Source: TPA_inf: Saccharomyces (lineage: Eukaryota). From it: 64,000 bases of DNA. The translations under genes and the position numbers were made by a program. Of this stretch, positions 1 to 64,000 are shown piece after piece. Positions within the stretch are counted from its first letter, which is position 1; each line of letters opens with the position of its first letter. The DNA is taken from contig BK006938.2 of NCBI GenBank assembly GCA_000146045.2, positions 384,001-448,000 on the forward strand, given 5' to 3'. The notes beneath the pieces are model-generated. The model made no database searches. It saw only the letters and a list, made by a program, of their open reading frames with translations, and was not told where the DNA came from.

Positions 1-600
1 GTCAACTGAAGTAGCAACGTCACTTGAGCTAGTTAGATCTGTTGATGTGGTTACCTCGTCAGAGCTTCTTGTACGATACATAGCCGCTAAACTTGATGAG
101 GCGTGTGGATCATCCGATGTAGTATACTCAATTGAAGATGTAGAGTCTGTGGAAGTAGAAATGGTAACAGAGCTACTTGGATCAGCTGGGCTAGTTTGAA
201 CGGCCGAAGTAGTTGAATCAGCTGGAGTAGTTGGGTTAATTGAAGTAGTCACAGCATTTGAACTAGTTGGGTCTGCTGAACTTGAACTGATAACAGAGCT
301 ACTTAGATCAGCTGAACTTGAACTGACTACGGAAGTAGTTGGATCAGCTGAAGTAGTTTGAACGGTCGAGGTAGTTGGGTCAGCTGAAGTAGTTGGGTCA
401 ACTGAAGTAGTTGGATCAACTGAAGTAGAACTGACTATAGAACTAGTTGGGTCAACTGAAGTAGTTGGATCAACAGAAGTAGTTTGAACGGTCGAGGTAG
501 TTGGATCAGCTGAAGTATTTGGGTCAACTGAAGTAGTTGGGTCAACTGAAGTAGTCACAGCGCTTGAACTAGTTGGGTCTTCTGAACTTGAACTTACTAC
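1..600 (-). CDS. Partial Ser/Thr-rich ORF, open to the window edge and in frame directly after the BSC1 TAA stop. Corresponds to the YDL038C/PRM7-type mucin-like region
   Basis: I checked every minus-strand codon from 600 down to 1 and found no stop. It encodes S/T/V/D-rich repeats like the BSC1 C-terminus, with imperfect 18-bp repeat units (gtagttgggtcaactgaa). Confidence 0.5.
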
Positions 601-1587
601 TTAAGTGGTTGGATCAACAGAAGTAGTTTGAATGGTTGAACTGGTTACATCGCTTGAACTACTAGAGTCACTTGAAGTGAAACTGCTGAAAGGACTAGTT
701 GAAGCTGCTAATGTGGTGACATCAGTAGATGTTCTTGAACGATAAATATCGGCTACGCTTGATGAAGTATGTGAGTCAACGGAAGTAGTAAAATCAATGG
801 ATGTAGTGGAAGAGCTTTTCACAGTAGATGACGTAGTAGTGGAAGTTTTCGTAGAGGATGAAGTAGTAGAGGATGAAGTAGTAGAGGATGAAGTAGTAGA
901 GGATGAAGTAGTAGAGGATGAAGTAGTAGAGGATGAAGTAGTAGAGGATGAAGTAGTAGAGGATGAAGTAGTAGAGGATGAAGTAGTAGAGGATGAAGTA
1001 GTAGAGGATGAAGTAGTAGAGGATGAAGTAGTAGTGGATGAAGTAGTAGTGGATGAAGTAGTAGTGGATGAAGTAGTAATGGATGAAGTAGTAATGGATG
1101 AAGACGAGGCTTTTGTACAAGTGCCATCATTGTTTCCCTTGCACTGGTAGGTCCAATAAAATCCAGGGAAATCCGTTTGTGAGTGGCCTTGATTGTCATA
1201 ATTGTTACAACCTGTCGATAAATCGAAGGTGGTTGTCCCCCATTGCCAAGTTTGCCAGTACTGAGCAGCATCACCTTGTAGATATTCGAACTGGATTTGG
1301 AAATTTGGCATCCAAACTGTGCAACCGTCAGAAGAAGGGTAAGCATAAACCTGAAAAGTGGATGTAAAATCTGTTGGATCACTGATTAGGTATGTCTTCT
1401 CATTTTTGCCGTAAAGTTGTACGGTGCTTGAGGGACCGTTGACACCAATAATCTTTAAAGACCATAAATATTTCAAAGGGATATCTTTTACGGCTTTGAC
1501 ATGAATAGTAATCTGGTATGTGTTATCCTTGACCCATGATACGGAAGTAACATCCATATCATAATGTAGTATATTCTGTTGGCTCAT
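601..1587 (-). CDS. BSC1: BSC1 (YDL037C), a flocculin/Flo11-like Ser/Thr-rich cell-surface protein. The ORF ends at a TAA (603..601) and the frame stays open past it
   Basis: 328 codons from ATG (plus-strand cat at 1585-1587) to TAA. N-terminal globular part, then (TTSSS)n low-complexity tail. Gene order matches chromosome IV. Confidence 0.7.
   Translation of the reverse strand: MSQQNILHYDMDVTSVSWVKDNTYQITIHVKAVKDIPLKYLWSLKIIGVNGPSSTVQLYGKNEKTYLISDPTDFTSTFQVYAYPSSDGCTVWMPNFQIQFEYLQGDAAQYWQTWQWGTTTFDLSTGCNNYDNQGHSQTDFPGFYWTYQCKGNNDGTCTKASSSSITTSSITTSSTTTSSTTTSSTTTSSSTTSSSTTSSSTTSSSTTSSSTTSSSTTSSSTTSSSTTSSSTTSSSTTSSSTTSSSTKTSTTTSSTVKSSSTTSIDFTTSVDSHTSSSVADIYRSRTSTDVTTLAASTSPFSSFTSSDSSSSSDVTSSTIQTTSVDPTT
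830..1100. repeat. 15-bp coding minisatellite (gaggatgaagtagta)n, about 16 copies with variants. Encodes (TTSSS)n on the minus strand
   Basis: Direct tandem repetition visible in the sequence. It generates spurious ORFs in every frame. Confidence 0.9.
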
Positions 1588-3512
1588 GTGCCAGTTGAAA
1601 TCCAAATTTGGACAACCATTGATAGCAACGCTTTCGTCTCTTTTGCTTAGATCAAATGAAGGGCTCACCTTGTCATCAATTCTATCAGCAGTCGCTGAAT
1701 TTGTGAGCAAGGCCGCAAATAGGAGGCAAAATGATATTAGTAGTTTTCTTATGAATGATGTGGATACCTATTTTACACTTTTGCAACAAGGGGAGGAAAA
1801 TTGCCAAGACCATCATGACATTGGAGGAAGTGATTTGCTTCTCTTAAATATAAAATAATTAAACGATCATGGAGATGCAGCGAACTAATGTGAAAAATTT
1901 TTCTTTCCAGTAGTATCGGTTATTCTGTAAGCATAGAATCGGGTATTAGTGGCTTGTTCCGAGCTTTTTTTCTTTGCCAATAAGAAAACAAGTAAAATGC
2001 AACGTGCAAATGCTGATCTGATCTCGCCTGGGCCAGTTTTATCGTCATGTGCGCGTGTAGGCACGAAAAAAAAGAAAAGACCGCTACCTCTCCTTCTAAA
2101 ATGACAGGAGGAGAATATAAGGTTTGGCAGCCCCTTGAAAGAGCCGCAGGAACCAAAAAAAAAAGAAGGAAAGTTTATTTTTTTCTTTTTCCAAAAGACT
2201 TTTTAAGATGTTTGTCAGCAAGATAATACAGGACCTACACGACTATCAGTCACAGCCAGAGAAACGTTTGTCGTATGATGGCAAAATATTTTTCCCACAA
2301 CTTTGAAATTATTTTCAAATATGGCAGAACAGTTTAACATTTGGTTTCAAGAGGTAGCACAAGTTCTTGAATAGTATTTGTTCGCGTTAAGATGGAAGCA
2401 GGCCAAATGCCCCAATAATCTAATAACCGTATTTTCTATGCTAAAGGAGGAACGAACACTCGGTCTTGTACAGGCAGCTCTAAAAGGAAAATTTCCATCC
2501 CCCCAGGCCAAGAAAATCAGAATCATATGGCCCCCTTCCATTCTAACGGAATAGTATATCAAAGAAATAATGTTTACGTAAGCCATAGACAAGCGATATA
2601 ATCTTTTTTATCCTTAAACTAGGTGCTTCATTAAGAAAGAAGAAGAAAAGAAGAAAGTACGACAAAGACTCCCCGCTGGACAATAAACGGGGGCGGCAGG
2701 TGTTAATTCCGAATTGAAATTTAAATTTGACATAAGCAAAGTTTAAAGTTTTTTTTTTCCAGTTCTTTTTTCCCATCGTTTTTTTTTCTAGAAGCCGGGT
2801 TTTTCACCGTCAAAAAATTTCCTAAAAAAGATCTGTCAATCATTAAGTTTTGCTTTTTCGGCTTTTAAGCCATGCTTTCAGGCAAAAATTAAGATTTCTT
2901 CGTAAAGATCGGAGCCTTACGCCCAAGAAGCAACTGGCCGTAAAATTTTTTCTTCGATCGGGTGGCAAATGGAACAGAAGATCATGAGTAGAAGGAAAAG
3001 TAAACAAAGAATTGCGTCGGTCAACCGGTTGTTGCTGCGTGCTTCAGCGGGTGATAAATAAAAGATTTCCTATCTGAGTAATCGATGACACAAGCGGTCT
3101 GCGCTCGGTCGCTTCCAAGCCTTAACAAAGTTTTTACTTTATGGTTTTTAATAAATAAATAAAAAGAAACGTGGATTTGGATAGCAGAAAGCCTCGAAGA
3201 TCATTTTATCAATGAAATTTTATGGTTAACACTTTCAAGACTCCGATTTTCTCTGCTACGTGAAATTTTAGGTTGCGAAAAGAATACTACCGGGAATACT
3301 AGGAGTGTGGAAGAAAAGAAATGGAAAAGAAAAGGAGAAGTGGTCATTCTTCACATCTCATTGTCTTCCTCCTGTAAAGATTTTAGCTTTTTTATAAATT
3401 AAGATTAAGATTGTAGCGTGATGTTCTGTTACTGTCATTTTTGATTGGCCAATGACTGATTATAACAGAAGACCAGTTTTCTATGTATTATTGTCCGACA
3501 AGTCAGGAACCT

Positions 3513-4901
3513 CTATCTTCTCAGAGCCCATTCTGGATACTCTGTTTTGTAGCACCACTTTTTCTTTTCGGTTCCTTCTTCAGTCTCAGTTGATTCGTAT
3601 AGATAGGCATGTAACCACAGATCAAGATCATTGGGGCCAGGATCAGTATACAAATCAGATTCACAAATAGAACATTTTTCTTGCCTTAATACCTCACCGT
3701 ACCCGCCATTACTATGGAACCAACTTTTAGCAGGTTTTCTTTTCCCTATTTCGTCTAGCTTAGTAATAACTATATCGAAGTCAGCCTGGCCGCCTTTTCC
3801 GAGATTGTTACCCCATACTTCATCATTGGAATAAATAGGATCGTTAGCAATTGGGTGGCCTAAGTACTGTAAATGTACTCTAATTTGATGTGATCGCCCG
3901 GTAAGCGGTTTGCACTTTACAATACTCGTTTTACCGTCGTAGCTGATTCTGTTAAAAACAGTTTTTGCATGTTTGGCTCCTTTCTCGTCCATTTGACAAA
4001 CTGCATTAAGAGCAAGCCTTGGCTCGATCAGTTTTAGAGGTTTTTCAACAATTACTTCCGTTTCTGGAAATTCTCCAACTACCTTGGCCACGTATTCCTT
4101 AGTGACTTCTCGAGCTTTTAGTTGATCGCCGATATTATCGGCTCCCTTCGGAGTTTTTGCCAAAAACATTAATCCACTTGTAAGCCTATCTAACCTATTA
4201 CATGGGTTCACAACAAATCCGAGATTATTTTGAAGCATTTTCGTAATTGTATTGAACCGATATCGGCCAGTTGGGTGAACAGGTATACCGCTCGGTTTAT
4301 CAATAACCATTATGTTATCATCTTCAAAAATAACTTTGATAGGCCTGGAAGTGACTGGAGGTTCATGTCTATGTACCTGATGCGTAATCAGGTCACCATT
4401 GCGAATTACAGTAGATAAGTCCGCAGTTTCATCGTTTATATGAACGTCCCCGTTTTCGATTGTTCTTTTATAATATTCAGATTCACGATCTCGAAATTCA
4501 GATATAAAGACATCAACCAATTTTTTATCTCTCCAACGCTCTTTGCAAAAGGTCCTGTACGTAAAATGGTAGGGCTTGATTTTCCTTAGAGGGCCATCGA
4601 TGACAATTTCATACTCTGGATCTAGTTGTCTATGTTTCTCTTTTTTGCTGCCTATCGTTCGTGATTGAAAAGTAGATTTATTAATCAAATCTGGCGATTT
4701 TTTTGATTGAGTTCGCTTTATTTTTTTTTTCTTTTGAATTTCCCTCTCTCTTTCAACCTCATTTTGCAAATGTTCATCAAACTCATTTGAGGTTGCATTA
4801 CCTGCAAAAGCAAGACCTGCAGATAATGCATTCCTTTTGAGTTGTCGAGCCATTATTACTGGCACTGTAAACAAATTTCTTAACCTATTATTTCTTTGCA
4901 T
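3513..4901 (-). CDS. PUS9: RluA-family pseudouridine synthase Pus9 (YDL036C)
   Basis: 462 aa. Catalytic motif [16 protein letters not shown] (HRLD..TSG). ATG confirmed at 4901..4899. Confidence 0.85.
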
Positions 4902-5171
4902 AAGTTTCCTATTCCATTATACGAGCACTCATCCATTTTCAAAAGTTTTTTATGAACTTTTTCTTAACTCGGTCTTTTGTTCTCTAATGGTTCGCCGCCA
5001 GACAGAAAAAAAGCTTACTTATCGAGGAATCACATTGCTTCAATGAATAAATTCTATAATGCATATACTACCTAACATATATAAGAGAAGTGAGCGTCAT
5101 TCATGTCGGCTACTTGTCAATTTGTATTACGTTCCTTACTTTCCATTTTCAAACATCGCGATACAAAAACT

Positions 5172-8057
5172 TTATAATGGTCCATTTCTTAAGAAGGCTA
5201 TCAAATCTATGCCGCTACTATCACTACTATCATTATCGTTCTGCGCCTCAATTATTGGATCAGGAGTCGTACCTGGTATTGTGGGCTTGACCAGATAATT
5301 TTCAGATGCACTAGCATCTGAATAGCGTAAATTCTTATCCTCTTCAATGCTATTCTCATCATCGTTTGTGACAATATTGCTTGAAAAGAAGCTGGATTTG
5401 ACCATACTGTTAGTTGAGACGTCCTGATGTTTATCGTGACTTTTATTTTGGTTTAATGCAAATTTCAACCCGGGTAGAGAAAAATGGTCGTTATTGTACC
5501 GTATTTTCAACAATCTGTTTAACTCATCAAGATCTATTCCGCCAAGCATTGGAATATGATGAATGATCCTCCAAAACAAGGGCACTTCAACCTCTTCGGC
5601 CGTGATGTTATTAAGCATTGCCTGTAGTTCAAGTGAATTTGATGGAAGGGAGCGATCGCTACTATTCGTTTTAGTCTCATCAGATTCTGTGCGTTTATTA
5701 TCGTTTGAATCTTTGGCTGAATAGTAGTTTTCCCAGTATTCAAAATCGTCACAATTGTCATAAAAACTAAAGTGTAGTTTTAGTTCAAACAATTGTTTAA
5801 AGAAGCGTTCAACAAACCACAGTATACGCTTCAGAGGGTTTGTAGAATATTTCCAGCATTTTCTTTTCTTCCACTTACCACGATAATACCAACCTCTTTT
5901 CCCCCAATTGCTGTGACAAAACTTCAGAATTTCCTTTTCACCAAGCTCTCCTTTCAGAATATATTTTTCAATGAGATATTTTGATTCTGTTTTTGCCCAT
6001 GAATAGTTCCAAGGTTTTTCCTTGAACAGGTAAACAATGACGTCGACGAGACAACTTAATGGTCGAACGCAAGTGTCAATGTATGTCACCCACATGGTAG
6101 GCCCATGCTTTATTTCATGATTGTATTGCAACGCATCTGCAATGATGGGGAAAAGCCATATCCCAATATACGACAGTGGATAAATGAATATTGCCCTTAG
6201 ATTCTTTTGAATTTGTGCCCTACGTTTTTTCATTTGTTTGTAGGTTTGGGCTTGGAAATGCTGTTGTACGTTGGTGAAACTTGAATTTTCGCATCTGTCT
6301 GCATTATTATTCACTCTCTCCTGTGAAAATTGTTGAGACGGAGTAAATGCTTCATTAGAAAGTGTAGGAATATTATCGGCTGGATTAGTATTATTGTTAT
6401 CAACGTTATTTTTAATATTATTACTATTATTATTATTATTGTTGTTGTTGTTGTTATTGTTATTATTATTGTTATTATTATTATTGTTATTATTATTATT
6501 GTTATTATTATTATTGCTATTATTGTTATCGTTATCGTTATCGTTATTGTTGTTGTTGTCGTCGTCGTCGTTGTTACTGTTGTTGTTGATGATGCCTCCT
6601 TTTTCCTTAATGTTACTAGTTATGTCGCTGTTATCGTTCTTATTATCATACATTGCTAAAGGAGATTCTAGAGAATTTTGGCAAGAGAAAGTCTGATGTC
6701 CCAGCATTGAACTTTTTCTTGTATCCAGTCCTTCATTTTCAACACTAAAAGTAACTTTATGCTCCTTTTGCTTGGATACTAGTTCCGAAGGATTGAGTGT
6801 GATGTCATTTTCACAATCAAAAGGATTATTTCTTTCCAAATCTGGCTGTTCAGACATTGCATATTTGGACATATCGAGTGGTTTAGCACTGTTATAGTCA
6901 AGTAAGCGAACTCCACCACTTGCCGAGACATTCTCATCACTACCTGTATTTGTTTTTCTGAATAGTGTAGGTATCTCATTCGAACTCTCACCAAAATTGA
7001 AAGTTCCATTACTACTACCTGAATCGTCTGTTTCCTCATTCGGATCTATGAACGAAATGGTGAAAAAATTCTTTAAATTTCTCAAAAGATGTAGCAATGG
7101 CAATTTAAAATAGGATCTGAAATACCATTTGGCTTTTCCCCAGTGACCGAGCCCAAATAATTTTTTCTTTTCTTTCTCTTCCTCTAGTACGTTATGGTTA
7201 AAGTCTCCAATTTGCGCTTTAATTCTTTTACTTTCACTGGTAATGAAAATATAAATACTGAGGTAGACTGCAAATATGAAAATAATAATGAAATATCTGG
7301 GACCCCAGCTTAAAACAATTTTATACCAGTACGGCTTGGGTGGTAAATAGCACCATGCACTCCAAGGTTTGTAGCCACCTTGCCTGGGAGAATCGGGAAA
7401 GTTGTAGTTATTATTATCCAGTATAATAGTGGTGTCAGAATCGTCATTGAGTTTATTATAATTAATGAAGGCTAAGCTTGCTAAAATGGCAGGTACTAAT
7501 GCAGTAATTGGCCAGATATATGACCTTTTTTTGTACAAGCCACCCTCCATATTTCCCGATCTTTTATTTCGCCATTTCCAATTAGGCTTGAAGATCAAAA
7601 TAGCAAAATGTATGGCGAATATCATTATGGCCATGTCTGCACCTTCGATGGCAAAGGCCGTAAACCAACCCAAGGTATTAAAAAATGCAGGTGTTGCATA
7701 CACACTATTATTAATAAGGATAATCATGGGATAAATCATCAGAATAAAAGCTTTAAGAAAGTCGCAAATTATCAAAAATGCGATGAGATCATGTCTGAAG
7801 ACTTTTCGTCTCTTATCCATTTTAGAAAGGAAGAACATTCCGAGGCAACCGGCAATAAGGGACACGGCAGACGCAGTTATAGCTATTATTCTTAACTGCA
7901 ACAGTTGCGGAGCCGTGAATGTAGAGGTCATCCCCGGCAACCCCAGCAGCTGGTTAACCGTGGTAGTGTTAAGCTGTCGGAGAGAATCAACTCTCTTTTC
8001 TAGTAAGGATGACCCTTTCAACGCGTTTAAATTCGGGGGAAATCCCTCAGTTATCAT
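5172..8057 (-). CDS. GPR1: Glucose-sensing G-protein-coupled receptor Gpr1 (YDL035C)
   Basis: 961 aa. Hydrophobic TM helices at both ends and a huge Asn-rich third loop. Length and position match GPR1. Confidence 0.9.
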   Translation of the reverse strand: MITEGFPPNLNALKGSSLLEKRVDSLRQLNTTTVNQLLGLPGMTSTFTAPQLLQLRIIAITASAVSLIAGCLGMFFLSKMDKRRKVFRHDLIAFLIICDFLKAFILMIYPMIILINNSVYATPAFFNTLGWFTAFAIEGADMAIMIFAIHFAILIFKPNWKWRNKRSGNMEGGLYKKRSYIWPITALVPAILASLAFINYNKLNDDSDTTIILDNNNYNFPDSPRQGGYKPWSAWCYLPPKPYWYKIVLSWGPRYFIIIFIFAVYLSIYIFITSESKRIKAQIGDFNHNVLEEEKEKKKLFGLGHWGKAKWYFRSYFKLPLLHLLRNLKNFFTISFIDPNEETDDSGSSNGTFNFGESSNEIPTLFRKTNTGSDENVSASGGVRLLDYNSAKPLDMSKYAMSEQPDLERNNPFDCENDITLNPSELVSKQKEHKVTFSVENEGLDTRKSSMLGHQTFSCQNSLESPLAMYDNKNDNSDITSNIKEKGGIINNNSNNDDDDNNNNNDNDNDNNNSNNNNNNNNNNNNNNNNNNNNNNNNNNNNNNSNNIKNNVDNNNTNPADNIPTLSNEAFTPSQQFSQERVNNNADRCENSSFTNVQQHFQAQTYKQMKKRRAQIQKNLRAIFIYPLSYIGIWLFPIIADALQYNHEIKHGPTMWVTYIDTCVRPLSCLVDVIVYLFKEKPWNYSWAKTESKYLIEKYILKGELGEKEILKFCHSNWGKRGWYYRGKWKKRKCWKYSTNPLKRILWFVERFFKQLFELKLHFSFYDNCDDFEYWENYYSAKDSNDNKRTESDETKTNSSDRSLPSNSLELQAMLNNITAEEVEVPLFWRIIHHIPMLGGIDLDELNRLLKIRYNNDHFSLPGLKFALNQNKSHDKHQDVSTNSMVKSSFFSSNIVTNDDENSIEEDKNLRYSDASASENYLVKPTIPGTTPDPIIEAQNDNDSSDSSGIDLIAFLRNGPL
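6395..6600. repeat. Imperfect AAT/AAC trinucleotide tract (plus strand shows ATT/GTT) encoding the poly-Asn/Asp loop of Gpr1
   Basis: Long run of att/gtt triplets. The poly-I/V/L ORFs on the opposite strand are artefacts. Confidence 0.9.
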
Positions 8058-8146
8058 TTTGAGTTGGAGAGTTTGCTTTATTCGTCACACTTCGGATCAC
8101 TTGTTTGTCGTTTTTTTTTTTTGGTGACTCTTACTGCTTTTTATAG

Positions 8147-8170
8147 ACACACACACACACACACACACAC
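8147..8170. repeat. (CA)12 dinucleotide microsatellite in the GPR1 upstream / SLM3 downstream intergenic region
   Basis: acacacacacacacacacacacac visible in the sequence. Confidence 0.95.
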
Positions 8171-8658
8171 ACCTTCTTCTGGATACCGTAGAGAAAGGGA
8201 TGTAGACAAATAAAAAAGGACAAAAGCTAGAAAAAAGACGGAAGAGGACGTGCGATTGCGTTGAATATGACCTTCGCAAATAAATATTAATAAATATGAC
8301 GTTTTTGCCGCAATGCTAATTCTATAACCCACTCCTTCGTTGCCTTCTATGCTTTAATTAAACAATGGGTCCGGCTCAAACCTGGAAGGAAGATTTATAA
8401 ATCTTGAAAAGAAAAAAAAGTGTGATTTAAAAAAATGAAAAAGAAAAACAAGAGGGCAAAAAAAAATGAACTACTTATTGAGACATGATTCAAGGGAAAA
8501 GACCTTCATATATACAGATTACTTTTCGAAATGGTCAGCCGCTTCATGAGCTCTTCTTGGCTGTATCGTACCACCGTGGTTCAATTAGGCAAGTATGTTG
8601 CTAAGATTAATTGCTGCGGCGCATCGTATAAGGTGATATACTAAATTCATTATCATCA

Positions 8659-9912
8659 CTATGCATGGGTGTCATTATTATTAACATGGGAAATGGGCCC
8701 ACTCCCAAGGACTCTATCGTCGATATATAGACAGCACGATTGCCCAGGAGTTATGGCACGTTGTTTTGAGGCTAAGTGTATTGTTATGTCGAGGTTGTCG
8801 GCAGAGCGATTCAGTTTGCACGATTTAATTTGGACTGGGACCTGCAGGGACCGGAATTGTAATGTCAAGGCACCAGTATTTTGGAAAGCGTTTATAGTGT
8901 CCTCCCTGGGGCCCAAAGACGAAAAGTTTTCGATTCGCATAGTGTCACTGTATAGCGCCGGATTATCTCTTCCTCTGACTATCAAGATTTCGTTGGTATC
9001 CCTTAGTTTTTCACTGACAAACCAGGTCCCTTGGTAATTAGGGTCAGCTTGTGGCATGGATATGCCCACTTTCTGTCCAATTGTGTAAGACCACAATCCA
9101 TCGTGTCTGCCCCATGTCGTTTTGGCACCGGATTGTGGGTCAACGGTAATGATATCACCCGGTGAACTGGGTAGGTAGTGCTTTAAAAAATTCTTGAACT
9201 TCCCATGCTGGGAATTGTTGACGAAGCATATGCCCTGTGAATCAGGCTTTTCTGCAGTCGGGAGGCCTGCATACTTCGCTAAATCTCGTACTTCTGGTTT
9301 CGTTAGATGGCCAATGGGTAGCAACAAAGATGACAAAACAGTGGAGTTGATTTGTGAAAGGTAATAGCTTTGATCCTTGGGCCTATAAATGCTTCTCAGT
9401 AAATGGAATAATCCTTTTCCATTCATTTCCTGCATAACTCGGGCGTAATGACCAGTAACAAGCCAATAGTTACCCGTCCCATACTTCTCATCCAGCCACT
9501 CTCTCAGCTTGCCGAACTTGACGAACTTGTTGCAACCGATATCTGGATTGGGTGTCGACCCTTCACTGTAGCCTCTCAACATTGGTTCAAATACATCTAT
9601 CCAATAATCTTGCTCAAAATTAACTTTGTCAACTCGGATGTTCAAATGCTTAGCGACACGGTTCACATCTCTCCAATCCCTCTCGTAGCATGGCTCCTTG
9701 CCAGGGTCGTCCAAAGATTGTGATTCAGACCAGTTCTGCATATATACTCCTCGGGTATTTGGAAATTCTCCGGCAAATAGTGCTGCCGCCACAGAGGAAT
9801 CTACCCCAGATGACATTGCCACTATCACGTTGTCAAACTTTGCCGGTAGCCGCTGTGGTCTGTACGGTGAAGCACTCCTCCGTCCTATTAAATTTAAATA
9901 TCTTGCCAGCAT
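8659..9912 (-). CDS. SLM3: Mitochondrial tRNA 2-thiouridylase (MnmA/TrmU family), Slm3/Mtu1 (YDL033C)
   Basis: PP-loop SGGxDS motif (AMSSGVDSSVAA). 417 aa from the second in-frame ATG (9912), matching the known length. The track ORF starts 9 codons upstream. Confidence 0.8.
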   Translation of the reverse strand: MLARYLNLIGRRSASPYRPQRLPAKFDNVIVAMSSGVDSSVAAALFAGEFPNTRGVYMQNWSESQSLDDPGKEPCYERDWRDVNRVAKHLNIRVDKVNFEQDYWIDVFEPMLRGYSEGSTPNPDIGCNKFVKFGKLREWLDEKYGTGNYWLVTGHYARVMQEMNGKGLFHLLRSIYRPKDQSYYLSQINSTVLSSLLLPIGHLTKPEVRDLAKYAGLPTAEKPDSQGICFVNNSQHGKFKNFLKHYLPSSPGDIITVDPQSGAKTTWGRHDGLWSYTIGQKVGISMPQADPNYQGTWFVSEKLRDTNEILIVRGRDNPALYSDTMRIENFSSLGPREDTINAFQNTGALTLQFRSLQVPVQIKSCKLNRSADNLDITIHLASKQRAITPGQSCCLYIDDRVLGSGPISHVNNNDTHA

Positions 9913-10079
9913 TGTTATCTGACTTGAATCGATTGCCAAATCAATACGCTCACATTTTTAACGTTCTTGTATGTTTCCAAACTTTCATTCTTTTACAATA
10001 AAGCAATGTTTTGCCTCAACTATTGAAAGAAAAAAATAAGAGACCAATTGTTACTACCCGGCGCTCTTAAAATTTTCAA

Positions 10080-10089
10080 GCGATGAGAT
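10080..10089 (+). promoter_or_regulatory. PAC element (GCGATGAGAT) about 130 bp upstream of DBP10, with an adjacent RRPE-like AAAATTTT (10069-10077)
   Basis: Exact match to the ribosome-biogenesis PAC consensus GCGATGAGMT. Confidence 0.6.
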
Positions 10090-10216
10090 GAAATTCATAC
10101 AAAATGGCTTTACAGAGAGTTACTAGTACTTCACTAACTTCCTACTGCTTGAAGTAAAGTCACTAAAAGTACTTTTGTCATTTAAGTTACCACCACATAT
10201 CTCTTTAACCTAGAAT

Positions 10217-13204
10217 ATGGCAGGCGTGCAGAAAAGAAAAAGGGATCTCGAAGATCAAGACGACAATGGAAGCGAGGAGGACGACATCGCCTTTGATATT
10301 GCAAATGAAATTGCCTTAAATGATAGTGAGAGTGATGCTAACGACTCCGATAGTGAAGTTGAAGCTGATTATGGTCCCAACGATGTCCAGGATGTGATCG
10401 AGTACAGCTCAGATGAAGAAGAAGGAGTGAACAATAAGAAGAAGGCTGAAAACAAGGACATCAAGAAAAAAAAGAATAGTAAGAAGGAAATAGCAGCATT
10501 TCCAATGTTAGAAATGTCAGATGATGAAAACAATGCATCTGGTAAAACTCAAACCGGTGATGATGAGGATGATGTCAATGAATATTTCTCCACAAATAAC
10601 TTGGAGAAAACAAAGCATAAAAAAGGTAGTTTTCCCAGCTTTGGCCTATCCAAAATTGTATTGAACAATATTAAAAGGAAGGGATTTCGCCAACCCACTC
10701 CTATTCAAAGGAAGACTATCCCATTAATTTTGCAAAGTAGGGATATTGTTGGTATGGCACGTACCGGTTCTGGTAAGACTGCAGCATTCATCTTGCCAAT
10801 GGTGGAAAAATTGAAAAGTCACTCAGGTAAAATTGGCGCCCGTGCAGTCATCTTATCGCCTTCCAGAGAATTAGCCATGCAGACTTTCAACGTTTTCAAG
10901 GATTTTGCCAGAGGAACAGAACTAAGAAGCGTCCTCTTGACTGGTGGTGATTCCTTGGAAGAACAATTTGGCATGATGATGACCAACCCAGACGTTATTA
11001 TTGCAACACCTGGTAGATTTTTACATCTGAAAGTTGAAATGAACCTCGATTTGAAGAGTGTTGAGTACGTTGTTTTCGATGAAGCTGATAGGTTGTTCGA
11101 AATGGGTTTTCAAGAACAGTTGAATGAATTACTTGCATCTTTGCCTACAACAAGACAGACTTTGTTGTTTTCTGCTACTCTACCTAATTCATTGGTTGAT
11201 TTTGTTAAGGCTGGTTTGGTTAATCCAGTTTTGGTTCGTTTGGACGCGGAAACGAAAGTTTCAGAGAACTTAGAAATGCTTTTTCTATCCAGTAAAAACG
11301 CAGATAGAGAGGCGAACCTATTATATATTTTGCAAGAAATCATAAAGATTCCGTTAGCCACTAGTGAACAACTTCAAAAGCTGCAAAATAGTAACAATGA
11401 GGCAGATAGTGACTCAGATGATGAAAATGATCGCCAAAAGAAGAGGAGGAATTTCAAGAAGGAAAAGTTCCGTAAACAAAAAATGCCTGCAGCTAATGAA
11501 CTTCCTTCTGAAAAAGCAACTATTCTGTTCGTTCCAACAAGACATCATGTGGAATACATTTCTCAACTCTTAAGAGACTGCGGATACTTGATTTCGTACA
11601 TCTACGGTACTTTGGACCAACATGCTCGTAAACGTCAATTATATAATTTTAGGGCGGGCTTAACTTCCATTTTGGTTGTTACAGATGTTGCTGCAAGAGG
11701 TGTCGATATTCCAATGTTAGCCAATGTTATTAATTACACATTACCTGGTTCATCAAAAATTTTTGTACATCGTGTAGGTAGAACTGCAAGAGCCGGTAAC
11801 AAAGGTTGGGCATATTCCATTGTCGCTGAAAATGAATTACCTTACCTATTAGATTTGGAGCTATTTTTGGGGAAAAAAATTCTTCTAACACCAATGTACG
11901 ATAGTCTAGTCGACGTGATGAAGAAAAGGTGGATAGATGAAGGAAAACCGGAATATCAATTTCAACCCCCAAAGCTTTCTTACACAAAAAGACTCGTTCT
12001 AGGTTCATGTCCAAGACTGGATGTTGAAGGCTTAGGTGATCTTTATAAGAATCTGATGTCCTCTAATTTTGACCTTCAGTTGGCGAAGAAAACAGCCATG
12101 AAGGCAGAAAAACTTTACTACAGAACACGCACTTCCGCCTCCCCTGAATCTTTAAAGAGAAGTAAAGAGATCATTTCTTCTGGCTGGGATGCTCAAAATG
12201 CATTTTTTGGTAAAAATGAAGAGAAGGAAAAATTGGATTTTTTGGCTAAATTGCAAAACAGAAGAAACAAGGAAACGGTATTTGAGTTCACCAGAAACCC
12301 AGACGATGAAATGGCAGTGTTTATGAAAAGGAGAAGAAAGCAATTAGCGCCAATTCAACGAAAGGCGACTGAAAGAAGGGAACTATTAGAAAAGGAAAGA
12401 ATGGCTGGTCTTTCACATTCTATCGAAGATGAAATTTTGAAAGGTGACGATGGTGAGACAGGTTACACCGTGTCAGAGGATGCCTTAAAAGAATTTGAAG
12501 ATGCGGACCAATTATTAGAAGCACAGGAAAACGAAAACAAAAAGAAAAAGAAACCGAAGTCTTTTAAGGATCCAACTTTCTTTTTAAGTCACTATGCGCC
12601 AGCTGGTGACATACAAGATAAACAATTACAGATAACCAATGGGTTCGCTAATGATGCTGCTCAAGCGGCTTACGATTTAAATAGCGATGATAAAGTGCAA
12701 GTTCATAAGCAAACAGCGACCGTAAAATGGGATAAAAAAAGAAAAAAATATGTTAATACTCAAGGTATTGATAACAAGAAATATATTATTGGTGAAAGTG
12801 GCCAAAAAATCGCGGCAAGCTTCAGGTCTGGTAGATTTGATGATTGGTCGAAGGCAAGAAATTTGAAACCATTGAAGGTAGGTTCGAGAGAAACAAGCAT
12901 ACCATCTAACTTGCTCGAAGACCCTTCACAAGGTCCTGCTGCAAATGGTAGAACCGTCCGTGGGAAATTCAAGCATAAACAAATGAAAGCGCCTAAAATG
13001 CCAGATAAACACAGAGACAATTATTATTCGCAAAAGAAGAAGGTGGAAAAGGCTCTACAAAGTGGAATTTCCGTCAAGGGATATAATAACGCTCCGGGTC
13101 TGCGAAGCGAATTGAAGTCCACTGAGCAAATTAGAAAGGACAGGATTATAGCAGAGAAAAAACGTGCGAAGAATGCTCGTCCTTCCAAAAAGCGTAAATT
13201 TTAG
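10217..13204 (+). CDS. DBP10: DEAD-box RNA helicase Dbp10 (YDL031W), 60S ribosome biogenesis
   Basis: 995 aa. Q-motif, GSGKT (Walker A), DEAD, SAT and HRVGRTAR motifs. Acidic N-terminus and basic C-terminus. Confidence 0.9.
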   Translation: MAGVQKRKRDLEDQDDNGSEEDDIAFDIANEIALNDSESDANDSDSEVEADYGPNDVQDVIEYSSDEEEGVNNKKKAENKDIKKKKNSKKEIAAFPMLEMSDDENNASGKTQTGDDEDDVNEYFSTNNLEKTKHKKGSFPSFGLSKIVLNNIKRKGFRQPTPIQRKTIPLILQSRDIVGMARTGSGKTAAFILPMVEKLKSHSGKIGARAVILSPSRELAMQTFNVFKDFARGTELRSVLLTGGDSLEEQFGMMMTNPDVIIATPGRFLHLKVEMNLDLKSVEYVVFDEADRLFEMGFQEQLNELLASLPTTRQTLLFSATLPNSLVDFVKAGLVNPVLVRLDAETKVSENLEMLFLSSKNADREANLLYILQEIIKIPLATSEQLQKLQNSNNEADSDSDDENDRQKKRRNFKKEKFRKQKMPAANELPSEKATILFVPTRHHVEYISQLLRDCGYLISYIYGTLDQHARKRQLYNFRAGLTSILVVTDVAARGVDIPMLANVINYTLPGSSKIFVHRVGRTARAGNKGWAYSIVAENELPYLLDLELFLGKKILLTPMYDSLVDVMKKRWIDEGKPEYQFQPPKLSYTKRLVLGSCPRLDVEGLGDLYKNLMSSNFDLQLAKKTAMKAEKLYYRTRTSASPESLKRSKEIISSGWDAQNAFFGKNEEKEKLDFLAKLQNRRNKETVFEFTRNPDDEMAVFMKRRRKQLAPIQRKATERRELLEKERMAGLSHSIEDEILKGDDGETGYTVSEDALKEFEDADQLLEAQENENKKKKKPKSFKDPTFFLSHYAPAGDIQDKQLQITNGFANDAAQAAYDLNSDDKVQVHKQTATVKWDKKRKKYVNTQGIDNKKYIIGESGQKIAASFRSGRFDDWSKARNLKPLKVGSRETSIPSNLLEDPSQGPAANGRTVRGKFKHKQMKAPKMPDKHRDNYYSQKKKVEKALQSGISVKGYNNAPGLRSELKSTEQIRKDRIIAEKKRAKNARPSKKRKF

Positions 13205-13536
13205 ATAGTTTAAAACCATCTAGATCTACAGATATATAGTTTACATATGTACCATAGCAAGAAAACAAAAATAGATAGCGAGTCCGTTCTTCATAATTCT
13301 TTGTAGTTCTTTGTGATTTCAGTATTTTGTCGATGTAAGTCATGTTCAATATTTTTTTTGTAGCGCATTTTATTCTAACTTTCCGATGAGGCAACAAAGA
13401 AGTGTTAAGTATCGGCTGACGAAGTGCAATAAAAAGTACTTAGTTATACGGTAGATCAAGAACCTTCGGTGAGCCAAGCGAGGGTGTATACATTCATTTA
13501 ATTTTGCTTTAATAGGAGTAGGAGGGCATCATCTCA

Positions 13537-15129
13537 ATGAATTTACTTGAAACAAGGAGGTCCTTGTTGGAGGAGATGGAGATTATTGAAAATGCCATAG
13601 CAGAAAGAATTCAGCGGAATCCAGAGTTATATTACCACTATATACAAGAATCGAGCAAGGTGTTTCCTGATACTAAACTGCCTAGATCATCGTTGATTGC
13701 AGAGAATAAAATATACAAGTTTAAAAAGGTTAAGAGGAAGAGAAAACAGATAATTTTGCAGCAACATGAGATAAATATTTTTCTTCGAGACTACCAAGAG
13801 AAACAACAAACTTTTAATAAAATCAATCGTCCAGAAGAGACACAGGAGGATGACAAGGATTTGCCTAATTTCGAAAGAAAACTACAACAGCTAGAGAAGG
13901 AACTGAAAAATGAAGATGAGAACTTTGAATTGGATATCAACTCTAAAAAAGACAAATACGCTTTATTCTCATCTTCTTCTGATCCATCGAGGCGCACAAA
14001 TATATTGTCTGACAGAGCTCGAGACCTAGACTTAAATGAAATATTTACTAGAGATGAGCAATATGGTGAATATATGGAGCTGGAACAATTTCATTCTTTA
14101 TGGTTGAATGTAATTAAACGGGGCGATTGTTCACTGCTTCAATTTCTCGACATCCTAGAATTATTTTTGGACGACGAGAAATATTTGCTAACCCCACCGA
14201 TGGATCGCAAGAATGATAGATACATGGCCTTTTTGCTAAAGTTGAGCAAATATGTAGAAACTTTTTTCTTCAAAAGTTATGCTTTGCTTGACGCTGCGGC
14301 AGTTGAAAATCTAATCAAATCTGACTTCGAACATTCATACTGTAGGGGATCTCTTCGGTCCGAGGCAAAAGGTATCTATTGCCCTTTTTGTTCGAGGTGG
14401 TTCAAGACATCTTCCGTTTTCGAAAGCCATTTAGTAGGGAAAATTCATAAGAAAAATGAATCTAAAAGAAGAAATTTTGTGTACTCTGAATATAAACTGC
14501 ATCGGTATTTGAAATATTTAAATGATGAATTTTCTCGAACGAGAAGTTTTGTTGAAAGAAAACTGGCATTTACTGCAAATGAAAGAATGGCAGAAATGGA
14601 TATCTTAACACAGAAGTATGAAGCACCTGCATATGATTCGACGGAAAAAGAGGGGGCCGAACAAGTGGATGGTGAGCAGAGAGATGGTCAACTGCAAGAA
14701 GAGCACCTCTCTGGTAAATCGTTTGACATGCCATTGGGTCCGGATGGATTGCCTATGCCATACTGGCTATACAAACTGCATGGGCTTGACAGAGAGTATC
14801 GCTGCGAAATTTGTTCGAATAAAGTTTATAATGGGCGACGCACTTTTGAAAGACATTTCAACGAAGAAAGACATATTTATCACTTGCGATGCCTTGGTAT
14901 CGAACCTTCTTCAGTATTCAAGGGCATAACCAAAATTAAGGAGGCACAAGAGCTCTGGAAAAATATGCAGGGGCAGTCACAGTTGACATCTATTGCAGCA
15001 GTTCCCCCAAAGCCTAATCCTTCACAACTAAAAGTTCCTACAGAATTAGAACTAGAAGAAGAAGACGAAGAAGGAAATGTAATGAGTAAGAAGGTCTACG
15101 ATGAACTTAAGAAGCAAGGTTTGGTGTGA
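13537..15129 (+). CDS. PRP9: U2 snRNP SF3a subunit Prp9 (YDL030W), C2H2 matrin-type zinc fingers
   Basis: 530 aa. CPFCSRWF...HLVGKIH and CEICSNKVY...HFNEERH zinc-finger motifs. Confidence 0.9.
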   Translation: MNLLETRRSLLEEMEIIENAIAERIQRNPELYYHYIQESSKVFPDTKLPRSSLIAENKIYKFKKVKRKRKQIILQQHEINIFLRDYQEKQQTFNKINRPEETQEDDKDLPNFERKLQQLEKELKNEDENFELDINSKKDKYALFSSSSDPSRRTNILSDRARDLDLNEIFTRDEQYGEYMELEQFHSLWLNVIKRGDCSLLQFLDILELFLDDEKYLLTPPMDRKNDRYMAFLLKLSKYVETFFFKSYALLDAAAVENLIKSDFEHSYCRGSLRSEAKGIYCPFCSRWFKTSSVFESHLVGKIHKKNESKRRNFVYSEYKLHRYLKYLNDEFSRTRSFVERKLAFTANERMAEMDILTQKYEAPAYDSTEKEGAEQVDGEQRDGQLQEEHLSGKSFDMPLGPDGLPMPYWLYKLHGLDREYRCEICSNKVYNGRRTFERHFNEERHIYHLRCLGIEPSSVFKGITKIKEAQELWKNMQGQSQLTSIAAVPPKPNPSQLKVPTELELEEEDEEGNVMSKKVYDELKKQGLV

Positions 15130-15339
15130 AATCTCTCTGTGATATGTATATTTGTTTGATAGATAGCAGTTGTATGTATTTATACTATTCTTAGTAATGA
15201 CCTTATTACCCGTCTTGTAGAATTGAAAGGCGAAAAACAATTTGAGGACCCATATAATGGAAGAAAACGGACGTGAAAGTTAAATATACGTACCAGAAGA
15301 CAAATCACAGTAATAAACTAACAAAACTATATAATAATA

Positions 15340-15361
15340 ATGGACCCACATAATCCAATTG
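15340..15361 (+). CDS. ARP2: ARP2 exon 1 (ATG GAC CCA CAT AAT CCA ATT G), 22 nt
   Basis: Followed immediately by GTATGT. The spliced product reads [19 protein letters not shown].. Confidence 0.85.
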
Positions 15362-15484
15362 GTATGTTGTTGATATTTTTAGTGTTTGTGGAGGCAATTG
15401 AGCTCGGTGCCCCTTTTGGCTTTGCCTCTTTTGCATTTTAGTTCTTTTACCCCTATATTATTAATACTAACCATCTCGATATAG
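15362..15484 (+). other. ARP2: ARP2 spliceosomal intron (123 nt). 5' splice site GTATGT, branch point TACTAAC at 15465-15471, 3' splice site AG at 15483-15484
   Basis: Canonical yeast splice signals. The joined exons give a 391-aa actin-related protein in one frame. Confidence 0.85.
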
Positions 15485-16638
15485 TCCTTGATCAGGGTAC
15501 TGGTTTCGTCAAAATTGGTCGTGCTGGCGAGAATTTCCCAGATTACACGTTTCCTTCTATTGTTGGTAGACCCATCTTGAGGGCGGAAGAACGTGCCAGC
15601 GTTGCTACACCATTAAAGGACATTATGATTGGTGATGAGGCAAGTGAAGTTCGCTCTTATCTGCAAATATCTTATCCTATGGAAAACGGTATTATTAAGA
15701 ATTGGACAGATATGGAACTTCTTTGGGATTACGCCTTTTTCGAGCAAATGAAACTACCATCCACCTCCAACGGTAAGATTTTACTAACGGAACCTCCAAT
15801 GAATCCGCTGAAAAATAGGGAAAAAATGTGTGAGGTAATGTTCGAAAAATACGATTTTGGCGGAGTTTATGTTGCCATCCAAGCTGTTCTAGCATTGTAC
15901 GCACAAGGTTTGTCTTCAGGAGTCGTCGTCGATTCCGGTGACGGTGTTACTCATATAGTCCCAGTTTACGAATCTGTCGTTTTGAGCCACTTAACAAGAA
16001 GATTAGATGTTGCGGGTAGAGACGTTACTAGGCATTTGATTGATCTGCTTTCTCGTCGTGGTTATGCATTTAACAGAACTGCAGATTTCGAAACTGTGCG
16101 TCAGATAAAGGAAAAATTATGTTATGTTTCATATGATTTAGACCTAGATACAAAATTGGCTAGAGAAACAACCGCCCTTGTGGAATCGTATGAGTTACCA
16201 GATGGCAGGACAATCAAAGTGGGACAAGAGAGATTTGAAGCACCAGAATGTTTGTTCCAACCTGGTTTGGTTGACGTTGAACAACCTGGCGTGGGCGAGC
16301 TGTTATTTAATACTGTGCAATCGGCTGATGTTGATATCAGAAGTTCCCTGTATAAGGCCATTGTTCTTTCAGGTGGTTCAAGTATGTACCCAGGGCTGCC
16401 TTCGAGATTAGAGAAAGAATTGAAACAATTATGGTTTAGTAGAGTTTTACACAATGACCCTTCAAGACTTGATAAATTCAAAGTTAGAATTGAAGATCCT
16501 CCAAGGAGAAAGCATATGGTTTTCATTGGTGGTGCCGTTTTAGCTAGTATCATGGCTGATAAAGACCACATGTGGTTGTCTAAGCAAGAATGGCAAGAAA
16601 GCGGGCCATCTGCAATGACTAAATTTGGTCCAAGATAG
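15485..16638 (+). CDS. ARP2: ARP2 exon 2. Actin-related protein 2 of the Arp2/3 complex (YDL029W)
   Basis: Actin-fold sequence throughout. Total CDS 22+1154 = 1176 nt = 391 aa plus stop. Confidence 0.9.
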
Positions 16639-16996
16639 ATTTGAACTTTATTGATCCAAAAGAATTAATAAAAAAGTTTAAATCTACGAATGAAAAATGG
16701 AAATGGAATAATATAAACTTATATATAAATGTAATAAGTTAATAAGGCACAATTGTTGAACAAGCAATCAAAATATAATATTTCACTGAGCGCCGTTAGA
16801 GGATAGTTATCCTTTTCTTGGTATTTCAAGTATTCAGTGTCTGTGTCGAAAAATTGATTGATGATTTATTTAAATGAATATATATAAATATGTAAAAAAG
16901 AGTTGATCAAAGTAAATAAATCAGTACATGCATGGCAAACTCTAAATGTATTTATGTTCATAACTGGCACATGCTTTTCTTCCTTATGCGGCTCTT

Positions 16997-19291
16997 CTAA
17001 ATTTTGTAATCTGCAAATTTCCTTAAAACAGTGTCTACCACATCATTGAGATCATCTTGTGATATATGAGGCTTCTCAGAGCCATATCTAACGGCATTCC
17101 TAATAAGGTCTTCCATAATCGATCCGGATATCATAAAAGGTTGAAGGAAAGTGCTACTCAGGACTTTATCCACAGTCCATCTTTTGTCTGGGTTCCTGTA
17201 CAGACATGCTTTCATTAATTCAATGGCAGACTTTGGAATCTTTTCATTATTGCTAGTATGTTCAGGAAATGGGATTTTCACATCAGGATTCATAATAGCC
17301 AACAGCCTATTTTGGCCTTGGAAACTGCCATATGGGGGTTTCCCGTAAATCATCTGATATATAATACAACCGCATGACCACATATCAGATGGTCTCCCCA
17401 CTTTCCACTTGTTTCCCTCATGTTGGTTCTCACTATTTTGTGTGTAATTCATAGCAACTAGTGCTTCTGGTGCCATATAATTTGGAGTCCCAATTTGAGT
17501 TTCACGATATATATTCACCGTATGTTCCGGTACCGCGTTTGCTATACCAAAATCAATGATTTTTAAGATACCTTTCACTAAAACAAAATTTGCAGGTTTT
17601 AAATCCGAATGAACTATGCCCGCATCATGAACTACTTTAATGCACAGCAACATTTCCTTTGTATAGAATCTAACAAAATTAAAATCCAGTGGCATGCCGC
17701 TTCTTTGGTTAAGGATTTGTGACAAATCATGATCACCACATTCCATTATCAAATACAATAAACCATCCCCCATTTCATAATCTAGTAGTTGGATTACACG
17801 CTTTTGGTCTTTCAATTTTTCCAGAAGTTCTATTTCTCCTTTGAATCCATCAATACTTGAATCGTCAAAAGCGTCAAAAGACACCCTTTTGAGCGCGTAT
17901 ACCCTATTGCCAGATCCTTTCACCTTGTAAACTCTGGAGGATCCACCTCTACCCAAAAGTTCTATTTTTTCGTACTGGGAGTCATTTACTGTAATTATAT
18001 TTCTATTATTCGATAAAGAAGCGGACTTTGCAGGTTCAACAATTTCAACTTTCTTGGTGACTGGAGGTTTGGGAGCAGGTCGATGGTAAAATACTTCTAG
18101 ATTTTTACTGTTTATATTCTCATTCGTTATTGCATCATCCAATGATCGTTTTAGTCTCTTATTCTCTTGTTGAAGGAGATTATCAGCGTGATTTGCATTT
18201 ATGCTTATGTTTCGCAGTACTTCTCTTTTTTCGGAGTCGGAATCTTTATTTCTGGAAATTCCTTTATAAATTTTATGAATTGGGCTGTTGAAATTGCTGT
18301 TATTGCTAGTATCAATATTCTCCTTGAGAGCTCTTCTTATTTCGATCGATGACTTAGATGAAGATGATCCAGTAGAAACTTTTCGCCTGGGTTGAGAACC
18401 ATTATTGGATGTTATAGAATTGTCCTTGTTTGCCAATAAGTTGTTACTAGAAAGTGAAGAGGAAGAAGACCTACTTTTATAAAGCAATTCTCTGGAACTA
18501 TGTTTTCGGAGTGCTGCTTGTCTATTTTCTTCTCTTTGTTTATCAAAGTAGATTTGAGATATTAGTGGAAGGTCACTTGTGGGAAGATTATGTTTTTTAA
18601 TATACTGGATAGGATTCAAATCTCCAAAATCAATTGAATCATAATCCGTATTTCTCTTCGTTTCTTTAAAGTTTGTTTGGTGAGAATCCTCAAGTGGTAA
18701 TTCCACTGTCTCCCTTGCATTTATTGGCTGGTTTGGAGAGTTAGGCACATCCTCATCAAAGATATTTGTCAAAGTCATCGCTCTCTTTGCAGGACCCAGC
18801 TTCGTTGTCCTATTGGATATTAAAAATCTCTTACTTCTCCTTTCAGCATACTTTGCCGTAATATCTTCTTTCATATTTTGTCGCAAATTCCTTATCCTTT
18901 CAAAACTCTTATCAAGACTATTTCCAACATTTATCTCTATGTCACTAGTGTTCATCGTCGTCATGCTAGTCTGGTGATTATTTCTCAGATATCGTCCGAA
19001 CAAGGTTGAATGCGATGAGGTACTAGTATGACCGGATGTCAAATTGCCCATTGACGGTGGGGGGTGACTCCTTGATGAACTCCTGTCCATTTCTTCTAAT
19101 CGATTTGCGATCTTGTCATTATTATGACTTGATAATATCTCTGATGCTGAAGTTTTTTCTGTGTGGGAAAGTAAAGCTGATCCGAAATTGCTTAGTTTTG
19201 GAGGCGTAGTGAACTCTTCGTCATCTGAAAACTGTCGTGTATTAGTTCTCGATTTTAAATCCACATAATCATGGAATGAGTTTGTTGACAT
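16997..19291 (-). CDS. MPS1: Dual-specificity spindle-pole-body duplication / spindle-checkpoint kinase Mps1 (YDL028C)
   Basis: C-terminal protein kinase domain (HSDLKPANF, DFG). 764 aa from the ATG at 19291, matching the known N-terminus MSTNSFHDYVDL. The track ORF has 12 extra upstream codons. Confidence 0.85.
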   Translation of the reverse strand: MSTNSFHDYVDLKSRTNTRQFSDDEEFTTPPKLSNFGSALLSHTEKTSASEILSSHNNDKIANRLEEMDRSSSRSHPPPSMGNLTSGHTSTSSHSTLFGRYLRNNHQTSMTTMNTSDIEINVGNSLDKSFERIRNLRQNMKEDITAKYAERRSKRFLISNRTTKLGPAKRAMTLTNIFDEDVPNSPNQPINARETVELPLEDSHQTNFKETKRNTDYDSIDFGDLNPIQYIKKHNLPTSDLPLISQIYFDKQREENRQAALRKHSSRELLYKSRSSSSSLSSNNLLANKDNSITSNNGSQPRRKVSTGSSSSKSSIEIRRALKENIDTSNNSNFNSPIHKIYKGISRNKDSDSEKREVLRNISINANHADNLLQQENKRLKRSLDDAITNENINSKNLEVFYHRPAPKPPVTKKVEIVEPAKSASLSNNRNIITVNDSQYEKIELLGRGGSSRVYKVKGSGNRVYALKRVSFDAFDDSSIDGFKGEIELLEKLKDQKRVIQLLDYEMGDGLLYLIMECGDHDLSQILNQRSGMPLDFNFVRFYTKEMLLCIKVVHDAGIVHSDLKPANFVLVKGILKIIDFGIANAVPEHTVNIYRETQIGTPNYMAPEALVAMNYTQNSENQHEGNKWKVGRPSDMWSCGCIIYQMIYGKPPYGSFQGQNRLLAIMNPDVKIPFPEHTSNNEKIPKSAIELMKACLYRNPDKRWTVDKVLSSTFLQPFMISGSIMEDLIRNAVRYGSEKPHISQDDLNDVVDTVLRKFADYKI

Positions 19292-19694
19292 GTTTGTTTT
19301 GAGATCATCCAGTTCTTGCAGAAACAATTTATTATTTTGGTTGTAAAGCTACTTCTATAAACAACTGCAATATTCCTATTCAGACTTCAGTGGGCTGGGT
19401 CAAGTAGGCTTCTATAAATTTTGTAGGTTACTATTAATATAGTAGATCTTAAATTCTCTTTAAGCTTGCCTTCACATAAACATCACTATTACTCTTTGCA
19501 ACCCTTGGTAGTTTTTTTTTGGTTTTGTTTACTATTTCTAATTGATATTATCATTTAATACGATGGAAGTGACACCAAAAATTATTTTGTGTCACTGCAC
19601 ACCATAAATAAAGGTATTGGTCAGAATATATAAACATGTATGATATATAAATTGTGGCATCACAGTAATGCTCAAACAAAAACTTTAATGTTCT

Positions 19695-20957
19695 TTACTC
19701 TTTTAGGGTGTATTCAGTGTTTTTGTCGTTTATTTTTGAAATGTTATATTTTGAAAAGAATTCTCCAGAATCACCATTTGTTGTGATAACAAAGTGTTTT
19801 GATAGTAGCGTATTTACACTTTTGATGGCAATAATTGTGTTAAGGGTTTTGCTGCTGTTAGAGGTTTCACTTTCTTGTAATATCTTGAAAAAATCAGCCT
19901 TCGAATAAGCTCCGCCATTGAACATTATTGCAGGAAAGGATTCGTCTAAAATAATGACATATACGTCTGCAATATGCTTCTTGCCCTCGAGTTTTTTTGA
20001 AGGGTTTAGCGGTAAATTTTTCATTGAGTCTAAATACAACTTGTATCGAACACTGGAAAATATGAAAGTTTGGAATTTTCTGAGTTCACTTCGGCAATTA
20101 TCAATATCGAGTTCCAAGTCATAGGATTCTTTGATCCATTTCTCGACGCTGTCTCCTAAAAAGTAGGATCTTATTCCCAGTTCGTTCTTGGTGAAGGACT
20201 CCAACACTCTTTTCTGCAGGAAACTTAGAAACTGCTTTCTGGTTTCTTCTTGCTTTACTAAATCAACATTCAAACCTTTGGCAAACTCGTTTGGAATTCC
20301 CATCCTGGAAGATATCTCTTTCCAACTCTGAACCATAGGTTGTAATTGTAATGATCTCATGGTGGGTAATGTTATTTTCAATTTTGTTTTCGGTAAGGAG
20401 GTCAAGACATCTTTGTAAAAGATATTTTTCTGCCATTTTTTGAATTGTTTAAAAAAAAAGAACATAATAAGAAGGGGAAAAAAAAAGTGAAAAATTAAGG
20501 GAATAACGACTATCGTTGATGTTAGAATGAATGTGAAGATACTTGCAGTTGCAAATATGATAAAAAATGGGGAGACTTTATATACTTTCACAAACGGCTT
20601 GTTACCGTTCTTTGGTGACTTCGAAGAAAATATAAACTTTATTTCTGCACGTCGTGACGAATGGAAGGCTCTTTTACCAACCAACCTGGATGTCGAGCTT
20701 TTCAGACTGGATAGAAATTGGTGAGTGGTAGAACAATAATTAGAAGAAATGCATGAAAGCTTACGAAACTGGAAACTTTCTCCTCGATATTTTGGAATTG
20801 CGGGAGATGTAATCGCCGAAGGCACTGGTTTAGGAAAAGCCCTTAATATTCCTGGCAAGTACATATTGAAACCCTTTCCATTATTGAGACTATTGAGCGT
20901 AACGCTGTTCATAAGCTCCCTTGTCCTACTGGCTAATCCCACTGGAACTTTGAACAT
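19695..20957 (-). CDS. MRX9: YDL027C (MRX9), mitochondrial membrane protein of unknown function
   Basis: 420 aa, one strongly hydrophobic segment. Position between MPS1 and RTK1. Confidence 0.65.
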   Translation of the reverse strand: MFKVPVGLASRTRELMNSVTLNSLNNGKGFNMYLPGILRAFPKPVPSAITSPAIPKYRGESFQFRKLSCISSNYCSTTHQFLSSLKSSTSRLVGKRAFHSSRRAEIKFIFSSKSPKNGNKPFVKVYKVSPFFIIFATASIFTFILTSTIVVIPLIFHFFFPLLIMFFFFKQFKKWQKNIFYKDVLTSLPKTKLKITLPTMRSLQLQPMVQSWKEISSRMGIPNEFAKGLNVDLVKQEETRKQFLSFLQKRVLESFTKNELGIRSYFLGDSVEKWIKESYDLELDIDNCRSELRKFQTFIFSSVRYKLYLDSMKNLPLNPSKKLEGKKHIADVYVIILDESFPAIMFNGGAYSKADFFKILQESETSNSSKTLNTIIAIKSVNTLLSKHFVITTNGDSGEFFSKYNISKINDKNTEYTLKE

Positions 20958-21343
20958 TTTTTCCTACTCATATGTGGTTATGGTGGTCTTATTTATCTGC
21001 GCTAAATCACTTTTCAATTATTCTTTGCAGTTTATAGGGGAGGAGACTTCCTCTTTGTAAAATCTAATAGGGCGTGTTCACAATTTTATGCGTCGGGTGA
21101 CTTCAATTTGGCGCCCGTTGAGATTATCTAAAAAATGCTTTTATTTATTTAAGCGCTTTTTGTTTTGACGAATGTATTTATGTTTTTGTATATATATGAG
21201 CGTTTTTTTTTTCCAGATTTAACTAGTTTTCTTTTTCACCTGTATGCACACCATCTTTTATTCCTATATAATGCCTTTTATAGTACTTTGAATCTTCTAT
21301 ATACAATTTTTTAGGTTTTATCTTTTAAAAAGTGTTTATTTCA

Positions 21344-23206
21344 TTAATTTGAATCTTTATTCCCGTGTTGCTTGGTCAGCTCATTCAACTCCTCCTCAGT
21401 GACCAAGTGATGCTTATGATTCTTTGGTTTTTCAACCAAATCGCCAGATGTAGGGTCAACTTCACAGGAGGGGACGGATACAAGCCAATCATCCTTTACC
21501 ACGTCATTCATTAAAACTCTTTGCTTTGGTTCTAAAGCCAACATTCTGCCTATTATTGTCCGTGAATGTCTTGGCAGTAGCCTTAATATTTTATTTGGCC
21601 CCCGAACTATATCATCTTCGTCCTCAGGTTCCTCAGTAAATAACCTAAATGAGTTGAAGCTCTTTTTTGGAGCCTTCCAAGGAAATCTTTTAAGGACCAT
21701 ACAGTAAAATATAATAGCGATAGACCACACATCTGCTACTCTTGGATCGTAGGATGTTTGTTTCAATAACTCAGGAGCCAAATAAGGGTCAGAACCCACG
21801 ATTCCATGTGATTTTACAATGGTATCTTCGTAAGGGTATTGGAACACTACAGCGCTCCCAAAGTCAATCAGTTTCAAGATGCCATCTTTAGTGACGACAC
21901 AATTGTCCAATTTTAAATCCCTATGAGCTAAGCCCATAGAGTGCAGGTAATTAACGCCGTGGCACAGCTGCTTGAAGTAACAGTTGACTTCATCTTGTGT
22001 CATTAGGTTACTCATGACGAGATTAAAAAAATCATATGGCGCATACTCCATTACTAATAAATAGGTGTCACCTTCAGTCAACATATCTAGGGTTTCAACG
22101 ATATTTTCGTGGTGCAGCGTGGAACCAATACAAAATTCAGTGGTAACCTTCTTAGAATAATTAGCTAATTGAGACTGATTAGTTCCTTCATTGTTTAAGT
22201 GTGGTTTTCTGAACATTTTGCAAGCAAATAACTTGCCGTCTGTTCTTTCTACTACGGACACTGAACCGGAAGCTCCTTCGCCTAATTTTCTACCAGGAAT
22301 ACCATATTTTTCTAATAGCTCCACTGGGTTATCTGTTTCGTATAACGCTTTTCCGTTACTTTCTACTATATTTTCATTGGTGTTCAAATTGAGCTTCGGT
22401 TTTGTAGGGGTGGATCCACGGTTGTGATGGTGGTGATGATGATGGTTATCGTGATAATCATTATGAATTTTTTTGAAAAATCTTGTTAATCTCAAGGATT
22501 TTTTCTTTCTTGATGAGGTATCATCACTACCGCTTGAAGAATTATGCTGTAGTTCCACGGACCCAGGGGTGGAGGCTTGAGAGTCCATGAAGTGTTTGTC
22601 TTCAATCTGTTTCTGTAGTATCTCTACGGGATGCATATGTGCCTGGTATGATAAATTCGAAGAGGGTGTATCAGATTTTGCAGAAGACACTGTAGAAATG
22701 TTGCTATGAGCTGTAGAGCGAACGGGGTGAGGATGGTGGAAAGCATCTTTTGAGCCTTGATGAATGTAGTTTATTGGATTGTGAATACTATGGGGTAAGT
22801 GGGGCACAGTGTGTCCCGTACGAACGGGATTATGATTGTTAGGTAAGGGCCGTGAAGGAGAGTAGTCAATAGGAGCTTTTTTAGCTGAAGTAGGAGAAAT
22901 ACCTGTCAAAGTAGAACTTGCTACTACGTGTGACTCCTTTGACAACGCGCCATTTCCCTGGGGGCTCTTTCCTATGGTAGATCTTCGGTCGTTGGGTTTG
23001 TTATACTTTATTTGATCCTCTTGGTCAGAATCTGTATTCTTTTTTGAAGATCTAGAAGAAGACCTTGAAACATCATCTGTCTTTGAGTATGATTGGTTAC
23101 CACCTCCATTGAATATTTTAGCCGATAAATTCTTCAACTTAGTTGGCCTAAATAATGAAGACAGCGAAGTTGATGAAGATGAGTGTAATGGAGTTTCCTT
23201 AACCAT
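21344..23206 (-). CDS. RTK1: Putative Ser/Thr protein kinase Rtk1 (YDL025C)
   Basis: Kinase subdomains (GEGASGSV, HRDLKLDNC, DFG, SDPYLAPE). 620 aa from the ATG at 23206 (MVKETPLHSS). His-rich run HHHHHHHNRG. Confidence 0.8.
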   Translation of the reverse strand: MVKETPLHSSSSTSLSSLFRPTKLKNLSAKIFNGGGNQSYSKTDDVSRSSSRSSKKNTDSDQEDQIKYNKPNDRRSTIGKSPQGNGALSKESHVVASSTLTGISPTSAKKAPIDYSPSRPLPNNHNPVRTGHTVPHLPHSIHNPINYIHQGSKDAFHHPHPVRSTAHSNISTVSSAKSDTPSSNLSYQAHMHPVEILQKQIEDKHFMDSQASTPGSVELQHNSSSGSDDTSSRKKKSLRLTRFFKKIHNDYHDNHHHHHHHNRGSTPTKPKLNLNTNENIVESNGKALYETDNPVELLEKYGIPGRKLGEGASGSVSVVERTDGKLFACKMFRKPHLNNEGTNQSQLANYSKKVTTEFCIGSTLHHENIVETLDMLTEGDTYLLVMEYAPYDFFNLVMSNLMTQDEVNCYFKQLCHGVNYLHSMGLAHRDLKLDNCVVTKDGILKLIDFGSAVVFQYPYEDTIVKSHGIVGSDPYLAPELLKQTSYDPRVADVWSIAIIFYCMVLKRFPWKAPKKSFNSFRLFTEEPEDEDDIVRGPNKILRLLPRHSRTIIGRMLALEPKQRVLMNDVVKDDWLVSVPSCEVDPTSGDLVEKPKNHKHHLVTEEELNELTKQHGNKDSN

Positions 23207-24450
23207 TATGCTATGAATTTCAGGCTGCTCTTTTCTGTCCTTCTCTCTTTTTTTCCCTCTCAAATCCTCTCAGCTTATTAGCGCACTAAAGAGTCAGTTT
23301 GGGTGAATAGCGTAATCAACTTATGGAAAAGAAGAACACTAGAATCCGTCACTATTGGCTGCAAATAAGTATTATATCTTTTTTCAATGAGAAATCTTGC
23401 TTGCCCCATAACAGGTACAATACTTAGCAAGCCAGGAAGAGTCACACTGCAAAATAGATATATGAGAAGCGGAAGTAGCTTTTCCCCTTATAGATGTACG
23501 CCGTTCGATATTACCCGAACTGCAAGAAAAGCTTCTCCAAATATCTACTGGCCTCCATTCAAGAAGGCAATTAAAGAGACTATGTGTACATGAATGGGAA
23601 CTTGGTATGATGGTAGTAATGCTTTATTAGTCATTCCCCTACCCCCTTGCGCAACCTATCATTTTACTTGCCAGATGTGCTCTCCACTGTTAGAGCCTCT
23701 TCGCTGACAAAGAATGGACGAGTACGCGAGCGGTGAAACGAGCACTGCAGGCAAGAGAAAGAAAAATCATGCATGATTTGGAAAGCGAATAAGAAATGAC
23801 GCAGTTGAGTGTTTGAGTTGGAGCCAGCTGTGTTATTCACAGGTTCATTTCGAGAAAATAAACGCCTTTGGTGGAAGCGGACACTATATTTCACATTTTA
23901 GCTGTAGAAGTAAAAAATTTATTTCAAGTTTACTTAATCCATTCAAGCAGTGCTTTCCCGGAGTTTCGAATAAAAGACACTGAGGACTTTTCAGTTTGAA
24001 TTTGAGATATGTTGTGGAAGTTTCCCAATACCAGAACCGCCTTTGAAATCCGGAAGTTTTCTTTTATGTTCTTGTGAATTTTCTATCCGAGTTTTAACTT
24101 TCGATATTCAGAAAGAATAGCCGTTCATCTCTTTTATATTATATTTAGCGATGTAATGAAAGTAAAAAAACAAAAAAAAAAAACAACAATAATCAAATGA
24201 CGCATATCTAAATATTCCAGAAAAGAATATAAATAACGAGGGTGATAAAGCGGGTGCAATTAAATTCTCTGTAGTACAAAAATATGTAATAACCGCAGAA
24301 CTTGTTAGTGGAATCTCTTTTAGATGTAGCTTGAAGGCTCAATTCGCTCCCCTTCGGTTTGCTGAAGGAAGAACGATGCGGAATATTACTTTGTGACCAT
24401 GTTATGTAAAGACAATTTCCTATTTTTTTTTATTTCTGCCCATGCATGGC

Positions 24451-25857
24451 TTATTGATTCACTAAGGATGCGTTATACCTTGTTGTGTTCCAATCCCAGT
24501 AAAACGTCAATTCCTTTTCTTTGCTAACTTTGGAGACGTCGCAATCTTCATAGAAGCTCACACCTCGTAATCTGTCTTTGGCATACTCGTAAAATGTGCC
24601 CTCTTCACATGAAAAACCTGGACCACTGGAGCAACTCTCTATAGGAACCACAGCATCGTTGACCACATAACGGACGTACGAATCGTTTGAGCATTGAAAC
24701 TTTTCTGTGTAGACTCTAGCTCCCTGAGGAATGTACCACGACCTGTGGTAGGAATGATCACGAAAGGGAACATGATTGGTTGTTAAATTTCTAGTGTCAT
24801 CAATCAATCCAGCAGTTGTCAAATAATTTAGAATATCAGTATCGTGCGTAAAGCTCAGCCAAACTTTTTGGTCCAAGTGCGCACTTTGTCGTATTAGCTT
24901 CACTGTTGCATTGAACAAATTAGCACCTATAGATTTAATCAATTTGTATCCGGGACCATTTTGGTAGAAGCTCGTCAAATCAGTCTCATAAGAATAATGT
25001 ATTAACTCTGCCGCGGAGAAAATGTCACAAATGTTACTATAACCTTTTGCGTTCAACTCGAAGGCACACCAAGAAAACAAGGCCGCTGCATCTTTCCTGC
25101 TCAAGTTCAGCCCTTTATTTTCGTCATTAAGACGATCGGAAATATTTTCTAAGTAGTCCCTCGAATATGACATTAATATATCATTGTTGGCATTCGAATT
25201 CCAATTGGGGCACGAACTTTTGGCAGCTAATGTGTTTGCTCCTGACGAGGAATTTTCGCTAAGTGTTTGAAGTGATATATTAAAGCCATCGCCCAAAGCC
25301 TCGGCAAAATATTGCGCAGTATCGTAGATTCTTTTCGAATTTGTGGTGAAGATAGGAAAGTTGGTACAGTTCTCCATCAATTTTCCATATTTTGCTAAAA
25401 ACTCCCTTGCATGTCTCTTTGCATTCATTTCTCCTGTATACGGGTTCAACACATCAATCGAATTTTGCAAAGTTGTCTCCATTTCTAGAAGACTTTCATC
25501 GGGAATAAAAAATTCATATCCATTATTCAAAAACGATAATGATCCCTCGTACTTACCTGTGTAATTGGATATTTTATACCATACTTCAAAAATATCCTTG
25601 GCCTCACTTCTGGTAGGATACCTTTCGCCATGTCTGCCAATCATTTGAACTTGCGTTAATCTACAACCTTCAGGAATATCAGTGGGTATACCGTAGTTAG
25701 CGGGAAAGGAGAAATATGGCGCAGACCCTCCAAGAAAGGGAAACAGACTCTTCTGAGAGCCAATTAGTTCAATATCCGCAAAACTTCTGAGTGGGATGGA
25801 GAGTGCCTTAGATAATAGAACACCTAAACAAATGGCAAAAATAACGGGCTTCACCAT
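24451..25857 (-). CDS. DIA3: Secreted acid phosphatase of the histidine-phosphatase family, Dia3 (YDL024C), paralog of PHO3/5/11/12
   Basis: 468 aa. N-terminal signal peptide and the RHGERYP histidine-phosphatase signature. Confidence 0.85.
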   Translation of the reverse strand: MVKPVIFAICLGVLLSKALSIPLRSFADIELIGSQKSLFPFLGGSAPYFSFPANYGIPTDIPEGCRLTQVQMIGRHGERYPTRSEAKDIFEVWYKISNYTGKYEGSLSFLNNGYEFFIPDESLLEMETTLQNSIDVLNPYTGEMNAKRHAREFLAKYGKLMENCTNFPIFTTNSKRIYDTAQYFAEALGDGFNISLQTLSENSSSGANTLAAKSSCPNWNSNANNDILMSYSRDYLENISDRLNDENKGLNLSRKDAAALFSWCAFELNAKGYSNICDIFSAAELIHYSYETDLTSFYQNGPGYKLIKSIGANLFNATVKLIRQSAHLDQKVWLSFTHDTDILNYLTTAGLIDDTRNLTTNHVPFRDHSYHRSWYIPQGARVYTEKFQCSNDSYVRYVVNDAVVPIESCSSGPGFSCEEGTFYEYAKDRLRGVSFYEDCDVSKVSKEKELTFYWDWNTTRYNASLVNQ

Positions 25858-26378
25858 TGTTCCTGTATGGTGTATTAGAACATAGCTGAAAATACTTCTG
25901 CCTCAAAAAAGTGTTAAAAAAAAGAGGCATTATATAGAGGTAAAGCCTACAGGCGCAAGATAACACATCACCGCTCTCCCCCCTCTCATGAAAAGTCATC
26001 GCTAAAGAGGAACACTGAAGGTTCCCGTAGGTTGTCTTTGGCACAAGGTAGTACATGGTAAAAACTCAGGATGGAATAATTCAAATTCACCAATTTCAAC
26101 GTCCCTTGTTTAAAAAGAAAAGAATTTTTCTCTTTAAGGTAGCACTAATGCATTATCGATGATGTAACCATTCACACAGGTTATTTAGCTTTTGATCCTT
26201 GAACCATTAATTAACCCAGAAATAGAAATTACCCAAGTGGGGCTCTCCAACACAATGAGAGGAAAGGTGACTTTTTAAGGGGGCCAGACCCTGTTAAAAA
26301 CCTTTGATGGCTATGTAATAATAGTAAATTAAGTGCAAACATGTAAGAAAGATTCTCGGTAACGACCATACAAATATT

Positions 26379-26451
26379 GGGCGTGTGGCGTAGTCGGTAG
26401 CGCGCTCCCTTAGCATGGGAGAGGTCTCCGGTTCGATTCCGGACTCGTCCA
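26379..26451 (+). tRNA. tA(AGC): tRNA-Ala (anticodon AGC), tA(AGC)D
   Basis: GGGCGTGTGGCGTAGTCGGTAGCGCGCTCCCTTAGCATGGGAGAGGTCTCCGGTTCGATTCCGGACTCGTCCA. G3:U70 pair, GTTCGATTC T-loop, T-run terminator downstream. Confidence 0.95.
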
Positions 26452-26910
26452 AATTATTTTTTACTTTCCGCGGTGCCGAGATGCAGACGTGGCCAACTGT
26501 GTCTGCCGTCGCAAAATGATTTGAATTTTGCGTCGCGCACGTTTCTCACGTACATAATAAGTATTTTCATACAGTTCTAGCAAGACGAGGTGGTCAAAAT
26601 AGAAGCGTCCTATGTTTTACAGTACAAGACAGTCCATACTGAAATGACAACGTACTTGACTTTTCAGTATTTTCTTTTTCTCACAGTCTGGTTATTTTTG
26701 AAAGCGCACGAAATATATGTAGGCAAGCATTTTCTGAGTCTGCTGACCTCTAAAATTAATGCTATTGTGCACCTTAGTAACCCAAGGCAGGACAGTTACC
26801 TTGCGTGGTGTTACTATGGCCGGAAGCCCGAAAGAGTTATCGTTACTCCGATTATTTTGTACAGCTGATGGGACCTTGCCGTCTTCATTTTTTTTTTTTT
26901 TCACCTATAG

Positions 26911-26932
26911 AGCCGGGCAGAGCTGCCCGGCT
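26911..26932. promoter_or_regulatory. Perfect 22-bp palindrome AGCCGGGCAGAGCTGCCCGGCT containing CGG-N10-CCG (zinc-cluster-type half-site arrangement)
   Basis: The sequence is its own reverse complement. Lies between tA(AGC) and the GPD1 promoter, next to a poly(T) tract. Confidence 0.5.
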
Positions 26933-27434
26933 TAACTAAGGGCCGGAAAAAAAACGGAAAAAAGAAAGCCAAGCGTGTAGACGTAGTATAACAGTATATC
27001 TGACACGCACGTGATGACCACGTAATCGCATCGCCCCTCACCTCTCACCTCTCACCGCTGACTCAGCTTCACTAAAAAGGAAAATATATACTCTTTCCCA
27101 GGCAAGGTGACAGCGGTCCCCGTCTCCTCCACAAAGGCCTCTCCTGGGGTTTGAGCAAGTCTAAGTTTACGTAGCATAAAAATTCTCGGATTGCGTCAAA
27201 TAATAAAAAAAGTAACCCCACTTCTACTTCTACATCGGAAAAACATTCCATTCACATATCGTCTTTGGCCTATCTTGTTTTGTCCTCGGTAGATCAGGTC
27301 AGTACAAACGCAACACGAAAGAACAAAAAAAGAAGAAAACAGAAGGCCAAGACAGGGTCAATGAGACTGTTGTCCTCCTACTGTCCCTATGTCTCTGGCC
27401 GATCACGCGCCATTGTCCCTCAGAAACAAATCAA

Positions 27435-27476
27435 ACACCCACACCCCGGGCACCCAAAGTCCCCACCCACACCACC
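27435..27476 (+). promoter_or_regulatory. C/A-rich tract with Rap1-like motifs (ACACCCACACC, CCACCCACACC) about 350-390 bp upstream of GPD1, plus a CCCCT STRE-like run at 27785-27796
   Basis: Match to the Rap1 consensus ACACCCRYACAYM. Known regulatory architecture of GPD1. Confidence 0.45.
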
Positions 27477-27824
27477 AATACGTAAACGGGGCGCCCCCTG
27501 CAGGCCCTCCTGCGCGCGGCCTCCCGCCTTGCTTCTCTCCCCTTCCTTTTCTTTTTCCAGTTTTCCCTATTTTGTCCCTTTTTCCGCACAACAAGTATCA
27601 GAATGGGTTCATCAAATCTATCCAACCTAATTCGCACGTAGACTGGCTTGGTATTGGCAGTTTCGTAGTTATATATATACTACCATGAGTGAAACTGTTA
27701 CGTTACCTTAAATTCTTTCTCCCTTTAATTTTCTTTTATCTTACTCTCCTACATAAGACATCAAGAAACAATTGTATATTGTACACCCCCCCCCTCCACA
27801 AACACAAATATTGATAATATAAAG

Positions 27825-29000
27825 ATGTCTGCTGCTGCTGATAGATTAAACTTAACTTCCGGCCACTTGAATGCTGGTAGAAAGAGAAGTTCCTCTTCTG
27901 TTTCTTTGAAGGCTGCCGAAAAGCCTTTCAAGGTTACTGTGATTGGATCTGGTAACTGGGGTACTACTATTGCCAAGGTGGTTGCCGAAAATTGTAAGGG
28001 ATACCCAGAAGTTTTCGCTCCAATAGTACAAATGTGGGTGTTCGAAGAAGAGATCAATGGTGAAAAATTGACTGAAATCATAAATACTAGACATCAAAAC
28101 GTGAAATACTTGCCTGGCATCACTCTACCCGACAATTTGGTTGCTAATCCAGACTTGATTGATTCAGTCAAGGATGTCGACATCATCGTTTTCAACATTC
28201 CACATCAATTTTTGCCCCGTATCTGTAGCCAATTGAAAGGTCATGTTGATTCACACGTCAGAGCTATCTCCTGTCTAAAGGGTTTTGAAGTTGGTGCTAA
28301 AGGTGTCCAATTGCTATCCTCTTACATCACTGAGGAACTAGGTATTCAATGTGGTGCTCTATCTGGTGCTAACATTGCCACCGAAGTCGCTCAAGAACAC
28401 TGGTCTGAAACAACAGTTGCTTACCACATTCCAAAGGATTTCAGAGGCGAGGGCAAGGACGTCGACCATAAGGTTCTAAAGGCCTTGTTCCACAGACCTT
28501 ACTTCCACGTTAGTGTCATCGAAGATGTTGCTGGTATCTCCATCTGTGGTGCTTTGAAGAACGTTGTTGCCTTAGGTTGTGGTTTCGTCGAAGGTCTAGG
28601 CTGGGGTAACAACGCTTCTGCTGCCATCCAAAGAGTCGGTTTGGGTGAGATCATCAGATTCGGTCAAATGTTTTTCCCAGAATCTAGAGAAGAAACATAC
28701 TACCAAGAGTCTGCTGGTGTTGCTGATTTGATCACCACCTGCGCTGGTGGTAGAAACGTCAAGGTTGCTAGGCTAATGGCTACTTCTGGTAAGGACGCCT
28801 GGGAATGTGAAAAGGAGTTGTTGAATGGCCAATCCGCTCAAGGTTTAATTACCTGCAAAGAAGTTCACGAATGGTTGGAAACATGTGGCTCTGTCGAAGA
28901 CTTCCCATTATTTGAAGCCGTATACCAAATCGTTTACAACAACTACCCAATGAAGAACCTGCCGGACATGATTGAAGAATTAGATCTACATGAAGATTAG
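27825..29000 (+). CDS. GPD1: NAD-dependent glycerol-3-phosphate dehydrogenase Gpd1 (YDL022W)
   Basis: 391 aa. MSAAADRLNLTSGHLNAGRKR... and the Rossmann motif GSGNWGTT. Confidence 0.95.
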   Translation: MSAAADRLNLTSGHLNAGRKRSSSSVSLKAAEKPFKVTVIGSGNWGTTIAKVVAENCKGYPEVFAPIVQMWVFEEEINGEKLTEIINTRHQNVKYLPGITLPDNLVANPDLIDSVKDVDIIVFNIPHQFLPRICSQLKGHVDSHVRAISCLKGFEVGAKGVQLLSSYITEELGIQCGALSGANIATEVAQEHWSETTVAYHIPKDFRGEGKDVDHKVLKALFHRPYFHVSVIEDVAGISICGALKNVVALGCGFVEGLGWGNNASAAIQRVGLGEIIRFGQMFFPESREETYYQESAGVADLITTCAGGRNVKVARLMATSGKDAWECEKELLNGQSAQGLITCKEVHEWLETCGSVEDFPLFEAVYQIVYNNYPMKNLPDMIEELDLHED

Positions 29001-29952
29001 ATTTATTGGAGAAAGATAACATATCATACTTTCCCCCACTTTTTTCGAGGCTCTTCTATATCATATTCATAAATTAGCATTATGTCATTTCTCATAACTA
29101 CTTTATCACGTTAGAAATTACTTATTATTATTAAATTAATACAAAATTTAGTAACCAAATAAATATAAATAAATATGTATATTTAAATTTTAAAAAAAAA
29201 ATCCTATAGAGCAAAAGGATTTTCCATTATAATATTAGCTGTACACCTCTTCCGCATTTTTTGAGGGTGGTTACAACACCACTCATTCAGAGGCTGTCGG
29301 CACAGTTGCTTCTAGCATCTGGCGTCCGTATGTATGGGTGTATTTTAAATAATAAACAAAGTGCCACACCTTCACCAATTATGTCTTTAAGAAATGGACA
29401 AGTTCCAAAGAGCTTGCCCAAGGCTCGACAAGGATGTACTTTGGAATATCTATATTCAAGTACGTGGCGCGCATATGTTTGAGTGTGCACACAATAAAGG
29501 TTTTTAGATATTTTGCGGCGTCCTAAGAAAATAAGGGGTTTCTTAAAAAATAACAATAGCAAACAAAGTTCCTTACGATGATTTCAGATGTGAATAGCAT
29601 GGTCATGATGAGTATATACGTTTTTATAAATAATTAAAAGTTTTCCTCTTGTCTGTTTTTTTGTTGGCTCGTGGTTGTTCTCGAAAAAGGAGAGTTTTCA
29701 TTTTCGAAATAGGTGATTATCATCATGTTGTTATCACCCCACGACGAAGATAATACGGAGCTCACCGTTTTCTTTTTTTTTCCCTTTGGCTGAAATTTCC
29801 CACCAGAACAAACGTGACAAAATTATCTTTGAATCCAAAGTAGCTTATATATATACGTAGAAGTGTTTCGAGACACACATCCAAATACGAGGTTGTTCAA
29901 TTTAAACCCAAGAATACATAAAAAAAATATAGATATATTAACTTAGTAAACA

Positions 29953-30888
29953 ATGACTGCAAGCACACCATCCAATGTCATGACATTGTTCTTGTTAAGG
30001 CATGGACAAAGTGAATTGAATCACGAGAATATATTCTGTGGTTGGATTGACGCTAAGCTAACCGAAAAAGGTAAAGAACAAGCTCGTCATTCTGCCGAGC
30101 TAATCGAACAATATTGTAAAGCTAATAATTTGAGATTACCCCAGATTGGTTACACCTCACGTTTAATTAGGACCCAACAGACCATAGAAACGATGTGTGA
30201 AGAATTTAAGTTAAAGCCACAACTGCAGGTTGTTTACGACTTTAATAAAATCAAACTTGGAGACGAATTTGGCAGTGATGACAAGGATAATATGAAAATC
30301 CCGATTCTTCAAACTTGGAGGCTAAATGAACGTCATTACGGTTCCTGGCAGGGCCAGAGGAAACCGAATGTTTTAAAAGAATATGGTAAGGATAAATATA
30401 TGTTCATTAGGAGAGATTACGAGGGTAAGCCACCACCTGTAGATCTTGACCGTGAGATGATTCAACAAGAAAATGAGAAGGGCTCTTCTACTGGGTACGA
30501 ATTCAAGGAGCCAAACAGACAAATAAAATATGAATTGGAATGCAGCAATCATGACATTGTATTACCGGATTCCGAATCTCTTCGTGAAGTGGTTTATAGA
30601 TTGAATCCTTTTCTACAAAATGTCATATTAAAATTAGCCAATCAATATGATGAATCTTCATGCCTGATTGTGGGCCATGGAAGTTCAGTGAGATCGCTAC
30701 TGAAAATTCTGGAGGGTATATCAGATGATGACATCAAGAATGTTGATATTCCAAATGGTATCCCCTTAGTCGTTGAATTAGATAAGAATAATGGTCTTAA
30801 GTTTATCAGAAAATTCTACCTAGATCCTGAATCTGCTAAGATCAATGCTGAGAAAGTCCGTAATGAGGGTTTCATAAAAAATCCTTAA
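29953..30888 (+). CDS. GPM2: Phosphoglycerate mutase homolog Gpm2 (YDL021W)
   Basis: 311 aa. LLRHGQSELN His-phosphatase (PGM) signature. Confidence 0.9.
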   Translation: MTASTPSNVMTLFLLRHGQSELNHENIFCGWIDAKLTEKGKEQARHSAELIEQYCKANNLRLPQIGYTSRLIRTQQTIETMCEEFKLKPQLQVVYDFNKIKLGDEFGSDDKDNMKIPILQTWRLNERHYGSWQGQRKPNVLKEYGKDKYMFIRRDYEGKPPPVDLDREMIQQENEKGSSTGYEFKEPNRQIKYELECSNHDIVLPDSESLREVVYRLNPFLQNVILKLANQYDESSCLIVGHGSSVRSLLKILEGISDDDIKNVDIPNGIPLVVELDKNNGLKFIRKFYLDPESAKINAEKVRNEGFIKNP

Positions 30889-31112
30889 GGGGGGTAAGTA
30901 TATAATATAATTGTGTATTTTCCGAAGTATAATGAAAACCAATAGAAAACTTATTATAAGTCCAATGAGGTACTTTAAAAATGTGATATTTATAAGAACA
31001 TTCCTGAATGCAGATATATGATATATATTGTAAATATATATAGATGTGTATATGTATTTCCATTTTGTGTGAGGTTTTCTTCTTTTATCTCCTATATAAT
31101 TTGTAACCTTAA

Positions 31113-32708
31113 TTAACCCATGACATAACCAATATTAGCCTTTGCAAATTTTGTAACTTCTTGACGTTGTTCTAACGACAAATCTTCATGCTTCGATTTT
31201 ATATGCCTTGTTAAAGCATCCAGTCTCGAAAACGTCTTCTGATAGCCCTCAGATCCAAGAATTTTTATACACTCCGAGCAACGGAAGACAATCTTCCTTT
31301 TAGCGTGAATGGTATTTTGGTGTCTCGTTAAATCATAGGACCTTGAAAATTGGGCACCACACGGTTCATTTGTAATGAGATTCATTATCTGACACGTAAA
31401 TATTTCGTTATTACCGTCAGAAGATGACGTATGGGCCGATGGTGATGCAGTCGAAGGTTTCGAATTCGAATTTGTAGATGAATGTGAAGATAAGTGCTTC
31501 TTAGTATAATTAATTAGCTTCCGCCTACTAGCATTTGAGCTTACTACAGCTGATGTAGGCTTCTTTATTCTTTCTAATGTGCCGTTTTCATTACTGTTAC
31601 TAACGCAACTACGGTTACTGGATGATTTTGCTGGTTTCCTTTTACCGGTAGTAGCAGTAGACGGTACGTTTGCCGAGGTTGAGGGAGATGGAAATCTTTC
31701 AAAATCAATAGTGTTTTTATTGAGGACAAAACTTTGCTTTCTTCTGTTCTTCAAGAGAGAGATATCGTAGATATCGTCTTCATCAAGATCATTATCCTCA
31801 TCCTCATCCTCTATCTTCTCATGTCCCCGTTCATCTAACAGATCTTCAGATACAACACTGGAAATGCTGTCCATGTTAGAGTCAACGTAACTGTACTCAT
31901 TAAATAAATGACTAGAACTCTTGGCACGACCCGTTTTTTGATCTGAGCCAAACATTGAGATTGGTGTAACATCCAATGACAGTAAAGGCTCCTCTTGGTG
32001 TTGCTCTTGTTGCAAACAATTTTCTTCTATTTCATCCTCTTCATCATCACTGATATCGTCGTCATCAGAGTCAAATTCATTGTTAAAAATAGCTCTCGCA
32101 TCCTCATTGTTTATTGCGGCGCTATTATCTTGAAGTGACCACTGCATTTTCGGATTATAATTATCCTCATAGAAAAGCACTTCTTCATCATTACCATATA
32201 GATTGTCACCGTTATCGAAAAAATCGTTGGAAATTTTAACATCATAATTGAACGTATTCCGTGTCGGTACATACGGGTCTGATACTTTCATTATATTCTT
32301 TAGATTGACGGTCTTCTGCAATGGGGTTTCGCTAGCACCCTTAATCTCGTTTGGTATGAGATGGACATTATTAATCTGTCTATCGTTGGCCGTTGCTTCA
32401 CTAGTCGTAAAAGAGGTGGTGGTAGTTAAAGTAGGATCCGCGTATTTGTTGAATATCGGGAAATGGTAGGTTTGTTGTGGGGGTATCGAAGCTGCACTCG
32501 ATTCATTCTGGTGTTGTAATGAATGATTCCACGTAAAAGTGTTGTTTTCCTTGTTCTTATTCACCAACTTATATGGAGTAATACTAGCATTTGGATGATA
32601 GTTTTGATAATGACTCGTAAACTGACTGTGACCTGGATTAGTATGGTACAACTCGTCTTCTAAAATATCCGTTAAGGTTCTTTTTAGGCTAAGTTCCGTA
32701 GAAGCCAT
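31113..32708 (-). CDS. RPN4: Proteasome-gene transcription factor Rpn4 (YDL020C)
   Basis: 531 aa. Acidic central region and C-terminal C2H2 zinc fingers (CQIMN..HQNTIH, CSECIK..HIKSKH). Confidence 0.9.
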   Translation of the reverse strand: MASTELSLKRTLTDILEDELYHTNPGHSQFTSHYQNYHPNASITPYKLVNKNKENNTFTWNHSLQHQNESSAASIPPQQTYHFPIFNKYADPTLTTTTSFTTSEATANDRQINNVHLIPNEIKGASETPLQKTVNLKNIMKVSDPYVPTRNTFNYDVKISNDFFDNGDNLYGNDEEVLFYEDNYNPKMQWSLQDNSAAINNEDARAIFNNEFDSDDDDISDDEEDEIEENCLQQEQHQEEPLLSLDVTPISMFGSDQKTGRAKSSSHLFNEYSYVDSNMDSISSVVSEDLLDERGHEKIEDEDEDNDLDEDDIYDISLLKNRRKQSFVLNKNTIDFERFPSPSTSANVPSTATTGKRKPAKSSSNRSCVSNSNENGTLERIKKPTSAVVSSNASRRKLINYTKKHLSSHSSTNSNSKPSTASPSAHTSSSDGNNEIFTCQIMNLITNEPCGAQFSRSYDLTRHQNTIHAKRKIVFRCSECIKILGSEGYQKTFSRLDALTRHIKSKHEDLSLEQRQEVTKFAKANIGYVMG

Positions 32709-33043
32709 GATTGCTTGAAAATTCTAGAAAACTTTTGAAAAGATACAAATTAGCTATTAGTACTATCTACTATTAGTTCAACTAAAAAGCGGAGTTCTTC
32801 CTTGAGGAGAAAAGGATGAACAAAATGGAACTGATCTACTCCTTAAATATTCCACGCCAAGAAGAAAAAAGAGTTTCGGGTTTATCTTTAATTTATATTA
32901 GAGATAAAACGTATCCTCCTCCTTGAACGATAAAAAATTATCCGTGTGGGTTAGGCTGCTCATCCCGGGCTTTCCCCAAATTGGGCTTCGAACTATTCTT
33001 TCCTTATATAGAATTGCTCTCCTCAACAAGTTTCGCCGAAACG

Positions 33044-33107
33044 GAACTTTCTAGAACCATCACTGTAAACGGCTATTAGTAATAGCGATCACGTGATTAT
33101 CCGTGGA
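33044..33107. promoter_or_regulatory. RPN4 promoter stress-element cluster: HSE GAActTTCtaGAA (33044-33056), YRE TTAGTAA (33076-33082), E-box CACGTG (33090-33095), PDRE TCCGTGGA (33100-33107)
   Basis: Motifs read directly from the sequence. Hsf1, Yap1 and Pdr1/3 control of RPN4 is established. Confidence 0.6.
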
Positions 33108-33662
33108 AAGGTTCGTACGGGCTGAGGCACCTTTCTTTGAGTTCCACGGAACTTGTTATTACAGGAACAGAAAGGTAGTAAAAAAAGAAGTAACGTCCTC
33201 TCAGTGCATATAGTTTGATCTCTATAACAATCCGTAGTTGGTTTTCTCAACAATTAATATTGAATACGTTAGTGATGATTGGTTTTCAACCTCTGCCGCT
33301 AATTTAGGCACAGTTCTATCGCAGCCGTAATGGAGGCATTATATAGCACTTTAGCGTCGTAACGAAGGGTTATGGTAACCGCCTAACGATTTTATTTACT
33401 CGCTTGTTGCTTGCTTTGTAATTGGTTATATGGATTTCAAAATAATATGGTCATCTGACCATGGTGACATAACCAAAGTGTTCGAAAAGATAACTAAATT
33501 GATACATCTAGGAAAACTGAAGGAAATCCCTATTGTTAAGTAAACATACTATATATGCCAAAAGAAACAAATGTGCGGTAGAATAAAATACAATTCAGTA
33601 CAATAAAATACATTCAAAATACATACAAGTACCAGGAAAAAAGCTCGCATAAAAAAGGCGTG

Positions 33663-36600
33663 TTAAAAAATGTCACCACAATCTTTCAAATCATGATCTC
33701 TTCTTTTAACCCAATATTTGCCCGTATATCTCCAATATTTAGCTTTTGTGATGGGATGAGTATCCCTGACGAACCATTGTGGGTGATATTCAAGGTTATT
33801 TTCCTCCCTTTTTCTGCGTGCTGCTCTTTGCTTTTCTTCAACTCTGAATTTCTCATCACCAGCTTCGTCATAACGCCCATCTTCCATTGCTCTTTGATCT
33901 GGTCTCAAACGTGTATCTGTGGGGGGTAACCATGGCAATAGATGTGGTTGTGGAGCATTCAGCGTGATAGCAAAAGGTGTTAAATTGAATGGCTCCTCAG
34001 GACGGTCGTTTGCCTTCCATATTAAAAACTTCGTTCCGTCATCCGTAGGCCCATTCCCTGCTGATGCAGCGGTTCTAGTTTTCTCCAACGAGAGATCGCC
34101 ATCTTTTACTACTTTCTTGGCAAAAATAGCTTCATTCCAGTGTCCTCCTAGGATCCACACCTTCTGTTTTTTCTTGTTGTAGACTTCGCCTGTGATTTCA
34201 TATGCTCCTGATGACCTCCATCCCCTTGCTTTGAAATACAACTTGCAATGATCACCGGTTGTGTGATTGACAACGTTCACTTCACCGTGGTTATCAACTT
34301 GTGGATTACCAATGAGAATACCTATAACAGTATTGTTGGGCTTCTTCCAAGTATACAGTTCCTCTTTTTCATTGTCATTTGGACGCAACTTAATGTGCCA
34401 TAATCCTAAGTGCTTAACATTGAAAGATCTGCCATTGAATTTAGTATCAACAAATGATTCACCCCAAAAGTCCCATCTTGGTGATTCAGTCCATGTTGCA
34501 GATATAGGAGGGTGATGTGAAACCTGCTCGGTGAAAAATCTGTACTGTTTATCTGGTCGAGAATACTCAAATGTTTCACCCAACAATGGGTTGAAGGGTT
34601 TCGCAACTCTTTTTGTAGTAGATGCGTATGAAGATGCGGTAAATGCCGCAACATATAGAGTTCTCAGTGTTGAATCTTCAAACGTTGCAGCCTGGTCTAA
34701 TAGTTCGGAATACTCCAAATCCTCTGCCACTCTTTGTAAAAGAGATGTAGGCTCATTGAAAGTAACTGGTAACGTCATTCTTGTCATATCTTTGCCCACC
34801 ATCGATTTCAGAACGGCCCAAAGACTAATCTTTGGTCTATCGTCCTTATCCATAGATAGTCTTTTTCTAATACCATCTTCATAACCAAGATAGGACCCTT
34901 CTTTGAGTAAATATTCTTCTTTTCTTTTTTGCACTGTAGTGACAGCAACTATGGTCTTTTCACCGATAACTGAAGATGCTATCTCTTTAGTTTTCTCCTT
35001 TACTTGGCTCTCTTTGTCCTCCGCTTTGAAGTTTTTCAGTGATTGATCAGTTTTTGGTTCATCTTCTGTAACTAGATTATTTTGTTTTTCAAATTTTTGG
35101 CTTGTTTTCTCAACATTTGACTCTATTTTGCTTTTTTCGTCCTGGACATACTGGCTGTCGTTATCTGTTTCATTTGGAACTGGGGGAGGAGCATGCTTGG
35201 GAGCTGCAGCGGTCGAAATTTCAGGATGAGCCTCTGTTAATTCAGTTACTTCATCCACCAATTCCGCGGCATCATAAAACTCATCAGCATCAGATGCTTC
35301 ATCTTCTTCCTTTGTAGCGCTGATAAATTTCGCAATTTGACCGAGAGTACTTGCCGTAGTATCTGATTCCTGTTCTTTGTCATTTTCTAAGGATTCCTTG
35401 TTGCCGGCAGTGGCATGTGATTCCAGCAATTTCTTGTGTAGTATCTTTTTCAAACCTCTTCTTTCTTTATCAATAGATGCTAGACGTTCGGTTTTGTTGG
35501 ACAACTCCATTTCTAATTCTTTCACAGATTGCACCCAAACGTTATTGACATCACCTTGCTTTGAAACCATATCCACTAATCTTTTGTCTCTTTTATAAGT
35601 CAAGTCCTTCAACTTACCAAAAATGGTTGATGTGTTGATGAGGCTCTTCTTTATTGTGAGCCAAACCTCAGGACTTGGCTCCTCTTGTTCAATTAGTTCA
35701 ATCAAAGAACTCAACTCTATACTGATTGCTTGTTCATACATATCAAGTTTCTCCTTATATGGCCCATACTGTGCTTTGATGTATTCTTCATCACGATCAA
35801 AATTTATTCCAAGGTCTTCCTCTTCATCATCTGAATTTGCCTCATCACCCTCGAAATTATCAATATAGTTATTATCACTCAAGGAAGCAGTAGATCCTGT
35901 TGTGGTGTTAGACTGGCTCAAATTCGCACCGTTAGGGACTTTATCTATAGGACTAGCTACACCTGAGCCACTTTGCATACTCCGGTTACTTTTCAAGGTA
36001 TTACTACTGCGGACCCTTTGCAGAGCTGAACCTGTGTGTACTCCAACGGGGGTTTTGCTACCATCCAGCCGGTTTTCAATCATTTTACTAACAAAGCGCT
36101 TGCCAGATTCAGTCAAATTATCGTTTAGTTGGATTTCGCTGGATACGACGGACAGGTTGTTGCTTGGTCTCCGATAAAGACTCACAGAGGAGGGCTGAAT
36201 AACTTCCTTGTGTAATGTGTGCTGATAGTATTGCGAAGCTTCAGGAAGAGATCCTTGTGTTTTGGAATGCGATATCAGGGCTGGAGATTTGTTCTTCAAG
36301 GCCAATGATGGTGGTACTGCCTTTTTTTTGTTTAATATCTCCTTGTCTTTGGCGAATCTAATAGCGCTTTGTATAGCATTGACCCACCTAGTCGTTTCAA
36401 TGGGATGATTGCCCTTTAAGCGCCACCTTGTTGTGCCTGTGATGCCACCTAGCAACTCGAAATTCAGTTTTTCTGAAGAATCGATGTGTAAGCGGCACGT
36501 CGAAACTTTTAAAGTACCACGAGGCCTATCAACATGCGATTGGTCTTTGTAATATGACAGATTTCCGTCGCCACTTAAAATGAACCAACGTAATTTGTAG

Positions 36601-37514
36601 CCATGGGCAAAATTTGTCCATTTCTTTAAAAACCCCTTATACGTAGGAGGCTTACTTGATGCGACATCTTCGTGAACAATAGCTTGTTCTCTCAGATTCT
36701 TTTCAAGTAGATTCTTTAACTTAATTTCCGGTGTAACGTTGTTCGACGGTTTAGCGGGTAGTTTTATATTTTTGACTAAATCCAATGGCGACCGTCCCTT
36801 CCCATCTTTAACTGTTGCTTCTGCACCATGTTTCAGCAGCCATTGACACATTTCAATGTCTTTTTTTTGCGAATATTCATACAGAAGTGTCGTTCCGGTT
36901 TCAGGATCTATGCCATTAATATCTAGTAAATTTAGGTTTCTTGGATTTTTCCAAATAGAGTCCAATTTCGAAAAGTCTCTTTTATTCATGGCTGCTCTCA
37001 AAGAATGAACTGTTTCCAAAAAATAGTCATCTCTTTTCAATTGAATCATTTGTGCTACATTCAAATCTTTGCACATGTCCAAAGGCTGCTGATGAGCTTT
37101 ATTCTTGACACAATCATTGATAGACTTCTGGCTAAGAAGGAAACTGATCACATCCGACCGAGATTGAGCAGCAGCCAAGTGCAATGGAGTATTGCCATTT
37201 TCATCCTGATAATTCAAATCTAGATGGATACCATCATCGCTTTTACTCGAACTCTTCTCATCACCTACTTGGTCCACCCAATGAGCAACAATTTCCTTGA
37301 TAAGAAGAATAGGGGCCACCTGGACAGCATAATGTAAAATTAAATTAAGAACTTGCTGTACAGATGGGTCGTCTTTAGGTTGAAATTCATTGTCCACAAG
37401 CGCCTTTAAATGTTTGAAATCCCCCTGACCCAAAACTTCCAGCAGCTTCACTTTGAGTAAAGGTTTGCTCACTTGGTTGAGATCTTCAGCAATGGACAAG
37501 TCTTCCCTAGACAT
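33663..37514 (-). CDS. OSH2: Oxysterol-binding protein homolog Osh2 (YDL019C)
   Basis: 1283 aa. Ankyrin repeats, PH domain, FFAT motif (DEFYDAAE) and the OSBP signature EQVSHHPP. Confidence 0.9.
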   Translation of the reverse strand: MSREDLSIAEDLNQVSKPLLKVKLLEVLGQGDFKHLKALVDNEFQPKDDPSVQQVLNLILHYAVQVAPILLIKEIVAHWVDQVGDEKSSSKSDDGIHLDLNYQDENGNTPLHLAAAQSRSDVISFLLSQKSINDCVKNKAHQQPLDMCKDLNVAQMIQLKRDDYFLETVHSLRAAMNKRDFSKLDSIWKNPRNLNLLDINGIDPETGTTLLYEYSQKKDIEMCQWLLKHGAEATVKDGKGRSPLDLVKNIKLPAKPSNNVTPEIKLKNLLEKNLREQAIVHEDVASSKPPTYKGFLKKWTNFAHGYKLRWFILSGDGNLSYYKDQSHVDRPRGTLKVSTCRLHIDSSEKLNFELLGGITGTTRWRLKGNHPIETTRWVNAIQSAIRFAKDKEILNKKKAVPPSLALKNKSPALISHSKTQGSLPEASQYYQHTLHKEVIQPSSVSLYRRPSNNLSVVSSEIQLNDNLTESGKRFVSKMIENRLDGSKTPVGVHTGSALQRVRSSNTLKSNRSMQSGSGVASPIDKVPNGANLSQSNTTTGSTASLSDNNYIDNFEGDEANSDDEEEDLGINFDRDEEYIKAQYGPYKEKLDMYEQAISIELSSLIELIEQEEPSPEVWLTIKKSLINTSTIFGKLKDLTYKRDKRLVDMVSKQGDVNNVWVQSVKELEMELSNKTERLASIDKERRGLKKILHKKLLESHATAGNKESLENDKEQESDTTASTLGQIAKFISATKEEDEASDADEFYDAAELVDEVTELTEAHPEISTAAAPKHAPPPVPNETDNDSQYVQDEKSKIESNVEKTSQKFEKQNNLVTEDEPKTDQSLKNFKAEDKESQVKEKTKEIASSVIGEKTIVAVTTVQKRKEEYLLKEGSYLGYEDGIRKRLSMDKDDRPKISLWAVLKSMVGKDMTRMTLPVTFNEPTSLLQRVAEDLEYSELLDQAATFEDSTLRTLYVAAFTASSYASTTKRVAKPFNPLLGETFEYSRPDKQYRFFTEQVSHHPPISATWTESPRWDFWGESFVDTKFNGRSFNVKHLGLWHIKLRPNDNEKEELYTWKKPNNTVIGILIGNPQVDNHGEVNVVNHTTGDHCKLYFKARGWRSSGAYEITGEVYNKKKQKVWILGGHWNEAIFAKKVVKDGDLSLEKTRTAASAGNGPTDDGTKFLIWKANDRPEEPFNLTPFAITLNAPQPHLLPWLPPTDTRLRPDQRAMEDGRYDEAGDEKFRVEEKQRAARRKREENNLEYHPQWFVRDTHPITKAKYWRYTGKYWVKRRDHDLKDCGDIF

Positions 37515-38832
37515 ATTGTGAAGTTTTCAGTTGGCGAGCTTAAGCTTATGATTATCGATGAAATATGCTAGGTTAAATTTAAAAATTTTCCTTGGGACGA
37601 TTGGTTGATATTCACCTTTGTAATATTAAGCAACTTTGGTAAATAGATTATATACGTTGAAAAAAGAGACCAGAATATCTTGCACTTAAAACCAAAAAAG
37701 AAGCCAAAACTACAAAAAATTCGTGTCGCCTTTCCTTTTCCCTGTTGTTTTGCCTCTTCTCCCTTTGCGAAGCGATTCATTTTAAAAGTTAGAGTAATAC
37801 GATTTCCACGTCGTTCCTCCTTCTCGCGCCAAAGGGGGTAGGGAAGAGAAGGGAGGAGCCCTTGTTATAACGGTTCCGCAGGAGCGAAAAAGACCCTGAG
37901 GCTTTGCCAAGGATAGAAAGAATACCCCAGAGAAAAGGTGAGCAGCAAGTAAGACTCGTTTCGTAGTTAAAAAAAACTGTCAACATTTCGAGCTTGATAT
38001 TAATATTACAAATCATTATTCGTTTGCCAAGAGGAACACATCATTTGTATTTCTTCTTTTGTTGCATTGCAATTGGGCATACTATCTATAGGTCTTGCAA
38101 TGTAATTAAAAACAAGTGCAGAGCTGCTGATATTGCTAATCGGAAAGAGCAAAGAAAGCAGGCTCAAGTCTGAATAAAGCCATGGGATGAGTTATTTCTA
38201 GAGATTCTTGGCATGCGGTTTAAGTCTTTATGTAGCACGTTAGTGAAGCATAATGACGATTTTCTTTTGTTATTTCTGGCTTAACAGTTTTACATTTAGA
38301 TATCTTATAACTATTAAGGCTTTGGGATAGCATGTTCAATCTTGCCTGTAATGCGGATTGACTCTTTGTAAACAATTTTACAAGATACATTAATAGATGA
38401 ATCGGCAATTTTTCTTTTTCAAAGTTGTGTTATATCCTTGTATTTTCTGGCACACTTGCTTATCACTTCTTTCACTAAAAATATAGTTTAACACTCCAAG
38501 AGGAATACCATCCCCAAGCGAGTTGATTGACTGCAAGTGTAATTAAATAGGTGGAAATTGCATGGTGCATATGCCAATGGCTAAGAAAAAATTACTCTTA
38601 CAAAGATTATTTTGTCAATTTCTCGAAGAAAACAATGCTACATTTTGAAATAGGATTTTTTAAATCGTGACATGTGCTTTAATAGAAACGTCACTTCAGC
38701 TCTGTCATTACATAAGATTTAACATGAGCAAAAGGGCTATTTTGGATACGGTATGTCATTCCTTTCCCCTATTAAATATGAAGAACATATATTCTCAAGT
38801 TGATAGAAAATGCAGGAACAATACACAACTAT

Positions 38833-39510
38833 TTACACATTATGCTTTCTCGATTCTCTGAAAATGAACTCCAGTATGGCAATTTGAGCGCAGCTCATTC
38901 CGATGATTAATAATATGCCGTAAATAGAAAACATTACAATTCTATGCTCTGTTGAACAAACGGTGTGATGATTTCTGGTGTTTCTGCTTTTATAGTACTG
39001 TATATTACGTTCCAAAACGTGGAGCTGCCTTTCTATGGTGTCTATAGAATTTTCCACACTGTCTTGCAAGGGATCGGTTTTAGAGTCTCTCAGGTTTCTC
39101 TGCGCCTTTCTCGCCTTGCGTCTTTCATTTCGAATATCATCTTGGCGTTCACAATTGTACTTGAAGTCCAGATCAACAATCTTGTCGTGTGCTTTACCAC
39201 CATAAAAGCAGATAGCATATTCTCCCTTATGTTGGCCTATAAATGACCATTCACCTTGACGTTCACCAGATCTCTCGATTATTGGCTTGTTTTTGTCATC
39301 AGGAGCAAATATTTCGTAGTTAACATCAAAGTCATTGCTCTCTCCTTGCTGTACTGCAAAATAATATGAGATTGTACAGTCAATTTCCGGAGTTAGCGTA
39401 TATAAGCACTCCTTTCGACCTTTATTCAGTTCAAATGTCAACGGTGATGCCTCAGCAAAAAATTGTGCTAAAAAAAAAAACTGGAAGAAAAGTACACATA
39501 AATTGGACAT
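38833..39510 (-). CDS. ERP3: p24-family cargo receptor Erp3 (YDL018C)
   Basis: 225 aa. Signal peptide, GOLD-like luminal domain, coiled coil, C-terminal TM and a short cytosolic tail. Confidence 0.85.
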   Translation of the reverse strand: MSNLCVLFFQFFFLAQFFAEASPLTFELNKGRKECLYTLTPEIDCTISYYFAVQQGESNDFDVNYEIFAPDDKNKPIIERSGERQGEWSFIGQHKGEYAICFYGGKAHDKIVDLDFKYNCERQDDIRNERRKARKAQRNLRDSKTDPLQDSVENSIDTIERQLHVLERNIQYYKSRNTRNHHTVCSTEHRIVMFSIYGILLIIGMSCAQIAILEFIFRESRKHNV

Positions 39511-40148
39511 GACGGAGTTTTTTAGTCAGTTCACAGTGTCCCTTCAAGTACGGTAACTATCAAGAGCCTTACCAGTTTCTGTCAAGATATTGTCCCCCCA
39601 AATTCTTTCATTGAGGAGAGGATTATGAAGAACGCGTTCTGTTTTAAAGAGAGAAAAATTCAGGTCAGGACGCGTTGGTCTCACCTTTGTTGACATAATG
39701 ACCATGACAGTGTAGGAAGTCTAAGTAGTATGTGGAAACCTACGCGATCATACTGATACGTTCGTAAACTTTATCAACGAACGACGCTTTTTTTTTAAAC
39801 CTCTATATAAGCATGTTTTTAGCTTGGGAAATTAAGGTGTAGCCCTGGTTTTGAAGATAATTAAGAATCTAATGGGGCAATGCTTGTGTAGATGACATTT
39901 TATAGAGTAAAATTACTTCCCGTTTAGCTCGATAAACGCCTTAGGCCTACATAAATCTTAAACATTTGTCCCCGGTCAGCTTTTAAATTATGTCTTCTTT
40001 GCCCTGGGGCGTCTTCTTGAACGGCATCAATTTAGTGAGTAGAAGAGCACTTCACATTTCCGCCTAAAATCAATGCAAGAACCATTAACAAAAAAAACCG
40101 CTCAGCAGGCGTAACGGGAAGTAACAGACTACCTTAAATTTTCAATAA

Positions 40149-41732
<1,584 letters not shown>

Positions 41733-42001
41733 CAAAGTGATAAATTACTGCTAGTCTGAAATAATTTCCTTTTCTTTGGAAAGAGAATTTTAAAAGTACT
41801 TACATATTTGCATAGTGAAAGATTTAAATAAAAATTTCTTAAAGTGAAACGGTTTAGCATAATTGGTGGCATGCGCTTAAGATAGTGCCAAATACCAAAA
41901 GGCACAGGTGCAGACGATACTTAAACAATAGTGCTACTACGCCACTTCGTGAAAGCTAATATCTCTTTACCTTGCATTTGGGCATGTTGCAAACAGGAGG
42001 A

Positions 42002-42934
42002 TCAAAATACAAATGGAATCAAGAATGCTCTTCTGGTATGATACTTTTTGTTTTTCTTTTGAGCCCATGCGTACATTTGAGCTGTTGAAACAGTCAAAAA
42101 TAAAACGGCAAATAAATTGAACTTGAACACAAAAGTAAACCAAATCCAAGACCAAACTTCAAAAGTATAGTTGGGAGCAACAAAAAGATTGAAAATACCT
42201 TGATTCAATGGGACACGGATCTTAGCGTTACCATGCTTCTTTTGATAGTCACCCCATAGGCGCAATTTAATGTGGCAATAAAAGTTCCATAGTTCTGAAA
42301 GCACGAAAAGACCAATTAATGTACTCAAGTCATCCAATTTCAAATATGAATAGTATTTGAATAACTTAGCATTCCCAAAGGGGAAGCCGTAGCCAAAGTA
42401 ACCGAATGAAATGAGACCGCTTAGAACCCAGTAATGGAAACAATTTTTGAACAGGTTGAAAATTGGCATAGTAGCTAAAGAGAATTGGTGAACAAATAAG
42501 GTTTCAAATAATCTCTTTCCATAATGTCCTAAAATTAAAAAATATGCAACCCTGTTTAAAAATGGATTATAGTCGGAGCTAGCACTGTGCCATCTATCAA
42601 CAACTGTGGGAATGGTAGATAGATAATAAAAAAGGGAGTGAACCAAGACTGGACCCAAATACTCACAAAAGAAGACTAATCTCCATGAAATTTGGGGACC
42701 CAAATCTTTGATGAAGAATTCCATTGAGTCATCAGCCTCTTCTTGAAAAAACGATTCTGAAATAACCGGAACTTGTTTAGATTCCTTTTTGTAGGTTAAT
42801 CTTATCCTGTACTTGCTGATATTGTGGTTATTAGCAGAGATTTTTTTCAAAACATCATCTAAAGTAGGCTTTTTGGATAAGTCAATTTCAGTGTCCCTTA
42901 ACCCTTTAGAGCGGCTTTTTATGGTGATAGGCAT
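42002..42934 (-). CDS. TSC13: Very-long-chain enoyl-CoA reductase Tsc13 (YDL015C)
   Basis: 310 aa from the ATG at 42934 (MPITIKSRSKG...). Multi-pass membrane protein, 3-oxo-5-alpha-steroid 4-dehydrogenase-like C-terminus. Confidence 0.85.
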   Translation of the reverse strand: MPITIKSRSKGLRDTEIDLSKKPTLDDVLKKISANNHNISKYRIRLTYKKESKQVPVISESFFQEEADDSMEFFIKDLGPQISWRLVFFCEYLGPVLVHSLFYYLSTIPTVVDRWHSASSDYNPFLNRVAYFLILGHYGKRLFETLFVHQFSLATMPIFNLFKNCFHYWVLSGLISFGYFGYGFPFGNAKLFKYYSYLKLDDLSTLIGLFVLSELWNFYCHIKLRLWGDYQKKHGNAKIRVPLNQGIFNLFVAPNYTFEVWSWIWFTFVFKFNLFAVLFLTVSTAQMYAWAQKKNKKYHTRRAFLIPFVF

Positions 42935-43137
42935 TTTCAAATTAAATTCAAAATATGTATCTCTCTCAAATAGCTCAATTGGTTTCTAGATAGCTAAATA
43001 GAATATAATCTTACTGTCCTCCGTTCTGTAAAATTCACGCTCTTAGTCCCTTTTCATAATTCCTTAACTTTTTGCGTACAAAATGATATGTTTATTATAT
43101 TTTTCTTTTTTTTTTTTCAAATTTTTTCTTTTTCTTG

Positions 43138-43167
43138 AAAAATTTTTCAAATTGGAAAGCTCATCTC
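43138..43167. promoter_or_regulatory. RRPE (AAAAATTTTT, 43138-43147) and PAC-like AGCTCATCTC (43158-43167, 1 mismatch to the reverse-complement PAC) in the TSC13-NOP1 divergent promoter, flanked by T tracts
   Basis: Motif match. NOP1 is a ribosome-biogenesis regulon gene. Confidence 0.45.
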
Positions 43168-43342
43168 TCTTGAATGTATAATACTTTCTTCCTCTAACTT
43201 TCAAAAAGTTTTACATAGCCAAGAAGTTTTCCTTACATCGGTATACTACTGTTATATAAGTTATTCTTCGAGAAACAATTAGATATCATTCATCGGATAA
43301 ATCTAAGTTGCCCATTGCTTTCAATAACTCCGATCAAATTAA

Positions 43343-44347
<1,005 letters not shown>

Positions 44348-45066
44348 GTTGAATAAAGGAAATTAGTCAAAAGTTTCTGGTAGCTTGCTCAATTATTAGC
44401 AGAATAATTGTTTCGTTTATATATATTTCCCCCATTCAGTTTCACTTCCTATTTGAAGTTTTTGTAACCCTCGACTTTGTAAAATAGATATTACTAAATT
44501 CTTTTAGAGAACAAAAGTATTGTACGTATTCGCCATATAAAAAAAAAAGAGTATATGTGGTGACTTTTTGGTCATTAATTGTTAAGAGCAAGCAAGTAGA
44601 AATCATAATCATATTTCGAGTTTTTTAAAGGTAGGAACAATATCGATAAGCTGTTCTCCAGTCTCGACACTGTTTGATGACCATATATCATTAATTCTTG
44701 TAACACTACATCATAGATTTCTCTTTATCCTTGGATTGAATCTGAAAAAATTTTGATAGAGTCTTTTGTTCAAAGTGTCACTTCTTCATCTGTCACTCTT
44801 ACGTATTTTTTTTTTTTTGGCTTTGCCCATAAGAAACATCACTGTATACGCAAGGTCGCAATATTTACTATTTAACATGGATGAGAGGCAGTGTGCGACC
44901 AAAACGAAGACTTAATCATTAAGAAGAGCGTGTGTTGCGTTGATTGGTAATAACCAAGTCGAAATTTGCACTAGGAGCTTCAGTCTAGGAGTGAACTTTT
45001 GAAAAGATTTCAGTCCAAAAATTATTATTTGGAACGCGGAGCTCCTCTAATAGTCGAAATAATAGA

Positions 45067-46926
45067 ATGCATAGCGATACTAACGGTCGAACAAAGAGCA
45101 ATAATAGCCCATCAGACAATAATCCAAATGAGACAGTTATATTAATAGATAGTGATAAGGAAGAAGACGCTTCTATTCGCGAGGCTAACCTTCCTGTGAG
45201 GTTGTACCCAGACAGACGGGTAGGGAGACGACGTGATGCTTTAAATAGGTTTGTGAGGTCAGATTCAAGGAGCAGGAATTCTCAACGGACTCACATAACA
45301 GCAAGCTCTGAGCGCCCTGATTTTCAAGCTAATAACGACGATATCACTATAATACGAGAAGTTGGACGGTTTTTTGGAGACGATGGACCTATTGATCCTT
45401 CTGCACATTACGTCGATCTTGATCAGGAGCCAGGTTCTGAAACGTTAGAAACTCCAAGAACAATACAAGTAGATAACACAAACGGGTACTTGAATGATAA
45501 TGGTAATAACAATGAAAGTGATGATGGCCTGACAATAGTTGAAGAGAGAACAACACGACCCAGAGTGACACTGAACCTGCCAGGCGGGGAGAGGCTTGAG
45601 GTAACTGCGACGACAACAGACATACCGATAAGAAGGTCATTTGAATTCCAAGAAGATCTAGGCGCATCACGCAGGCAGTTACTGAGAAGGAGTGCTACAA
45701 GAGCCCGTAATTTATTTGTGGACCGGTCTGATGAAAACGATGAAGATTGGACAGATGATACCCATAATTTACCAGAAGCTATTCAAAGGGCTCGTAGGGA
45801 GAGCCGTATGCGAATGAGCAGACGGATTGCAGAAAGACAACGTAGGGTACAACAGCAAAGGGTGTCCAGTGACGAAAATATAAGTACATCTATTAGGTTA
45901 CAATCAATCAGGGAACGAATACAATCATATACGCCTGATATTCGTAGTGCTTTTCATCGTGCAGAGTCACTGCATGAATTCAGGTCTATTTTACAAAATG
46001 TTGCTCCAATTACTTTGCAAGAATGTGAAGAAGAACTAATGGCACTCTTCACTGAGTTCAGAAATCAACTGCTGCAGAATTGGGCCATTGATAGGGTCAG
46101 AAATACTCAGGAAGAGGCCTTGAGACTTCACCGAGAAGCATTGGAAAGACAAGAAAGAACGGCAGGAAGAGTTTTCCATCGTGGCACATTACGTGAATCA
46201 ATCACAAACTATCTTAATTTCAATGGAGAGGATGGGTTCTTAAGTCGTTTGTGGAGTGGCCCAGCATTGAGCGATGCTGACGAGGAACGACACACTCAAA
46301 ATATCATTGATATGATCCAAGAGAGAGAAGAACGAGAGCGGGATGTGGTCATGAAGAATCTAATGAACAAAACCAGAGCCCAACAGGAAGAATTCGAAGC
46401 TAGGGCAGCCAGCCTACCCGAAGGTTATAGCGCGTCATTTGATACTACGCCAAAAATGAAATTAGACATTACGAAAAATGGTAAAGAAGAAACCATCATT
46501 GTGACAGATGACGATTTAGCAAAAACACTCGAGGATATTCCTGTTTGTTGCTTGTGTGGCGCAGAATTGGGGGTCGGAATACCGGATGATTTTACTGGAA
46601 TCAGTCAAAAGGATCGTGGTGTTTCATTTGAAGGGTTAGTGTCAAAATACAAATTCCACTGCCCCTACCAAACCCTAGCCAGACCATCAATGCTTGATAG
46701 AGATTTATCAAAACGAACGTTTATTGCATCGTGTGGTCATGCATTTTGTGGTAGGTGTTTCGCCAGGATTGACAATGCAAAAAAAAAATCTAAGATGCCC
46801 AAAAAGAAACTAGCTCAACTAAAGGGTTCGGCTCATCCGGATAATTATGGCCCCAAATTATGTCCCGCAGATTCTTGTAAGAAGCTTATTCGTTCAAGAG
46901 GCAGGTTGAAGGAGGTTTACTTCTAG
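45067..46926 (+). CDS. SLX5: SUMO-targeted ubiquitin ligase subunit Slx5 (YDL013W)
   Basis: 619 aa. SIM-like motifs (VILIDSD, ITIIREV) and a C-terminal RING (CCLCGAE...CGHAFCGRCF). Confidence 0.85.
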   Translation: MHSDTNGRTKSNNSPSDNNPNETVILIDSDKEEDASIREANLPVRLYPDRRVGRRRDALNRFVRSDSRSRNSQRTHITASSERPDFQANNDDITIIREVGRFFGDDGPIDPSAHYVDLDQEPGSETLETPRTIQVDNTNGYLNDNGNNNESDDGLTIVEERTTRPRVTLNLPGGERLEVTATTTDIPIRRSFEFQEDLGASRRQLLRRSATRARNLFVDRSDENDEDWTDDTHNLPEAIQRARRESRMRMSRRIAERQRRVQQQRVSSDENISTSIRLQSIRERIQSYTPDIRSAFHRAESLHEFRSILQNVAPITLQECEEELMALFTEFRNQLLQNWAIDRVRNTQEEALRLHREALERQERTAGRVFHRGTLRESITNYLNFNGEDGFLSRLWSGPALSDADEERHTQNIIDMIQEREERERDVVMKNLMNKTRAQQEEFEARAASLPEGYSASFDTTPKMKLDITKNGKEETIIVTDDDLAKTLEDIPVCCLCGAELGVGIPDDFTGISQKDRGVSFEGLVSKYKFHCPYQTLARPSMLDRDLSKRTFIASCGHAFCGRCFARIDNAKKKSKMPKKKLAQLKGSAHPDNYGPKLCPADSCKKLIRSRGRLKEVYF

Positions 46927-47107
46927 CACGCGGTTTAATTTTTATAAGGGCATTTTCGAACTTATCATCATTATATATTATCTACTTGCATGAACACTTT
47001 AATCACGCTTATTTAATTAAGATTAAAAGATCAGAGGTGCAATTGTGCTTTGTTTTATATAGTGGATTTGTGTGAAAGGGTTTGCTCCCACAAGATATGG
47101 AGATACT

Positions 47108-47386
47108 CTAAAACAGCATATCCAAAGTACAGCATAAACATAAACCCGCTAGACAGCCCGCTAGACAGTCTTCATTTCCAGAACTGGCCGGTTGTTGTTG
47201 GACATAAATGGGCTGCTGTGGGTGTTGTTGGTAATATTGGGGCTGCTGTTGCTGATAGTATTGAGGTTGTTGCTGATACTGCTGCTGCTGCTGTTGAGGT
47301 GGATAATAGTTCTGTTGGCTTTGCGATGGAGCGTAACCTCTAGACGCCGTTTCATATCCTGGTGGTGGAGCGCTAGGACGAGAATA
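47108..47386 (-). CDS. YDL012C exon 2. Gln/Tyr/Pro-rich tail-anchored protein with a Cys-rich C-terminus
   Basis: Reads [44 protein letters not shown]...[19 protein letters not shown]. In frame with exon 1 after splicing. Confidence 0.8.
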
Positions 47387-47472
47387 CTGAATCGAAAGTG
47401 ATGTAATGAAAATACAAGGGCTCGTTAGTACGATGTGATCTTCTAAAGGCAAAACTTGTAAAATTAACGTAC
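47387..47472 (-). other. YDL012C intron (86 nt). 5' splice site GTACGT, branch point TACTAAC (plus-strand gttagta at 47424-47430), 3' splice site CAG at 47389..47387
   Basis: Canonical signals. The spliced product is [15 protein letters not shown]|[11 protein letters not shown].., 107 aa. Confidence 0.8.
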
Positions 47473-47517
47473 GCTTTGTTTGGAGGCAGAGTTTCCGTAA
47501 TAATCTTGAGCTGACAT
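47473..47517 (-). CDS. YDL012C exon 1 (ATG TCA GCT CAA GAT TAT TAC GGA AAC TCT GCC TCC AAA CAA AGC)
   Basis: ATG at 47517..47515, followed by GTACGT. Confidence 0.8.
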
Positions 47518-48311
47518 GAGATGTGTATTTGCTTGGTTTATGGGCTATTGTATGGGTTTGTCTTAATATCCTTTTCGGTTGCGTAAATACTTTTTATATT
47601 TCAATATTTCACGATGCCGCTGATAGCATCGTTTAATACGAAAACTTCGAGCCATTTACCAAGAAATATTCTGGACTAGGTGGAAGGAAGCTTCGAGAAC
47701 TCACCGTGGCTATTCAAGGCTGATGGACATATGTACTGGGCTGAGCTTAAGATCTCCCATTACTGCTCCGTGGGGTTTTATGTGAAATGTGGCGTTTCAG
47801 CAGTTTTTAGTTGGCTAATTTCCTAAAAGTAGTAATTAGTTTCTTATGATGGATTTAATGGCGTAGTTCATCCGCGTTTAATTTAACTAGAGGATAATCT
47901 ACTTGCAGCATGAATGAAAATAGTAAGCCAGTAAGGATGCACTGACAGACTCAGCTACCGATTAGTGTTGTTGACTTTTCCGCAAGATCCTTTTCTCCCT
48001 CTTTGGACCTAGTCATCCCTCCACACAAGATTCGCTCTTAAGTAGTGGCGCAGGCTGTTCGCTTTTAAGCATAGTGCTTAATGTCGAAGGCTTTATAGAT
48101 CCCAAATACTACGCCTTGAGAAATTGAATGCACTAGCAGTTAGTTAACTTTCTGGAACGCGCATGACGCGTCCCGGGGCGCCTGAGGCGGAGCGTTCGCG
48201 AAATCGGGAAAACATTATACTGGGAAAGATCACTATCTATTCTCTAAATGAACTTTTAAGCAAATTATCGTAAGATAGAAAAGACGAAACCTTAGCAACC
48301 TAGCGGTTTAA

Positions 48312-49025
<714 letters not shown>

Positions 49026-49496
49026 AATTGTTACAAAAAGGAAAGAAGAAAAAATTAAGAATAAATATATAAATAAAGAGGTCGTGAATGATTAGGTCGT
49101 GAAATGCAGTGTAGTTGGAAAGGCGTAGTTTTCCTAGCACAAGGCGTTTCGGAGTTGGAATAAAGAAGCTATCACCAACGAAGAAGCTTTTTTGTCCAAG
49201 ACATCTCTTAAAAGGGTTGTGAAAACATAAAACGCTTAATGCCTTCATATATACATATATAAGTTTATGGTTTCGATGTTTACAATAACTTCTATCCTTT
49301 GCTGGTCCATGCACTTCACCTTGGTAAGTTATGCAACGCACTTTTGTCTACGCCTGCATTCGATATAAAGGGTAAGCTGCCGAGATAACTTTTGTATCTT
49401 CCGTGTCTGCAGATAAAAAAATAATGCATTCTTCAAAAACTTTGTACAATATCGGGAGAGTTTAACAAGCAAAGTGGCAATACAGATTATAAAAAT

Positions 49497-49994
49497 ATGA
49501 AAGTTAAAATAAACGAAGTGCACAGTGTGTTTGCTTGGTCATGGCACATCCCTAGCACATCTGATGAGGACGCAGCCAATAACGATCCAATTGGCAATGA
49601 TGAAGACGAGGATGTCTGTGGTATCTGTCGTGCCAGTTATAACGGTACCTGTCCAAGCTGTAAATTTCCAGGCGATCAATGCCCTTTAGTGATTGGGCTA
49701 TGTCATCATAACTTCCATGATCATTGTATATACCGTTGGCTTGATACACCAACCTCAAAAGGACTGTGTCCGATGTGTAGGCAAACTTTCCAGCTACAGA
49801 AGGGTCTAGCAATTAATGACGCTCATGTCCAAAAGTTCGTTGAAATAGTTTCAAGAAGAAGAGAAGAAATGATAGAGGAGGGCGTCGCAGAAGAGTTTGT
49901 GGACTTTGATGAACCAATAAGGCAAAACACCGATAACCCAATCGGTAGACAGCAAGTTGATACCATCCTGGACGAAGACTTTTTGTTACGATAA
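49497..49994 (+). CDS. APC11: APC/C catalytic RING-H2 subunit Apc11 (YDL008W)
   Basis: 165 aa. MKVKINEVHSVFAWSW.. and RING-H2 Cys/His pattern. Confidence 0.9.
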   Translation: MKVKINEVHSVFAWSWHIPSTSDEDAANNDPIGNDEDEDVCGICRASYNGTCPSCKFPGDQCPLVIGLCHHNFHDHCIYRWLDTPTSKGLCPMCRQTFQLQKGLAINDAHVQKFVEIVSRRREEMIEEGVAEEFVDFDEPIRQNTDNPIGRQQVDTILDEDFLLR

Positions 49995-50263
49995 AAAAGA
50001 AACTTAGAAATCACAATTAGCTATATTTCCATACGGTTCTTTTCTTGTGAACGCTGTTAACATTCTGTATACTTAAATGAAAATTTAATATTGATTTTTT
50101 CTTGTTGCAGCTAAAGATAAAAAAATTTTCTTTTCCAATCGTTGAATAGATGTACTGTAGCCGGAACTGAAGTTAAGGTTGTTAGATTGAAAAAGAACAA
50201 CAGTGTACTAATCATGCTAACGATGACAGCGGTATCGTTGCATACTTAGAATACATAAAAATA

Positions 50264-50336
50264 TGCTTCCAATCGGATTTGAACCGATGATCTCCACATT
50301 ACTAGTGTGGCGCCTTACCAACTTGGCCATAGAAGC
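50264..50336 (-). tRNA. tT(AGU): tRNA-Thr (anticodon AGU), tT(AGU)D
   Basis: Minus strand: GCTTCTATGGCCAAGTTGGTAAGGCGCCACACTAGTAATGTGGAGATCATCGGTTCAAATCCGATTGGAAGCA. Confidence 0.95.
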
Positions 50337-50437
50337 TTCTGATTTGTGTTCATTTGATTGTAAGTTAGAGTATTTCAAGCTCTAACTCAATTATGTGAAC
50401 TTTCATAAAATTGTGTTATTTTTGAGAAATATGTGAG

Positions 50438-50739
50438 TTGTTAGATAATTGTTGGGATTCCATTGTTGCTAAAGGCTATAATATTGGTATACAGAATATA
50501 CTAGAAGTTCTCCTCGAGGATATAGGAATCCACAAAAGGGAATCGATAGTTCTACATAATGTTATTATTTTATCTTCTTTCCTTTTATGCGTTGTCATTC
50601 ATTATCCTATTACATTATCAATCCTTGCATTTCAGCTTCCATTAGATCGGATGACTGTTTCTCAATCTTTATGTCATCTTCTTACACCGCATGTGATAAT
50701 ATAATATTAAATAGATGATATTAGAGTTCAATTCCAACA
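50438..50739 (-). mobile_element. Solo Ty1/Ty2 delta LTR (about 300 bp), minus orientation, about 100 bp upstream of tT(AGU)
   Basis: Begins TGTTGGGATTCCATTG and ends ..GAGTTCAATTCCAACA. Strong similarity to the reverse complement of the delta consensus. Confidence 0.8.
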
Positions 50740-50769
50740 ATTTTCATTCTAGATAGCGGGAATATTACT

Positions 50770-51085
50770 GGGTATTCAGTATATCACAACGTCTCTTACA
50801 AGATAGAGGATACTACAAGAGGGAAGCAAGAATCATACATGGTAATGTTGTTTTTTCTTCCCCACATTTTTTGTTATCATTCGTTATTTATTATATTTTC
50901 AATGCTTGCATTTGCAGCTTCCATCTCATCTGATGACTGTTTCTCAATTCTTATAGTGTGTTATCATGTACGGTATTAGATGATGACATAAGGTTATGAG
51001 AAATTGTCGTCGAAGTTAAAGGAAGCTGTATTCTGTATACATAATACTATAGAATTTACAAACAGTGGAATTGCAACAATTATCA
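50770..51085. mobile_element. Second delta-like LTR remnant made of two fragments in opposite orientation: a minus-oriented piece to about 50930, then a plus-oriented piece with an internal deletion ending ..GGAATTGCAACAATTATC
   Basis: Segments match delta in reverse complement (..ttcaatgcttgcatttgcagcttcc..) and then forward (acggtattagatgatgacataaggttatgagaa..). Boundaries are approximate. Confidence 0.55.
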
Positions 51086-53527
51086 AATTATTCACCTAAT
51101 AATCACCTTTAACATTCAGGGAGGTTTATTTTTGCTTCCGAAATTTTTACAGTCTACAGGGAAGAAATAAATATTTAGTTGAGAAAGTTTTGTTTATTTG
51201 TAAGTTATTAATTTGAAAAATAAATACCATAACTAGCGCAAAGCTTATAAAAGAGATGTTTGTTGAAAAATGCAGAAACCCCATATATAAAACCATGAAA
51301 TGTCACAATGGACATGATGTACATTCTTGGAGATAACATCATATTCGAAATATTCAATATGCCCAATTGGTACCTGTTCTCCATACCCCATTATATGATA
51401 CAAATGATCTGCCCCTATTCTAACACTGTGCTAGCAACATAGCAATTATACTAAATTTTTTCAGTCACTATGCAATACATGTAATCTCTCAACTACCAAG
51501 CAGTCATTATTCTATTAATATATATTTGTGCTTGGAAGTATTGTTTCACTTCTCAGAGGCCTTTCTTGACATGTTATAGTTTTTTAGGTACCTTCTAATC
51601 CTGTAAATTTATACAAAAATTGGTATATAATGGCTACCTCCGGAAATTTTAACAACTTTTGGGTCACACTATTACTGTGTATACTTCCTTTAGAGATCTC
51701 AAGCATTACTGAAAGATAACCTGAGGAAAAACATAGCGCGTCTACGGATGTGTAATACTCGCTGGATTTCCTGGTAAAAACTACTGTACATTTATCAGCT
51801 GCCTCTGCCAATGCTATTGAGAACCGTAGGTTCATTAGAATTACTTCATTCAACGGAAAACGTCACTATACCTGCCGCTTGTGTGTCGCGTCAGTAACGC
51901 CTTGACAGAAAAAGAAAGAAAAGAATATGACCGACCGATCGATGTATTATTATTATTGAACTGATTATAAAAAATTGGAACGTCGTAGAATCAGAAATCA
52001 TAAGACAATGGCCAACTATGCCAAATCACACATCAATATTTAACCGAGATAGCAAAAGAAAATAAATTTCGATTATTTTTAAAATGTAACTGACAGTTTT
52101 TGGCACTTGTGGACTTCCTCTTTCCGGCAGATAGCAAAACCAACGGTAGAATGGCCCCGAAATTTAAATTTTATTTCATTGTGTGCTTGAGCGTGGCCTT
52201 TTTTTTTTTTTTTTTACATATCACAAACAATTCACACATTACCACACATACCATAAGCTAACGTATGCGGTGCAAAGTTCACTATTAGGCGCTTAAAGGC
52301 TTGGAACGAAATGACTTCTGGCTTTTGTTTCCTATACACATTCTTAGCAAAACTTTTGGTGTTGTAACAAGCAATGAGATAGAGAAAGAAATATATCCAT
52401 CAATGGAAGAAATAGGCAGACGTCGGTAATTTTATTCTATTGAAAATATGCAAAAGTGACAGTATAAATTGAAGTAACTAATTTTACATCTAGTAAGCTG
52501 CTGTTGAAGAATTGAATAGTATCGCAGTATTTATTTTGTATACCCTTAGAATACACATACTTGGTGTTAGAAGCCATCTAATACACTATATAACTCGGGG
52601 ATTAAATCATCTTGGAAGAGCGAATCTAGTTCAGGATCGCCTGTCGTAAAGTTCGAGGATAAGGACATCGAATTTAGTAGTAGTCCTAATGACTCGATGT
52701 TATTGTCTAAAATTTGTTCAATTTCTTTTCCTGATTTATCATCGTCTTCTTGAATAGGTAAACAGTAATATTTACCAAAGTTCAGGAGGGTTAGGATGGT
52801 GTGAAAAATTATAGGAAGGAACATCAAGAAAGTGCTTGAAATATTTTTCTTGGATTATGGAAGTATCAAGAACGATATTATTTCAATAATGTGATGGTTT
52901 ATATCTTTGCATACAATAGATTTTGTGATACTTTTTTTATGTAATGGTCCCGTAACCCCGTCGCTCTTTCCCTTTTAATTTTGCCCGATCCACTTTCTAT
53001 GCCGGTAGTTTAGCCGCCAAGTGCTATTTTCAAACGAATCAATAGTAGCGGCTGCAACTTTGAAAAAGAAAGAAACAAAATTATGCGCTAGTTTTCCATT
53101 TCTTGTATTCTTTTTTCTTTTGCGGTGGTAATTACGGGAATTTAGTGATGTTGGAACGAGAGTAATTAATAGTGACATGAGTTGCTATGGTAACAATCTA
53201 ATGCTTACACCGTATATTAATGTACACCTCGTATACGTTTAAGTGTGATTGCACCTATTGCAGAAGGAATGTTAAACGAGAAGCTCAGACAATACTGAAG
53301 CTGTGCTAAAGATCTATTAATTGAACATGATATGGTAGGTACATATATGAGGAATATGAGTCGTCACATCAATGTATAGTAACTACCGGAATCACTATTA
53401 TATTGGTCATGATTAATATGACCAATCGGCGTGTGTTTTATATACCTCTCTTATTTAGTATAAGAAGATCAATACTTATTTCTTCATTAATACTATTTTT
53501 TACCTCTAACTATCAACAAGTGATAAT

Positions 53528-53700
53528 TGTTGGAATTCCATTGTTAATAAAGGCAATAATATTATGTATACAGAATACAGCTTCCTCTAACTTCTATGAC
53601 AGTTTCTCATACCTTATGTCATCATCTAACATTGTACATTATAATATACTCGTAGTAAGACTACTAGTTGAGAGAGAATAGTTGATTTTTATTCTAACAA
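53528..53700 (-). mobile_element. Truncated delta LTR (Ty2-type, internal U3 deletion) about 70 bp upstream of tS(AGA)
   Basis: TGTTGGAATTCCATTG.. ..GATTTTTATTCTAACA. Matches the delta termini in minus orientation. Confidence 0.7.
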
Positions 53701-53771
53701 ATAATATTCCAGCAGGTTTACATATTCCTAGGTTTGGGATATATCTTAAGTCAATAATTCATCATTAGTAA

Positions 53772-53853
53772 GGCAACTTGGCCGAGTGGTTAAGGCGAAA
53801 GATTAGAAATCTTTTGGGCTTTGCCCGCGCAGGTTCGAGTCCTGCAGTTGTCG
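53772..53853 (+). tRNA. tS(AGA): tRNA-Ser (anticodon AGA) with long variable arm, tS(AGA)
   Basis: GGCAACTTGGCCGAGTGGTTAAGGCGAAAGATTAGAAATCTTTTGGGCTTTGCCCGCGCAGGTTCGAGTCCTGCAGTTGTCG, then a T-run. Confidence 0.95.
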
Positions 53854-53915
53854 TCATTTTTATATTCCCAATATTTTTATCACTCCGGGTAACGAGTTAT
53901 TAACGGTTTTTCTCC

Positions 53916-53924
53916 GGTGGCAAA
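53916..53924 (+). promoter_or_regulatory. PACE (proteasome-associated control element, GGTGGCAAA), the Rpn4 binding site about 125 bp upstream of the RPT2 ATG
   Basis: Exact nonamer. The trans-factor RPN4 is encoded in the same window. Confidence 0.7.
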
Positions 53925-54046
53925 TGTCTCTTTTCTTTTACCTAAAAGAAGGTTAATGTGAATATTAGTGAATATGATGCGTATCAGTGTCAAGCTTACA
54001 GTCAATTCAAGTTAAAGAAGAGACAGCGTTTTTAATAGAAAATAAA

Positions 54047-55360
54047 ATGGGACAAGGTGTATCATCTGGACAAGACAAAAAGAAGAAGAAGGGATCTAAT
54101 CAGAAACCCAAATATGAACCTCCCGTTCAATCTAAATTTGGTCGTAAGAAAAGAAAGGGAGGTCCAGCTACTGCTGAAAAATTACCCAACATATATCCAA
54201 GTACTCGTTGTAAGTTAAAGCTTCTAAGGATGGAACGAATTAAAGACCATTTGTTATTAGAAGAAGAATTTGTCTCTAACTCTGAAATTTTAAAACCCTT
54301 TGAAAAGAAGCAGGAGGAGGAAAAGAAACAATTGGAAGAAATACGTGGAAATCCATTGAGCATTGGGACCCTTGAAGAAATTATAGACGATGATCATGCG
54401 ATAGTGACAAGTCCAACTATGCCTGATTATTATGTATCTATCTTATCCTTTGTCGATAAAGAGTTACTAGAGCCTGGATGTTCTGTGTTATTGCATCATA
54501 AAACCATGTCCATCGTAGGTGTTTTACAGGATGACGCCGATCCAATGGTTTCGGTCATGAAAATGGATAAGTCGCCAACAGAATCATACAGTGATATTGG
54601 TGGCTTAGAATCTCAAATTCAAGAAATAAAAGAGTCTGTAGAGTTACCGTTAACACACCCCGAACTGTATGAAGAGATGGGTATCAAACCTCCCAAGGGT
54701 GTGATTCTTTATGGTGCACCCGGTACAGGTAAGACATTGCTAGCAAAGGCTGTTGCAAATCAAACATCTGCCACATTCTTAAGGATTGTTGGCTCAGAGT
54801 TAATTCAAAAATATTTGGGGGATGGTCCTAGGTTGTGTAGGCAAATTTTCAAAGTAGCGGGTGAGAATGCACCAAGTATTGTATTTATTGATGAAATAGA
54901 CGCCATTGGTACTAAAAGATATGACTCCAATAGTGGTGGTGAGAGAGAAATTCAGAGAACCATGCTGGAATTGCTGAACCAGCTGGACGGGTTCGACGAC
55001 AGAGGGGATGTGAAGGTGATTATGGCCACTAACAAAATCGAGACTCTTGACCCAGCATTAATCAGGCCTGGGAGAATTGATCGTAAAATCTTATTTGAAA
55101 ACCCTGATCTAAGTACTAAGAAAAAAATTTTAGGGATTCACACTTCCAAGATGAATTTAAGTGAGGACGTTAATCTTGAAACTTTAGTAACAACAAAGGA
55201 TGATTTGTCAGGCGCCGATATCCAGGCAATGTGTACAGAAGCAGGTTTGTTAGCCCTTAGAGAGAGAAGAATGCAAGTTACAGCGGAGGATTTTAAACAA
55301 GCCAAGGAGAGAGTCATGAAAAATAAAGTTGAGGAAAATTTAGAAGGTTTATACTTGTGA
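54047..55360 (+). CDS. RPT2: 26S proteasome regulatory AAA-ATPase Rpt2 (YDL007W)
   Basis: 437 aa from the ATG at 54047 ([17 protein letters not shown]-myristoylation-type MGxxxS). The track ORF starts at an upstream GTG. Walker A GAPGTGKT, Walker B DEID. Confidence 0.9.
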
Positions 55361-55908
55361 TGTGCCCATTTACATTTTTCTATAATAGATTTACGTATAT
55401 AAGTAATGCTTCAACAAAGCTTAATATGTGTACATTTTGTATCACGTGCAATATTTGTTTCAAAAACTTAATATAGGTAGGGCGTCGGGGCCTTCGCGAA
55501 TTCTAACTGCAAAGGAAAACTGGTGAACACATCTGAGAGGGTTTGTTGTCCTAATTTTATAGGAAACTAAAACTCAAAAGACAAAGTATACCTTTGCAAA
55601 TTGAAAGCTTAGTTAAACATTATTATTCGTGTGTTTGAGGTCACTTTTTTTCGTCTTAAACAGCTCTCAAAGTTGTCTCAAAATTTTTATCCGGATTCCT
55701 TTACATTAACAGACCCCAAACACAACAAGTTTTGATAGTTTAAGTAAGTGAACGCTTATTTTTGTTGTCGTTGAAAAGAAAATAAATAGGCAGTATTATC
55801 AATTAGGAGGTGAGTTAAATTCCATTCTATACCGAGTATACGAGATTTTGCACATTCTTACTTCATATATCATTTAGGCACTGCATTTATCTTTTAAAAA
55901 TCATTATA

Positions 55909-56754
55909 ATGAGTAATCATTCTGAAATCTTAGAAAGGCCAGAAACACCATATGACATAACTTATAGAGTAGGTGTGGCGGAAAATAAAAACTCGAAATT
56001 TCGGAGGACAATGGAAGATGTTCATACGTATGTTAAAAACTTTGCTTCAAGATTAGATTGGGGATATTTCGCGGTGTTTGATGGACATGCTGGGATTCAG
56101 GCCTCCAAATGGTGTGGTAAACATCTTCATACAATTATAGAGCAAAACATTTTGGCAGATGAAACACGAGATGTTAGAGATGTATTGAACGATTCATTCC
56201 TAGCCATTGACGAAGAAATTAATACAAAACTTGTAGGAAATAGTGGATGTACTGCTGCTGTTTGCGTATTACGTTGGGAGCTTCCGGATTCAGTTTCTGA
56301 TGATTCAATGGATTTAGCCCAACACCAAAGAAAGTTATATACAGCAAATGTTGGTGATTCTCGAATAGTATTGTTTAGAAACGGGAACAGCATAAGACTG
56401 ACTTATGATCATAAGGCATCTGACACTTTGGAGATGCAGAGAGTTGAACAAGCAGGTGGCCTGATAATGAAAAGTCGTGTAAATGGTATGCTGGCAGTGA
56501 CGAGATCGTTAGGGGATAAATTTTTTGATAGTTTAGTAGTGGGCAGCCCATTTACCACGAGCGTAGAAATAACTTCTGAGGACAAATTTTTAATCCTAGC
56601 GTGTGATGGATTATGGGATGTTATTGATGATCAAGATGCATGCGAATTAATCAAGGATATTACTGAACCTAATGAAGCTGCAAAAGTCTTGGTTAGATAT
56701 GCTTTGGAAAATGGCACAACAGATAATGTAACGGTCATGGTTGTCTTCCTCTAA
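55909..56754 (+). CDS. PTC1: PP2C protein phosphatase Ptc1 (YDL006W)
   Basis: 281 aa. PP2C motifs (FAVFDGHAG, DGLWD, GTTDNVTVMVV). Confidence 0.9.
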   Translation: MSNHSEILERPETPYDITYRVGVAENKNSKFRRTMEDVHTYVKNFASRLDWGYFAVFDGHAGIQASKWCGKHLHTIIEQNILADETRDVRDVLNDSFLAIDEEINTKLVGNSGCTAAVCVLRWELPDSVSDDSMDLAQHQRKLYTANVGDSRIVLFRNGNSIRLTYDHKASDTLEMQRVEQAGGLIMKSRVNGMLAVTRSLGDKFFDSLVVGSPFTTSVEITSEDKFLILACDGLWDVIDDQDACELIKDITEPNEAAKVLVRYALENGTTDNVTVMVVFL

Positions 56755-57013
56755 GAAGGATCCGTTATAAACCGCGCAAAAATTATGCATAGACATAGAG
56801 ATATGCAATGTGTATGTGTGTATGTATGTATATGTATAAACGTACCAAATCTATTTTGCATGCATCTCTCACATGACGAATGAGGTTTTAGTAGAATAGG
56901 ATTCCAGATTTTTAAACTGGAGAACATATTCTATCATATATATACCAATTAAATTCACGTAGCGAATGCACAACACGGTTTACAAGTCAATAGTTAACAA
57001 TAGGAAGACCAAG

Positions 57014-58309
57014 CTATATATTGAAGCCGCTGAGGTCTAATTCGCCATTATCTCCAGTGGTCGACCAGTCAATATTAAGGTCGTTGAAATCATTTAATGT
57101 CAAGTATTCTTCACCGTTGTCGGCTGGAGGAGGGTTATCTCCAGGATTGGAAACAACGGTCGTTGGTAAATCATTATTAACTATATTTTCATTATCATTT
57201 CCGGTAGTGATAGAATTGTTCTTGTTATTGCTGTCGTTGTTGGTGGTATTGTTATTGTCGTTCCCACTGTTGTTGTTGTTGTTGTTGCCGTTATCGTCAT
57301 TGTTGTTATTGTTATTATTATTATTATTGTTGTTCTTCTCACTGCTGTTGTTGTTGTTCTCGTTGTCCTCGTTGTTGTTCTTATTCTTTTCATCGCCGTT
57401 GTTATTTTTGTTGCTTTCGTTGTTGTTATCCTTGCCGTTCTTGGTGCTATTGATATTATTATTTATGTTGTTTTCAATAGAAGAAATATTTATGTCATTG
57501 TAGTTGTTACCTGAGTCATTATCGTCAAAGCCTTTGGTTTCGTCCACCGTGGCATTGAAGGCTGTGGAGTCAAAACCAGTACTGTCAAGGCCTGAAAACA
57601 TCGAAATATCCATAGAGTTTAAATCGTTGAACATTACATCCGAGGGTTGGGCCTGCTGGCTTTGGATTCGAGTAGTGGTTAAGGGAGAAAATGCGGCACC
57701 GTTATTAGCAGCATTTGCGTTCTCAAGTTGTGTTTGACTGGATGATTGAAGAGATCCAAGTTCTTGATAATTCTCTTTGGAACCGTTGGCATCCGTTGTG
57801 TTCGCAGGTGCTGTTGTGGAGAAGTTCAAACCAAGGCCATTTTTTTCCTTTGAATTTTGCTGGAGTTGCTGCTGTTGGGAGGCTTCTTCGAGTTCTTGTC
57901 GCTTTTTTAATTCTTCTTGTTCTCTAACCTTCCTCATATTTTCTTGTTCAGCCCTCTTTTTTTCAGCTTCCTCTCTTTCTTTCTCCTTTTCTTTTCCGAG
58001 TGCAGTAAGAGTTTCTAAATATGAAGAACTCTGGCTTAGAGAAGTCTCTAAATCATCTAAAATTCCATGAAATAATTTAACCTTCTCTTTCAATAATTTT
58101 TGCTGAGATTGACTGAAACCATTGACGAGATAAGAATCTAGTTGTACATTTTTTAACTGTTGTTGCATCATCATTTCTGCTCCAACTTTTAGGATGTCAT
58201 CGAAGCAAACAGTAAGCTTATTTTTATACGTCATTGTTCTGGTATTGCTCCCCCGTTCAGAGAAATTGGCTGTGTGAACAGACGAAACTGGGCTATTTTG
58301 TACTACCAT
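57014..58309 (-). CDS. MED2: Mediator tail subunit Med2 (YDL005C)
   Basis: 431 aa. N-terminal conserved part, coiled-coil KE-rich region, then a long Asn/Asp-rich low-complexity C-terminal half. Confidence 0.85.
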   Translation of the reverse strand: MVVQNSPVSSVHTANFSERGSNTRTMTYKNKLTVCFDDILKVGAEMMMQQQLKNVQLDSYLVNGFSQSQQKLLKEKVKLFHGILDDLETSLSQSSSYLETLTALGKEKEKEREEAEKKRAEQENMRKVREQEELKKRQELEEASQQQQLQQNSKEKNGLGLNFSTTAPANTTDANGSKENYQELGSLQSSSQTQLENANAANNGAAFSPLTTTRIQSQQAQPSDVMFNDLNSMDISMFSGLDSTGFDSTAFNATVDETKGFDDNDSGNNYNDINISSIENNINNNINSTKNGKDNNNESNKNNNGDEKNKNNNEDNENNNNSSEKNNNNNNNNNNNNDDNGNNNNNNSGNDNNNTTNNDSNNKNNSITTGNDNENIVNNDLPTTVVSNPGDNPPPADNGEEYLTLNDFNDLNIDWSTTGDNGELDLSGFNI

Positions 58310-59028
58310 TACTTTCAGACGGGCAGTTTATTTGGGAGGATCCGCCTTCAAATTTAAACTATCTTGAGACCAGAACATCTATTGAAATTTTGGTGAATAT
58401 TCCAGCAACCCTCTCTATCCCGCTTTGAATTTCTTGATGTCATTGGAAACATTTAACTTTTCTCGTTACAAGCGGGTAATATCCTAATCATTGTAATTAA
58501 GACGTTGCTTCCCTGGGAAGAAAATAGTATAAACATAAGATATAATAGTTTTTAAAATGGTCAACGTATGCGATGCACAACTAAAAGGTACCAATTCATT
58601 AAATATTATAATATTTACTTCTTACTATTACACGAAAGACAAGTGTGAAATGCCTAGGAGATTGATGATTGACAAGCTCTGGCCTTGCAATAAAAATACT
58701 TATACACAACTTCAAATAATATAGAAAAGAAAGAAGACTATAAGCTAAAAATGTAGACAACCTCATTTAAATATTATTCTTAGGACTTGGTAATAATAGC
58801 TAATTTGTATATTATTCACCTCGGTCACCGCCTGTAATCACCTTTAACGAAAATAGATGCCCAGCCAATCAAAGCGCATTATGGAGTCGTCTAGGAAGGG
58901 GCCGTCCCATCATTGTAAAAGTTCATGTTAAATTAGATGGAGGATAACAATAAAGGTATCGTACACACACTGCTAAAAGAGCCTCAATCAATTTGTGAAG
59001 GTATAACTGTAGCCGTGAGGATAGGAAA

Positions 59029-59511
59029 ATGTTACGTTCAATTATTGGAAAGAGTGCATCAAGATCATTGAATTTCGTCGCTAAGCGTTCATATGCAGAA
59101 GCTGCTGCCGCATCATCAGGTTTGAAGTTACAATTTGCTCTACCACACGAAACTTTATATAGTGGCTCCGAAGTTACTCAAGTGAACCTGCCTGCTAAGT
59201 CAGGACGTATTGGTGTATTGGCCAACCATGTTCCCACCGTTGAACAATTACTACCAGGTGTCGTTGAAGTTATGGAAGGCTCTAACTCTAAAAAATTCTT
59301 TATATCAGGTGGATTTGCAACAGTTCAACCAGACTCGCAGTTATGTGTAACTGCAATTGAAGCTTTTCCATTGGAATCCTTTTCACAAGAAAATATAAAA
59401 AATTTGTTGGCAGAAGCTAAGAAGAACGTTAGTTCATCTGATGCCAGGGAAGCCGCAGAAGCTGCAATTCAAGTAGAAGTTTTAGAAAACCTACAATCCG
59501 TATTGAAATAG
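59029..59511 (+). CDS. ATP16: F1-ATP synthase delta subunit Atp16 (YDL004W), mitochondrial
   Basis: 160 aa. N-terminal presequence MLRSIIGKSASRSLNFVAKRSYAEA, ATP synthase delta/epsilon fold. Confidence 0.9.
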   Translation: MLRSIIGKSASRSLNFVAKRSYAEAAAASSGLKLQFALPHETLYSGSEVTQVNLPAKSGRIGVLANHVPTVEQLLPGVVEVMEGSNSKKFFISGGFATVQPDSQLCVTAIEAFPLESFSQENIKNLLAEAKKNVSSSDAREAAEAAIQVEVLENLQSVLK

Positions 59512-60310
59512 CGTTTTTATGGTACGCATTCTAGAACTTGAGGGGAAGAAGTCTACGTTTTTAAGTGTTGACAAGCAATTCGCTTGAAAGCGCCAAAATT
59601 CATTGTTTGTTCTACTCGAATTTAAGTTTCCATTTTGGTTGATGTCTTAAGTATACAGAGAAACCGTTTATTAGCGTATATATACAGAAAATTTTATTAT
59701 TTTATATTCAAAAACAAGAAAACAAAAGAGAAAACATTAACATGTAATTTTCATAACTAATAGTCCTAGAAAGTAATACTTTTTACAACTGTTTCTTTAA
59801 ATCCTGTATGAAAGCCCTAGTTGCAGATCATCGTGTTATTCCAGTGAGTTTTCACTTCCCTAAGTCCTTCCTATTTATGTTTTAGTCCTTCTTGCACAGC
59901 AATTTTACTTCGGGCACTGTTGCCGTATATTCTAAAAAAATGAAAAAAACGTTCATGCCCCAGCGAAAACCAGTGTTTCCTCGTATTCGTGTCAGTAATT
60001 ACACCAAAGTTTGTTCTACACTAAATCACGAATAAAGTGGGAGATTGAGTTCAACAAAATATCTGATTATAAAAGTATGAGAACAAGAAAATTAAGGAGC
60101 CTCCATAATAAGGTGCTTTTAATTGAGAATGAATGTTCATTAGTTGCTATATTGATGGTGATGGAACTCCAATTACCTAATCAAAAATATGAATGTTTAT
60201 GCGAATAAGAGTTTGTAAAGAAAAAGATCCCTGTAGACTGGATGTGAGATGATGATTTCATTCCCGGCCTCTTAAATAAAAACAATTACCACTGCAAAAA
60301 TGTTCTTCAA

Positions 60311-60410
60311 ACGCGTTTATTATATAATGAAAAAGAAATTCAAATTTTTCGCGTTTGAAAATTTATGCTAAACAAATAACTCGAGGAGGGACGCGTCGAG
60401 AAAATCGCGT
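60311..60410. promoter_or_regulatory. MCB (MluI cell-cycle box) cluster upstream of MCD1: ACGCGT at 60311-60316 and 60391-60396, plus TCGCGT at 60405-60410
   Basis: Exact ACGCGT hexamers 290-370 bp upstream of the MCD1 ATG. MBF-driven G1/S expression of cohesin Scc1 is established. Confidence 0.65.
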
Positions 60411-60682
60411 CTTTCTACTCTCACAGTGCTTGCATACGTATGGTATACAGTATCAAAAGTAGCAGAATTTGTCTTCATTATGATATATATATATATATGT
60501 ACATATATATAGGGTGCTAAAAAGTATTCTTTTTGCTATTATTATTGCTTAAATCGCCGACCTTTTTCCCATTGTCACGAGAACATAATTGTTAAACCAA
60601 TAAAAGGAAAATCCATAACAAAAAAGGACTGGTCAAAGAAAAGACAACTCAATTGCACAATTACTTTACAAGAAACACGACA

Positions 60683-62383
60683 ATGGTTACAGAAAATCCT
60701 CAACGTCTTACTGTTTTAAGACTTGCCACCAATAAGGGTCCATTAGCACAAATATGGCTTGCTTCAAATATGTCGAATATACCAAGAGGATCGGTTATCC
60801 AAACACATATTGCTGAATCAGCAAAGGAAATTGCAAAAGCTTCTGGCTGTGATGACGAATCAGGGGACAATGAATACATAACTTTACGAACATCTGGCGA
60901 ATTACTTCAAGGCATTGTTCGTGTATATTCCAAACAGGCCACTTTTCTCCTTACAGATATAAAGGACACATTAACGAAGATAAGTATGTTATTTAAAACA
61001 AGCCAGAAGATGACTTCTACAGTAAACAGACTGAACACTGTAACAAGGGTTCATCAATTGATGTTAGAAGATGCCGTTACAGAAAGAGAAGTTTTGGTCA
61101 CCCCAGGGTTAGAGTTCTTAGATGATACTACTATACCAGTGGGCTTAATGGCGCAGGAGAATTCGATGGAAAGAAAAGTCCAAGGTGCTGCTCCCTGGGA
61201 TACTTCACTTGAGGTCGGTAGACGATTCAGTCCAGATGAAGATTTCGAACATAATAATTTGTCTAGTATGAACCTTGATTTTGACATCGAGGAAGGTCCG
61301 ATAACTTCAAAATCTTGGGAAGAAGGAACAAGACAAAGCTCACGCAACTTTGATACGCACGAAAATTACATACAAGATGACGATTTCCCTCTTGATGATG
61401 CTGGAACTATTGGTTGGGATCTAGGGATTACCGAAAAAAATGACCAGAACAACGATGATGACGATAACTCTGTTGAGCAAGGAAGAAGGCTAGGTGAATC
61501 AATCATGTCTGAGGAGCCTACGGATTTTGGATTTGATCTGGATATAGAAAAAGAAGCACCCGCAGGCAATATAGATACGATAACCGATGCCATGACAGAA
61601 TCACAGCCAAAACAAACTGGCACAAGAAGGAACTCAAAATTACTGAATACCAAAAGTATTCAAATCGATGAAGAAACAGAAAATTCAGAAAGCATAGCTT
61701 CATCCAATACATACAAAGAGGAGAGATCGAATAATTTATTGACTCCACAGCCCACCAATTTTACGACTAAAAGATTATGGAGTGAAATAACTGAAAGTAT
61801 GTCCTATTTACCAGATCCAATCCTTAAGAACTTCTTATCCTACGAATCTCTAAAAAAAAGAAAAATACATAATGGGCGAGAAGGGTCAATTGAAGAACCT
61901 GAGTTAAACGTGTCGCTTAATCTTACCGACGATGTAATTAGTAATGCGGGAACAAACGATAACTCCTTCAATGAACTGACCGATAACATGTCAGACTTCG
62001 TACCAATTGATGCTGGCTTAAATGAGGCTCCTTTTCCTGAAGAGAATATCATCGACGCAAAGACTAGAAATGAGCAAACTACCATCCAAACTGAAAAAGT
62101 TCGTCCTACTCCCGGTGAGGTGGCTTCTAAAGCTATTGTTCAAATGGCGAAGATTTTAAGGAAGGAATTAAGCGAAGAAAAAGAAGTAATATTCACGGAT
62201 GTACTAAAAAGTCAAGCAAATACAGAACCAGAAAATATTACTAAAAGAGAAGCCAGTAGAGGATTTTTCGATATTTTATCACTTGCTACAGAAGGATGTA
62301 TTGGTTTGAGTCAAACAGAAGCATTCGGAAATATTAAAATAGACGCCAAACCTGCACTATTTGAAAGGTTTATCAATGCTTAA
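60683..62383 (+). CDS. MCD1: Cohesin kleisin subunit Mcd1/Scc1 (YDL003W)
   Basis: 566 aa from the ATG at 60683 (MVTENPQRLTVLRLATNKG). Rad21/Rec8 N- and C-terminal winged-helix regions. Confidence 0.9.
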   Translation: MVTENPQRLTVLRLATNKGPLAQIWLASNMSNIPRGSVIQTHIAESAKEIAKASGCDDESGDNEYITLRTSGELLQGIVRVYSKQATFLLTDIKDTLTKISMLFKTSQKMTSTVNRLNTVTRVHQLMLEDAVTEREVLVTPGLEFLDDTTIPVGLMAQENSMERKVQGAAPWDTSLEVGRRFSPDEDFEHNNLSSMNLDFDIEEGPITSKSWEEGTRQSSRNFDTHENYIQDDDFPLDDAGTIGWDLGITEKNDQNNDDDDNSVEQGRRLGESIMSEEPTDFGFDLDIEKEAPAGNIDTITDAMTESQPKQTGTRRNSKLLNTKSIQIDEETENSESIASSNTYKEERSNNLLTPQPTNFTTKRLWSEITESMSYLPDPILKNFLSYESLKKRKIHNGREGSIEEPELNVSLNLTDDVISNAGTNDNSFNELTDNMSDFVPIDAGLNEAPFPEENIIDAKTRNEQTTIQTEKVRPTPGEVASKAIVQMAKILRKELSEEKEVIFTDVLKSQANTEPENITKREASRGFFDILSLATEGCIGLSQTEAFGNIKIDAKPALFERFINA

Positions 62384-62966
62384 AACCTAGTTACGCCGAG
62401 GGGATTTCTTGGTGGACCCAATAAGCTGATGCATATATAGATCAAAGACTTTAATTTATAAAATTGTCAATATTTAATATTAATATTCACAAAATACGAT
62501 AAAATTCAAACTAATGCGGTAGAGCCACTACTGGCCGCAAGGCAGAATGATCTTGGCAACTCTACACGCTGGTGCATGGGTAGTATTTATTCTAAAACTT
62601 GCTGTATTATTTTGAATAGTGATATTAGGAATCGTCTGCCCACGTACACCGGTGAAGCCGAAATTTTCTCATGGAAACCTTGGGAATAGAAGAAAGGTCC
62701 ATTGTAAGTGCTACATACTGACCATCTTACATAATCTTACACAACCCTGGTAATAAAGCCACGTCTAGAAAGTTTTCCAGGCCAAACAATCTTCTTTTCC
62801 ATTAGCTTTGGTACATTAGCAGCCAGAGGAAACATTATGCAGTTTTTAAAGGCTCAACTTTTTATCTAATATACAAAACAATAAAGTTGAACAATTTCTG
62901 GATAAAGCGCCTAGAACGTCTTACGATATCTTCAAAGAAAATAGAAAAAAATGGAATTTTTAATTT

Positions 62967-63578
62967 TTAGTTAGAGGAAACTAAACTTCCATCTTCACCT
63001 CCTTTAGAATCAGCTACTTTTGTAGATGATCCTTCCTCGTTATTTTTTATCTTCTGTTCATTCTCTTCTTTATCATCATCCGCATCTATATTAGATATCT
63101 TTTTATTATATATTTCCATTTCCATCTGGTATCTTTCTCTGTCCTCACTATAAAGCTTATAGTACGGTTTCCTATCTTGTTCGTTAAGATTTTTCCAACC
63201 TTCTGCCAGATCTCTTGTCACGTCCAGAGAGCCATTCTGCCTAATCCTTTCCTTATTCATTTCACAGTACAATAAGTATGCATTTGTGGGCCTCTTGGGC
63301 ATATTCGGATCTCTTTCCTTTACTTTGTGTCTTTTAGTTTTAGATTTTCGAAATGGCTTCGTCAATAGTTCCTGTTTGAAGGAGGCCAGAGTCGGCAATG
63401 GATCCTCACAGTTTAACTCAGGATCAAGTTCTATCCTGGATTCCAACCTCTCCAGTAAAACACCGTATTCTAATTTGAGTCTTTTCACCGAAAGTCGTGA
63501 CCTTTGGATTGCAAGTCCAAGCACCACATTCTGATCTTTCAATTCTTCAAGTCTGCGCTTTTTTTCTTCAACTGACAT
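62967..63578 (-). CDS. NHP10: HMG-box protein Nhp10 (YDL002C), INO80 complex
   Basis: 203 aa. HMG box (PKRPTNAYLLYCEMNKERIRQN) and an acidic C-terminal tail. Confidence 0.85.
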   Translation of the reverse strand: MSVEEKKRRLEELKDQNVVLGLAIQRSRLSVKRLKLEYGVLLERLESRIELDPELNCEDPLPTLASFKQELLTKPFRKSKTKRHKVKERDPNMPKRPTNAYLLYCEMNKERIRQNGSLDVTRDLAEGWKNLNEQDRKPYYKLYSEDRERYQMEMEIYNKKISNIDADDDKEENEQKIKNNEEGSSTKVADSKGGEDGSLVSSN

Positions 63579-64000
63579 TTCTTATGTGTTACTATTACCT
63601 ATATCCTGGCTGCTTCTCATCCAATTCTAGCCCCTAGAACGATTTAATATATATGTGCGTGGTAATCATTTCCTTATATTTTAATTGAAATCCTTCCTTT
63701 CTCAGAAGAAAATCTTTTTTCTAAGGAAAATGGAGAACCGTCGGCTCCTTTTGCTTTACTGGTGTATTCTTGTTTTTTCTGTTTGATAATGCGATTTAGG
63801 GCGAAAAACTGCTGACAATACCTTGTCCGCTTTCGTGCACAAGATTTCTTAGCACGAAAATATATCAAGTAACCGTAAAATTATTCCTTTGCCGACTATC
63901 ACCGTAACTGCGGCTAAACAAATCTGTCCAACTACTACTCAGCTTAAATTAGCATTTTAAATACATTTAATATTCAATTAGTCATGGTAGATAGTAATGA

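Follow-up and report, generated by a model that had tools for sequence, protein, structure and literature searches.

The gene that is split between BSC1 and PRM7 is already known as IMI1, a single ORF composed of YDL037C, the intergenic region, and YDL039C (Kowalec et al., 2015). IMI1 forms an uninterrupted ORF in W303, many other strains, and other Saccharomyces species, and is interrupted by a single stop in S288c (PMC12157680; bioRxiv 10.1101/2020.01.09.900480; bioRxiv 10.1101/2021.05.11.443680). The split and its nature as a null allele in S288c are thus published. The locus is also structurally variable (bioRxiv 10.1101/2020.01.09.900480; PMC13655127), and BSC1 and PRM7 are co-regulated and have been handled as one gene, which was reported to be alpha-specific and pheromone-regulated (bioRxiv 10.1101/2021.05.11.443680). 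The core-gene-set paper places the locus among the S288c strain-specific null alleles, as it does HO and HAP1 (PMC12157680). Like these two, it carries a point lesion in the reference strain and is intact in other strains. The flo8 nonsense mutation is another S288c strain-specific null allele; from all three, the present locus differs in having two lesions in one allele and in the unusual wealth of lesions that arose independently in different strains.

Two further systems invite comparison. FLO11/MUC1 shares with this gene the signal peptide, the A domain (PDB 4UYR, E = 2.3e-89, ~75% identity), the Ser/Thr tandem repeats, the GPI signal, and repeat-number polymorphism. However, the BSC1/PRM7 gene is a paralogue at another locus, between PUS9 and NAT1, its repeat units are TTSSS, SVDPTT, and a long repeat, and the allele studied here is disabled. 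The readthrough genes PDE2 and BSC4 (TMV-type, stop-CAR-NBA) resemble it in having an open extension after one in-frame stop, and the BSC name is common to BSC1 and known yeast readthrough genes. Their stops are followed by CAA-NNA hexanucleotides, whereas here UAA is followed by GTA-GTA and preceded by unfavourable bases at -2 and -1; in addition, the BSC1 stop is a polymorphism within the species. Namy et al. (2003) reportedly measured stop-codon bypass in the reporter behind the BSC1 name, and eight of their candidates are said to have shown 3-25% bypass, six of them being insensitive to [PSI+]. The expansion of BSC given in the initial annotation, "bypass of stop codon," agrees with PMC10968208.

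Reading frame and domain organization

The window is the whole stretch of DNA analysed, 64,000 nucleotides long, and the locus occupies the minus strand at its beginning. The following features were recognized:

1768..1770, minus strand: in-frame TAG, the upstream bound of the frame and the only stop in 1..1800 other than the TAA
1750..1752, minus strand: ATA (Ile) where the ancestral gene had its initiator ATG, a start-codon loss in the window allele (strain comparison)
1687..1752, minus strand: signal-peptide-like coding segment (M/I)RKLLISFCLLFAALLTNSATA, with no AUG to translate it from in the window allele (hydropathy, inspection)
1165..1617, minus strand: Flo11 adhesion (A) domain (PF10182, PDB 4UYR)
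1585..1587, minus strand: annotated start of BSC1 and first ATG of the frame; the Flo11 domain begins 10 residues before it (ATG scan, PF10182, 4UYR)
851..1103, minus strand: tandem array encoding (TTSSS)n, period 15 nt, 16.9 copies, 99% matches
601..603, minus strand: TAA nonsense codon, from TCA (Ser) via a single C-to-A change (27-locus comparison)
177..661, minus strand: 18-, 36-, and 72-nt arrays encoding SVDPTT-type Ser/Thr-rich stalk repeats and crossing the TAA (tandem-repeat scan)
1..600, minus strand: open continuation of the same frame through the annotated "intergenic" region and the PRM7 start, leaving the window (frame scan)
79..81, minus strand: annotated start of PRM7, an ATG in the same frame as BSC1 that encodes a Met within the repeated motif ...SSLAAMYRTRSSDEVTTSTD...

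A six-frame stop scan confirmed the initial annotation, which had described a single frame broken by the TAA and open through 600..1. On the minus strand, the frame of ATG 1587 contained just two stops within 1..1800, TAG 1770..1768 and TAA 603..601; it had none in 600..1 and reached the window edge, while the remaining five frames had 17–91 stops each across 1..1800. When 600..1 was shuffled with its composition kept, a 200-codon open frame was obtained in 2 of 20,000 shuffles. The in-frame ATGs on this strand are located at 1587, 1557, 1311, and 81. Two S288C-type contigs (L004 and L006) were 100% identical to the window across 6 kb, and in them the frame continued past the window uninterrupted until the PRM7 stop. 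Between the TAG and the PRM7 stop, the contigs identical to the window hold 1,260 codons with a single interruption. After the TAA, 872 codons are open in L004, which lie partly outside the window and end, in the same frame, in the GPI-like C-terminal tail ...EGSANIEAVGKLVWLAAALPLAFI*; this tail and the signal peptide were called by inspection and hydropathy only.

The encoded domains correspond to those of an adhesin. The Pfam Flo11 profile (PF10182) was matched over its full length, 1-151, with E = 1.6e-69, and the alignment with the Flo11 A domain 4UYR begins at INGCPNLDFNWHM. Together with the 15-nt array, these matches substantiated the flocculin-like domain and (TTSSS)n tail that had been noted upstream of the TAA. 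The Ser/Thr/Val/Asp repeats claimed beyond it were likewise found, in the 18/36/72-nt arrays over 177–661 (individual arrays at 177-233, 260-352, 332-555, 451-661, and 457-640). A Ser/Thr-rich tandem-repeat stalk, as expected of a Flo11-family GPI adhesin, is therefore present, and the copy number of (TTSSS)n differs among strains. The conceptual full product, with a hydrophobic leader, the Flo11 domain, Ser/Thr repeats, and a GPI-type tail, has a complete adhesin architecture. In the window allele, the TAA intervenes between the A domain and the GPI signal; the two are contiguous in six other S. cerevisiae alleles and in S. uvarum.

Start codon, stop codon, and other lesions among strains

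Orthologous loci were gathered by synteny via the neighbouring gene PUS9. The 27 S. cerevisiae loci compared are not a random population sample. Whole-locus MAFFT alignment was unreliable in the repeats, and frame tiling and 3'-anchored pairwise alignments were used.

The initiator codon was ATG in 18 of the 27 loci and ATA in nine, including the window allele. In S. uvarum (L017) and a second Saccharomyces species (L020), an ATG-initiated MKKLL... stands at the equivalent position, and the proteins of other S. cerevisiae strains begin with MRKLLISF... The leader has an N-terminal hydropathy peak and, by inspection, an A-x-A ahead of the predicted cleavage site, and it is conserved in both outgroup loci. 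Thus, the AUG-initiated signal peptide required of a Flo11-family GPI adhesin is present in the intact alleles and outgroups, and in the window allele its initiator is ATA. As the leader is still encoded there and the intact alleles retain both leader and initiator, the ancestral gene belongs to the adhesin family and the window allele is disabled. The BSC1 coordinates of the initial annotation, 1587..601, stood at the TAA end; position 1587 did not hold as the natural N-terminus because the Flo11 domain begins at ~1617. The coordinates follow the annotation convention of taking the first ATG, and the natural N-terminus lies elsewhere. Since the annotated Met sits within the Flo11 domain, BSC1 would be made without a signal peptide. 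The initial annotation made no mention of the lost start codon or of the missing signal peptide in the window allele.

The initial annotation had also proposed looking across strains for a sense codon in place of the TAA. Such a codon was found: TCA (Ser) occupies the position in 17 of the 27 loci and TAA in 10. In the window's own repeats, the codon after Pro-Thr-Thr is TCA four times, TCG twice, and TCC once. Fewer flanking differences were observed among TAA alleles than among TCA alleles, 3.1 vs 10.7 in the 5' part and 2.8 vs 7.3 in the 3' part, that is, a diversity about 3-fold lower. As the strain comparison indicates, the TAA is a derived, polymorphic nonsense mutation, because most loci have TCA, the paralogous repeats use TCA, TCG, or TCC, and diversity flanking the TAA is lower. 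An error of sequencing or assembly could be suspected, since the TAA sits in a repeat array that is error-prone in assemblies. However, the TAA occurs within an identical 36-nt context at 10 loci from nine independent assemblies, which differ in technology and repeat length, and the proteins of further strains likewise terminate at ...SVDPTT. This excludes sequencing error as the source of the TAA and leaves an artefact with a negligible probability.

Six loci (L010, L014, L023, L024, L025, and L031) combine ATG and TCA with one ORF of 1,533-1,798 aa, which spans from the signal peptide to the GPI tail and encodes Ser at the TAA position; both short-read-era and long-read assemblies are represented among them. 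The earlier statement that some strains have a single ORF is thereby upheld. At the syntenic position in S. uvarum (L017), one ORF of 1,557 aa has the same architecture and the same neighbours. The initial annotation had offered, as one of two readings, a nonsense mutation splitting one large adhesin gene; the TCA codon in 17 of 27 loci, the six intact alleles, the single S. uvarum ORF, and PMC12157680 all support it. Disabling lesions (ATG to ATA, TCA to TAA) set against intact conspecific alleles and an outgroup are what a null allele, or unitary pseudogene, exhibits.

Other loci carry further nonsense lesions, CAG to TAG in L013 and TCA to TGA in L012, as well as a 40-nt deletion common to L003, L008, L009, and L016, a 2-nt deletion in L002, and a 10-nt duplication in L011. 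Homopolymer errors of long reads were ruled out as the cause of the frameshifts, given that these lesions are 40-nt and 2-nt deletions and a 10-nt duplication and that the 40-nt deletion was also seen in short-read-era assemblies. A protein search with the Flo11 domain returned no match longer than 533 aa; full-length FLO11 was missing from the same search as well, so that the lack of long matches reflects a limitation of the search and is not evidence. A search across the BSC1/PRM7 junction was saturated by low-complexity matches and did not return PRM7 itself, and neither the BSC1 nor the PRM7 sequence was found in an exact-sequence cluster look-up.

Proposed readthrough and separate use of the two ORFs

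The initial annotation's other reading was programmed readthrough. Under this scheme, which was put forward when the gene received its name, some ribosomes would read through the TAA in a regulated manner, and a BSC1-PRM7 fusion would be made beside the short BSC1. As in readthrough genes, an open in-frame extension follows a single stop, here for 872 codons; the BSC name derives from a reporter screen, and all 10 TAA alleles are free of a second lesion downstream. However, the stop is not conserved in relatives, as it would be in a programmed readthrough gene with its extension under coding constraint: it is polymorphic in S. cerevisiae (TCA in 17 of 27 loci), with Ser encoded at its position in the intact alleles, and it is absent from the uninterrupted ORF of S. 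uvarum. Its context, ACC-ACU-UAA-G, has the least permissive option at -2 (C), -1 (U), the stop itself, and +4 (G), according to Table 2 of PMC8087045, and is thus the most termination-efficient one. In the yeast ribosome profiling of the same paper, readthrough was lowest among UAAG genes. No element of a leaky context (UGA or UAG, C at +4, CAR-NBA) was found at the TAA, where the following hexamer, GTAGTA, does not match CAR-NBA, and no stimulatory RNA structure was detected in the 120 nt 3' of it, which folded no better than shuffles (z = -0.68). The searched supplements of PMC8087045 (yeast readthrough Ribo-seq) contained no occurrence of YDL037C. Termination at this UAA-G is probably efficient. 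In addition, translation of the window allele would start at an internal Met and the product would have no signal peptide, so that the GPI signal of the extension would be meaningless; with the initiator ATG and the signal peptide lost in this allele, a readthrough product, too, could not be a secreted adhesin. With the stop unconserved and its surroundings unfavourable, the proposal of programmed readthrough was not borne out, and we consider it extremely unlikely.

ATG and TAA are combined in L021 and L026. In strains of this type, a conditional two-product adhesin, with its anchored form made by readthrough, is conceivable, but we regard it as very unlikely. If it existed, most ribosomes would terminate and yield a secreted, unanchored Flo11-domain protein, while basal readthrough, or readthrough enhanced by [PSI+] or stress, would yield a little GPI-anchored full-length adhesin. 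The absence of second downstream lesions from all 10 TAA alleles would in that case be explained by selection acting on the extension or on a PRM7 product made independently.

It was also considered that the gene underwent fission and that selection keeps BSC1 and PRM7 as separate functional genes, BSC1 as a soluble Flo11-domain protein and PRM7 as a protein that is anchored in the membrane by its C-terminus or carries a GPI signal and that is expressed by its own promoter from ATG 81..79. The downstream 870-1,040 codons are free of a further stop or frameshift in all 10 TAA loci, whereas 11 of the 17 TCA loci carry an additional lesion; the clean frame could indicate constraint on it rather than youth of the allele. 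A Gcn4-type TGACTCA occurs at 778, ~700 nt upstream of the PRM7 ATG. Pheromone regulation has been reported for PRM7 as a gene of its own, deletion phenotypes are listed separately for both halves, and alleles such as L021 and L026 could give rise to a secreted Flo11-domain protein that lacks an anchor. However, the low diversity of the TAA clade accounts for the missing second hits. The PRM7 ATG is the Met of an internal repeat motif that is present 3-4 times in intact alleles, and as the product would have no signal peptide, its GPI tail would be unusable. BSC1 of the window allele has also lost its start codon and signal peptide. The two ORFs are regulated together, and the regulatory peaks lie upstream of BSC1. 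Fission into two maintained genes thus appears unlikely.

A probable single ancestral adhesin gene and its loss

Taken together, BSC1 and PRM7 are very probably fragments of one ancestral cell-wall adhesin gene, which the S288C-type window carries as a null allele. Positions 1..1770 on the minus strand of the window would represent the 5' two-fifths of a single ancestral Flo11-family GPI-anchored adhesin gene, presumed to have encoded a signal peptide and the Flo11 A domain, followed by a long stalk of Ser/Thr-rich repeats and a GPI signal. The allele has two derived point lesions. One changed the initiator ATG to ATA (1752..1750), leaving only the internal AUG at 1587 for starting; a protein started there is short of the signal peptide and of 10 residues at the N-terminal end of the Flo11 domain. 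The other converted a Ser codon of the stalk repeats, TCA, to TAA (603..601). Owing to the two lesions, annotation splits the locus into "BSC1," from the first ATG to the TAA, and "PRM7," which starts at the following ATG of the frame and ends at the original stop. The frame past the TAA is probably open because it was coding until recently, and not through programmed readthrough. The S288C products are probably non-functional as an adhesin. By analogy with other adhesion genes in laboratory or domesticated strains, the loss may be tolerated or favoured.

Work on function, expression, or readthrough in which BSC1 and PRM7 are handled as separate genes or as a model readthrough gene should accordingly be read with the split in mind. 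Recoding screens for an "ORF – stop – ORF" arrangement catch polymorphic pseudogenes, and within-species variation together with one outgroup quickly settles such cases. It is possibly under-appreciated that the true initiator and the signal peptide are missing in the reference allele, and that the ancestral protein resembles a secreted, GPI-anchored and, according to the literature, alpha-cell-specific adhesin. This appearance fits poorly with the description of a cytoplasmic regulator: Imi1 has been described as cytoplasmic and as affecting glutathione and mitochondria, whereas the intact alleles and outgroups analysed here encode a signal peptide and a GPI tail, as is typical of wall adhesins. 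The loss of the start codon to ATA would explain a cytoplasmic Imi1 if W303 shares the ATA. The many independent lesions across strains contribute further to the view that adhesins have been lost recurrently in S. cerevisiae.

The open frame and its 5' end

Window positions 1..2400 were read on the minus strand and 1770..1 was translated; the frame of BSC1 is bounded upstream by a TAG (1770..1768) and has as its sole interruption the TAA at 603..601, with no further stop between 600 and the end of the window. A six-frame scan found 2 stops in this frame versus 17–91 in the remaining five, and the 600..1 segment stayed open in 2 of 20,000 composition-preserving shuffles. The frame encodes a complete Flo11 domain according to Pfam (E=1.6e-69), and the structure of the Flo11 A domain (PDB 4UYR) aligns to it (E=2.3e-89). 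Thus, the single TAA in an otherwise open adhesin frame, reported in the initial annotation, is real and far beyond chance. The following features were located in this frame.

Features of the BSC1 frame
1587, 1557, 1311 and 81, minus strand: in-frame ATGs (six-frame scan)
851–1103, minus strand: near-perfect 15-nt array encoding (TTSSS)n, 16.9 copies, 99% matches (Tandem Repeats Finder)
177 to 661, minus strand: 18/36/72-nt arrays encoding SVDPTT-like units (Tandem Repeats Finder)
81..79, minus strand: ATG of the downstream gene PRM7, in the same frame as BSC1

The TAA is crossed by the 72-nt array (451–661), and the stop therefore sits within a coding repeat. A mechanical ORF list also contained ORFs of 108–187 aa (794–1382) that span the 15-nt TTSSS array in further frames of both strands; they are by-products of the repeat rather than genes.

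The matches to the Flo11 profile and to 4UYR both begin at ...INGCPNLDFNWHM... (window ~1617), 10 residues upstream of the ATG at 1587. Further upstream, the same frame encodes (I)RKLLISFCLLFAALLTNSATA, which is shaped like a secretion leader and has ATA as its first codon (1752..1750). Proteins of other strains start with MRKLLISFCLLFAALLTNSATA; among 27 S. cerevisiae loci, 18 carry ATG at this codon and nine carry ATA, and a MKKLLITF... start occupies the equivalent position in both S. uvarum and another Saccharomyces species. With ATA here, against ATG in most S. cerevisiae loci and both outgroup species, the window allele has lost its initiator. As annotated, BSC1 (1587..601) simply spans the frame from its first ATG to the stop that follows; 1587 lies inside the Flo11 domain with the ATA-headed leader upstream, and this start cuts off the signal peptide along with 10 residues at the beginning of the domain.

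The complete locus and its alleles

The BSC1 protein of the window was present on chromosome-scale S. cerevisiae contigs, and two of these, the loci L004 and L006, were 100% identical to window 6000..1. In both, the frame passes the end of the window and closes at the stop codon of the 698-aa downstream gene; across its 1,260 codons, the TAA is the sole interruption. By inspection and hydropathy, the C-terminus of the conceptual product (...SLIMEGSANIEAVGKLVWLAAALPLAFI*) resembles a GPI-attachment signal, in which a small-residue site is followed by a spacer and then a hydrophobic stretch. Together with the predicted signal peptide, the Flo11 domain, and the Ser/Thr stalk, this GPI signal gives the classic layout of yeast wall adhesins.

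The start codon of PRM7 encodes a Met that belongs to a long repeat motif inside the ancestral frame (...DDPHASSSLAAMYRTRSSDEVTTSTD...); since this motif occurs 3–4 times in intact alleles (L010, L014), the PRM7 “start” is incidental. The BSC1 coding region contains a Gcn4-type TGACTCA (772–778, minus strand) and a TGACTC half-site (665–670, minus strand), both ~600–700 nt upstream of the ATG of PRM7. A search of window 1..1800 found neither a TATA-like nor a pheromone-response (TGAAACA) motif.

Because protein searches are of limited use in a low-complexity gene, loci were collected by synteny via the adjacent pseudouridine-synthase gene (4901..3513) and variants, plus direct look-ups. This yielded 27 S. 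cerevisiae loci from 26 assemblies, a non-random sample (look-ups show places with differing neighbour genes) whose counts are not population frequencies. The anchor (3513–4901, minus strand) encodes a highly conserved PUS9-like protein of 462 aa (PF00849), which in L005 is divided between two separate gene calls (60 and 265 aa).

Start codon and codon 603..601 in the 27 loci
ATG and TCA: 16 loci
ATA and TAA: 8 loci
ATG and TAA: 2 loci
ATA and TCA: 1 locus

Lesions at other positions
Nonsense CAG→TAG in the Flo11 domain: L013
Nonsense TCA→TGA in the Flo11 domain: L012
40-nt deletion ~1,781 nt before the L004 ORF ends, between GTTCAAAC direct repeats: L003, L008, L009, L016
2-nt deletion: L002
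10-nt tandem duplication: L011

An intact single ORF of 1,533–1,798 aa, from MRKLL... to the GPI tail, was found at six loci (L010, L014, L023, L024, L025, L031). The 40-nt deletion occurs in four assemblies produced by different sequencing projects and constitutes a genuine frameshift allele, unrelated to the TAA.

None of the ten TAA-bearing loci (L004–7, L015, L021, L022, L026, L029, L030) had a second stop or frameshift in the 870–1,040 downstream codons, versus some lesion in 11 of 17 TCA loci. Selective constraint on the downstream frame may keep the TAA loci lesion-free; we attribute the pattern instead to the TAA clade being young and to one hit being sufficient.

Context of the stop codon

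Programmed readthrough of the TAA was one of two readings proposed initially, and the name BSC1 stems from stop bypass measured in reporters. Namy et al. reportedly observed in 2003 reporter bypass of 3–25% for eight candidates, six of them insensitive to [PSI+]; speculatively, a [PSI+]-insensitive reporter signal from a repetitive insert could have a non-readthrough origin. However, the stop site (ACC-ACU-UAA-GUA-GUA), when ranked by position against genome-wide yeast ribosome profiling (PMC8087045 Table 2), held the least permissive option at all four ranked positions.

Stop context and order of permissiveness
Position −2: C here; A>G>U>C
Position −1: U here; A>G>C>U
Stop: UAA here; UGA>UAG>UAA
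Position +4: G here; C>U>A>G

UAAG has been called “the most readthrough-inhibiting combination” (PMC8087045). The leaky-stop motif CAR-NBA is absent, the hexamer 3' of the stop being GTAGTA, and the 120 nt 3' of the stop folded no more stably than shuffled sequences (−19.5 kcal/mol, z=−0.68). Of four testable hallmarks of programmed readthrough, the window allele lacks three, and this reading is not supported. Any readthrough product of this allele would begin at Met 1587 and be leaderless; the GPI signal in the extension would therefore be useless.

Ancestral state and published descriptions

The strain comparison called for in the initial annotation gave TCA as the majority codon at 603..601 (17/27 loci, TAA in 10/27). 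In the window's own repeats, the codon after Pro-Thr-Thr is TCA four times, TCG twice, and TCC and CCA once each, and TCA to TAA needs one C→A change. In the non-repetitive flanks, TAA alleles showed means of 3.1 (5', 1.3 kb) and 2.8 differences (3', 1.6 kb), versus 10.7 and 7.3 for TCA alleles, an approximately 3-fold lower diversity. L026 (ATG/TAA) combines the TAA with a 5' haplotype otherwise seen in intact alleles, a sign of recombination. In S. uvarum, the syntenic region flanked by the orthologues of PUS9 and NAT1 is occupied by a single gene of 1,557 aa that is built like the intact alleles (MKKLL... leader, Flo11 domain with E=1.4e-66, Ser/Thr repeats, tail ...EGSANIQVVGKLMWLVAALPLALV*), and a 2026 paper (PMC13655127) describes the S. 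paradoxus gene as far larger than that of the S. cerevisiae reference. On this evidence, the single ORF is the ancestral state, and the ATA and TAA lesions of the S288C type are both derived. The second initial reading, a nonsense mutation splitting one large adhesin gene, is upheld by the TCA majority, the six intact ORFs, and the S. uvarum single ORF.

The ancestral gene shows every feature expected of a Flo11 adhesin; what the window allele lacks is an AUG to initiate its leader and an unbroken connection from the A domain to the GPI signal. The locus is thus best explained, very probably, as one ancestral Flo11-family adhesin gene that is null in the S288C-type allele through the derived ATA and TAA lesions.

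The split of BSC1/PRM7 by a stop is already published, and this main fact is not new. The locus has been described as structurally complex (bioRxiv 10.1101/2020.01.09.900480) and labile (PMC13655127). BSC1 and PRM7, treated as one gene in W303, are co-regulated and alpha-specific, with strong Tup1 peaks upstream of BSC1 (bioRxiv 10.1101/2021.05.11.443680), and in this regulation they resemble the agglutinin gene SAG1. Imi1, the published name for BSC1 and PRM7 together, was described as cytoplasmic and undetectable from its own promoter (PMC5223379), which conflicts with the predicted signal peptide and GPI architecture of the intact alleles; an ORF without a start codon and leader would behave in this way.

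Follow-up and report, generated by a model that had tools for sequence, protein, structure and literature searches.

Layout of the BSC1 5' region

The window is the whole stretch of DNA that was analysed, 64,000 nucleotides in length, and all positions given here are counted on it. BSC1 is encoded on its minus strand, with an annotated open reading frame of 328 amino acids that runs from the ATG at 1587-1585 to the TAA at 603-601, and the annotated PRM7 ATG (81-79) lies in frame with the continuation of BSC1 beyond that TAA. The features of the locus are collected in Table 1.

Table 1. Features of the BSC1 locus, with positions on the window
Feature	Position	Strand	Basis or remark
Two-codon in-frame mini-ORF	1813..1821	-	
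TATA-like element TATATTTA	1845..1852	-	100 nt upstream of the ATA codon
Upstream out-of-frame ATG-ATG ORF, 43 codons	1685..1816	-	overlaps the putative ancestral start
In-frame TAG closing the BSC1 frame on its 5' side	1768..1770	-	frame reading
ATA, mutated form of the ancestral initiator ATG	1750..1752	-	plus-strand TAT
Putative relic signal-peptide coding segment, 22 codons, (M>I)RKLLISFCLLFAALLTNSATA	1687..1752	-	homology and simple rules
Predicted mature N-terminus coding segment upstream of the annotated Met, DRIDDKVSPSFDLSKRDESVAINGCPNLDFNWH	1588..1686	-	
First AUG downstream of the lost start, out of frame, encodes M T R stop	1665..1676	-	
Second downstream AUG, out of frame, 11 codons	1584..1619	-	stop overlaps the annotated ATG
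Annotated BSC1 ATG	1585..1587	-	55 codons downstream of ATA
Flo11 domain (PF10182)	1165..1617	-	Pfam profile match and 4UYR alignment
15-bp minisatellite, 16.9 copies, 99% matches	851..1103	-	encodes (S/T)TTSS repeats
TAA ending BSC1, nonsense polymorphism TCA (Ser)>TAA	601..603	-	strain comparison
Continuation of the BSC1 reading frame, open to the window edge	1..600	-	

The first-pass annotation had drawn attention to a signal-peptide-like segment upstream of and in frame with the annotated BSC1 start, headed by ATA in place of an initiator ATG. The frame was re-read on the minus strand and every coordinate it gave was found to be correct: no in-frame ATG lies between the TAG (1770-1768) and the ATA (1752-1750), which are separated by five sense codons (V S T S F), and the annotated ATG is exactly 55 codons downstream of the ATA. 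The frame after the ATA translates R K L L I S F C L L F A A L L T N S A T A / D R, and the candidate cleavage sites of the signal peptide are TNS/AT or ATA/DR. The ATA codon stands in the context tcattcATAa, with U at -3, and the base changed with respect to ATG is at position 1750 (G>A, which is C>T on the plus strand).

Signal-peptide character was judged by simple rules, namely a basic n-region, an uncharged hydrophobic window and small residues at -3 and -1. The relic peptide passed this test with a basic n-region, a 12-residue uncharged window of mean Kyte-Doolittle value 2.87 and small residues at -3 and -1. Flo11's signal peptide and those of the orthologues passed as well, and the N-terminus annotated for BSC1 failed. 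The signal-peptide character claimed for the upstream segment held and is settled by homology, since in other strains and species the gene begins with this peptide and an ATG at its head. Over all six frames of the window, 59 of the 127,804 codon positions passed, at about 19 separate sites, and because only so few positions pass, a rule-passing peptide has roughly a 1-3% chance of lying, in frame, in the 60 or so codons before any given ORF.

Farther upstream, the element TATATTTA aligns with TATATAAG in two other Saccharomyces lineages and may act as a TATA box. The two upstream ORFs (1685..1816 and 1821-1813) would matter only if transcripts start upstream of about 1820. As possible support for alpha-specific control, the alpha1-Mcm1 Q-box (TCAATGACAG) was searched for in the BSC1 promoter with at most one mismatch, which gave no match in positions 1770-3512, and its count over the whole window was at chance level.

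The homology to Flo11 extends across the annotated start. The match to PF10182 spans the whole profile (positions 1-151 of 151; score 235.6 bits, cut-off 25; E 3e-70), and its first residue stands 10 residues before the annotated Met. With the Flo11A crystal construct 4UYR, 169 residues align (E 2.3e-89), from 13 residues before that Met onwards. The segment between the relic peptide and the annotated ATG encodes the first residues of the Flo11 domain, with a Cys that aligns with Flo11 NGCPNLDFNWHM, and the annotated Met is an internal Met that is conserved in Flo11 (NWHM). The annotated start is thus, by the alignments, a Met inside the Flo11 domain, and a product begun there would be predicted to have a truncated Flo11 fold. 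Of the Flo11-family features, the Ser/Thr-rich tandem-repeat stalk is present, with a minisatellite (851..1103) whose copy number varies among strains and further repeats of 18-, 36- and 72-bp units at 177-661. An initiator-AUG-headed signal peptide is absent in the window, where the peptide is encoded but is headed by ATA.

Start and stop codons among strains and related lineages

The codon state was compared between the window and 17 S. cerevisiae-type assemblies. The results showed ATG in 11 and ATA in 7, the window counted among the latter, with identical flanks, so that the ATG strains differ from the window by one base (CATGAGA in comparison to CATAAGA). The ATA is common to the S288C-like haplotype, several YJM strains and the cerevisiae subgenome of S. 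pastorianus. The deposited proteins of many strains start with MRKLLISFCLLFAALLTNSATADR, including those of the ScRAP strains AIF, ATV, BTE, CPI, AMP, BBM and CGH as well as PE-2 and Vin13. Two divergent Saccharomyces lineages, represented by Logan SRR31481540 (L003) and by L009-L011, also have the ATG, followed by the conserved signal peptide MKKLLITFYLLLATLLTKSVAA (MKKLLITF...). In L009 the locus is syntenic and adjoins a PUS9 orthologue at 78% identity, which suggests that this lineage is a distant species of Saccharomyces sensu stricto. The signal peptide is kept in frame and without indels in both outgroup lineages, and the DNA upstream of it diverges with indels, so that the relic peptide is a homologous remnant and not a coincidence. 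Because the orthologues in the outgroups and most strains have ATG, the ATA is taken to be the derived state, a G>A loss of the start codon. The comparison of the homologous codon that the first-pass annotation had proposed thus gave ATG in 11 of the 17 other assemblies and in both lineages, and its reading of an ATG-to-ATA start-codon lesion with pseudogenisation of an adhesin is supported by the strains, the two lineages and the upstream Flo11 homology.

A conserved, programmed non-AUG start at the AUA was also considered and was ruled out, with ATA being a derived polymorphism at a codon that is ATG in the orthologues and in most strains.

Two observations concern the annotation of this codon in other genomes. 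The truncated start of BSC1 (YDL037C) has been copied onto strains that bear the ATG, such as the YJM assemblies L006 and L007. In S. pastorianus, annotation P0057 contains an invented intron of about 29 nt, which differs from the GTATCC...CAG candidate discussed below, the truncated BSC1 start having misled the gene predictor.

The TAA that ends BSC1 is likewise polymorphic, and TCA stands in its place in at least eight of the assemblies examined. The TAA at 603-601 is therefore a nonsense change that splits one ancestral gene into BSC1 and PRM7. The name BSC1 comes from 'bypass of stop codon'. A programmed read-through gene would be marked by an open frame after a stop that relatives share. 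Here the downstream frame is open, but the stop is a polymorphism. The start and stop lesions segregate separately, with L021 combining ATA with the open TCA. In L015, reading on from the ATG leads without a change of frame into a called PRM7-type gene of 1091 amino acids, for 1662 amino acids in all, and in L019 a product of 1600 amino acids is called from the MRKLL ATG; intact alleles would appear to exist, judging from these two loci. Other independent lesions, such as frameshift-type ends and early stops, were found in many strains, and such varied disabling lesions read as a signature of relaxed constraint.

A protein search with the PRM7 C-terminus for full-length proteins returned two short fragments only. 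In L001 and L005 this C-terminus, which lies outside the window, ends in ...SLIMEGSANIEAVGKLVWLAAALPLAFI before the stop codon, with the tail ...EGSANIEAVGKLVWLAAALPLAFI, and the tail (EGSANIEAVGKLVWLAAALPLAFI) looks like a GPI signal, for which small residues at the omega site, a spacer and a hydrophobic tail would be expected. The PRM7 C-terminus presumably resembles that of Flo11. That the BSC1 stop is a strain polymorphism, with BSC1 and PRM7 forming one gene in many strains and species, was already stated in the accessible part of the published work.

Interpretation of the locus and the competing readings

In general, the analysis suggested, with a probability that we put at about 85%, that the BSC1/PRM7 locus is a decaying gene for a Flo11-family GPI adhesin (IMI1) that lost its start codon by a G>A change. 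Positions 1687-1752 would then be the stranded signal-peptide segment of an ancestral Flo11-family cell-wall adhesin gene, the protein of which is predicted to have had a signal peptide at its N-terminus, then a Flo11A adhesion domain and long repeats rich in Ser and Thr, and at its C-terminus a hydrophobic signal of the GPI type. The window carries the S288C-type haplotype, in which a G>A transition at the third base of the initiator (ATG>ATA, 1750) removed the start codon. A ribosome scanning from the native 5' end would meet the AUA first, in poor context (U at -3), next the two short ORFs that open with an out-of-frame AUG (at 1676 and at 1619), and the annotated AUG (1587) last. Little protein would be expected from the ATA allele, because the poor-context AUA and the two out-of-frame AUGs precede the annotated AUG. 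Any product from the annotated AUG would have neither the signal peptide nor the first Flo11-domain strand, and for want of a signal it would be unable to enter the secretory pathway. Together, ATG>ATA and TCA>TAA (603-601) would make a decayed and essentially null adhesin allele.

The same locus has been studied as IMI1 of W303, which is the continuous BSC1-PRM7 ORF (Kowalec et al. 2015). Imi1 was undetectable from its own promoter in W303-type cells, and when expressed from a tetO promoter with C-terminal RFP in a W303-type strain it was cytoplasmic and co-precipitated with Irr1. In this construct the native 5' region was left out and the C-terminal signal was masked by RFP. A demonstrably cytosolic protein, named by the first-pass annotation as evidence against the lesion, is thus not what these data provide, the cytoplasmic Imi1 having come from an ORF under tetO control with RFP at its C-terminus, expressed in a W303-type background, and results from such an overexpressed, tagged construct do not contradict an adhesin. 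The mitochondrial and glutathione phenotypes reported, in abstracts and citing papers, for deletion of IMI1 in W303 are something that a pure null would not predict, and they count against the decayed-adhesin explanation. The accessible text of the IMI1 papers discusses the stop codon alone and takes Imi1 as cytoplasmic, starting at the BSC1 Met, and the literature searched, in the portions available, contains no mention of the upstream signal peptide, the ATG/ATA polymorphism or the GPI-type C-terminus of BSC1/IMI1.

Under neofunctionalisation after the loss of the start codon, the internal-AUG product (Bsc1, or Imi1 where the stop is missing) would now be a functional cytosolic protein, and the upstream segment would be 5' UTR. 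The tetO-driven Imi1-RFP, with its cytoplasmic location, its co-precipitation with Irr1 and the effects on glutathione and mitochondria described in the accessible text, agrees with such a role, and L021, with ATA and TCA, shows that the long internal-AUG ORF exists in nature. We nevertheless regard this as very unlikely, given that the internal Met truncates the Flo11 fold, that two out-of-frame AUGs lie ahead of the internal AUG, that Imi1 is undetectable from its own promoter, that the localisation construct was without the native 5' region and with the C-terminal signal masked, and that the gene carries different disabling lesions across strains. A different possibility is that the AUA is still used at a low level by Met-tRNAi and that a signal-bearing Bsc1 is made, which would enter the ER and be secreted, or be retained without a GPI anchor owing to the TAA stop. 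The frame is open from the AUA, and no AUG in any frame precedes it if the transcript starts downstream of about 1811. Near-cognate codons are said, following Clements and colleagues in 1988 and Kolitz and colleagues in 2009, to give no more than a few per cent of the activity of an AUG in yeast, and this speaks against such use together with the poor context of the AUA (U at -3) and the derived, non-conserved state of the ATA, which bears no sign of selection. AUA is nonetheless among the near-cognates accepted as initiating in yeast (PMC6582344; PMC5666671). BSC1 mRNA was moreover enriched with Srp54-bound ribosome-nascent-chain complexes and with membranes in a study that used an Srp54-TAP strain obtained from Euroscarf, where it was classed as 'lacking SS or TM' (PMC3134442, Table 1 and Table S1). 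This entry, which a hidden signal peptide would account for, hints that laboratory strains make a nascent chain with a signal, and to that extent it counts against the decayed, null allele, but many other entries in that list are dubious ORFs, and the BSC1 signal could possibly come from microarray cross-hybridisation on the Ser/Thr repeats. On balance rescue by the AUA seems unlikely, and in our judgement it is improbable that S288C-type cells use the AUA at a level that is low and yet matters physiologically. If it did occur, the reference strain would make a secreted, anchorless Flo11-like domain, the mutation would be a natural case of an adhesin turned down rather than off at its start codon, and the cytoplasmic Imi1 of W303 would be an artefact, a truncated ORF having been expressed.

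With a hidden intron in the region, the gene would lack no start codon. The candidate has an exon from the ATG at 1816, GTATCC (1767), TACTAAT (1742-1736) and CAG at 1697-1695, which would join MMVLAIFLPLLQKCKI in frame to ATADRIDD.... The three elements are in the right order and spacing (73 nt), the junction keeps the reading frame in the window, as does a 52-nt version in the L009 lineage, and GTATCCACA and ACTACTAAT are conserved across lineages. However, GTATCC does not agree at positions 5 and 6 with GTATGT, the 5' splice site of yeast, in which the G at position 5 is nearly invariant; TACTAAT likewise departs from TACTAAC, and ACTACTAAT amounts to plain codons for K-L-L-I. In addition, the would-be first exon has a stop in L003, splicing would remove the hydrophobic core of the conserved signal peptide, and the ORF is complete without splicing in the ATG strains and both outgroups. 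The intron was rejected on the non-consensus splice signals, the L003 stop and the loss of the signal-peptide core, and it is extremely unlikely. A meaningless hydrophobic stretch that happens to lie in frame in the 5' UTR has almost no probability left: even though rule-passing peptides occur at about 19 sites in the six-frame translation of the window, many strains have this peptide as their annotated N-terminus, two other lineages retain it in frame and free of indels beside upstream DNA that diverges, and Flo11 homology bridges it to the annotated ORF. A chance origin was refuted by this conservation and homology.

The decayed-adhesin explanation would redefine the locus as a Flo11-type surface adhesin, probably GPI-anchored and alpha-cell-specific. 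Some strains keep it intact, and in others it has been broken, independently and in several ways. The lost start changes how the work on a cytoplasmic Imi1 is read, and the hidden signal peptide offers a simple explanation for one puzzling 'SRP substrate without a signal sequence'. The start codon (ATG or ATA) and the stop site (TCA or TAA) occur naturally in four combinations, which are a usable system for a second Flo11-like adhesin in mating or kin adhesion and also suit the measurement of AUA start leakage in vivo. In the literature searched the stop codon is mentioned and the start-codon lesion is not; the start loss corrects the annotation and the interpretation and is a lead, not a new mechanism.

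Comparison with known systems

The closest relative for comparison is FLO11/MUC1 of S. cerevisiae (Flo11A structures 4UYR, 4UYS and 4UYT), which has the same N-terminal Flo11 domain as BSC1/IMI1. The ancestral BSC1/IMI1 would resemble it in its signal peptide, A domain, Ser/Thr repeats and hydrophobic C-terminal signal. The two differ in that BSC1/IMI1 is a separate paralogous locus adjoining PUS9 on chromosome IV, its repeats are unlike those of Flo11, and it is reported to be alpha-cell-specific while FLO11 is under FLO8/filamentation control; in comparison to FLO11, the BSC1 of the window is without a start codon and without the C-terminal two-thirds.

The flo8 nonsense mutation, which Liu, Styles and Fink reportedly described in 1996, is said to be an S288C-specific null of the adhesion and filamentation programme. 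In both cases a lineage from the laboratory or from domestication carries point mutations that disable surface adhesion, and wild-type alleles are still segregating in the species. The BSC1 lesion is different in being a start-codon loss plus a nonsense change in the adhesin gene itself, and in being common to non-laboratory strains and the S. pastorianus cerevisiae subgenome.

Another likeness is to ALA1, GRS1 and the genes of the Monteuuis et al. 2019 screen (PMC6582344), which like BSC1 encode, ahead of the annotated AUG and in frame with it, a targeting peptide that begins with a near-cognate codon. A key difference is that in genes of the ALA1/GRS1 type the non-AUG codon is conserved and selected and the AUG form is also functional, whereas in BSC1 the near-cognate appears to be a recent mutation of an AUG and the product of the downstream AUG would be a truncated domain.

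Reading frame, signal peptide and Flo11 domain

The 5' end of the window covers PRM7, BSC1 and PUS9 of S. cerevisiae chromosome IV, all three on the minus strand. The window is identical to GCA_010356925.1 (L012) at 51 of 51 variable columns and the 328-aa and 698-aa gene calls are also found there, and the haplotype is therefore of the reference type (S288C-like). The first-pass annotation had described a signal peptide 5' of BSC1, headed by ATA where ATG was expected, and all of its coordinates and residues were correct when the minus-strand BSC1 frame was read again.

Positions of the features at the BSC1 locus, in window coordinates
Feature	Position	Strand	Remark
PUS9	3513-4901	minus	pseudouridine synthase ORF, 462 aa
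TAG, then V-S-T-S-F	1770-1768	minus	5' bound of BSC1 frame
ATA, then R-K-L-L-I-S-F-C-L-L-F-A-A-L-L-T-N-S-A-T-A-D-R...	1752-1750	minus	BSC1 frame
Annotated BSC1 ATG	1587-1585	minus	exactly 55 codons past ATA
BSC1 stop TAA	603-601	minus	closes 328-aa ORF
Cryptic-intron elements	GTATCC 1767, TACTAAT 1742, AG 1696-1695	minus	

The peptide was evaluated by a rule-based test, which asked for a basic n-region, for 12 consecutive uncharged residues averaging 2.2 or more on the Kyte-Doolittle scale, and for small residues at both -3 and -1. The results showed that the relic peptide passed with an h-region mean of 2.87, as did the Flo11 signal peptide and the orthologous peptides, while the annotated BSC1 N-terminus failed. 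Over the six frames of the 64-kb window, 59 of 127,804 codon positions passed (about 19 separate sites), and the chance of an in-frame passing peptide at most 60 codons 5' of a given ORF was 1-3%; the homology described below makes such chance statistics unnecessary. The Pfam Flo11 profile (PF10182) was matched over its full length (positions 1-151 of 151, E 3e-70), starting 10 residues 5' of the annotated BSC1 Met, and the alignment with crystallised Flo11A (4UYR, E 2.3e-89) starts 13 residues before that Met, at AINGCPNLDFNWHM, and pairs it with the internal Met of Flo11 NWHM. Since the Flo11 homology reaches 5' of the annotated Met, the annotated BSC1 is a Flo11 domain in which the first strand is missing, as is a conserved cysteine.

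A cryptic intron that would splice ATADRIDD in frame to an ATG further 5' (1816) was rejected, based on non-consensus splice signals, a stop that interrupts the supposed exon 1 in L003 (a distant lineage), the loss through splicing of the hydrophobic core that the signal peptide conserves, and an unspliced ORF that is complete wherever ATG is present. The upstream out-of-frame ATG ORF, the GTATCC, TACTAAT and AG elements and the in-frame junction occur together both in the window (1695-1816) and in L009 (5922-6040), a locus of the other distant lineage, with a length of 1 modulo 3 for the segment that splicing would take out of each (73 nt and 52 nt, respectively), an arrangement which we judged to be coincidence.

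The start codon across strains and lineages

Many S. cerevisiae proteins retrieved by protein search start with MRKLLISFCLLFAALLTNSATADR and elsewhere match the window at 99-100% identity, including those of ScRAP strains AIF, ATV, BTE, CPI, AMP, BBM and CGH, and of PE-2 and Vin13. Within 70 bases of DNA around the codon, the sole difference was CATGAGA versus CATAAGA. Scoring of the codon in 17 S. cerevisiae-type assemblies and the window gave ATG in 11 and ATA in 7, from a non-random sample whose counts are not population frequencies. Two distant lineages, namely L003 (Logan run SRR31481540) and L009-L011, where the L009 gene adjoins a PUS9 orthologue 78% identical to that of the window, have ATG as the corresponding codon, and a conserved signal peptide, MKKLLITFYLLLATLLTKSVAA, comes after it; 5' of this codon their flanks have diverged, with indels. 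As ATG is kept in both lineages, it is the ancestral state, from which ATA arose by a G>A transition at 1750. The earlier proposal that a start-codon lesion had pseudogenised an adhesin is thus supported by ATG in other strains and in two divergent Saccharomyces lineages, and by the Flo11 homology 5' of the annotated Met.

Most ATA alleles carry linked variants at 2135, 2094 and 1961, and the S. pastorianus copy is without them, a pattern that points to recombination or recurrence. In the flank, a 9-mer GTATCCACA (minus strand 1759-1767, 15 nt 5' of ATA; single occurrence in the window) is fully conserved between S. cerevisiae and the two divergent lineages amid diverged, indel-bearing sequence, and could be a candidate transcript-start region or factor binding site.

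Deposited annotations were also affected. At position 1336 of both L006 and L007 (YJM strains, GCA_000662435.2 and GCA_000976425.2), the ATG is intact and opens a 368-aa ORF from MRKLL, and the deposited protein P0008 (313 aa) starts MSQQ despite this upstream ATG; the truncated reference start was copied onto strains still bearing the real one. For S. pastorianus GCA_011022315.1 (L008, gene 1501-2531), the deposited protein P0057 starts MTRDESVAINGC, as the predictor began at an out-of-frame ATG (window equivalent 1676) and restored the frame with an invented intron, about 29 nt long (GTGAGC...AAAAG), an artefact to which the ATA lesion gave rise.

A second lesion and apparent decay of the locus

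The frame 3' of the BSC1 stop is open to the window edge, with the annotated PRM7 ATG (81-79) in frame, and other strains have TCA (Ser) in place of the TAA. Earlier reports describe this stop as a strain polymorphism and BSC1 and PRM7 as one gene in many strains and species (PMC12157680; bioRxiv 10.1101/2020.01.09.900480; bioRxiv 10.1101/2021.05.11.443680). All four combinations of the two sites were found among 18 sequences, and therefore recombination has taken place between the lesions, which lie 1.15 kb from each other, or one of them has arisen again. The arrangement in L021 may resemble that of W303 IMI1.

Start codon and codon at 603-601 in the sequences compared
Combination	Sequences
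ATG + TCA	L013-L019
ATG + TAA	L001, L002, L006, L007
ATA + TAA	window, L004 (YJM1356), L005, L008 (S. pastorianus cerevisiae subgenome), L012, L020
ATA + TCA	L021

For the intact alleles, the ORF from ATG in L015 is in frame with a called 1091-aa PRM7-type gene and gives 1662 aa, and in L019 the gene call that starts at the MRKLL ATG yields a product of 1600 aa. The PRM7 C-terminus (L001, L005) ends in SLIMEGSANIEAVGKLVWLAAALPLAFI and the stop; its small residues, then a short spacer and finally a hydrophobic tail give it the form of a putative GPI-attachment signal, and we take it to resemble the Flo11 C-terminus closely. A 15-bp coding minisatellite at 851-1103 (16.9 copies, 99% identity) forms part of the Ser/Thr repeats, and near-perfect coding minisatellites with 18/36/72-bp units occupy 177-661. 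Their copy number was unequal in every strain pair examined, in agreement with reports that the locus is among the most structurally variable in the genome. Taken together, the signal peptide, Flo11A domain, Ser/Thr repeats and GPI-type signal indicate that the ancestral gene was a full Flo11-type adhesin. The gene is reported to be alpha-cell-specific with strong Tup1 occupancy (bioRxiv 10.1101/2021.05.11.443680), and S. paradoxus is noted to have a much larger version (PMC13655127).

Further disabling variants were observed in L013, L014, L016, L017, L018 and L021 and in proteins P0004, P0035, P0046, P0047 and P0049, with frameshift-type endings in various strains (...TILLLQQV, ...SSCHHFYFHRLYIFN, ...STGWKQ, ...NWHEPAEYTTL) and stops after 71 or 79 codons; L017 and L018 have early stops. 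Some of these could be assembly errors in repeats; the collection suggests an adhesin locus decaying repeatedly within the species. The divergent-lineage orthologue P0063 (L009 6001-6318) has 105 codons and then a stop (...VIGVKDRTTLR) in three independent assemblies, and the gene may be disrupted also in the L009 species or the strains sampled.

Expected effect of ATA and alternative readings

A TATA-like element TATATTTA (1852-1845, 100 nt 5' of ATA) is matched in each of the two outgroups by a perfect TATATAAG, and since yeast transcripts usually start 40-120 nt 3' of the TATA box, the mRNA probably contains the ATA codon. A scanning ribosome would meet this AUA in poor context (U at -3), then an out-of-frame AUG at 1676 (M-T-R-stop), another at 1619 (11 codons, with the stop overlapping the annotated AUG), and would reach the annotated start, AUG 1587, only after these. 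Little product is predicted from the annotated start, and it would lack the signal peptide and a portion of the fold. The ATA allele with the downstream TAA would be best described as null for adhesin function.

AUA is among the near-cognate codons recognised as possible initiators in yeast, and a signal-peptide-bearing product might be made from it at low level; near-cognates reportedly reach no more than a few per cent of the activity of AUG (Clements et al. 1988; Kolitz et al. 2009), and we regard such initiation as unlikely, a minority possibility. BSC1 mRNA was listed as SRP-associated though 'lacking SS or TM' (del Alamo et al., PMC3134442, Table 1 and Table S1) and is also in the 52 mRNAs of that list that are membrane-associated too, which a hidden signal peptide would explain if AUA initiates weakly or if the strain used has ATG. 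However, the Srp54-TAP strain was from Euroscarf and may carry either ATG or ATA at the BSC1 start, Ser/Thr repeats might cross-hybridise on the microarrays used, and many other entries are dubious ORFs (PMC3134442). Several other entries in the 'unknown' class of the list are themselves dubious ORFs, and this class may owe some of its members to annotation problems, for example hidden signal peptides or an overlap with genuine secretory genes.

Neofunctionalisation, by which the internal-AUG product would now be a cytosolic protein, is a less likely alternative and is hard to reconcile with the truncated fold and with decay in so many strains. According to PMC5223379, 'cytoplasmic' Imi1 derives from a tetO-promoter IMI1-RFP plasmid, Imi1 being undetectable from its own promoter. 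An internal-Met start and a C-terminal RFP cap bar secretion and GPI anchoring, and cytoplasmic Imi1 is therefore no contradiction of an adhesin origin. In the literature searched on BSC1/IMI1, neither the lost start codon nor the signal peptide nor the GPI-type C-terminus was mentioned.

Loss of the initiator ATG has practical consequences for annotation and for the reading of the Imi1 and SRP-substrate results, and it adds a new case to a well-known type of event, in which a strain-specific point mutation inactivates a yeast adhesin gene.
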